Virus record (IMG/VR): IMGVR_UViG_3300032290_000494
Span: 1 to 36,124 of that record
Origin: a virus
Lineage: Duplodnaviria > Caudoviricetes
Strand: one strand, 5' to 3'
Length of the DNA stretch: 36,124 bases
Of the stretch, positions 1 through 36,124 are shown one piece after another (the first letter of the stretch is position 1; every line of letters begins with the position of its first letter). The notes beneath the pieces are model-generated. The model saw nothing but the letters and a program-made list of their open reading frames with translations. It was not told where the DNA came from and did not search any database. The position numbers were made by a program, and so were the translations under genes.

Positions 1-123
1 GCCGTGCCGAACATCGGCATGGGCGGATCAAGTTTGTCGAGGCTGAAGCGTTTCTCATAGCGGCAAATGCTTGGTTCCGATGCGGCCACATCTCGGATGT
101 AGTCAATGTAGACCTGCACCGCA
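1..123. repeat. Terminal direct repeat, copy 1 (identical to 36002-36124); assembly overlap indicating a circular or complete genome
   Basis: gccgtgccgaacatc...gacctgcaccgca occurs at both window ends and lies inside a gene that reads through the junction. Confidence 0.95.
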
Positions 124-350
124 CGGGCCATGTTGTCGTCAACCTTGTGGCCGTTATGCTCTTGGCCAATGAAGGCGAAGGCATCTTCATGTCCATTGAC
201 TAAGCAGAACTCACCAAATTCATGCGCAGCCGTACCAAGTTCGGCGTAAGGTGAACTCTCGTTAGGGAACGGAGCCTCGGCGTTGAGTGAACCGGGGCAG
301 TTGATGCGGCGCTTTGCATTCGACGCGCCAAACTTAGCATGTGCTGTCAT
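1..350 (-). CDS. DUF2800-family Cas4-like PD-(D/E)XK nuclease, N-terminal part (continues across the junction to 35206; about 381 aa in total)
   Basis: ATG at 350 overlaps the polymerase stop (ATGA). Manual translation gives MTAHAKFGASNAKRRINCPGS...YAELGTAAHE, a typical DUF2800 N-terminus, in frame with ORF 35206-36120. Confidence 0.88.
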   Translation of the reverse strand, partial: MTAHAKFGASNAKRRINCPGSLNAEAPFPNESSPYAELGTAAHEFGEFCLVNGHEDAFAFIGQEHNGHKVDDNMARAVQVYIDYIRDVAASEPSICRYEKRFSLDKLDPPMPMFGT

Positions 351-3109
351 TTGCGGTACCTTTTTCCCTCTTTACCTTCTGCGTTGATTGGGCAGCCTTT
401 CGCCCATGCCGGAACTCGTGTCATGATGTCAATCATTTCGTCAAGTGAACCAAAATTATCTGGCACTTCGCTAATGATTTCATCGTGTACGGACAGGATG
501 ACATTGTAGCCCTTGACTTCCAACGCCATCATGGCCGTGGCCATCATGTCGCGGGCGGTTGCTTGCACCACGTTCTCCGTCAATAGGCCACCCCAGATAA
601 TCTGAGACACCCACTGACGCGTCACACTATTCAGCGTATCGACTTGGGCTGTGTCGCGCATAGCCCCCCAAGGTGTCTCTCGCTGAATGATGCGCGGATT
701 GTGGTACGTAAGCGACCGCCCGCTAGGTAATGCAAGCCCGACGGTCCCAACCCTGCCTGCTTGCTTCACCATATCTACAAAGTCTTGCTCGATGTCGCGC
801 CAGTATTGCGCGATGCGGTTGTTCTTCTCACGGTAGACAGCCACGATGCGCTTGGCTTCGTCCTCGTCTACCTTTATGCCCATGCTGGCGCACTGTTCGG
901 CGAAGCGTTTGCCCCCCATGCCGTAGCCGCAATTATGGACAATCAAAGGGCCAAGGTCAGTCAGGATCGTGAAGCGGTTCCTCGGCCCCGCGTAACTCAC
1001 GTCGTAAACATGCGACTTCCGCACGCAAACGGTTGATTTCGTTCTGCATAGTTTCCGTTGTGCGGCGGTTAAACATATTTTCAGACCGCGTGATAAAGCG
1101 GAGATTGCCCGGCTGATAGCCCGCGTTGTTGTCGATGCGGTCCAGTTCCAGATGCGGTAAATCCCACCCATCAAGTGTGAGAAGGTAAGAGAGAAACGCC
1201 TTTCGGTCTCGTACCCATTCCGGGTATACCTTGATACCTCGTTCGCCGTAGTGTTTCCAGCCAGCGTTGCTTGGGTTCTCACAACGTTGAATGCACGAGG
1301 ATATGCGGTTGAGTAACCGTTCGCGGTGAAAGTCATCGGGAACAATGCCTGCATAGCCGCGATATTTCTTCTGCGTAACGCCAGACTTACGCTTCGCGCA
1401 ATAGTTGCAACGGGACGATTTACCGCGCAGGATATTGTGTCGATCAATGACGCCAATCCACCCGCAAGAGCATTCGCAGCGCGGATGCCATGCACGTTTG
1501 TGGTTAACCCACTCACGGATGGTAAGTTCACCAAAGACAGCGCCGACTTCAGCAGGGAATGGTTTGTATGGACCTTTTGCCACTCCTGCCACCCATGTTC
1601 CGTCAGTATTTCGTGGTCCGGCGTCGCACCGACCCCATTGACCCGATGAACTTCCTTGTGTCCCTGATACACTACCCCTTGATGTGTCACCCATTCTTCA
1701 CCATCCCATACCCTGTCCTGTGTTGTTAGGTACAGAATAGGTTGCCATCCTCGTTCTGTCAAGACAAGAGTATCTTCCTCAAAACAACCAAGGATTGCCA
1801 TCTTACCAACTTGGCGTTCGTCGTCGCTGATTGCGTCAACGGCTTTGTTGTAGATAGCCGATGCCATATCTTTGTACACGTCTCCCCCCTTTCGGAACGT
1901 CTCAACGAGATCGTTCTGCCCCGCCATCCATGCAAGAACGCGGGCCTCAATCGCCGAGTAGTCGGCAAACATAAGCCGATGGCCATCCTCGGCAATCAGC
2001 ATCGACCGGAGCAAGTCAGAGGCGATGACGGTCCCTGCGCCATGCTCGGATACATCCTCATCCGCTTTGAGTTTGGCGATGATTGCATCTAACTCGTCTT
2101 GTTTCTTTTGCGGACGCGGAAAATTTTGGGGCTGGACGAGCTTCCCTGACCACCGCCCGGTTGCCGCACCATGATACATGAGGAGACCACGCATACGGTC
2201 GTCAGCGTCTGCCGCGTTAAGCATTGCATCGTACTTAGCGGTGCTGGACTTGGCTCCATCTTGGCGTAGCTTCAGCACTTGCTTGATGATGGGGTGCAGC
2301 CCTTCGATGCTCAGCATCCGCGCCACTGTCTGCTTGTCCACTGAGGTGACGTTTAACTCATAGCCACGAAGCCACGCGGTTAAGTCCATTGCGTTCGTTG
2401 CTGCTTTGACTTGGCCGTTCGTAAGGCGCTTGATCTCTGCGTCGATATTCTCCGACGCGGAGTTAGCAAGTTTGCTAACCCGTTCAATCAGGTCGCGGTC
2501 AACCTTAACGCCCCGGTCGTTGATGCGTTGGTCAAGCTGATACAGACGACGCTCACTGTCAGGCATTTCGTTCAGTACTTCCGCGACGGACAGTTCCGTT
2601 CGCACGTCCTGTCGGCAATACGCGACAAGTGCATCGACCTTATCCTTCGTGTTCCACCATGTGTAGCTGCCGTCGGCGTTCACCTTACGCGGCCGTGCCA
2701 TCCGGAGCATAAGGGCCGCGCCCGTCTTGTCCTTCTGTTCTTCAACGCCAAGGACCGCAGCCGCTTGACCAAGTGAACGGGGTAGCCCCATCGCGCTGGC
2801 CTGCGCCATCGTACAGCGCCATTGCTTGATGCGCGTAGCTGGCCACTGATAGCGGCTAACCATGATCTCGTTCCAGATTGTGCGTTCGAAGTTGGCGTTC
2901 CACGCCGAAAGCAACCCGCCCGCCATGATCCAATCTTCGAGATAGGTATCCCGTTCATCGCCCGGCTGCCATACCAGCACGTCGTCAGACCACGGGGCCT
3001 TGTATGCCATGCACCAGATGTCGGTCGATGGATCGGCGGCGTACTTATAGACGCCCGTCTTGCGAAGATCGACGGCGCTGCGCGTCTCGAAGTCGATTGA
3101 TACGGTCAT
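347..3109 (-). CDS. polA: Phage family A DNA polymerase precursor with 3'-5' exonuclease domain, intein-containing (920 aa; about 635 aa after splicing)
   Basis: ExoI IDFET, motif A ADYSAIEARVLAW, motif B RQVGKMAILG/CGYG (interrupted), motif C SVHDEI, plus TGRWSG and ENVVQATARD. Confidence 0.96.
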   Translation of the reverse strand: MTVSIDFETRSAVDLRKTGVYKYAADPSTDIWCMAYKAPWSDDVLVWQPGDERDTYLEDWIMAGGLLSAWNANFERTIWNEIMVSRYQWPATRIKQWRCTMAQASAMGLPRSLGQAAAVLGVEEQKDKTGAALMLRMARPRKVNADGSYTWWNTKDKVDALVAYCRQDVRTELSVAEVLNEMPDSERRLYQLDQRINDRGVKVDRDLIERVSKLANSASENIDAEIKRLTNGQVKAATNAMDLTAWLRGYELNVTSVDKQTVARMLSIEGLHPIIKQVLKLRQDGAKSSTAKYDAMLNAADADDRMRGLLMYHGAATGRWSGKLVQPQNFPRPQKKQDELDAIIAKLKADEDVSEHGAGTVIASDLLRSMLIAEDGHRLMFADYSAIEARVLAWMAGQNDLVETFRKGGDVYKDMASAIYNKAVDAISDDERQVGKMAILGCFEEDTLVLTERGWQPILYLTTQDRVWDGEEWVTHQGVVYQGHKEVHRVNGVGATPDHEILTEHGWQEWQKVHTNHSLLKSALSLVNLPSVSGLTTNVHGIRAANALAGGLASLIDTISCAVNRPVATIARSVSLALRRRNIAAMQALFPMTFTANGYSTAYPRAFNVVRTQATLAGNTTANEVSRYTRNGYETERRFSLTFSHLMGGIYRIWNWTASTTTRAISRAISALSRGLKICLTAAQRKLCRTKSTVCVRKSHVYDVSYAGPRNRFTILTDLGPLIVHNCGYGMGGKRFAEQCASMGIKVDEDEAKRIVAVYREKNNRIAQYWRDIEQDFVDMVKQAGRVGTVGLALPSGRSLTYHNPRIIQRETPWGAMRDTAQVDTLNSVTRQWVSQIIWGGLLTENVVQATARDMMATAMMALEVKGYNVILSVHDEIISEVPDNFGSLDEMIDIMTRVPAWAKGCPINAEGKEGKRYRK
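932..1786 (-). mobile_element. Intein (285 aa, precursor residues 442-726) in polymerase motif B
   Basis: Starts with Cys (CFEEDTLVLTERGW); block B ATPDHEILT; block F VYDVSYAGPRNRF; ends IVHN before a +1 Cys. Removal restores KMAILG-CGYGMG. Confidence 0.95.
957..1694 (-). CDS. HNH homing endonuclease nested in the -1 frame of the intein (start uncertain: ATG 1694 or GTG 1583)
   Basis: Zn-ribbon-like RCECSCG...RCNYC, conserved IQRCENPSNAGWKHYGERGIKV, HNH core LDRIDNNAGYQPGNLRFITRSENMFNRR and a C-terminal coiled-coil-like tail. Confidence 0.9.
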   Translation of the reverse strand: MGDTSRGSVSGTQGSSSGQWGRCDAGPRNTDGTWVAGVAKGPYKPFPAEVGAVFGELTIREWVNHKRAWHPRCECSCGWIGVIDRHNILRGKSSRCNYCAKRKSGVTQKKYRGYAGIVPDDFHRERLLNRISSCIQRCENPSNAGWKHYGERGIKVYPEWVRDRKAFLSYLLTLDGWDLPHLELDRIDNNAGYQPGNLRFITRSENMFNRRTTETMQNEINRLRAEVACLRRELRGAEEPLHDPD

Positions 3110-3253
3110 GCTCTTCCCTCTTTTTGGTCGGTGTCACGTTTGCTTTCCTCATAGCTGGCACAAGTCGCATGGTGTCGTCAACAAAAAAAAGTTCTTGCGT
3201 TCGATATTCAAACTGTGCCACCCAAGAAGGGCAACGAACAAATGAGGGAGATT

Positions 3254-4024
3254 ATGTCGAAGAGTTTTACCCCGTGGCGGCCTGAAGAGGACGCTATTCT
3301 CACAGAACTTTACCATAAAAATCTGACGTACCCGCAGATTGCGGAGGTGATTGGCCGTTCTGCCGACGCCGTTGATACTCGGCGTAGGAAGATTGGGCTG
3401 AAGCGAGAGTTCGTTTCGCACAAATCGCCACCGCCAGATGATTTAAGGGAGATGGCAAGGACCATGAACGTAACGCAACTCGTTAAACATTACGGCCGGA
3501 TCAGGTCGGTGGTCGTTCGTTGGATGGACGAACTTAAACTTACGGAGATCATCGTCAGTTCAAGCGGAAGGAAGAAAACCATTCCGGATAACTTCCGCAC
3601 GATGGCCCCGACCATGACCTGCGCCGCACTCATGCGTCTATACGGCAGCGACCGCAGAACGGTTAAGGGTTGGCTTAGAGAAACAGGTATCGCCTCTATA
3701 CCAAAGGCGGAATGGTACGCAAAAACAGATACGTTTGTTCCGGATGAAGTCAAGGGAGATGAGCCCGTTGCCCGGCGTGAGTTCTCCGGCCACACGAAAC
3801 TGATTGCGGCTGAAGCAGCTAACTTCCTGCGCCGCACGCACCCGTCGGTCCATCGTGCGGATATAAAGATGTACGAGCAGTCGGCCCACACATGGGGCGA
3901 CGTTAAGAATGTACCCTTTCGGGGCATCAATCAGTATTTTGTTTCAGGTAAAGGCATCATGTGGATCGACGATCTCATCGCCTACGCTGAAGCAAAAGGA
4001 TTTAAAATCAAGGAGTTAATATAA
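3254..4024 (+). CDS. Multi-HTH DNA-binding protein with GcrA/Myb-like N-terminal domain
   Basis: WRPEEDAILTELYHKNLTYPQIAEVIGRSADAV..RRKIGL followed by two similar HTH-like units; SD gagggag precedes ATG 3254. Confidence 0.6.
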   Translation: MSKSFTPWRPEEDAILTELYHKNLTYPQIAEVIGRSADAVDTRRRKIGLKREFVSHKSPPPDDLREMARTMNVTQLVKHYGRIRSVVVRWMDELKLTEIIVSSSGRKKTIPDNFRTMAPTMTCAALMRLYGSDRRTVKGWLRETGIASIPKAEWYAKTDTFVPDEVKGDEPVARREFSGHTKLIAAEAANFLRRTHPSVHRADIKMYEQSAHTWGDVKNVPFRGINQYFVSGKGIMWIDDLIAYAEAKGFKIKELI

Positions 4025-4179
4025 TGACACGACCTACAAAAACTACTGAACAAACACCGCCCACCGTCAACGAGAAGGAAGCGATCATTGCTTGGCTTCG
4101 CTCAGGTAAGATGAACATGTTCGAGCGCAACACGCGTTGGCTGGCGGATCGGATTGCAGAAGGAGATCATTTAAAATGA
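4024..4179 (+). CDS. Hypothetical protein (51 aa, MTRPTKTT...EGDHLK)
   Basis: TAATG coupling to the upstream stop and SD aaggag; below the ORF-track cutoff and translated manually. Confidence 0.7.
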   Translation: MTRPTKTTEQTPPTVNEKEAIIAWLRSGKMNMFERNTRWLADRIAEGDHLK

Positions 4180-4244
4180 TACGCCGCATCATCGACTGGC
4201 TCATAGAGCGCATGTTTAGAAACGAAAAGGATTGGGATCAATGA
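4176..4244 (+). CDS. Small hypothetical peptide (22 aa, MIRRIIDWLIERMFRNEKDWDQ)
   Basis: ATGA overlaps at both ends, SD aaggag upstream, and it exactly fills the gap in the operon. Confidence 0.6.
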   Translation: MIRRIIDWLIERMFRNEKDWDQ

Positions 4245-4459
4245 AACAGGTATTAGCAGCACAACTGGCCGAGTGGATACACGACAACACACGAGGCTAC
4301 ACCAGCCGGGATGGCAACAGAATAAAAATCGAAGGCCAGATTGATGCCTACGAACTTCTGCTATATGTCCAGTCGCTTATAAACGACAGAAGCACGAAGC
4401 AAATCTACGCAGACAATCAGGCTGCTTACACTGGCCGGAGTGTCGCCGAAAGGGTCTAG
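4241..4459 (+). CDS. Hypothetical protein
   Basis: ATGA-coupled ORF MKQVLAAQLAEW... within a tightly packed operon. Confidence 0.7.
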   Translation: MKQVLAAQLAEWIHDNTRGYTSRDGNRIKIEGQIDAYELLLYVQSLINDRSTKQIYADNQAAYTGRSVAERV

Positions 4460-4461
4460 TA

Positions 4462-4683
4462 ATGGACAAGATAAGATGGAAGGACGAAGAACAAACGGTT
4501 GAGTTTGTTCCAGTATTCGTAATCGGATTTGAAGAAGACTTTGAACGCGGCGTAGTAATGACAACCGCCGCCCACGCATTGTTGACCGAAGCCGAGCCGG
4601 AGTTTGCGCTCTACGCGATAGACGCAGCGATGGACATACTGCTCCAGAGACGAGACCAAATTGAAAAGAGGGAGTTGCACTAA
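4462..4683 (+). CDS. Hypothetical protein (73 aa)
   Basis: Operon packing; its stop overlaps the primase start (TAATG). Confidence 0.7.
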   Translation: MDKIRWKDEEQTVEFVPVFVIGFEEDFERGVVMTTAAHALLTEAEPEFALYAIDAAMDILLQRRDQIEKRELH

Positions 4684-7157
4684 TGAAATTTAAAACGCTG
4701 TATGAGATTGGGTTCACCGATCTCGTGTCCGTTATCCCGCCGAACGCAGAGTTGTCGGCCATGTCTAAAATCCAAGCGGATCAGGCAGGCAAAGCACCCG
4801 GTCGGCAGAATGCGCAAGGCACATGGGGCGGGTACGCTTGGCAGGACTATGTGCCGACGCCGAATGACGTTGAGCGGTGGGACCGCAGCCATGCTAATAT
4901 CGGCTTGAAGGCCAGCAAATATCCTGCGGTTGACATTGATGTTGTTAACGAGGGGCTGGCTAGGGTCATTGGCGATATGGCGGTGAAGGCATTGGGCAAA
5001 GCCCCGATGCGTATCGGTCGTTTCCCCAAGCGGTTGTTCATGTATCGCACCGATGAAAAGATCGGCCGGATGCAGGTGCGGTTCCGCGATGACCGTGGCG
5101 TCGAGCAGCTTGTAGAATTTCTGGGTGACGGGCAGCAGTACGTCATCGCCGGTATCCACCCTATCACTAAGGAGCCGTACAGTCTTGATGTGGACCTGAC
5201 GCAACGTGGCCCGGCTGTGTTGAAGAAGGTTACGCGGGAAAAGATTGAGCGGTTCTTTGCGGATCTGACGGAGACGTTGGAGATGATGGGCTGCGAGATT
5301 ATCCACGCGGATAAGACGGCACAGAAGGCAGTCGAACGCCAGTCGGTCGATCAAGTGTCGCTCACCGCGCCAAGCATTACGCATGTGGCCGCAGCGGTAG
5401 CCGCTATCCCAAACAAGACCGAGCATTTCCCAGACCGCGATGACTATATTCGCATGGGCTATGCCATCAAGGCGGCGTGTGGCCCAGACCATGAGCCGGA
5501 CGCGTTCGAGATATTCGCATCTTGGGCCGAGCGTTGGGAAGACGGGGTTAACTCGCTCGATACTATCGAAGCGGACTTCGGCCGTATGCACCCGCCCTAT
5601 GAGTTGGGTTGGGATTGGCTGGCCGGTAAGGCTGCGACCTTTGGCTACAAGCGCGAGGTCGATGAGTTCGATGTGACGGACTTTGACGATGACGACTTCG
5701 GCATGGTGGCGTCAGCAGGAGAAACGCCGATTGAGTATAGCGACATTGCTTTGGCGCAGCGCGTTGCTCGGTTACACGTTTCGGACATCCGATACGTTGT
5801 GGGCGGCATGGGCTGGGTCGCATGGGACGGCAACAAGTGGGCGAAGGACGTGGCGAACAAGCACCTGTCCATCGTCCGCAAGGTTTGCGCGAACGCGTCG
5901 GCCGAGGCGTTGCAGCACATTGACAGCCCGCAAAAGGGCGAGAGAATTGCTCAACGTGTGGCGTCATACAATGTGATCGCAAACGTGGCGAAGCTGGCAG
6001 CGGTTGAGCCGTCAATGCAGGCGACCACCGAGCAGCTAGACGCGGACATCTATATCCTCAACACCCGGTCGGGGATGGTGGACCTGAAGACAGGGGCGTT
6101 GCTGGCGCATGACCGTTCTCGCATGTGTACAAAATGCACATCGGTCGAGGCGGACTTCAGCAAGCCAGCCCCGCAATGGCAGGCGTTTCTGAATGAGGCG
6201 TGCAACGGTGACGCTGAGATGATCTCTTACCTTCAAAGGTTGGCTGGCTATTCCGCGACGGGTAGTACGAAGGAGCATGTCCTTGCCTTCGCCCACGGGT
6301 CCGGCGGCAATGGCAAAGGGACGTTCCTTGGAGCGATAGGCAATATCCTTGGCGATTATGCCACCGTGGCCAGTGCGGACGTATTCTTGGCGTCGAACAA
6401 TCAGCGGCATCCCACAGAGTTGGCGTCGTTGATGGGTGCGAGGCTCGTTCACGCGCAGGAAATCGACCCGTCACGCAAGTGGGACGAAGCCAAGGTGAAG
6501 TCGTTGACTGGCGGGGACAAGATCAGTGCGCGGTTCATGCGTCAGGATTTGTTTGAGTTCAATCCGCAGTTCACGTTGGTCATTGCGGGCAACACCAAGC
6601 CAGAGATTACTAATGTTGATGACGCCATGCGGCGTCGTATGCACCTCATACCCTTCGACACCAAACCGGTTCGTAAGGACATGGACCTGCCCGACAAGCT
6701 GAAGGAAGAATACCCAGCCATCTTGGCGTGGATTATCGAGGGTGCAAAGGCATGGATGGCGGAGGGGTTGAACCCACCACAGGCCGTAATCCAAGCTACC
6801 GATGAGTATCTCGCAGGAGAGGACGCATTGGCCCGCTGGATCACGGAGCGTTGCGTGGCTGGCGTTGACAATGAGATGACTACCAACGAGGCGTTCAATG
6901 ACTTCCGCGACTGGTGCAAGGATAACAACGAAGCCAAGGGCAAGGAATGGTCGCAGCGTAAGTTCAACGGAGAGATGAAGACGCATGGCTTTGAACCCAC
7001 AAGGGACCGGGCGACACGAACGAAGCGTGTGTTCCGTGGTCTTGAACTTCTCATAGGCGATGAGGACTATATGGTCATCAACGCCATGATTGACGAAGGG
7101 TCGGAGGATTTCTTCGGCGTTCAGATTAACTTCAAGGCAGATGGGGAGGACATGTAA
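4683..7157 (+). CDS. Bifunctional primase-polymerase / P4-D5-type SF3 helicase
   Basis: Prim-pol motifs (NIGL, AVDIDV, QYVIAGIHP), PriCT-2-like region, D5_N region, Walker A GSGGNGKGT and KSLTGGDKISARF. Confidence 0.93.
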   Translation: MKFKTLYEIGFTDLVSVIPPNAELSAMSKIQADQAGKAPGRQNAQGTWGGYAWQDYVPTPNDVERWDRSHANIGLKASKYPAVDIDVVNEGLARVIGDMAVKALGKAPMRIGRFPKRLFMYRTDEKIGRMQVRFRDDRGVEQLVEFLGDGQQYVIAGIHPITKEPYSLDVDLTQRGPAVLKKVTREKIERFFADLTETLEMMGCEIIHADKTAQKAVERQSVDQVSLTAPSITHVAAAVAAIPNKTEHFPDRDDYIRMGYAIKAACGPDHEPDAFEIFASWAERWEDGVNSLDTIEADFGRMHPPYELGWDWLAGKAATFGYKREVDEFDVTDFDDDDFGMVASAGETPIEYSDIALAQRVARLHVSDIRYVVGGMGWVAWDGNKWAKDVANKHLSIVRKVCANASAEALQHIDSPQKGERIAQRVASYNVIANVAKLAAVEPSMQATTEQLDADIYILNTRSGMVDLKTGALLAHDRSRMCTKCTSVEADFSKPAPQWQAFLNEACNGDAEMISYLQRLAGYSATGSTKEHVLAFAHGSGGNGKGTFLGAIGNILGDYATVASADVFLASNNQRHPTELASLMGARLVHAQEIDPSRKWDEAKVKSLTGGDKISARFMRQDLFEFNPQFTLVIAGNTKPEITNVDDAMRRRMHLIPFDTKPVRKDMDLPDKLKEEYPAILAWIIEGAKAWMAEGLNPPQAVIQATDEYLAGEDALARWITERCVAGVDNEMTTNEAFNDFRDWCKDNNEAKGKEWSQRKFNGEMKTHGFEPTRDRATRTKRVFRGLELLIGDEDYMVINAMIDEGSEDFFGVQINFKADGEDM

Positions 7158-7507
7158 TGTATGGGAATGATTTTATGCGGTATAAGGAAGTGAGAGATAT
7201 GCTTAATGATATGGGGTATGATGGGACGGAGCCATTGCTTGTTAACGAGCAGACCGGACAGGTTCTACCGTTGAAGGTCGATGTGGTTAATAGCCCGCCG
7301 CATTATAAGGCCGGAGGCATCGAGGCTATCGAAGGGATCGAAGCGTCGATGGGTCCGGAGGCATATGCTGGCTACCTCAAGGGCAACATCATGAAATATA
7401 TGTGGCGCTATGAGAGAAAAGGGAAGCCCGTTGAGGACTTGAAGAAGGCTCAATGGTATCTTGGTCGGCTCATCGCTGCGCAGGAAAAAGTGAGCAGCCA
7501 AGATTGA
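7157..7507 (+). CDS. DUF3310 (T7 gp1.7/SaV-like) protein
   Basis: VNSPPHY...IEAIE...GNIMKYMWRYERKG..EDLKKAQWYL signature. Confidence 0.88.
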   Translation: MYGNDFMRYKEVRDMLNDMGYDGTEPLLVNEQTGQVLPLKVDVVNSPPHYKAGGIEAIEGIEASMGPEAYAGYLKGNIMKYMWRYERKGKPVEDLKKAQWYLGRLIAAQEKVSSQD

Positions 7508-7567
7508 AACGCACACCTAAATGTTGGCGCTGTTGATTAAGAGGTTTACGTTAACGTAAAGCAGACT

Positions 7568-7592
7568 AAGGGGGCTTCGGCTCCCTTTTTTT
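7568..7592 (+). terminator. Rho-independent terminator
   Basis: aagggggc-ttcg-gctccctt hairpin (cUUCGg loop) running into a T7 tract, after the replication operon. Confidence 0.85.
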
Positions 7593-7878
7593 AAATCCGT
7601 GCACGGTTTGAGATGGTTCGGGCCGGGTTGGTGCACGGTTTAGGGCCGGATAAAATGGCTGAAATCTAAGGATGTGCCGGAAGTGCCGGGTTTAAAAAAG
7701 TTAATCCGCTCTCACGACAGTAACAGTGTTAGAAGTGTCATATTACACTGTTACTTATTTATGGGGACTAATGGGCCGACAAACCCGGCACTCCGTGCAC
7801 ATTGGCGGAAATGCGTGGATAAACCCGGCCCTAAACCCGGCCCAAACCCGGCACGGATTTTTCAAACCGTGCACGGAT
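7593..7878. repeat. Symmetric iteron/inverted-repeat array; putative replication origin or packaging site
   Basis: 17-bp inverted repeat at 7595-7611/7862-7878. AAACCCGGC at 7781, 7821, 7833 and 7844, with reverse-oriented variants on the left. Central AT-rich 11-bp inverted repeat at 7719-7729/7745-7755. Confidence 0.75.
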
Positions 7879-7890
7879 GGCAGTTTTCCG

Positions 7891-8424
7891 TTAATCGTCG
7901 TCAAACACACCCGGCAAGTCGTCCGCATCGAGGTTATGTGAGCCGACTTGCTTTGGGGGTGTGATGTCTATGGTGATGTCTTGCTCGATCTGGTCATGGG
8001 CTTCATGTGGATTTGATGACGCCAAGTTTAGCTGGCGCAGTGCGTCAAGGTGGAGTTGGTTCACGTTGACTTGGACCGCTGCGGTCGGCTTGGCTTGGAA
8101 CTTATCCGGAGCAGCAACACCCGCCAGCCATTTGCGCGTTTCAATCTTGAGCCTGTCAGCGTTGGCCGATGTGCTGTCCGAGGCGTCGGCAATGTCGAGG
8201 CACTCGTCCGCCCATTGATCGGCCGCGATTGTCCGGGCCTGCCGGAACCGCTCCTCTCTATCTGGGTCTTTGCGTATCCAATGATAGAGCGAGAGGTTGC
8301 TGATGTTCAGTTCACGGGCAAGGCCAGCCATTGTCAGGCCGGATGCAATCTTCTCCAACAAAACAGTCTCGCCAACCTTATCCAAGTTCGATGCAATCGT
8401 GCGTCGTTTAATATGTCCGGCCAT
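7891..8424 (-). CDS. terS: Terminase small subunit (Sf6 gp1-like)
   Basis: N-terminal HTH (KIASGLTMAGLARELNIS..LYHW), FRQAR...ADECLDIAD and RLKIETRKWLA oligomerisation motif. Confidence 0.8.
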   Translation of the reverse strand: MAGHIKRRTIASNLDKVGETVLLEKIASGLTMAGLARELNISNLSLYHWIRKDPDREERFRQARTIAADQWADECLDIADASDSTSANADRLKIETRKWLAGVAAPDKFQAKPTAAVQVNVNQLHLDALRQLNLASSNPHEAHDQIEQDITIDITPPKQVGSHNLDADDLPGVFDDD

Positions 8425-8644
8425 CGTCTAAATCCTTTTCATGCTGTGTAACAAGCCGTGTTAAATATACCGCCAAGACTAGCGCCGTGGCAAATGCGGT
8501 GCAGGCGAAGGCGATTTGCCAGCCACCGCCCAACAGATAGAAGGGCAGCGCCACAATCCCCGCCACAAACGCTCCGGGGGCAAGCATAAGTGCGAATACA
8601 TAGGGCATTCCCACCAGCCACCAGATAATAGAACGCCATGTCAT
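8408..8644 (-). CDS. Small membrane protein (2-3 hydrophobic segments)
   Basis: Hydrophobic ORF MTWRSIIWWLVG... overlapping the terS start; start codon uncertain. Confidence 0.6.
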   Translation of the reverse strand: MTWRSIIWWLVGMPYVFALMLAPGAFVAGIVALPFYLLGGGWQIAFACTAFATALVLAVYLTRLVTQHEKDLDDGRTY

Positions 8645-8725
8645 AGCCTGTATGCCTCTATAAGCCCGTATAAAGCCCATAGAGAGGCATATAGGGTGAT
8701 TGCTAGGTAACTATCCCGTTTGTAG

Positions 8726-8905
8726 CTAGGCACGCTCCAGACCCCTTAGAAACGTCTCTAAGAGGATAGAGACTGGAGCGGGCACAGACCGACCGCCTTG
8801 CTCATAGTATCGTATCGACCTTTCGGACAGCCCAATCTTGCGGGCGAGGTGGCCCTGCGTTAGGTTCAGCTTCTCGCGTGTTGCTTTAAATTCTTCACTT
8901 GTCAT
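8726..8905 (-). CDS. XRE/Cro-family HTH regulator (59 aa)
   Basis: Manual translation MTSEEFKATREKLNLTQGHLARKIGLSERSIRYYEQGGRSVPAPV...; SD taagga. Confidence 0.88.
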   Translation of the reverse strand: MTSEEFKATREKLNLTQGHLARKIGLSERSIRYYEQGGRSVPAPVSILLETFLRGLERA

Positions 8906-8963
8906 TTGCTTTGTTCCTTAATAGTATACGCACCTAATCCACGCCATCGCTGCGGCGGTGGTC

Positions 8964-8992
8964 CCCGCCACTTTCGGGTGGCGGGATTTTTA
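8964..8992. terminator. GC-rich hairpin, terminator-like
   Basis: cccgccac-tttcgg-gtggcggg followed by attttt on the + strand. Confidence 0.55.
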
Positions 8993-9196
8993 TTCCTCAT
9001 CTCTCAATGCTTTTTCAGCGTCCTCGATCAATTCGATGGGCGGGTAGCGCAAGTAAGACACATGGTCCTTGCCTATCACGCCAAGAAACTCCAGATATTC
9101 CATCAGGCGATAGGCTAAGGTTTCGCCCGCCCGTTCGATGTATCGTTCGGGCAGTGCCAGTTCGTCATCGTCATCATCGTCATCATAGAAAGTCAT
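8990..9196 (-). CDS. Acidic hypothetical protein (poly-Asp N-terminus)
   Basis: SD aagga; ATGA-coupled to the upstream ORF. Confidence 0.7.
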   Translation of the reverse strand: MTFYDDDDDDDELALPERYIERAGETLAYRLMEYLEFLGVIGKDHVSYLRYPPIELIEDAEKALRDEE

Positions 9197-9333
9197 TTGC
9201 TTTGTTCCTTTTCACGTTCTGCGCGGCGTTCCGCGAGTGTCTTGCCATCTGGCCCGCGCAGCGGCCAAGCATCGTCTGACGATACGCGGTGGCTCCGGCC
9301 CATTGGTGCGGCTTGCGGTGGTATCTTAATCAT
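9193..9333 (-). CDS. Hypothetical protein (46 aa, MIKIPPQAAP...EKEQSK)
   Basis: Manual translation; fills the gap between neighbours and has an ATGA overlap downstream. Confidence 0.6.
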   Translation of the reverse strand: MIKIPPQAAPMGRSHRVSSDDAWPLRGPDGKTLAERRAEREKEQSK

Positions 9334-9336
9334 TGA

Positions 9337-9573
9337 TCAGGCCCCTTTCAAAAGTGATTTTAATTCGGCTTTGATTGCGCGGGCGGTTTCGCCTTTCCAA
9401 GATGTAGCGTTAGATAGGAAATAGCGGACAACGCTTTCGGCGTCGTCATAATAGTATTTGTCACGGATCGTTTGCAGGCTATGCATTGCGTCAAGATAAG
9501 GCACCGCGCCAAAATATGGCTTGGTCCAGTCGCGGCTAATATCGCGGGCAATAGCGTTTAGTGTACGGTCCAT
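9337..9573 (-). CDS. Phage hypothetical protein (78 aa)
   Basis: SD aagggag; IARDISRDW..PYFGAVPYLDAM...YFLSNATSWKGETAR is a recurrent phage early-gene family. Confidence 0.75.
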   Translation of the reverse strand: MDRTLNAIARDISRDWTKPYFGAVPYLDAMHSLQTIRDKYYYDDAESVVRYFLSNATSWKGETARAIKAELKSLLKGA

Positions 9574-9655
9574 TTTATTCTCCCTTACTGTTGTTGGCAT
9601 TAGCGCCATAAACGCCGCGCCCTATTGATCGGCGCGGCTAATATGGCGGTAACGA

Positions 9656-9841
9656 TCAAGCTTCTATTTCGACGCCGTATACTTTCCAGCGCGGACCGTT
9701 TAGGGCGTGCACAATATTGCGCTTAATCCAATGGTAGCGCCACATAGCCTTGCTATATGTTAACCCTTCCCATGATAGCGTTTCGCCATTATCCAGATCG
9801 ATATATGCGCGGAATAGATCGCTTGTTATTTGTTTAGTCAT
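9656..9841 (-). CDS. Hypothetical protein (61 aa)
   Basis: ORF with SD aagggga in the leftward operon. Confidence 0.65.
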   Translation of the reverse strand: MTKQITSDLFRAYIDLDNGETLSWEGLTYSKAMWRYHWIKRNIVHALNGPRWKVYGVEIEA

Positions 9842-9853
9842 TATGCTTTCCCC

Positions 9854-10717
9854 TTATCCTACAACAAAGCCGGATTGATCGCGGCGTGCCTTGCCTTTAG
9901 CGTACAGCGCAACAACGACGCCCTTAGGATCTAAATGCCTTATGTCGGTGTCGTCTCCGTCCACAACTGGCAGGCCTAAAAACGTATCGCCATTGGCAAG
10001 CATAGCGTTAACGATCGCGCGATCGCGAAAAACAACGGCGATCCGCTCGCCATTAGCGACGGCTTTAGCGACATAGGGCGCATAATCTGCGACGCCGCTA
10101 TAGCTAAACGTAAGATCATAATTAGCCGGTATATGCTTGCGATTAGCTATTTTCGTATAATCGTAAAATTGGATATCGGGCAAAGCTTGCATAATGTTAG
10201 CGTAGGAATAGCCGATAGCGACATTTTCCCAACGAACGTCGCTAGTACCGTTTAGACGCACAATAAGCTTATATCCTTGACGTTCGGCTTTAGCGCGCTC
10301 GCGGATCAATTCATTGTGCAATTGATGCATAAACAGATCGCGATATTGATTGAAGTATAGCGTTTTGCGTAGGCGCGAAAGCATAACATTAGACATAGCG
10401 CCGCGACCGGCGGTAAATAGGCAAGCTTTCTCACAACCGGCTGTTTTCGCCATAGCGCACAATTGCACGCCGCTTTGCATTGCTGGCATTAGATAAAGGA
10501 TAGCCGTTTTGATGCCGTATTTTTCACCCTTCACAGTCTTAGCGTTTGTATCGATCCCTAAGAGCTTTTCCGGGAAGCGGCTAAACAACGATCGATTATG
10601 ATCGTTGCCTAAGATCTGCAATTGGATATCCAGCGACAAGCCGGAAATGTCATAGGCAAGCGCCGCGTCACCGAACGGTTGGTTATAGGCGAACGGGTGA
10701 TTAACTAAGTGCAACAT
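9854..10717 (-). CDS. GP88-like protein (Cys motif, radical-SAM-like fold inferred)
   Basis: LCAMAKTAGCEKACL, RLNGTSD, QFYDYTK, LTFSYSG and DGDDTDIRHLD motifs; SD aagggag. Confidence 0.75.
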   Translation of the reverse strand: MLHLVNHPFAYNQPFGDAALAYDISGLSLDIQLQILGNDHNRSLFSRFPEKLLGIDTNAKTVKGEKYGIKTAILYLMPAMQSGVQLCAMAKTAGCEKACLFTAGRGAMSNVMLSRLRKTLYFNQYRDLFMHQLHNELIRERAKAERQGYKLIVRLNGTSDVRWENVAIGYSYANIMQALPDIQFYDYTKIANRKHIPANYDLTFSYSGVADYAPYVAKAVANGERIAVVFRDRAIVNAMLANGDTFLGLPVVDGDDTDIRHLDPKGVVVALYAKGKARRDQSGFVVG

Positions 10718-10718
10718 T

Positions 10719-10832
10719 TTACTCTCCCTTATTATCGTTGCGGCTAGCAAATGCTAAACCGGCTAGCATGCTAGCGATCCATATGAACGCAAAAGCATTG
10801 AACGGAATATACTGTGATAGATCAAAAGACAT
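10719..10832 (-). CDS. Small membrane peptide (37 aa), first gene of the leftward operon
   Basis: SD aagggag; single hydrophobic segment FNAFAFIWIASMLAGLAFA. Confidence 0.65.
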   Translation of the reverse strand: MSFDLSQYIPFNAFAFIWIASMLAGLAFASRNDNKGE

Positions 10833-10864
10833 TTGATATTCTCCCTTTTGGTATTGACGGTTCA

Positions 10865-10894
10865 TGAATAGGAACAACGTGCCGGTCCAGTCAA
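10865..10894 (-). promoter_or_regulatory. Putative sigma70-type promoter for the leftward operon
   Basis: Minus strand TTGACT-N18-TATTCA; a second TTGACA lies at 10924-10929. Confidence 0.5.
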
Positions 10895-11332
10895 TAACAA
10901 AATGCAACTCAATTGAAAACAATTGTCAACAATTTAATCACACTACAGTGTGAATTGCCTCGCCCTATAATATAATAGAGCAGGAACGGTGTGCCGCTTT
11001 ATGGTGGTGGATAGAGAGCGCCGCGCTTCGTTTCTTGTGTGCCTCCGAAGCCATTTGGTCAAGAACTAATACACTGTTACAGTCTGTAACCCGCAGAAAT
11101 GCGTGCCTTTTCACCTATAGGGGGGAGGGGGTGCTTTCAAAATACCCCCCCCCGCCCCCGCCTTGCGCGGGGGGTACGTACGTATAACTAAACAGACATC
11201 GAGGTGTGGCCCCCACCCCCCTACACCCTTGTGTTTTCGATCCCCCATCCAAAAAAATTCCAAACTTTTTGCTTGCCAAACTGTAACAATAAATTGTAAC
11301 AGCGATGCACAACAAAGAACGGGAGAAATACG

Positions 11333-12013
11333 TTGGCAGTTTTTGGATACACTCGCGTCTCAACTGAAGACCAGATTGAGAACACATCGCTCGACGATCA
11401 AGCACGCCAAATTCAAGGCATCGCGCTCACACATAATTTGGAACTGGAGCATATCTACGAAGAGCGCGGCGTTTCCGGCGGTGTCCCACTGCTACGCCGA
11501 GAAGAAGGCTGCAAGCTGGCGTTCCTCCGGCCGGGCGATACTGTTATCGTATCGAAGCTAGACCGTATGTTCCGCGATGCGCGGGACGCACTAAACGTCA
11601 TCGCCGACTGGGAGACGGCCAACATCAACCTAATCATCAACGGCTATGGCAATGTTATGGACAAGGCCAACCCGAACGGCCGCTTCATGCTAGAGATCAT
11701 GGCCGTCTTCTCCGGGGAGGAGCGCCGCCGTATCAGAGAACGTGTCACCGCCGGTAAGAGAGCGAAAAAGTCACAAGGTGGTTACGTCGGTGGCAAAGTG
11801 CCGTTCGGCTTTAAGAAGTCGGGAACAGGCCGCAAGGCCAAGCTGCACCCAGAACCAAACGCGCAGGACGCATTGATCACCATGAAAGCCGCACGCGTTA
11901 AAGGTCATAGCTACCGCGATATTGCTATTATCGTAGCAAAGCGTCATGGTATCACGGTCAGTCACCAAACAATCGCACGTGTAATCAGGGGAGATAAGAA
12001 TGACGAAATCTGA
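11333..12013 (+). CDS. Serine recombinase (resolvase/invertase family)
   Basis: GYTRVSTEDQ catalytic Ser, VSGG, GDTVIVSKLDRMFR and a C-terminal HTH; TTG start with SD gggag. Confidence 0.93.
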   Translation: MAVFGYTRVSTEDQIENTSLDDQARQIQGIALTHNLELEHIYEERGVSGGVPLLRREEGCKLAFLRPGDTVIVSKLDRMFRDARDALNVIADWETANINLIINGYGNVMDKANPNGRFMLEIMAVFSGEERRRIRERVTAGKRAKKSQGGYVGGKVPFGFKKSGTGRKAKLHPEPNAQDALITMKAARVKGHSYRDIAIIVAKRHGITVSHQTIARVIRGDKNDEI

Positions 12014-13409
12014 ACCAAACTTCTTTTTGGAGTTTTTGAAGAAGTACCGCGATGATCCCGTCGGGTTCGTGCGTGATATCCTAAGAACCAAACCAGACCC
12101 GTGGCAGATTGAGTTTCTCAAGGCGATTAGTTCTGGTGAGCGCCGTATCTCCGTTCGCTCAGGCCACGGTGTCGGTAAGTCTACAGCCGCAAGCTGGGCC
12201 ATGCTGCATTACTTCCTGACGCGATACCCGGTGAAGGTGGTTGTGACAGCGCCAACATCCGCACAGTTGTTCGATGCGATGTTCGCGGAACTGAAGCGAT
12301 GGGTGAATGAACTACCCGAAGTGCTGAAGGTTCTGATCGAAGTCAAGGCCGACCGTATTGAGTTGAAGGCCGCGTCCAGCGAAGCGTTTATCTCCGCCAG
12401 AACGAGCCGAGCAGAAACGCCGGAAGCATTGCAGGGTATTCACGCCGACAACGTTTTGCTCGTCGCCGACGAAGCGTCCGGTATTCCAGAGAGTGTGTAC
12501 GAAGCTGCGTCCGGTTCTATGTCCGGCCACAACGCGACGACGCTTCTTCTTGGAAACCCAACGCGAAACACCGGATTGTTTTACGATACGCACAACCGGC
12601 TTAAGGGCGAATGGAAAACATTCCACGTTAGTTGCCTCGACAGCCCACGCGTGTCCGATGCGTTTGTTCGAGAGATGCAGTTACGGTACGGCGAAGATAG
12701 CCCGGCCTATCACGTCCGTGTCCTTGGTAATTTCCCGCCGCGTGAAGAAGATACGGTTATTCCTGTCGAGTTGATTGATGGAGCCATGAACCGCGAGATC
12801 AAGATTGCCAAGAACACCAAAAGCGTATGGGGCTTAGACGTTGCGCGTATGGGGTCGGATGCTTCGGCGTTAGCCAAGCGGCGCGGCCCGGTTGTCGAAG
12901 AGATACAGACTTGGAAAGGTCTGGACTTGATGCAGTTAACCGGCGCAGTCGTAGCTGAGTTCGAAGCGTTAACGCCATCGGAACAGCCAGTCGAGATATT
13001 GGTTGATAGTATCGGGCTGGGGGCAGGTGTCCTTGACCGTCTGCGCGAACTGGGCTTGCCAGCGCGAGGGATCAACGTGGCTGAAAGTCCCGCGATGAAA
13101 GGGACTTACGCCAACCTACGCGCCGAGTTGTGGTTTAAGTGTAAGGGGTGGCTGGCGAACCGTGACGTGAAGATACCGAAGGACGAACAGTTATTCGCCG
13201 AGTTGGCGTCGCCGCGCTACACCTTTACCTCGTCGGGTAAGATGCAGGTGGAGAGTAAGGAGAGCATGAAGAAGCGCGGACTTCCATCGCCAGATAAAGC
13301 AGACGCCCTGTGCCTGTGTCTTGCCACCGATATATCAACAATCATGCACGGATATTCGATGGCGAATAAGTCGGGAGCCTTACGACGCAATATTAAAGGC
13401 GTAGTTTGA
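12000..13409 (+). CDS. terL: Terminase large subunit
   Basis: Walker A RSGHGVGKS, Walker B LVADEAS, LGNP, and nuclease motifs GLDVAR and SPDKADA. Confidence 0.95.
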   Translation: MTKSEPNFFLEFLKKYRDDPVGFVRDILRTKPDPWQIEFLKAISSGERRISVRSGHGVGKSTAASWAMLHYFLTRYPVKVVVTAPTSAQLFDAMFAELKRWVNELPEVLKVLIEVKADRIELKAASSEAFISARTSRAETPEALQGIHADNVLLVADEASGIPESVYEAASGSMSGHNATTLLLGNPTRNTGLFYDTHNRLKGEWKTFHVSCLDSPRVSDAFVREMQLRYGEDSPAYHVRVLGNFPPREEDTVIPVELIDGAMNREIKIAKNTKSVWGLDVARMGSDASALAKRRGPVVEEIQTWKGLDLMQLTGAVVAEFEALTPSEQPVEILVDSIGLGAGVLDRLRELGLPARGINVAESPAMKGTYANLRAELWFKCKGWLANRDVKIPKDEQLFAELASPRYTFTSSGKMQVESKESMKKRGLPSPDKADALCLCLATDISTIMHGYSMANKSGALRRNIKGVV

Positions 13410-13433
13410 CATAAATAAATGATGTGATATATT
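13406..13433 (+). promoter_or_regulatory. Putative sigma70 promoter
   Basis: TTGACA (13406-13411)-N16-TATATT (13428-13433) in an AT-rich context. Confidence 0.6.
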
Positions 13434-13439
13434 TGTCTT

Positions 13440-13568
13440 GCCCGGCAGGTTTTCCTCTCCCTCTCCTGTCGGGCATAACGGGTGACTAGGGGTGTGCGCG
13501 GCAATGCCGGTAATAGCGACGAAACGACTTTACTCCATTCGTTTAGAACGCCGCCACCCCTCTTTTTT
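13440..13568 (+). ncRNA. Candidate structured small RNA (about 130 nt)
   Basis: Upstream promoter, 10-bp 5' hairpin with a CU-rich loop, a second nested stem domain and a terminal U tract. Confidence 0.5.
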
Positions 13569-13615
13569 GCTTTTCTATAAATTATAAGCTATAGGTACTC
13601 AAAGGGAGCGTACTT

Positions 13616-14059
13616 GTGGAAACAAAGACTTGTCCGAAATGCGGTGAAGAAAGACCGATAGATAAATTCTATTCTTACCGCCGCGCCTGCAAGCCGTGCT
13701 TGATCGAAGACCAACGTCGCCTCGTATCCTCCCGTCCAGATTACTACCATGCTTGCAATCTCAAACGGCGGTACGGAATTAGTGTCGATGAGTATCAGAC
13801 TATCATCGCCAATCAGAATTCTATTTGTCCTATTTGTGAGGTAGAAATACCTGACACATTAGCGTATAAGGGAAAACGACCGGTTGTCGTTGACCATAAC
13901 CATGAGACAGGTGAGGTTCGCGGTATACTATGTTCGGGATGTAATTTGGTACTAGGCCACGCAAAAGAGAATACGACTATCCTTTACAAGGCCATCGTGT
14001 ATCTGAGTGAACGTGGCGCGTACACGCCGAAAGGTAAACGATATGAAGAAACCTACTAA
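13616..14059 (+). CDS. Endonuclease VII-like (HNH) free-standing homing endonuclease
   Basis: CPKC..CKPC, YGISVDEY, CPIC and VDHNHETGEVRGILCSGCNLVLG. Confidence 0.9.
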   Translation: METKTCPKCGEERPIDKFYSYRRACKPCLIEDQRRLVSSRPDYYHACNLKRRYGISVDEYQTIIANQNSICPICEVEIPDTLAYKGKRPVVVDHNHETGEVRGILCSGCNLVLGHAKENTTILYKAIVYLSERGAYTPKGKRYEETY

Positions 14060-14219
14060 AGCCGACAAGAAAATGGCTAAGGTTATGGGCGAATTTAAGC
14101 GAGGCACTTTGCACGCTGGTGTAAATCCCAAAGGCCCAGCAAAGGCTCCCTTGGCTAAATCGCGCAAACAGGCTATAGCTATCGCCCTGTCCGAAGCTGG
14201 CAAATCAAAAAAGAAGTAA
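14043..14219 (+). CDS. Small basic protein (DUF6496-like)
   Basis: KVMGEFKRGTLH...SRKQAIAIALSEAG signature. Confidence 0.8.
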   Translation: MKKPTKADKKMAKVMGEFKRGTLHAGVNPKGPAKAPLAKSRKQAIAIALSEAGKSKKK

Positions 14220-14228
14220 GGCTAAAAT

Positions 14229-16583
14229 ATGGCATATCGCAATAACCGTAAGCCGAGTAAGGCCGACATGGCTAAGAACCAAGGTATGTATCAGGACACC
14301 GGGGTTCCCAACGCCAACTCGGAAAACGACGACAGCGAAGATATGTCCGATGAAACTTCTATGGAACTTCCTGACGGTACAGAAGTTTCCATTGAAGAAC
14401 CAGAGATGGAAGACGAGCAGGTAGAAGAGCCTGTATCTGAAGAAGAACTTCAGAACATTATCACCGCCGAGATTGACGACGCGCAGGATTACATCGACGA
14501 TGTGATTTCGCCGGAGCGTGCGCTTGCGGGCCAGTACTATAAGGGCGAACCTTTCGGCAACGAAGAGGAAGGCCGGTCGCAGGCAATGTCTATGGATGTA
14601 CGGGATACTGTACAGGCCATGATGCCGTCGATCATGAAAGTATTTTTCGCGGCGAACAACGTCGTCGAGTTCGCGCCGAACGGTCCGGAGGATATTGAGA
14701 GCGCGCAGCAAGCGACGGATTACGTCAACTACTGCCTGACACGCGATAACAACCTATTCAGCGAATGTTATTCCACATTCAAGGACGCCCTGATCCGCAA
14801 GAACGGTATCATGAAAGTTTGGTGGAATACCGAAAAAGATGTTACGACCCATTACTTTACGGGTTTGGACGAAGCGACATTCTCGGTCCTTCAGGCCGAT
14901 GTCAATATCGAAGTTAAGGACGTAGAGATTACCTACGGCGAGACGATGGTCGAAACGCCTATGGGCATGATGGGCCAAACCCAGCCCGCGACCTACGACT
15001 GCACGGTTGTTCGTACAGTTGAGAAGGGCCGTCTGTGCGTTCAGTCCGTACCGCCCGAAGAGTTCCTGATTGACCGCCGTGCGCGTTCTATTGAAACCGC
15101 CGAATTCGTAGCCCACCGTCGTTATGTTACCGTATCCGATCTTGTGAAGATGGGCTATGATTTCGATGAGGTTGAAAACCTTGGCTTTGAAACGTTGGAT
15201 GATTTTGGCGGCAACGAAGAAACCTTCGACCGTAACCCGCAAGCGTTTGTCCAAATCACCGGCCGCACAGATACGACATCGCGCAAAGTCCTCTACATTG
15301 AGGGCTATGTGTATGTTGATATGGACGGCGACGGGATCGCGGAACTTTGCCGCGTCTGCGTTGCTGGCACGGCCAACAAGATACTGCATTGGGAACCTTG
15401 CGACTTTATTCCGTTTGTAGACTTCTGTCCTGATCCAGAGCCGCACACATTCTTCGGTATGTCGATTGCCGACGTGACGATGGACATTCAGCTTATCAAA
15501 TCGAATATCCTCCGCAACACGCTGGATAGTTTGGCTCAATCAATCCATCCACGTACGGGTGTTGTCGAAGGCCAAGTCAATCTCGAAGACGTGATGAACA
15601 CCGAAGTTGGTGGTATTATCCGTATGCGCGCACCCGGTATGGTGCAGCCATTCACAATGCCGTTCGTCGGGCAGCAAGCATTTCCGATGTTGCAGTATAT
15701 GGACGAACTGCGCGAGAACCGCACAGGTATTTCCAAAGCCGCGTCCGGCCTTGATGCAAACGCGCTTCAGTCCTCGACACGCGCTGCTGTCGCCGCCACG
15801 ATTACTGCTGCGGCGCAACATATCGAACTGATCTGCCGTATCTTTGCTGAGACAGGCATGAAGGGTTTGTTCCGCAAGTCGATGCAGCTTATCGCCAAGA
15901 ACCAAGATGCTCCACGCATGGTGCGTCTGCGCAATACGTTTGTGCCGATTGACCCGCGTGTGTGGGACACGAGCATGGATGTCGTCGTCAACGTCGCTAT
16001 CGGTACTGGTAGCAACGAAGAGAAGATGGCGTTCTTAGGCCAAGTCGCTGCCAAGCAAGAGATGCTTATGCAGATGGGTGCGCCTCTGGTTGACATGCAG
16101 GGCTACTACAATACGCTGGCTCAGATGATGGCGCTAGCTGGCTACAAAGACCCAACTGTATTCTTCAAAGACCCCGCGATGATGCCACCTCCTCCACCGC
16201 CTGCACCACCGCAGCCGACACCGGAAGAGATGTTGTCTCAGGTTCAGATGGAAGCAATCCGCGCTGACATCCAGAAGAAGGCCGCCGAACTTGAGTTGCA
16301 GCGCGAAGAGATGCTGCGCAAGGACGACCGTGAGCGCGACAAACTCGACGCCGATATGATGATTAAGGCAGCCGAGATTGAAGCCAAGTACGGCGCGCAG
16401 GTCAACACGGCTAACATCGAAGCGTTGATGCAGCGTGACCGTGAGTTCCTGCGCCAGCAAGGTGAGATGGAACGTGCAGCGGTGCAGGCTCAACAGGCCG
16501 CGCAGAACGCACAGATGGCGCAAGCAGTTCAGCAAGCGCAAATGCCGATGCAACCTGAAATGCCACCAGAAGGTATGATGTAA
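14229..16583 (+). CDS. Portal protein (P22-like, long C-terminal coiled coil)
   Basis: 784 aa, downstream of terL; YYKGEPFGNEEEGRS, DALIRKNGIMKVWW and a Q-rich coiled-coil tail. Confidence 0.9.
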   Translation: MAYRNNRKPSKADMAKNQGMYQDTGVPNANSENDDSEDMSDETSMELPDGTEVSIEEPEMEDEQVEEPVSEEELQNIITAEIDDAQDYIDDVISPERALAGQYYKGEPFGNEEEGRSQAMSMDVRDTVQAMMPSIMKVFFAANNVVEFAPNGPEDIESAQQATDYVNYCLTRDNNLFSECYSTFKDALIRKNGIMKVWWNTEKDVTTHYFTGLDEATFSVLQADVNIEVKDVEITYGETMVETPMGMMGQTQPATYDCTVVRTVEKGRLCVQSVPPEEFLIDRRARSIETAEFVAHRRYVTVSDLVKMGYDFDEVENLGFETLDDFGGNEETFDRNPQAFVQITGRTDTTSRKVLYIEGYVYVDMDGDGIAELCRVCVAGTANKILHWEPCDFIPFVDFCPDPEPHTFFGMSIADVTMDIQLIKSNILRNTLDSLAQSIHPRTGVVEGQVNLEDVMNTEVGGIIRMRAPGMVQPFTMPFVGQQAFPMLQYMDELRENRTGISKAASGLDANALQSSTRAAVAATITAAAQHIELICRIFAETGMKGLFRKSMQLIAKNQDAPRMVRLRNTFVPIDPRVWDTSMDVVVNVAIGTGSNEEKMAFLGQVAAKQEMLMQMGAPLVDMQGYYNTLAQMMALAGYKDPTVFFKDPAMMPPPPPPAPPQPTPEEMLSQVQMEAIRADIQKKAAELELQREEMLRKDDRERDKLDADMMIKAAEIEAKYGAQVNTANIEALMQRDREFLRQQGEMERAAVQAQQAAQNAQMAQAVQQAQMPMQPEMPPEGMM

Positions 16584-18274
16584 TGTTTGAAGATTATTAC
16601 ATGCCACAGTTTGATGCGGACTATTTCAATAGCCCGGCTTTTCAACGGGACATTGCGGCTGCGTTAGAACAATACTATCCACCTGTTGAGGCTCCTGTTG
16701 AGGCTCCTGTTGAGGCTCCTGTTGAGGCTCCTATAGCCGCTCCTGTTGAGGCTCCTGTCGCAGCGCCTCTTGCAGCGCCCGCGCCCGCACCTGCGGCGAA
16801 TGCACCATTGACGCTTGAGCAGCTTGCGGCAGTAGTGTCACCCGGACGCGACCCGTCGCAGCGGGAACAGATCATCGCCTCGCAAAACCTAGTGCCAACG
16901 CCGTTTTCGATAAATAACTATCTTGAATTTGGAAACGGCCAAGGCGTAGCCGGAGGTGCTCCTACGACGACAGGGCTGTATGCAGGCCACAACTATACGC
17001 TGGTTGATAACAAGACTGGTACGCTACTCGCCCAAGGCAGCACACCTGAAGAAATCCAAAAAATACAGGAAATTGCGAACGACTTAAGTGCTACGCAAGG
17101 TAAGAACGCCGACTGGCGTTTGTATGATGCAAACCCCGAAACTGGCGTTACGAGTATGCACGAAAAGATGCCGGGTGCGTATCTAGACCTTTCCACCCCC
17201 GGTGATCCACGTGGGGTTGTGGTTGCGGGCGACATGCCGAACGACGTATTCAAAGATTTTGTCATACCTGCGCTTACCCCAATAGCACTCGCGGCGGGTG
17301 CATATTTTGGCGGGGGCGCTCTTCTCGGCCAAGCAGCCGGTGGCGGGGCAGCCGCTACTGGTGCAGGTGCGGCTACTGGCGCTACCACTGGCGGTGCTGC
17401 GGCTACTGGTGCTTTAGCCGCGCCAGCGGTGGCGGCAGCGGTCCCTGCCGCCGCCACGGCCGCTTCAACTGTAGCCCCAATTGTTGTTAGTGGAAGTGTT
17501 GCGGGGGGTTTAACCGCCGCGCAAACCGCTGCGCTTGCGGCAGGGCTTGCATCGGCTTACCCAGCGGCGTCAGTTTTGAGCAGCACGGGAACCGGCGCAA
17601 GTTCAAACGTCGTCAACGGCGTTGACCAAACTACAGGCAACATTGTCGTCAGCGGGACTAGGGCCGTGCCCGCAGTTCCAAATTACGGCGGCGTGCTGGC
17701 TGGCGTAACTACGCCTATCGCTACGGAGTTTCTACCAAAGAGCGTATTACCGGAACCCCTACCATCGGAACCTACACCCACAGAAACAACTCCTAAAGAA
17801 GAAATCGTGGTTACTGCGCCAAAGGCAGTAGCCGCCCCTGCACCAATTGCGGGCATTGAGACCGCAATTCCTGCGGCAATTGGTGGCGCGCTTACCGCAG
17901 CGCAAACGGCAGGCACAGCGCCTCCCGCTGAGAAGGGCGGCGTTCTCGGCACTAATCTAACCCTACCTCAACTCTTATCCATCGGCGGTATCGGAGCCGA
18001 TCTTCTGAAAAACCTTTTGGCTGGCGGTGGCGACACCGGCCCAACAACGCCGTACGTATCCCCATTTGGTACAGGCACGGGCATAGGTTTAGGCACAGGT
18101 CGAGATATGCGCGCCAACCCGAACATCGCGGATTATGAGCGGTATGGTTTTGGTCCGGAAGCTATGTTCTTCCAGCCGGGGTACGGCCTTCTTAATTCTG
18201 CGGTTCCGGCCCCGGCTATCCCCCAAGCGCAGCCGATTATGGCAACTAACCCTAGATACGAGCCGTTGATATAA
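16583..18274 (+). CDS. Ala/Pro/Gly-rich putative internal virion (pilot/ejection) protein
   Basis: Coupled to portal (TAATG); low complexity, hydrophobic Gly/Ala segments and IVV(S/T)(G/A) motifs. Confidence 0.65.
   Translation: MFEDYYMPQFDADYFNSPAFQRDIAAALEQYYPPVEAPVEAPVEAPVEAPIAAPVEAPVAAPLAAPAPAPAANAPLTLEQLAAVVSPGRDPSQREQIIASQNLVPTPFSINNYLEFGNGQGVAGGAPTTTGLYAGHNYTLVDNKTGTLLAQGSTPEEIQKIQEIANDLSATQGKNADWRLYDANPETGVTSMHEKMPGAYLDLSTPGDPRGVVVAGDMPNDVFKDFVIPALTPIALAAGAYFGGGALLGQAAGGGAAATGAGAATGATTGGAAATGALAAPAVAAAVPAAATAASTVAPIVVSGSVAGGLTAAQTAALAAGLASAYPAASVLSSTGTGASSNVVNGVDQTTGNIVVSGTRAVPAVPNYGGVLAGVTTPIATEFLPKSVLPEPLPSEPTPTETTPKEEIVVTAPKAVAAPAPIAGIETAIPAAIGGALTAAQTAGTAPPAEKGGVLGTNLTLPQLLSIGGIGADLLKNLLAGGGDTGPTTPYVSPFGTGTGIGLGTGRDMRANPNIADYERYGFGPEAMFFQPGYGLLNSAVPAPAIPQAQPIMATNPRYEPLI
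16682..16753 (+). repeat. 12-bp in-frame tandem repeat (CCTGTTGAGGCT, encoding PVEA)
   Basis: Four perfect copies at 16682-16729, one variant, then one more perfect copy at 16742-16753. Confidence 0.95.
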
Positions 18275-18504
18275 TGGACCCTATTACAAAAGCTAACCAC
18301 GCAAAGCGTCTTCTTGAGGATGACATTCTCAAGGAGGCATTTGCCGCAGTGGAAAAAGATATTTTTGAAGAGTGGCGTATGTCGGCACATACTGACTACA
18401 GCGGACGCTCTGACATGTTTCACACGCTCAAAGGACTTGAGCGGTTGAAAGCCCGCCTACAGGCAATTCTTGATGATGGCCTAGTCGCCAAATCAAGGAG
18501 TTAA
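18274..18504 (+). CDS. Small head-module protein
   Basis: 76-aa helical ORF coupled to the upstream gene, preceding the scaffold. Confidence 0.75.
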   Translation: MDPITKANHAKRLLEDDILKEAFAAVEKDIFEEWRMSAHTDYSGRSDMFHTLKGLERLKARLQAILDDGLVAKSRS

Positions 18505-18526
18505 CATTTAATAGAGAAGGTGCTAT

Positions 18527-19537
18527 ATGACGGAACAAGTCGGCAACCCCAGTGCAGGGATCGGCCTCCACGAAGCAACACTAGCCATCGACCAACTGCT
18601 TGGCCCGGATGAGGACAACCAAGATCAGGACGAGGCGCAAGAGCCTGAAGAGGCTCAGGACGACGCGGAAGAAACTGAAGCCGAGAATTACTCGGAAGAA
18701 AATGAAGCCGAAGAGTCTGACCCGGATGAAGAGTACGACACAGAAGAGGTTATCGAACAGGAACTTCCTGACGATCTAGTCATCAAGGTAAAAGATGATG
18801 GCAAAGAAGTGGAAGTCACCCTTGACGAACTTCGGAAAGGTTATTCTCGTTATTCGGATTACACACGGAAAACTCAGGCATTAGCTGAAGAACGCAAGTC
18901 GTTCCACGGCGAAGCCGAAGCGATCCGTATGGAACGCGCTCAATACGCGGAACTGCTACCGGCGCTTAAAGCGCAACTTGAGGTACAGTCCGAAGCTGAG
19001 CCTGATTGGGACAATCTTTATAACGAAGACCCCATTGAGGCGGCGCGGTTGGAACGGCATTGGAATAAGTCTCGTCAGGAGCGAGCCGCTAAACTTCAGG
19101 CTATTAATACTGAACAGCAGCGGATTGCGGAAGAGATGAGCAAAGAGCAACAGCGGGCATTGGCTGACATTGTACAGTCAGAGCGCGCCAAACTCACCGA
19201 CGTAATTCCTGAATGGAAAGACGAAGGCACAATGCAAAGCGAAGCTAAGGAACTTCGTGAATGGGCTTTGAACAACGGGTTTAGTGAACGCGACCTAAGC
19301 GCACTTGTCCAAGCCAGTCACGTGTCAATCCTTCGCAAAGCTATGATGTTTGATAAGGGTTCGAAGAAAGTGGAAAAAGTGAAGGCACAGCCAAGAAAGG
19401 TTGCCCGGATCGTTCGCCCCGGTTCTTCAGGTACTCAAGTCAATACGCGTTCCTCCGACGTAACGAAAGCGTCCCAGCGCCTTGCGCGTACGGGCCGTGT
19501 CGCAGATGCGGCGGCTCTCTTGGATAAACTCATTTAA
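18527..19537 (+). CDS. Capsid scaffolding protein
   Basis: Acidic N-terminus, VTLDELRKGYSRYSDYTRKTQ motif, coiled coil; directly upstream of the capsid gene. Confidence 0.88.
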   Translation: MTEQVGNPSAGIGLHEATLAIDQLLGPDEDNQDQDEAQEPEEAQDDAEETEAENYSEENEAEESDPDEEYDTEEVIEQELPDDLVIKVKDDGKEVEVTLDELRKGYSRYSDYTRKTQALAEERKSFHGEAEAIRMERAQYAELLPALKAQLEVQSEAEPDWDNLYNEDPIEAARLERHWNKSRQERAAKLQAINTEQQRIAEEMSKEQQRALADIVQSERAKLTDVIPEWKDEGTMQSEAKELREWALNNGFSERDLSALVQASHVSILRKAMMFDKGSKKVEKVKAQPRKVARIVRPGSSGTQVNTRSSDVTKASQRLARTGRVADAAALLDKLI

Positions 19538-19552
19538 TAAGGATGTGAACTA

Positions 19553-20515
19553 ATGGCTATTGTAGCAAATACTTTTACCCGGTACTCAGCTATCGGTATT
19601 CGTGAAGACTTGTCGAACGTTATCTATAACATCTCGCCAGAAGAAACTCCGTTCATTTCGAACATCGGTCGCGAGAGCGTCAAGAACACCTACTTCGAAT
19701 GGCAGACCGACGCTTTGGCTGCGGCTTCGGCTTCTAACGCCGCACTCGAAGGTGACGACATTTCTTCGTTCACTGCTGTTAGCCCAACCGCTCGCGTTGG
19801 TAACTACACGCAGATCAGCACGAAGAACGTCGTAATCTCCGGTACGCTTGAAGCAGTCGATAAGGCTGGTCGTCGTAACGAAATGACCTATCAGCTTGCC
19901 AAGCTGGGTTCGGAACTGAAGCGCGACATGGAAGCCGCTCTTCTTGCCAACCAAGCATCGGTTGCTGGTAACACCACCACTGCACGTCGTACTGCTGGTC
20001 TGCCTGCATGGTTGACTTCGAACACCTCGTTCGGTTCAGGCGGTGCTAACCCAACTGTTGGCTCAACCCCAACTGCTGCTCGTACCGATGGTACGCAGCG
20101 TGCGTTCACAGAAGCACTTCTGAAGAACGTAATCCAGCAGGTCTGGACTTCGGGTGGCACGCCAAAGATGTTGATGGTTGGTCCTTTCAACAAGACCGCC
20201 GCTTCGGCATTCGCCGGTATCGCCACGAAGTTCCGTGACGTTCCTGCTGGCCAGCAGGCGCAGATCATCGGCGCAGCCGACGTTTATGTGTCTGACTTCG
20301 GTACGGTCAACATCGTTCCTAACCGCTTCCAGCGTGACCGTGATGCGTTCGTAGTCGATCCTGATTACGCATCGTTGGCCGTTCTTCGTCCAATCCAGAA
20401 AATGGACTTGGCGAAAACCGGCGACGCCGAGAAGGCTTTGCTCCTCGTTGAGTATGGTCTGAAGGTAAACAGCCAAGCCGCGCACGGTATCGTAGCCGAC
20501 TTGACCACTTCGTAA
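19553..20515 (+). CDS. Major capsid protein (DUF5309-type)
   Basis: REDLSNVIYNISPEETPF, EWQTD, NYTQI, ELKRDME and YVSDFG; followed by a hairpin. Confidence 0.92.
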   Translation: MAIVANTFTRYSAIGIREDLSNVIYNISPEETPFISNIGRESVKNTYFEWQTDALAAASASNAALEGDDISSFTAVSPTARVGNYTQISTKNVVISGTLEAVDKAGRRNEMTYQLAKLGSELKRDMEAALLANQASVAGNTTTARRTAGLPAWLTSNTSFGSGGANPTVGSTPTAARTDGTQRAFTEALLKNVIQQVWTSGGTPKMLMVGPFNKTAASAFAGIATKFRDVPAGQQAQIIGAADVYVSDFGTVNIVPNRFQRDRDAFVVDPDYASLAVLRPIQKMDLAKTGDAEKALLLVEYGLKVNSQAAHGIVADLTTS

Positions 20516-20530
20516 GAAGGTCTATTTGGG

Positions 20531-20553
20531 TGAGGGGGCATAACGCCCCCTCA
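20531..20553 (+). terminator. Hairpin after the capsid gene (terminator or mRNA stabiliser)
   Basis: tgagggggc-ataac-gccccctca; no strong U tract. Confidence 0.6.
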
Positions 20554-20572
20554 TCTAACTATTGAGGGTTTT

Positions 20573-20878
20573 ATGACTAAACGCCTTATCAACGACGATG
20601 CTTTCACAGGCGTCAAAACATTTTACGATTACGATGCCGAAAAGGACGAAGCGATCATCTCGAAAGAGCAAGACGTTTCGGCAATCATTGAGCAGAACAA
20701 GCGCGAATACTTAGACGCGCCGGAACGCTGGGGTGAATGGACAAAGGTTGGCAGCATCCCTATTTCAGTGTATTACGAACTAGAACGCCAAGGTATCACA
20801 CAAGACCAAGAGGCGATGAAGAAGTGGTTGAACGATCCAGATAATCGTTACTTCCGCACAAGGCCGGGGACTGTCTAA
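20573..20878 (+). CDS. Phage hypothetical protein (101 aa)
   Basis: QDVSAIIEQN, VGSIP and KWLNDPDNRYFRT motifs; typical post-capsid position. Confidence 0.8.
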   Translation: MTKRLINDDAFTGVKTFYDYDAEKDEAIISKEQDVSAIIEQNKREYLDAPERWGEWTKVGSIPISVYYELERQGITQDQEAMKKWLNDPDNRYFRTRPGTV

Positions 20879-21498
20879 TGGCGATTACGACGTATTCAGA
20901 GTTGAGGACTGCAGTCGCCGATTGGCTCAACCGATCTGATCTGACGACTGCTATTCCAAACTTTATCTCGCTTGCTGAAGCGCAGATGAGCCGCCAAATC
21001 CGTCACCGTAAGATGGTGTCGCGGGCGACCGCAACTATGGATACGCCGTACTTTGCTGTTCCTGCTGACTGGAAAGAAACAATCCGGTTCCAGTTGAACA
21101 CAAATCCTATTACTCCGCTGGTTTACGTCACGCCGGAACAGCTTCTTGAAGACAGCCAAAGCTACAGTTCCGCAGGCCAACCGATATTTTTCACAACCGT
21201 TGGTCAGCAATTTGAAGTTCTTCCGCAGCCCGACGGGTCTTACGACGCGGAACTTCTCTACTACGCCAAGTTGCCTGCATTGTCTGACGCAGCGCCGACC
21301 AATTGGCTTTTGACTGAAAGCCCAGACATCTACCTATACGGCACGCTGGCTCAGTCCGCGCCGTACTTAAAGGAAGATGAACGCACAGCCATCTGGACTT
21401 CTTTGTATGAGAAGATGGTAGAGGATATGCGCATCGCCGACGAGCGCGCTCGTATTGGTTCGTCTAAACTTAAACCCCGCATAAGGACATTCGGATGA
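20878..21498 (+). CDS. Head-tail adaptor-like protein
   Basis: TYSELRTAVADWLNRSDL, FISLAEA and NWLL...PDIYLYG; gene position. Confidence 0.78.
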   Translation: MAITTYSELRTAVADWLNRSDLTTAIPNFISLAEAQMSRQIRHRKMVSRATATMDTPYFAVPADWKETIRFQLNTNPITPLVYVTPEQLLEDSQSYSSAGQPIFFTTVGQQFEVLPQPDGSYDAELLYYAKLPALSDAAPTNWLLTESPDIYLYGTLAQSAPYLKEDERTAIWTSLYEKMVEDMRIADERARIGSSKLKPRIRTFG

Positions 21499-21875
21499 GT
21501 TTCTCCAATTATCTTGAGAACAAGGTTCTCGGCCATGTGTTTGGTGCGGTTCCGTACACCGCGCCTGCTACTCTGTATGTCGGGTTGTACACGTCCGATC
21601 CGGGTGAGGCTAACACAGGGACGGAAGTCTCTGGCGGCTCTTACGCTCGGCAAACGATTGCGTTTACCGTCACGGCCAACCAAGCGTCCAATACGGCGGC
21701 TGTTGAATTTCCGACTGCGAGTGCATCATGGGGAACAGTAACCTACGCTGCAATCTTTGACGCTTCCACGGGCGGCAATATGCTTTCCTATGGTCCGTTG
21801 ACCACGAGCAAGACGATTGCAAGCGGTGACGTTCTCCGTATTCCTGCGGGCGACTTCGACATCAATCTGGACTAA
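21495..21875 (+). CDS. Tail-associated structural protein
   Basis: SNYLENKVL, EVSGGSYARQ and WGTVT...DASTGGNML motifs. Confidence 0.75.
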   Translation: MSFSNYLENKVLGHVFGAVPYTAPATLYVGLYTSDPGEANTGTEVSGGSYARQTIAFTVTANQASNTAAVEFPTASASWGTVTYAAIFDASTGGNMLSYGPLTTSKTIASGDVLRIPAGDFDINLD

Positions 21876-21879
21876 GTAG

Positions 21880-22521
21880 ATGGCTGGCTACGGCAGCGGT
21901 CTATTCGGACGCGGTAATTACGGGATAGACCCTAAAGAGGCGTCTATCACCGTAAATGCTGCGTCTAGTGCTGCCGTCTCCGCGCAACGTATCCTGCTGG
22001 CCGCTGTCTCCGACACAGCCTCGTCCTCGACGACTGTCACCGCGCAGAAGATTAACCTTGCGGCAGTCACGGCCAACGCCACATCAAGCGCGTCTGTCAC
22101 GGTTGACCGTGTCCAGAACGCTGCTGTGACTTCTACCGCAACGTCTAGCGTATCCGTGGCAGCAACCCGCGTTCAATTTGCTTCTTGCGTTTCAAACGCC
22201 ACTGCAAGCGTAACTGTATCTCTGCAAGGCGTGTTCCTTGTCAAGATCACGACGAACGCAATCTCATCGACAAACGTGTCTGTAGTTCGCAAGACGCCGA
22301 CATCTGTTGTCTGTAATGCCCAATCTAGCGTCACGATTAACGCCACAAAGAAGTGGGAGCCGGAGCCAATTACGCCGGAAACGTGGGATGCGGTAGCCGA
22401 TACTTCGGAAAGTTGGACACCGATTGAAGTAATTGCAGAAACTTGGACACCGCAATCAATAACTAACGAGACATGGACGCCAATTTCTGATACAGCAGAA
22501 ATATGGCAGCAAGCTGCGTGA
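21880..22521 (+). CDS. Ser/Thr/Ala/Val-rich structural protein with C-terminal ETWTP repeats
   Basis: Beta-repeat-like composition and about five E(T/S/I)W repeats. Confidence 0.7.
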   Translation: MAGYGSGLFGRGNYGIDPKEASITVNAASSAAVSAQRILLAAVSDTASSSTTVTAQKINLAAVTANATSSASVTVDRVQNAAVTSTATSSVSVAATRVQFASCVSNATASVTVSLQGVFLVKITTNAISSTNVSVVRKTPTSVVCNAQSSVTINATKKWEPEPITPETWDAVADTSESWTPIEVIAETWTPQSITNETWTPISDTAEIWQQAA

Positions 22522-22529
22522 GGACTTAA

Positions 22530-24380
22530 ATGGCTGATACAACCACAACAAACCTTGGATTAACGAAACCTGAAGTCGGCGCATCCGCCGATACTTGGGG
22601 GACGAAACTCAATACGGACCTTGATACTATTGACGCGCTGTTCAAAGCAGACGGCACTGGCACGAGCGTTGGCGTTAACGTCGGCTCTGGTAAAGTCCTG
22701 ACTGTAGCTGGCAGCATTACGGCCAATGGCGCGTCGATCAGCCCTACGGAACTTAGCTATCTGGACAACGTAACGTCGAATATCCAGACGCAGCTTAACA
22801 CCAAAATCGACGGTACGATGACTGCCAACTATCTGGCGAAAGCCGCCGATAGCAATACGGTCAGCGCGTCTGTGGTATACGACAACGGCACGAACGTCGG
22901 GATCGGTACGAGTTCGCCAAGTACTAAATTCCAAGTCAACCAAACTGGGGGCAACTTTTTTGTAGGCGCGGCTTTCGCTAAGGTGGAAAACACTTCTGGA
23001 GCATCAGCAACTCTTGTTCTGGCCGATACTACAGACGAAGCATCAATTAAAAATATCGGTTCTGCGTTGGCCTTCAGCGGCAGTGGCACAGAACGTATGC
23101 GCATCGACGGCGTTGGCAACGTCGGGATTGGTACGAGTTCGCCTATTTCCGGTGGGTTTTTGACTGTTGGTAGCGGGAGCGGAAGTAGCACTGCGGTCCA
23201 GTACCTGAACGCAGGTTCAGGGGGTTCGGCCCTGCTTGGCAGGATTAGTGGTAACAACACTTGGTTTATAGGCGACACGGTCGCCGCTCTTGGCTCTGGT
23301 ACGGGCATGCTGAATTTTATCTACGGGGCAAACCCGTGGATTGTTTATCTGAACAACGCAGAACGTATGCGCATCGACGCCAGCGGTAACGTACTAGCAG
23401 GTTTAACTTCCGCTTCTGGTTTGACTGCGGGCGGAGGCAGCATCGTCGCAAATGGCGTGCTTATGGCAAAGAACGCACTTAGCGACCATCAAACAAACGC
23501 TGGTGTTCTTCAATACACGGGTAACGTGACCACCATTCGGTCTTACGGCGCTACGGCCAGCAGTGGCGTAATTGCGTTTAACACGGGTGGCGGTGGCGGC
23601 TCAGCAGATGCAGAACGTATGCGCATCGACAGCAGCGGCAACGTCGGGATTGGTACGAGTTCGCCGGGTGCGAAGCTGGATGTTAATGGCGGAAACGCAA
23701 ACACCGAAGTTCGCTTCAATTATGCAGATAACACTCCGGGACGCACCGTTACGTTGCGTATGGCAAGTACATCAAACGCTTCATACACTGGCGCTGGTGC
23801 GTATGTTCAGGGTATTCAAGGCGCGGGTGTTGATGTCCATAGCTTAGCGTTTGGAACCACTCAGGGCAGCACTTCCGCCACAGAACGTATGCGCATCGAC
23901 AGCAGCGGCAACTTGCTGGTGGGGACGACGACATTCCCGAATGCCGGAGGGGTCGGGTTTGCGGTAGGCTTCAGCAGTGGGAACCCCTATCAAGAAACAC
24001 GGGTAAACACCACGGCCTCATGGGGCCATCTGTCTTTCTTCAACCCGAACGGGGGCGTAGGGTCAATCTCAACAAGCGGTTCGCTTACTTCGTACAACGT
24101 CACCTCAGATGCCCGCCTAAAGCATGACATCGTTGACGCGCCAGATGCGGCCAATCTTATCGACGCAATCCAAGTCCGCAGCTTCAAGTGGAACGCGGAC
24201 AACAGCGAACAACGCTATGGCTTCGTGGCTCAAGAACTGTTGGAAGTCGCACCAGAGGCAGTGCATCAACCAGAAGACCCTGACGCTACTATGGGCGTGG
24301 ACTACTCCAAATTGGTCCCGATGCTGGTCAAGGAACTACAATCACTCCGCGCCCGCGTGGCCGAATTAGAAGGAAACTAA
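22530..24380 (+). CDS. Tail fibre with C-terminal intramolecular chaperone (peptidase S74)
   Basis: [18 protein letters not shown] repeats, SDARLKHDI cleavage motif, YGFVAQE and [15 protein letters not shown]. Confidence 0.92.
22893..23910 (+). repeat. Dispersed nucleotide-identical direct repeats at tail-fibre module junctions
   Basis: CAGAACGTATGCGCATCGAC at 23089, 23359, 23611 and 23881; AACGTCGGGATYGGTACGAGTTCGCC at 22893, 23118 and 23640. Confidence 0.92.
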
Positions 24381-24381
24381 A

Positions 24382-24702
24382 ATGGAAACCACTTGGAAAG
24401 TATCGCAGCTTGACTGCTACCCAGAGTATGAAGGTAACGCTGACATTGTATTCACCGTGCATTGGTCGGTTGCCGCACAGGACGGCGAGTTCTCTGGTTA
24501 CAGCTACGGCTCACAAGCCCTGACGCTTGATCCAGAAGCGACCTTCACACCATTCGCCGACCTGACCGAAGCGCAGGTAATCGGATGGGTTCAATCTGCA
24601 ATGGGCGAAGAAGCTGTTGCCGCAGTTGAGGCGAACCTTGCAACTCAGATTGAGAACGCCAAGAACCCCCCAGTTGTAAATCCACCTCTTCCTTGGGGCT
24701 AA
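24382..24702 (+). CDS. Tail-fibre-associated protein
   Basis: VFTVHW, FTPFADLTEAQVIGWV and PPLPW motifs; directly follows the fibre gene. Confidence 0.7.
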   Translation: METTWKVSQLDCYPEYEGNADIVFTVHWSVAAQDGEFSGYSYGSQALTLDPEATFTPFADLTEAQVIGWVQSAMGEEAVAAVEANLATQIENAKNPPVVNPPLPWG

Positions 24703-24714
24703 AGGAAACGCACG

Positions 24715-24933
24715 ATGGATATGTCATTCGGCATTGATACGCTTCTCACTGTTGTCGCTGGCATATTCGCCATCATTGGTGTGTGGACGCAGTTGAGCAA
24801 TCGTCTCGCAATTCTCGAAACGAAACTTGAGTTTGGTGACGAGAAGTTCAACAGCATCGACAAGAAGTTCGATGAAGTCATGATGCACCTCCGCCGGATT
24901 GAAGACAAGTTGGACAATAAGGCAGATCGGTAA
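24715..24933 (+). CDS. Single-TM plus coiled-coil lysis-module protein (holin/antiholin-like)
   Basis: N-terminal hydrophobic helix and coiled coil; coupled to the endolysin. Confidence 0.6.
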   Translation: MDMSFGIDTLLTVVAGIFAIIGVWTQLSNRLAILETKLEFGDEKFNSIDKKFDEVMMHLRRIEDKLDNKADR

Positions 24934-25325
24934 TGGCTTTTAAACTAGGCCCACGTTCCTTGCTAAACCTTCGCGGCGTGCATCCAGATTTGGTGCGCGT
25001 CGTTAAGCGTGCGATTGGCATATCCAATATCGACTTTACGGTTATTGAGGGGACGCGTTCCATCTCCCGCCAAAAGGAACTGTTTGCCAAGGGTGCGACT
25101 AAGACAATGCGATCACGCCACATTCACGGTTTCGCGGTAGACATCGCGCCGTATGTAGCTGGAAGCATTCGTTGGGATTGGCCGCTCTTTGATAAGATTG
25201 AAGAGGCCATGAAGAAAGCAGCGCACCTAGAGAACGTGCCGGTCACGTGGGGTGGTGACTGGAAATCATTTAAGGATGGCCCGCATTGGGAACTTCCTCA
25301 TGCTAAATATCCAGACCCGAAATGA
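24933..25325 (+). CDS. Endolysin, peptidase M15 family (L-Ala-D-Glu peptidase-like)
   Basis: EGTRS..RQ, SRHIHGFAVD and WGGDW..FKDGPHWEL. Confidence 0.92.
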   Translation: MAFKLGPRSLLNLRGVHPDLVRVVKRAIGISNIDFTVIEGTRSISRQKELFAKGATKTMRSRHIHGFAVDIAPYVAGSIRWDWPLFDKIEEAMKKAAHLENVPVTWGGDWKSFKDGPHWELPHAKYPDPK

Positions 25326-25543
25326 CGATTAAAGAACTAGAAGCCGCCCTGCTTGAACGTGTCCGTGTTTGGTGGCGACCAGTCACCTGTATCGGTATCG
25401 CTTGCGGTGTGATTGTCAACGCGGTAATGTTGCCCATACTAAACAGCCAGCCCATATCGCTTATGGATTTGGCGGCGACAATCACATCTTGTGCTACTAT
25501 ATTTGCGGTGAGGGAATGGGGAAAAATAAATGGTGCGGATTAA
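25322..25543 (+). CDS. Putative holin
   Basis: WRP motif, two hydrophobic segments, position in the lysis cassette. Confidence 0.7.
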   Translation: MTIKELEAALLERVRVWWRPVTCIGIACGVIVNAVMLPILNSQPISLMDLAATITSCATIFAVREWGKINGAD

Positions 25544-25889
25544 TCCATTCATGGGTTATGTGGCGGCAGGCGCTCTTGCTATTGGCCTCACCGCCGGATG
25601 GAAGATCAAAGACTGGCAGTGCGATGCCGCGTATTCTGCGGTTCTGGAAAAAGCCGAGAAGCAACGCCAGCAAATGCAAGGACAAATAGATGAGGTTTCT
25701 ACGCTTTACCAAGCCGAACGGGATAAAGCCGATGTGGTGGTCGCCGGAGAAAAGCAAACAATCCGCGAGATATATAAGACTTTGCCTGCTGTCCCTGCTA
25801 ATTGCGCTCCTGACCCTCGTCTTATCGGGCTGCTCGAAGGCAGCGTCAATCGCGCCAATGCCGCAGCCGCCAGCGAACTTAGCAAGTAA
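25530..25889 (+). CDS. Rz-like inner-membrane spanin
   Basis: N-terminal TM, coiled coil, and an overlapping lipoprotein gene. Confidence 0.78.
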   Translation: MVRINPFMGYVAAGALAIGLTAGWKIKDWQCDAAYSAVLEKAEKQRQQMQGQIDEVSTLYQAERDKADVVVAGEKQTIREIYKTLPAVPANCAPDPRLIGLLEGSVNRANAAAASELSK

Positions 25890-26043
25890 TTGCCCACTGC
25901 TTCCCACGCCGCCTGCTACGCTTATTGATCCAGAGCGGGCTATCTGGGAAGTTGAGATTATTGCCAAATATGGGGACTGCGCATTGCGTCACCGCCGAAC
26001 AGTAGAAGCATGGGAAGAGGCTGTAAAAATCCCAAATAAGTGA
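25732..26043 (+). CDS. Rz1-like outer-membrane lipoprotein spanin (start uncertain)
   Basis: Overlaps Rz in the +1 frame; lipobox VLSGC, Pro-rich, additional cysteines. Confidence 0.78.
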   Translation: MWWSPEKSKQSARYIRLCLLSLLIALLTLVLSGCSKAASIAPMPQPPANLASNCPLLPTPPATLIDPERAIWEVEIIAKYGDCALRHRRTVEAWEEAVKIPNK

Positions 26044-26077
26044 TATAAGAACTTTAGTCTTACGCACAGGTAATTAA

Positions 26078-27559
26078 ATGGCGCTTATTCCAATCAGTAT
26101 CCCGCCGGGTGTTTACCGCAACGGAACAGAACTTGATAGTTCTGGCCGGTGGTATGACGTGAACCTTGTGCGCTGGGTTGAAGGGATGATGCGTCCCGTC
26201 GGTGGCTGGCAAGAACGAACCACCACCGCTCTTAGCGGCAAAGCCCGTGGCATGATTGCGTGGCGCTCGAACAACAGCACTCGCTACATCTCCGTCGGGA
26301 CGCACTCAAAGCTGTACGCTATCACGCAATCGTCTGTGATTGTGGACATTACTCCTGCTGGGTTTACGCCGGGCAATCCAAATGCGTCTGTTGGCGGAGG
26401 CTATGGCGTTGGTCTTTACAGCGCCGGATACTACGGTACGCCTCGTCCTGACGTTGGCGTTGTCACTCCGGCGACCACATGGACACTGGACACATGGGGC
26501 GAATATCTTGTCGGCTGTTCGAACTTTGATGGTAAGATTTATGAGTGGCAGTTGGACACCGCAACGCCGACACCCGCTGTTGTCGTAACAAACGCGCCGA
26601 CATCTAACACCGGCGTTCTGGTAACGAACGAACGTTCGATGTTTGCTCTTGGTGCGTCCGGCAATCCACGTAAGATTGCGTGGTCCGATCTTGAGAACAA
26701 CACTGTCTGGACGGCATCATCCACGAACCTTGCTGGCAGTCTTGAGTTGCAGACGGGTGGTAAAATTATCACAGCCAAACGCGTTCGTGGTCAAGTTCTC
26801 GTTCTTACAGACATTGACGCGCACATCGTATCTTATGTCGGCCAGCCATTTGTCTATACGTCTGAGTTTGCGGGTCGCGCTTGTGGTCTTGCTGGGCCGA
26901 ACGCTATCGCCGTTCAGGATAACTTCGCGGTATGGATGGGTTCACGTGGCTTCTATATGTACGACGGCTACGTTAAGGCTGTGCCGTGCGAAGTGTCGGA
27001 CTATGTATTCTCCGACATCAACCAAGCGCAGATCAGCAAAGCTTACGCCGTCAACAACTCACAGTTCGACGAAGTATGGTTCTTCTATCCATCGGCCTCA
27101 AGCCAAGAGAACAATCGCTATGTGATTTGGAACTACGTCCAGAACAACTGGTCGATTGGCTCTTTGGGCCGTTCTGCTGGTATCGACCGTGGCGTGTTCG
27201 CCAACCCGTTGATGGTAACGGACGACGGATATATCTACGATCACGAGATCGGGATGAACCACGGAACAGAAAGCGTATACGCCGAGACAGGGCCAGTGCA
27301 GATCGGGCAGGGGGACAACATCTTGTACATTAACGAGATGATCCCGGACGAACGCAACCAAGGTGAAGTGACTGCGACCTTCTCTTCCCGTTACTATCCA
27401 AACGGCGACGAGCAAACCTTCGGCCCGTACAGCTTAACGAACCCTACATCTGTCCGCTTCAACGGCCGACAAATACAGATGAAGGTAACGGCCACCAGCA
27501 ACACTGATTGGCGGGTTGGGACGCAGCGGCTTAATGCTATACCGGGTGGGCGTCGATGA
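26078..27559 (+). CDS. Tail hub/nozzle protein (P22 gp10-like)
   Basis: 493-aa beta-rich protein with IAWSD, CGLAGPNA and EVWFFYP; precedes the ejection genes. Confidence 0.75.
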   Translation: MALIPISIPPGVYRNGTELDSSGRWYDVNLVRWVEGMMRPVGGWQERTTTALSGKARGMIAWRSNNSTRYISVGTHSKLYAITQSSVIVDITPAGFTPGNPNASVGGGYGVGLYSAGYYGTPRPDVGVVTPATTWTLDTWGEYLVGCSNFDGKIYEWQLDTATPTPAVVVTNAPTSNTGVLVTNERSMFALGASGNPRKIAWSDLENNTVWTASSTNLAGSLELQTGGKIITAKRVRGQVLVLTDIDAHIVSYVGQPFVYTSEFAGRACGLAGPNAIAVQDNFAVWMGSRGFYMYDGYVKAVPCEVSDYVFSDINQAQISKAYAVNNSQFDEVWFFYPSASSQENNRYVIWNYVQNNWSIGSLGRSAGIDRGVFANPLMVTDDGYIYDHEIGMNHGTESVYAETGPVQIGQGDNILYINEMIPDERNQGEVTATFSSRYYPNGDEQTFGPYSLTNPTSVRFNGRQIQMKVTATSNTDWRVGTQRLNAIPGGRR

Positions 27560-27771
27560 AACTAAAACTGCCCCCGCCTCCTGCGCAATACGATCCGCTA
27601 TATGAGGCGCAGCGTAACCGCCTTATTGAGCAGGCGATGAATATGAAGTATACGATGGGCGAAGATGTGTTTATTCACCCGCCAGCTAAATTGATTTTGG
27701 TAGATGAGGACGGCCATCACGTCGAGATTTATGTTTCACATTCTGAACAAGTCAGAGCGCGGCATGTCTAA
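27556..27771 (+). CDS. Hypothetical protein (71 aa)
   Basis: ATGA-coupled ORF with LPPPPAQYD. Confidence 0.7.
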   Translation: MKLKLPPPPAQYDPLYEAQRNRLIEQAMNMKYTMGEDVFIHPPAKLILVDEDGHHVEIYVSHSEQVRARHV

Positions 27772-27841
27772 TGGGCTGTCAATCTATTTTGTTTTGTGTT
27801 AATAACGAAGGATTAGGCGGCCAAACCGCACGGGGAATATA

Positions 27842-28687
27842 ATGGCGATAACTACTACGCAAACTCAGGCGCTCAATCCTTTCATTCAGGATATTCTGGC
27901 GCGTAACTATGGAGCCGCACAGCAAGTCGCGGCTATTCCGTATCAGGCATATCAGGGGCCACGCGTCGCTGGTTTCCGCCCAGCCGAAGAGCAGGCGTTC
28001 CAGACGGCAATCGGGGCTGCGACCCAGCAAGTTGGGATGCCGCAACTTCAGCAAGCCACCCAAGTTGCAGAGCGCGCTGCCGGATATACTCCGCAGCAGT
28101 TTCAGCAAGATGTCTCCGGCTTCATGTCGCCGTTCCAGACCAACGTCATCGACGCCACGATGGCTCGACTGGCACAGAACCGCGCCGAGCGTGACGCTGC
28201 TACCAAGGCTCAGCTTGCTTCTTCGCGGGCATTCGGCAACGAACGTCGTGGTGTATATGAGGCGCAGCTTGCGGGCGAAGAAGATTTGAATACGGCTCAA
28301 ACGCTGGCGAACCTGTACAGTCAGGGATACTCGCAAGCAGCCGGAATGGCGCAGAACCTTCCGGGCCAGCAGCTTGCGGGTGCGGCCGCTCTGTCCGGCT
28401 ACGGCCAACAGGCGCTTGGCAATCAGCAGGCTTATGCTGCGATGCTTCAAGGTGCAGGCCAAGCACAGCGCGGCATGGCCCAGCAGAACCTTGATCTGGC
28501 TTACCGCGACTTCCTCGAACAGCGCGGCTTCCCACAGCAGCAGCTTCAAACACTGCTCATGGGTTCGCAGGGTCTTCCGTCTCCAATGACGCAGACGACA
28601 ACTCAGCCCGGCCAGTCAACGCTCAGCCAAGTTGGTACGGCTGCGTCCACGATTGGTACTCTCCTCGATCTCTTCAAGAAGGGTTAA
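27842..28687 (+). CDS. Putative DNA ejection/internal virion protein
   Basis: Q/A/G-rich, with FMSPFQTNVID and AFGNER motifs; gene position. Confidence 0.7.
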   Translation: MAITTTQTQALNPFIQDILARNYGAAQQVAAIPYQAYQGPRVAGFRPAEEQAFQTAIGAATQQVGMPQLQQATQVAERAAGYTPQQFQQDVSGFMSPFQTNVIDATMARLAQNRAERDAATKAQLASSRAFGNERRGVYEAQLAGEEDLNTAQTLANLYSQGYSQAAGMAQNLPGQQLAGAAALSGYGQQALGNQQAYAAMLQGAGQAQRGMAQQNLDLAYRDFLEQRGFPQQQLQTLLMGSQGLPSPMTQTTTQPGQSTLSQVGTAASTIGTLLDLFKKG

Positions 28688-28691
28688 TTAG

Positions 28692-29516
28692 ATGGCAACC
28701 CCGATGGACAACCTGATGCGTTTGCTTGTTCCAAACCGCACTCCTCCGAGTGGCACGGCTATGCCTGCTATGGCTCCGTTAGCTGCTGCGCCTCAGCCCG
28801 CCGCACCAGTAGCGCCGCAGCTTTCGCCAACGGCAAAGTATATCCAAGACATGCAGGCTCTTATGAGCGGTGGCATCGGCCAGCTATCAACTGGCGAAAA
28901 GATCAGCGCGGTTGGTCAAGTACTTCAGGCCGCAGGTAGCCGTGGCGCTGCTGACCCGGCCGCTGTTCTTCAGAACGTGCGCAATCAGCAGATGCAAAAG
29001 CTGAACGCACAATATCAGATTGCACAGTCGCAGCAGAAGATGCAGCAAGAGCAGCAGAAGCGTGCGTTTATTACACAATATGCGTCTACGGTTCCGGAAG
29101 ATAAGCGTGGATTGCTTGAGAACGCCGACCTCGACAAGGCTTTTGATATTGTTGAAAAGGAATTGACGGCTAAGAAGCAGCTATTCCAAATCGTTGACGG
29201 CCCAGCCGGTAACAAGGTAGCCGTGTTTTCTGACTTCAGCCGCGTTGAAACTGATTTCCCGAACAATCTCGAAACTGATCTCGTTGACCGTGGATCGCAG
29301 AAACTTCTTATCAATAAGGACACAGGCGAAGTAATCCAAGTTTACGAAAAAGATTTGTCGCCATCTGTTGTTGCCCGTCGCCGCAGTCCTTACTCACCGC
29401 CAAAACCCGCAGGCCGTGCTACGGATACTAAAAAGCCAGCCAAGAAAACGACCGCTGCGGTTGTCAGTCCGAATTTACTTGCCGCTATAACTAGTCGGTT
29501 AAACCAAGTTAACTAA
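28692..29516 (+). CDS. Putative internal virion protein
   Basis: Q-rich coiled coil; lies between ejection-type genes. Confidence 0.6.
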   Translation: MATPMDNLMRLLVPNRTPPSGTAMPAMAPLAAAPQPAAPVAPQLSPTAKYIQDMQALMSGGIGQLSTGEKISAVGQVLQAAGSRGAADPAAVLQNVRNQQMQKLNAQYQIAQSQQKMQQEQQKRAFITQYASTVPEDKRGLLENADLDKAFDIVEKELTAKKQLFQIVDGPAGNKVAVFSDFSRVETDFPNNLETDLVDRGSQKLLINKDTGEVIQVYEKDLSPSVVARRRSPYSPPKPAGRATDTKKPAKKTTAAVVSPNLLAAITSRLNQVN

Positions 29517-29525
29517 GGAGCCTTC

Positions 29526-32500
29526 ATGGCCGAGCAGAAGCCAAAGGGCGCACCAGTATTTCTGGAAATTCCTGCCACCGGGGAGACGATCACGCTTCCC
29601 GGCGTAACGTCGCTCAGCAGTGACGACGAACTTAAAGCGGCGGCTGATGCTTGGATTGCAAAGAATTACAAAGGCCCATTACTTGCAGCGCCTATTGTCG
29701 CACGCACGCCGGTAGAGGGCGAGAGTGTTGTCACGGCCAACCGGCAACCGGAACTAACCGCAGTTACACCGACTACAATTACGGGGGGTGTTTACGACGC
29801 ACTCGCTTCTGGCGTTGCGAATGTAGCTGGGTTGCTTCCCGGTTTTGACGAACGTGGCGCTGTCCAATACGGCCAAGATGTAGTTCAAAATATTGAAAGC
29901 CTACTCGGCCTTCAGGCGATGGAACAAAGTATCGGTGACGTTTTAGTAGGTCGCGGAACAGCTAGTGATTACGCAATAGCTGGGCTTACCGTCGCGCCGT
30001 TTGCCGCTAGGCCAATCGCGGCAGGTGTCCGTCGTATTGCACCAGAAACTAGTGCGGCTCTCGGCCGGTTGGCTACTGGCCCTGTCGCAGTTCCAGAAGC
30101 GGCACTCTCCCCTGAGATGGCCGCAGTTGCTAGGCCCGTTACTCCGGCTCCTGCCGCGCCAAGCACACGGCCAAGGGCGCAGGCTGTTGAGTTGCCGGAA
30201 GCCCCCGTGGCCGCAGCAGCAATCCCTGAAGCAGCAATCCCTGAAGCTGCGGTAGCACCGACGCCTGTGCGCGCAGAACCACAATCTGTACTGGAACAAG
30301 CCGCCGCGTCGATTGAGACACCTCCTATTGTAACTCCGGAACGTGCGGGCAATCTTAACCTTACTAAATTTGATAAGCCAGCCGACGTTAAGACTTTCCT
30401 CGACGACGTTGCAAAAGCCAACAACAATTTTGTTGAGGCCCGTCGCGGCGTCATGCCCATTTCTGAGATTAACAAGAAGGCAGAAGAAATTGATCTTCAG
30501 TCTATCCTTGGCCGTAAAGTAGGGATGGCGTTGAACGCGGAACAGCTTCAGGCTGCGCGTAGCGTTCTTAACCAAACCGCTGATGATGTCTTTATCAAGG
30601 TCAAAGACTGGTCCGCGTCCGGAGCCGATCCCACAAAGGCTGATGAAGCACTTGACCTTATCGCCACGCACATGGCGTTTCAGGAAAACCTAGCCGGAGC
30701 AACAGCAGAAGCAGGGCGCGCTCTGCGTATTCTGCGGGAGCAGCCGAGCAGCGGTCGTTCGCTGGCGCTGCGGCAGCTTATGGAAGAACGCGCCAAAGGC
30801 GTTCCTGCTGAGACAATTCTTGAACGCATCTCGACGCTCGATAGCCCAGAACAAGTTGCGGCGTTTGTCGGTAAGATTAGCAAGCCTAACTTCCGCGCTA
30901 AGTTTGAAGAGTACTACATCAACGCGCTTCTTTCCGGGCCGCAAACGCAGTCGATCAACATTGCGTCCAACGCTTTGACAACCCTTTCCGCACCAGTTGA
31001 GAAGGCTATTGAAGCAGGCATCGGCGCGGCTCTGCGTACACCGGATCGTGTTACTTTCCGAGAAGTAGGTGCGCGCATTGCCGGAATGGGTCAAGGTGCA
31101 GTCGATGGGTTACGGTTGGCCCGACAGGCGTTCATGACAGGTGAAGCGCCTAGTGCGGTTACTGCGTTGGAAACACGGGCTAATGCTATCAGCGGTTTGA
31201 AAGGCGAGATTGTCCGCCTTCCATCTCGTTTCCTTATGACGCAAGATGAGTTTTTCAAAGCCATTCACACACGCGGCGAAGTTGCAGCGCAGGCGTATAA
31301 GAAGGCGCTTGATCTTAGTCAGGGCAATAAGGAAAAATTCAGCGAACTCTACAACGAGTTCTTAAATAATCCAACCGAAGCAATGACTAAGGCTGCGCGG
31401 CGCGAAGCCGATTACCGCACGTTTCAGGCGGAACTTGGTCGTCCCGGTAAGTTCGTGCAACGCGCCACAAATGAATTTTTCTTAGCGCGGTATATTCTTC
31501 CGTTCGTAAAGACGCCGTTTAACTTAATTAAATATGCGTCGGAACGGTCCCCGCTCCCGATCATATCAGATCGTTGGCGCGCCGAGATTATGGCTGGCGG
31601 TAGACAGCGTAATGAAGCACTGGCTAAACTAACTCTTGGAACCAGCATTGCAGGGGCGATTGCTGTTCAGGCGCTAGAGGGCAGAGTTACTGGCTCCGGC
31701 CCAACCGATCCGGAAGAGCGTGCGGCTCTTATGGCGACTGGATGGCAGCCGTATAGCTTTAAGATCAATGATACATATTATCCGTATGGCCGTCTCGATC
31801 CATTCGGTACGCCCATCGGTGTGGTCGCCGATCTCGTTACGATGAAAGATTACATGACGGACGAGGAATATGAGAAGGCAGCGGCCCTCATTCCTTTTTC
31901 TGTAGCTACAAATCTTGCGGAGAAGACATACCTTCAAGGCGCGACCAATCTATTTGAGGCGTTGTTCTCGCGGGATACATCCCCGCAACGGATTGAAAGT
32001 TATTTCCGTAACGCCGCAGCCGGACTTATACCTAACATTGCGCGACAGACAGCTAACGCTCTCGATCCGCAACTGCGCGAAGCCGACAGTATAATCAAGG
32101 AAGCACAGAACCGAGTCCCAATTCTTCGTGGCAATGGTTTCTCCTTATTGGGTAAGGACTTTGCGTTCGATGCGGTTCCTGAACGTATAGATGTGTGGGG
32201 CGATCCCGTATCTCGTACTGGCTTTACACCTATGCCTGCTGGGCAACCTGTCGGCGAACAACTTACTGGGTTTGTTCGCAATATTGTCGCGCCTGTCAAA
32301 ACGTCAACGGTTACGACTGATCCTGTAAAGAAAGAAGTTGCCCGTCTTCAGCTTGGTCTTGAGCGGCCAGATAAGAAGGTATCGCTGGCGGTTGATGTGG
32401 GCCAAGAAAAACCTGTTAAGTTTGAGATTGAACTTACAGATCGTGAGCGCCGCCAATTTACATTTGCTTCTGGCATTCTTGCAAAGGCGCTTGTCGAGCA

Positions 32501-32666
32501 GGATATCAAATCGCCGGAGTGGAAGAACCTTACGGAAGATGAGCGCCGCGAAAAGATCAAGGATCGCCTGTCGTTTGCACGCAAAGCATTCCGCTCGACT
32601 ATCGGTACTCGCGCTCTCGAACGCTACATGGCGGAGAACGAAGGTTTGCCAAAGATTAAACCATAG
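29526..32666 (+). CDS. Large internal virion/ejection protein (1046 aa)
   Basis: Large helical protein with INALLSGP, DEFFK, PFVKTPFN, GWQPYS and RLDPF motifs; last of three ejection-type genes. Confidence 0.72.
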   Translation: MAEQKPKGAPVFLEIPATGETITLPGVTSLSSDDELKAAADAWIAKNYKGPLLAAPIVARTPVEGESVVTANRQPELTAVTPTTITGGVYDALASGVANVAGLLPGFDERGAVQYGQDVVQNIESLLGLQAMEQSIGDVLVGRGTASDYAIAGLTVAPFAARPIAAGVRRIAPETSAALGRLATGPVAVPEAALSPEMAAVARPVTPAPAAPSTRPRAQAVELPEAPVAAAAIPEAAIPEAAVAPTPVRAEPQSVLEQAAASIETPPIVTPERAGNLNLTKFDKPADVKTFLDDVAKANNNFVEARRGVMPISEINKKAEEIDLQSILGRKVGMALNAEQLQAARSVLNQTADDVFIKVKDWSASGADPTKADEALDLIATHMAFQENLAGATAEAGRALRILREQPSSGRSLALRQLMEERAKGVPAETILERISTLDSPEQVAAFVGKISKPNFRAKFEEYYINALLSGPQTQSINIASNALTTLSAPVEKAIEAGIGAALRTPDRVTFREVGARIAGMGQGAVDGLRLARQAFMTGEAPSAVTALETRANAISGLKGEIVRLPSRFLMTQDEFFKAIHTRGEVAAQAYKKALDLSQGNKEKFSELYNEFLNNPTEAMTKAARREADYRTFQAELGRPGKFVQRATNEFFLARYILPFVKTPFNLIKYASERSPLPIISDRWRAEIMAGGRQRNEALAKLTLGTSIAGAIAVQALEGRVTGSGPTDPEERAALMATGWQPYSFKINDTYYPYGRLDPFGTPIGVVADLVTMKDYMTDEEYEKAAALIPFSVATNLAEKTYLQGATNLFEALFSRDTSPQRIESYFRNAAAGLIPNIARQTANALDPQLREADSIIKEAQNRVPILRGNGFSLLGKDFAFDAVPERIDVWGDPVSRTGFTPMPAGQPVGEQLTGFVRNIVAPVKTSTVTTDPVKKEVARLQLGLERPDKKVSLAVDVGQEKPVKFEIELTDRERRQFTFASGILAKALVEQDIKSPEWKNLTEDERREKIKDRLSFARKAFRSTIGTRALERYMAENEGLPKIKP

Positions 32667-32674
32667 GTGAAGTA

Positions 32675-32806
32675 ATGGCCAAGAAGAGTAGCGTTAAAGA
32701 TATGAAATGGACGCCGCAGCCGAAAGCTAAACGTCGCCACAAACCCGACGGGCTTCGCCATCGTAAGTCTTTGGGGCCACGCAGTCACTTGCGAACTAGC
32801 TTCTAA
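32675..32806 (+). CDS. Small highly basic protein (43 aa, MAKKSSVKD...HLRTSF)
   Basis: Manual translation; SD aggtga; fills the intergenic gap. Confidence 0.6.
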   Translation: MAKKSSVKDMKWTPQPKAKRRHKPDGLRHRKSLGPRSHLRTSF

Positions 32807-32823
32807 TACTATACACACCGCCC

Positions 32824-33351
32824 ATGAAGTTCATGGGCATTGATCCCGGCGCGTTCGGGGCTGTCGCTATTCTGGATAAGGATAGCCGAGAACTTGTCAT
32901 CATCGACATGCCTACCTTAAAGGTCAAGCGCGGGCCGCGTGTCGTCAATCAGGTTGACGCGCACATGCTGGCCGATGCTTTGCGCGGTCACGTCACCGCC
33001 GATACTTCCGCTCTTATCGAGAAGGTTCACGCCATGCCCGGCCAAGGTGTGTCTTCCATGTTCAGCTTCGGCCGGGCAGCGGGTATCGTCGAAGGCGTGC
33101 TTGCTGGCCTGTCTGTATCTTTTGAGTTGATACCGCCTGCGACTTGGATTAAGTCTATGCGTACGTTCGGAGGAAAGGACGGCAGTCGTCAGCGGGCACA
33201 AGAGTTGTTCCCGGATTACGCCCATCTCTTCGCACGGAAAAAGGACGACGGCCGGGCCGAAGCTGCGCTTCTCGCCTGTTACGCCGCTGAGAGGGAACAA
33301 CATGAACCACCTATTCGATTACCAAAAAGTCGGCGCAGACTTTCTTTGTAA
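32824..33351 (+). CDS. RuvC-like Holliday junction resolvase
   Basis: MGIDPG, IEKV, SMFSFG and DGRAEAALLA. Confidence 0.85.
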   Translation: MKFMGIDPGAFGAVAILDKDSRELVIIDMPTLKVKRGPRVVNQVDAHMLADALRGHVTADTSALIEKVHAMPGQGVSSMFSFGRAAGIVEGVLAGLSVSFELIPPATWIKSMRTFGGKDGSRQRAQELFPDYAHLFARKKDDGRAEAALLACYAAEREQHEPPIRLPKSRRRLSL

Positions 33352-34585
33352 GAACCCCGCCGCATTCCTTGCTGATGAGCAGGGCCTTGGAAAAACACTT
33401 CAAGTTATTGCAGCGTGTGATACACTCGGCCTGACAAAGATCGTCGTGATCTGCCCGGCCATCGCCAAGATTAACTGGCGTCGTGAGTTCGAGCGATGGG
33501 GAACTGTCGAGCGCGAAGTCAAGGTGTTCAGCTACGATAAGATTACCCAATCGAAGGAGGTCCGCAATGAAATCGCAAAGTTTGAGCCAGACGTTCTTGT
33601 CTTGGATGAAGCGCATTATCTCAAGAACCGTACTGCTAAGCGCACAAAGTATCTATATGGTCAGTACTGTCGCGGCGATGGCCTTGTTCGTTTCGCTGAT
33701 CGTGTTTGGCTTCTTAGTGGTACTCCCATTCCTAACAACGTCAGTGATTTCTGGACACATCTCAAAGCGATTTGGCAGTACCCTTTAAACTTCGCCGACT
33801 TTACGATGTATTTCTGCAAGACTTGGAGTGGCCAGTTCGGTCTTCAGGTTCTTGGCAATAAGACCGAACGCATGGCTGAGTTCAAGACCGTGCTGAAAGC
33901 AATCATGCTGCGCCGTAAAGGCGAGGTTGTGCTGAAAGATTTGCCGCCGATCTGGTGGCAAGACGCGCCGGTCGAGATTGATAACTGGAACGATAGGAAA
34001 CACATCGACGATCCACGCCAAGCCGAAGCGGTCGATATGATCCTCGCGCATTCGCTGACAAATCAAGACTTGTCTACCGAGATCGAGAGCATCGCACCTC
34101 ACATCGCGTCACTGCGTCGGCTAACAGGTGTGGCCAAGGCAGCGCCCATCGCCACACAGATAGCGGGCGAGTTGGCTGATGATGCTTACGACAAGATCGT
34201 AATCTTCGCCTACCACACCGACGCAATCCAGACGCTTTACGATAGGCTGAAAGATTTCAGCCCGGTGGTGGTTGCAGGCGGTATGCCGACAGCCGACCGT
34301 CAAGCGGCGATTGACAACTTCCAGACCGACCCGAAGGTGCGCGTCTTCATCGGCCAAATCACGGCGTGTTCCACAGCAATCACATTGACGGCTGCAAATC
34401 AGGTGGCGTTCGTAGAAATGGATTGGGTTCCGGCGGTGAACGCGCAGGCGGCTAAGCGTTGCCATCGCATCGGCCAGACAAAGCCCGTCATCGTGCGGAC
34501 GTTTGGCCTTGTCAATTCTGTTGATGAGATTGTGGCTAAGACCCTAGCCAAAAAAGCGCAGATGATATCCGAGGCGTTAGATTAA
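33302..34585 (+). CDS. SNF2-family (SF2) helicase
   Basis: LADEQGLGKT, LDEAH, LSGTP and QAAKRCHRIGQ. Confidence 0.92.
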   Translation: MNHLFDYQKVGADFLCKNPAAFLADEQGLGKTLQVIAACDTLGLTKIVVICPAIAKINWRREFERWGTVEREVKVFSYDKITQSKEVRNEIAKFEPDVLVLDEAHYLKNRTAKRTKYLYGQYCRGDGLVRFADRVWLLSGTPIPNNVSDFWTHLKAIWQYPLNFADFTMYFCKTWSGQFGLQVLGNKTERMAEFKTVLKAIMLRRKGEVVLKDLPPIWWQDAPVEIDNWNDRKHIDDPRQAEAVDMILAHSLTNQDLSTEIESIAPHIASLRRLTGVAKAAPIATQIAGELADDAYDKIVIFAYHTDAIQTLYDRLKDFSPVVVAGGMPTADRQAAIDNFQTDPKVRVFIGQITACSTAITLTAANQVAFVEMDWVPAVNAQAAKRCHRIGQTKPVIVRTFGLVNSVDEIVAKTLAKKAQMISEALD

Positions 34586-34627
34586 GGAAGGCTGGGGCGA
34601 CTTCCATACTCCCCAGCCTTCCCTTTT
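34586..34627. terminator. Terminator between convergent operons
   Basis: 12-bp stem ggaaggctgggg/ccccagccttcc followed by ctttt. Confidence 0.8.
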
Positions 34628-34634
34628 ACTTAAC

Positions 34635-35195
34635 TCATAATAGGTCGTCTAAGTCCGAGATGTCTGCGGACGGACGCTCCGTTGCAGTGAACTCGTCAGC
34701 AGCGGACAGACGGCCGTCCATACGTTGACCGTCACCCACCTTTTGAAGATTGCCCAGAGAGAACGCAACGCCGTTGTTGCCGTTCACGCTGTACGCATAT
34801 GCGCGCAGCGAGGCACGGACCTTCGCACCGGGGTAGATTTCTTTAGGGTCTGTAATCGGAGCGGGCTTGCCGTTCTCGCCAGCAAACTTGCTGACAACAC
34901 CGGGGGCCTGCTTCGACTTGACGTTCATGAAGACCGAGCCTTCTGGATAGCCCTTCTCTTCGCCGTCGTTGCGGAAAGGCATACGGATTTTGCCGCCTTC
35001 CATCAACGATTTAGTCTTGTCTCCCCACTTCTCCTTGGCCACAGCAGCGGCCGTCGCCTTGAGTTCGGACATGTCAGTGCCGTCAGGGAATACAAGGCAG
35101 CAAGAATAAACTGGCTCGCTTGCACCCGGAGGTGTCTGCGGTTCGAACACATGCGGATAAGAGATGATTGCTTCTGGTGTAATAACTTTTGACAT
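34635..35195 (-). CDS. ssb: DUF2815 single-stranded DNA-binding protein
   Basis: SYPHVFEP, PFRNDG, EIYPG, NNGVAFSLGNLQK and an acidic tail; SD aagga before ATG 35195. Confidence 0.88.
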   Translation of the reverse strand: MSKVITPEAIISYPHVFEPQTPPGASEPVYSCCLVFPDGTDMSELKATAAAVAKEKWGDKTKSLMEGGKIRMPFRNDGEEKGYPEGSVFMNVKSKQAPGVVSKFAGENGKPAPITDPKEIYPGAKVRASLRAYAYSVNGNNGVAFSLGNLQKVGDGQRMDGRLSAADEFTATERPSADISDLDDLL

Positions 35196-35205
35196 CGGTA
35201 ATTCC

Positions 35206-36124
35206 TTATTCAACGGTGAAATCGTCTGCCGCCAACGAGGCGACAGCCGGGCGGTTATCTGTATCAGCGACCATTGATGTGCCGGATGATACAGCTATGA
35301 CGAGCGATGCGGGCAGGTTCTTCTTGCCCACGACACGCTCGATCTGCGGTGGCGACTTCAACTTCTTTTCATAGATGTCGTCGTCATCGAGACCTTCTTC
35401 TGTGGCCCAAGCCACAAACTCTTCTTCAACACGCCAGCGGCGGGTCGGTCGTTTTTCCACCAGCTTGTAGCCGGGAAGCGCCCCACCCGTTTCCAACAAA
35501 GTATTGGCGTGGCGGCGCAAAGACTTGATCCACTCTTCAATCAGCGGAACCCTTTGCAGATAGTCCGCAACTTCCTGTGGAGATAGGTCATTGACGGTTC
35601 GTACTGTACCGAACTCGTCTTGTGCAACCTCAAGGGCGTTGTTGCGCAGGGCCGAACAGGTTCCTGCTGCCAGACAAAACTTGCAGTGATCGCCAGAGAT
35701 GCGCGGTGCATCCGGCTTTAAGGCTGCGTGCGCTGCGTCAATAAGTTCTGTGCCGTAGTCCAATATGTCGTCACGGCTGTAGCTGTACTCCCGCACTGGC
35801 CCATCGGGGTGCATGGCGCGTGGTTGTATAACGACCGTTATAACTTTATTGACCGGAGCCTTCTCGCCAATCTCCAATATGCCTCCGAGCGCATAATATT
35901 TAAGCTGCTCGTTGTCCGCGACTTCGACCGCAACGCCTTGGCCATGCTTATAGTCAATGACGTAAAGCGTTCCGCTCTCTTTGCCGTAGATGATGCAGTC
36001 GGCCGTGCCGAACATCGGCATGGGCGGATCAAGTTTGTCGAGGCTGAAGCGTTTCTCATAGCGGCAAATGCTTGGTTCCGATGCGGCCACATCTCGGATG
36101 TAGTCAATGTAGACCTGCACCGCA
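35206..36124 (-). CDS. DUF2800 Cas4-like nuclease, C-terminal part (begins at 350 across the junction)
   Basis: FGTAD, IDYKHGQG, QLKYYALG, HCKFC...C and PGYKLVE. Confidence 0.9.
   Translation of the reverse strand, partial: AVQVYIDYIRDVAASEPSICRYEKRFSLDKLDPPMPMFGTADCIIYGKESGTLYVIDYKHGQGVAVEVADNEQLKYYALGGILEIGEKAPVNKVITVVIQPRAMHPDGPVREYSYSRDDILDYGTELIDAAHAALKPDAPRISGDHCKFCLAAGTCSALRNNALEVAQDEFGTVRTVNDLSPQEVADYLQRVPLIEEWIKSLRRHANTLLETGGALPGYKLVEKRPTRRWRVEEEFVAWATEEGLDDDDIYEKKLKSPPQIERVVGKKNLPASLVIAVSSGTSMVADTDNRPAVASLAADDFTVE
36002..36124. repeat. Terminal direct repeat, copy 2 (identical to 1-123)
   Basis: Exact match to the window start. Confidence 0.95.

Follow-up and report, generated by a model that had tools for sequence, protein, structure and literature searches.

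Introduction

Inteins whose nuclease lies in a reading frame other than that of the splicing domains have already been described. A preprint by Gosselin, Arsenault and Gogarten (Gosselin 2025; bioRxiv 10.1101/2025.01.02.630785) reports inteins of actinobacteriophages in which reading frame 3 encodes an endonuclease VII-like nuclease, and proposes invasion by a free-standing gene, and Phillips, DeSimone and Gogarten (Phillips 2026; bioRxiv 10.64898/2026.09.14.751524) report a cyanobacterial dnaX intein with a +2 LAGLIDADG ORF. As far as their accessible text goes, the two preprints disagree on whether the dnaX nuclease of Gorbalenya 1998 is antisense or in the +2 frame. Related arrangements include the ShiLan domain, where a phage methylase gene hides an HNH gene out of frame (Arsenault et al. 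2025, PMC11855218), and the fractured genes, where a free-standing endonuclease gene lies between the halves of a split intein (Dassa et al. 2009, PMC2677866). The record of phage SO-1 also annotates a nested relative of the element analyzed here. The two-frame layout of intein and nuclease is known, and the literature check to which the original prediction had deferred its novelty finds that layout in print.

Here we analyze a polA intein, and the nuclease ORF nested in it, within a 36,124-nt stretch of phage DNA (the window). A literature search, from which InBase, supplementary files on bioRxiv and the majority of subscription journals were missing, returned no paper on a nested Pol A intein nuclease or on an intein-internal promoter. 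We consider it probable that this class 1 intein also encodes a +2-frame nuclease, likely made from its own promoter and start, and that the nuclease likely drives homing into intein-free polA.

A predicted class 1 intein in motif B of polA

The polymerase gene and the parts of its insert are arranged as follows.

347-3109, minus strand: family A DNA polymerase gene polA, 920-aa precursor, open throughout (Pfam DNA_pol_A, E 4e-30; PHROG 17 and 7766)
1787-3109, minus strand: N-extein, 441 aa, part of polA
932-1786, minus strand: predicted class 1 intein of 285 aa, interrupting motif B after KMAILG and before CGYGMG
1517-1786, minus strand: N-terminal Hint part, intein residues 1-90, pLDDT >90, including block B
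1613-1624, minus strand: block B, T55-P-D-H58 (TPDH)
1037-1513, minus strand: intein-frame filler, residues 92-250, stop-free, predicted disordered, without conservation as protein
932-1036, minus strand: C-terminal Hint part, intein residues 251-285, blocks F and G
1001-1006, minus strand: block F, Y261-D262
350-931, minus strand: C-extein, 194 aa, part of polA

The residues with a role in class 1 inteins are a Cys or Ser at position 1, the TxxH of block B, the Asp of block F, the terminal His-Asn pair and a Cys, Ser or Thr at +1. Translation of the insert begins with C1 and ends with H284-N285, with Cys next, and the motif set (C1, T55, H58, D262, H284, N285, Cys+1) is complete; C1, T55, H58, D262 and N285 are invariant in all 44 aligned inteins. 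The modelled intein ends (pLDDT >90) adopt a Hint fold that Foldseek matches to the DnaB and DnaX mini-inteins (probability 1.00, E 5.7e-4 to 9.6e-4), the N-terminal Hint part matches the Neq and Mtu RecA inteins in a PDB profile search (E 5.5e-5 to 8e-4), and the Pfam Hint_2 match is weak (E 0.057). The exact segment is absent from 69 of the 77 close polA relatives, in which KMAILG-CGYGMG, or a near variant, runs uninterrupted. Open frame, motif residues and insert-free relatives thus agree with the original prediction of a 285-aa intein (C1...HN/C+1) interrupting Pol A motif B, and point to a class 1 intein for which self-splicing is predicted.

It had also been noted that the center of frame 0 (the intein frame) shows no recognizable nuclease motif, and predicted that profile searches would find Hint domains only at its ends and HNH in the -1 frame. 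The Hint ends are there, the nested frame matches PHROG 374, and the middle is stop-free and disordered (residues 92-250 are nearly all below pLDDT 50 in the predicted structure), but frame 0 also matches phrog_93, labelled 'endonuclease', at E 1.5e-12 over residues 20-242, which span the middle. Because the whole 1032-aa polymerase of phage Ijeoma carries the label 'endonuclease' from automated annotation, phrog_93 was presumably built from intein-bearing polymerases.

A different reading would make the element an intron of group I (self-splicing). The SO-1 record annotates its relative as a 'type I self-splicing intron', and a joined form is present in run X15, which is labelled RNA. However, the DNA runs X4 and X10 contain that form too, and its letters diverge there, which makes it an empty allele; X15 is itself flagged as probably DNA. 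No Rfam intron was matched in 300-3300 at E up to 1, a library miss that is weak alone and with which the Hint evidence agrees. The ends, which fold as a Hint domain, show purifying selection in frame 0, and a stop-free frame 0 would be unnecessary for an intron, all of which makes this reading very unlikely and favors the intein.

A predicted nuclease ORF nested in the intein

957-1694, minus strand: nested nuclease ORF, 245 aa, in the +2 (= -1) frame, from the ATG at 1694 to the stop at 957-959

This ORF lies on the same strand as the intein and overlaps its blocks B and F. Its predicted domain order is a disordered N-terminal tail, a four-Cys module, a His-Me-finger-like core and a C-terminal helix. 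The ORF is more than a chance opening, because it matches PHROG 374 ('HNH endonuclease') at E 1.9e-33, its model reaches a mean pLDDT of 86.8, and in 12 further long coding stretches of this phage no alternate frame on the coding strand stays free of stops for more than 166 codons. A canonical bifunctional intein holds its nuclease in frame between blocks B and F, whereas here the nuclease is offset by +2; the locus presents instead the traits of a non-canonical intein, namely a separate-frame nuclease ORF, a contiguous intein, an unstructured in-frame middle and purifying selection on the nuclease frame. Sequence searches of Pfam, NCBIfam and the PDB did not identify the nuclease, and Foldseek against the PDB gave no match at E 0.001 or better. 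In the ESM Atlas it matches unnamed phage clusters at 0.95, one of them automatically named 'homing endonuclease family protein', which is a lead only.

That the frame offset stems from two compensating sequencing errors, displacing an in-frame nuclease, is scarcely conceivable and can be ruled out. The window is a metagenomic assembly, which would leave room for such errors, but the contigs (not raw reads) of all 8 of 8 runs, of which X2 may be the source sample, contain no indel inside 932-1786, and the same offset recurs in seven distinct close alleles and in cultured phages. An ORF that overlaps conserved intein blocks cannot, moreover, be in frame with them.

Predicted active site and nuclease class

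1398-1472, minus strand: invariant cysteines C75, C77, C96 and C99 (92/92 relatives)
1068-1142, minus strand: predicted active site, D185, R186, Y193, N197, N206 and N209, PacI-like, with Arg replacing His
984-1058, minus strand: C-terminal long helix, residues 213-237, coiled-coil-like in the predicted structure, with weak coiled-coil Pfam matches in relatives

The four cysteines likely form a Zn-binding module. Downstream of them, D185, R186, Y193, N197 and N209 are kept in 92/92 aligned relatives and N206 in 89/92, and the elements of a His-Me finger can be recognized: strands 183-186 and 198-201, helix 203-209, and an invariant Asn in both loop (N197) and helix (N209, where the superfamily has an Asn or His metal ligand). 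The position of the HNH general-base His, which in canonical enzymes ends the first strand, is taken by Arg186 in every one of the 92, which sets the protein apart from canonical HNH enzymes. The 'intact-looking HNH' foreseen at 957-1694 in the -1 frame hence holds as regards ORF, fold and PHROG 374 match, and fails as regards the catalytic His and Pfam, where it has no match. PHROG HNH families account for the best profile matches (phrog_374 being the strongest), against E 0.082 for the endonuclease VII profile phrog_1035.

A possible parallel is PacI (PDB 3m7k/3ldy; PMC5714182, PMC3765158 and PMC13139853), a 142-aa restriction enzyme to which no sequence match of the nested nuclease was found. 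It has a His-Me finger with Arg at the His position and a loop Tyr, and the residue spacing fits, its R93, Y100 and N113 being separated by 7 (R to Y) and 13 (Y to N) residues, as are R186, Y193 and N206. PacI 3m7k is also the top structural match (Z 5.5, rmsd 3.0, 82 aligned residues, 17% identity), a weak one in that an unrelated chain nearly ties at Z 5.4 and the Foldseek E is 0.92.

The nested protein could be real and yet be no active homing nuclease (e.g. a DNA-binding or domesticated protein), the intein spreading by ordinary phage recombination. The lack of the general-base His is in line with this view, as are the free recombination of the exteins and the statement, in the accessible text of PMC5714182, that His-Me groups lacking His as well as Tyr are considered inactive. 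Against it, the same text describes PacI, with loop Tyr and Arg at the His position, as active, and this pair is invariant in the nested family; the patchy intein with its co-travelling flank marker and the recurrence of the nuclease family at several polA and helicase sites, both detailed below, also argue otherwise. We judge an inactive protein improbable and suggest that the family may cleave via its Tyr; a search that was not exhaustive found no characterized Tyr-type homing enzyme.

Selection on the two frames

Among seven distinct alleles of the window's own clade, nuclease-frame dN/dS over intein codons 75-255 is 0-0.17 in 21 of 21 pairs, against 1.1-2.1 for the intein frame where defined (20 pairs, same codons); 36 Jerseyvirus-type pairs give dN/dS of 0.07-0.23. 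Variable core sites number 33/113/43 at intein codon positions 1, 2 and 3, position 2 being the nuclease wobble position, and those in the block F overlap number 2/0/15. Frame 0 contains no stop where 5.1-5.4 are expected (P 0.002 and 5e-5), while the unused third frame contains 17 against 14-17 expected. In the middle of the element it is the nuclease frame that selection constrains, the intein frame there merely being kept clear of stops, and constraint is split along the DNA, the intein frame dominating at blocks A, B and F and the nuclease frame in between. The proposal of dual coding, with frame 0 kept open and a nuclease predicted to be made separately, was to be checked on homologues through frame-specific dN/dS and stop depletion; both support it, and the nested frame, whose lack of conservation would have spoken against it, is conserved across many phages. 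Of the three results named beforehand as refuting the proposal, none was obtained, the phrog_93 label aside.

Predicted promoter and start of the nuclease

1734-1762, minus strand: predicted sigma70-type promoter, TTGACA-17-TATTCT, on intein codons 9-18 (block A), 40 nt upstream of the nuclease ATG
1692-1706, minus strand: Shine-Dalgarno-like stretch and ATG from the intein W-D-G-E-E-W codons, with an in-frame TGA two codons upstream of the ATG

The putative promoter is one of five sites scoring 10/12 or more in the whole 36 kb. A predicted promoter is found at the same position in 72 of 105 inteins with a +2 nuclease and in 0 of 46 with a +1 nuclease, with 19.3 expected (39/69 vs 0/41 after clustering at 80%), and 33 of the 105 fail the threshold; the 46 +1 inteins yielded no conserved sigma70 site of their own. 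The codon for Leu9 is TTG in 76 of 96 inteins, as compared with 12% of extein Leu codons, and 87 of 105 have a T at intein nt 48 (18% background). From the junction on, the +2 frame reads through 38 codons without a stop in 40/40 +2 inteins, while 22/22 +1 inteins have a stop there. The start codon and Shine-Dalgarno-like stretch provide no independent evidence, because +1 inteins, which make no use of them, have them to the same degree (mean duplex energy -7.55 vs -7.45). A hairpin hiding the ribosome binding site is weak (z -1.0), with a small group difference in accessibility (0.13 vs 0.06). The T4 intron endonucleases offer a precedent for both internal promoters and hairpins (PMC2988022).

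Expression might instead proceed by programmed -1 frameshifting, yielding a fusion of N-extein, N-terminal intein part and nuclease without internal initiation. The -1 shift is the common programmed type, and over block B the +2 frame has no stop. Yet in the window the TGA ahead of the ATG blocks entry from upstream, and the X-XXY-YYZ heptamers found between intein nt 60 and 270 in seven of the +2 loci scanned occupy two positions, with none in the window, so that no slippery site is conserved. The conserved predicted promoter speaks for a transcript of its own, and no longer, fused relative appeared among 744 candidates, in what was a weak search. We therefore hold frameshifting to be quite unlikely and retain internal initiation as the preferred reading.

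Distribution and mobility

A nuclease profile search yielded 119 distinct loci, which are not independent samples; 107 are nested in inteins, with both frames intact and the nuclease out of frame, and none of the 119 is in frame with its intein. Nested relatives include Jerseyviruses and APSE-type phages, and several distinct insertion sites in polA and helicase genes hold inteins with this nuclease family. A split-intein form with the same nuclease family is present at locus L022 and probably also at L227 and L250. With regard to the earlier suggestion that a free-standing HNH gene invaded a mini-intein and had its stops purged, such forms may be a viable intermediate or a derived state. Trees were midpoint-rooted, that of the splicing domain resting on 102 columns only. 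The expectation that gene callers would miss the nested ORF is largely borne out, 14 of the 15 annotated GenBank records opened failing to list it (one further record is unannotated), with SO-1, which lists it as gp39, as the exception.

1787-1795, minus strand: N-extein flank with the codon pair ATC-CTY, a co-conversion-like marker

The intein is carried by 8 of 77 close polA relatives, and empty alleles co-occur in contigs of runs X4, X10 and X15. The flank marker is present in all 8 readable intein alleles as opposed to 2 of 69 empty ones, and inteins are 98-99% identical between alleles whose upstream exteins are 73% identical. Monophyly of the intein alleles is rejected (AU p 3e-56), a test weakened by the heavy extein recombination seen even among empty alleles. 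Patchy distribution and a co-travelling flank marker fit homing.

Discussion

The comparative evidence suggests the following sequence of events. By analogy with class 1 chemistry, C1, T55/H58, D262, H284, N285 and Cys+1 would splice the intein out, discarding some 160 disordered filler residues with it. Host sigma70 RNA polymerase would start a short transcript at the promoter on intein codons 9-18, and ribosomes would initiate at the ATG that arises where the Glu and Trp codons of the WDGEEW motif meet, a start that the weak, poorly supported hairpin may mask on the long polA mRNA. The PacI-like Arg/Tyr/Asn center would then introduce a nick or a cut at motif B of the empty allele and, in a co-infected cell, repair from the intein-bearing phage would copy the intein together with a few flanking bases. 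More broadly, the case is evenly balanced for regarding the +2 clade as a triple-coded mobile unit, composed of a splicing domain, a conserved sigma70 promoter and start within its codons (shaping residue 18) and a PacI-like Tyr/Arg homing nuclease, and as the usual condition of an extensive intein family that cultured phages of enterobacteria carry mostly without annotation. Were this true, expression and homing of out-of-frame intein nucleases would become directly testable. Inteins whose records give splicing domains alone may be mobile.

The Pol A inteins of the Jerseyviruses Ent1 and SETP12, of the Dhillonvirus SO-1 and of APSE-4 belong to the same intein and nuclease family as the window's. 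In the Jerseyviruses and SO-1 the nuclease is in the +2 frame and the insertion site lies four codons away from that in the window, whereas APSE-4 has a +1 frame and another polA site. The Ent1 record notes splicing domains only, SO-1 alone lists a nested HNH and calls the element an intron, and the others leave the intein unannotated. With the inteins of Gosselin 2025 the window's shares contiguity, a middle without structure and a nuclease read from the same strand in another frame; the nuclease differs, in keeping with the marginal endonuclease VII match reported above, and the main text of that preprint, so far as available, mentions neither promoter, Salmonella nor APSE. ShiLan (PMC11855218) likewise has a host frame that stays free of stops where it covers a concealed HNH gene, but no splicing domains, a non-essential host gene and no ribosome binding site found, leaderless initiation being proposed. 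The fractured genes of Dassa et al., in the portion available, resemble the L022 form, and probably L227 and L250, in placing a nuclease gene between intein halves and overlapping the C-terminal half; the window's intein is contiguous and predicted to splice in cis, and their nucleases are GIY-YIG and Vsr-like.

The dnaX intein of Phillips 2026 has in common with ours a +2 same-strand frame, frame-dependent dN/dS, a disordered middle, the absence of in-frame forms and coexisting empty alleles, and differs in its LAGLIDADG nuclease, its bacterial Pol III subunit host, its single site and the lack of a described promoter. Phillips 2026 calls this architecture a rarity, whereas in the present family it is the norm in all three intein clades and at several sites in Pol A and helicase, cultured phages included. 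In the published cases an out-of-frame intein nuclease counts as a rarity, and how it is expressed is left unexplained; the family analyzed here adds a concrete predicted promoter and start, together with members in cultured phages.

The nested arrangement and its genomic setting

The original prediction of a DNA polymerase intein with its nuclease specified by an overlapping reading frame proved to describe a real arrangement, in which the nuclease lies at offset +2 (equivalently -1) to the intein frame (frame 0) on the same strand:

347-3109, minus strand: polA, an open reading frame of 920 aa
932-1786, minus strand: intein in polymerase motif B, 285 aa, from Cys1 to His-Asn, then Cys
957-1694, minus strand, offset +2: nested nuclease ORF, matching PHROG 374 'HNH endonuclease' (E 1.9e-33)

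The exact 932-1786 segment is missing in 69 of the 77 close polA relatives scored (80 loci minus 3 whose match did not reach the junction) and present in 8. The Pfam match to the intein is weak (Hint_2, E 0.057); residues C1, T55, H58, D262 and N285 recur unchanged in each of the 44 relatives aligned, and the structure model, confident at its ends and not in its middle, retrieves mini-inteins in Foldseek with probability 1.00. Frame 0 also matches phrog_93 'endonuclease' (E 1.5e-12), a label that we infer to have been passed on from intein-bearing polymerases. No indel lies inside the intein in the contigs of any of the 8 runs compared, compensating errors of that kind being what might have created the overlap artificially. 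In one close allele (L015:2-745, a related locus) the intein ends in Q-T, not H-N, before Cys+1, and would be either splicing-defective or an assembly error.

The window, a single phage contig of 36,124 nt, carries a terminal direct repeat of 123 nt (1-123 and 36002-36124) and a DUF2800 (PD-(D/E)XK-like) gene divided between both ends, and is therefore probably a complete circular assembly. It encodes an SU10-type portal and capsid, a terminase, a primase-helicase, an SNF2 helicase and a resolvase, and DNA near-identical to it is contained in freshwater metagenomes. A resolvase-family gene lies at 11333-12013, just before the terminase gene, at whose end (13406-13433) there is a strong sigma70-like site (11/12).

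Distribution of the layout

A complete intein was recovered in 74 of the 88 loci examined (63 distinct), with the nuclease in +2 in 40 of the distinct inteins and in +1 in 22, the last being a mini-intein; of the remaining 14 loci, 8 are truncated contigs, 4 are mini-inteins and 1 is a full intein overlooked by the pattern, and 1 has a stop and an N. Because this count admits, by construction, open frames 0 only, it was repeated from the nuclease side. Conservation of the out-of-frame nuclease among homologues is borne out by this recount: among 119 distinct nuclease-profile loci (from 128 fetched, with the viral scan limited to its best 80 of 251), both frames are intact and the nuclease is nested in 107, at +2 in 82 cases and at +1 in 25, and none of the 119 has its nuclease in frame. 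The other 12 show a stop in the nuclease (1), an intein frame that is broken or split (4), a single intein end (4) or no intein (3).

Intein matches occur in 192 GenBank phage records, including Jerseyviruses, APSE and streptococcal prophages. Three groups, broadly alike in both midpoint-rooted trees, can be distinguished. The first has the nuclease in +2 at motif B (the window and Jerseyviruses) and, taken as a whole, is modestly supported; the second has it in +1, at further polA sites and in SNF2-type helicases (APSE-4); the third, likewise +1 but at motif B, belongs to Firmicutes-type phages and has a mini-intein as sister. In this last group (L051, L062, L066, L070) the nuclease ORF extends beyond the intein end into the C-extein. 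polA mini-inteins of 127 and about 170 aa, devoid of nuclease, are found at L064:3001-3381 and at L073-L075 and L078.

Split forms are also present. The polA gene at L022:1718-3852 holds two inteins, the second contiguous with its nuclease in +2, the first split, with an N-half that stops, a +1 nuclease between the halves and a C-half in another ORF. Two further loci (L227:1409-2296 and L250:1268-2179) carry an intact +2 nuclease, have 4 and 7 stops in the intein frame and a Met just before block F, and are probable split derivatives or precursors.

Selection on the two frames

The frame-specific analyses envisaged in the original prediction agree with dual coding. Across intein codons 75-255, 7 distinct own-clade alleles, compared in pairs that are not independent, have a Nei-Gojobori dN/dS of 0-0.17 for the nuclease frame (21 pairs) versus 1.1-2.1 for the intein frame (the 20 pairs in which the ratio is defined); for nine Jerseyvirus-type alleles the nuclease-frame range is 0.07-0.23. 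In the core, variable sites gather at the wobble position of the nuclease (33/113/43 over intein codon positions 1/2/3), and in the block F overlap at that of the intein (2/0/15). Constraint is split between the two frames along the DNA. When the nuclease gene of the window is shuffled synonymously, frame 0 acquires 5.1-5.4 stops on average, whereas none is seen (P 0.002 with genome codon usage, 5e-5 with the gene's own codons), and the unused third frame holds the expected number.

Nuclease chemistry and expression

The claim of an intact-looking HNH endonuclease stands as regards the PHROG 374 match, but the canonical general-base His is absent. The predicted fold is confident from about residue 40 to 235; D185, R186, Y193, N197 and N209 occur in 92 of 92 nuclease relatives, and N206 in 89. 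The top structural match is PacI, a weak one (Z 5.5, rmsd 3.0 over 82 residues) on a par with that to an unrelated chain. The PacI literature gives its active site as H42-R93-Y100-N113, with Tyr in place of His (PMC5714182, PMC3765158, PMC13139853), and the R93-Y100-N113 spacing equals that of R186-Y193-N206. We class the protein among the His-Me-finger-like nucleases and outside the canonical HNH group. Damaged nucleases were seen at L171 (Cys at the otherwise invariant Tyr) and L237 (internal stop), and the longer inteins of L211:1409-2500 and L212 have an apparently duplicated four-Cys nuclease module with frame 0 still open.

In nearly all members the Glu-Trp (or Lys-Trp) junction codons of the intein motif yield, used or not, a +2 ATG or GTG accompanied by an SD-like stretch. 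Past this junction the +2 frame has no stop for 38 codons in all 40 +2 inteins, while in each of the 22 +1 inteins it is closed, so the most likely entry point of translation is at or near 1694. A predicted sigma70-type promoter, TTGACA-17-TATTCT, lies 40 bases upstream of the nuclease start and is one of five sites scoring at least 10/12 in the whole genome. At the same position, 72 of the 105 distinct +2 inteins score at least 9/12, where synonymous recoding predicts 19.3, and none of the 46 +1 inteins does (39/69 versus 0/41 after 80% clustering); shared ancestry inflates these counts, the sites being nonetheless free to vary over the sampled divergence. The signal rests on synonymous choices, Leu9 being TTG in 76 of 96 cases (12% background) and intein nucleotide 48 being T in 87 of 105 (18% background); at residue 18, V/I/M/L prevail in +2 inteins and E/Q in +1. 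A weakly supported hairpin, starting at the -10 box and pairing with the SD, would form on the long mRNA only, an arrangement like that given for T4 I-TevI (PMC2988022).

Mobility

Intein-bearing alleles are scattered across the extein tree, their monophyly being rejected (AU p 3e-56, 70 rows, with recombination as a confounder), and alleles with only 73% identity in the upstream extein have inteins that are 98-99% identical. An ATC-CTY codon pair flanks the insertion site in all 8 intein alleles that could be read versus 2 of 69 empty ones, and both kinds occur in the same samples. Distribution, identity contrast and flank marker are compatible with homing. A short piece of extein just upstream of the intein (1817-1846) varies strongly, with relatives about 45-50% identical to the window there, between conserved flanks.

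Comparison with known systems

Same-strand, out-of-frame nucleases in contiguous inteins have been described by Gosselin et al. 2025 (bioRxiv 10.1101/2025.01.02.630785) and by Phillips et al. 2026 (bioRxiv 10.64898/2026.09.14.751524), whose dN/dS reasoning is the same as that applied here. The SO-1 GenBank record annotates a nested relative, naming the element an intron, and the available part of a Jerseyvirus paper (PMC8425127) makes no mention of HNH. In the accessible literature, with bioRxiv papers covered by their main text, no published account of a nested gene in this Pol A intein family was found, nor one of a promoter within an intein; bioRxiv supplements could list cases of either. 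The layout is judged real and already described, the present intein differing by its nuclease family, by the overlap with splicing blocks and by the embedded predicted promoter.
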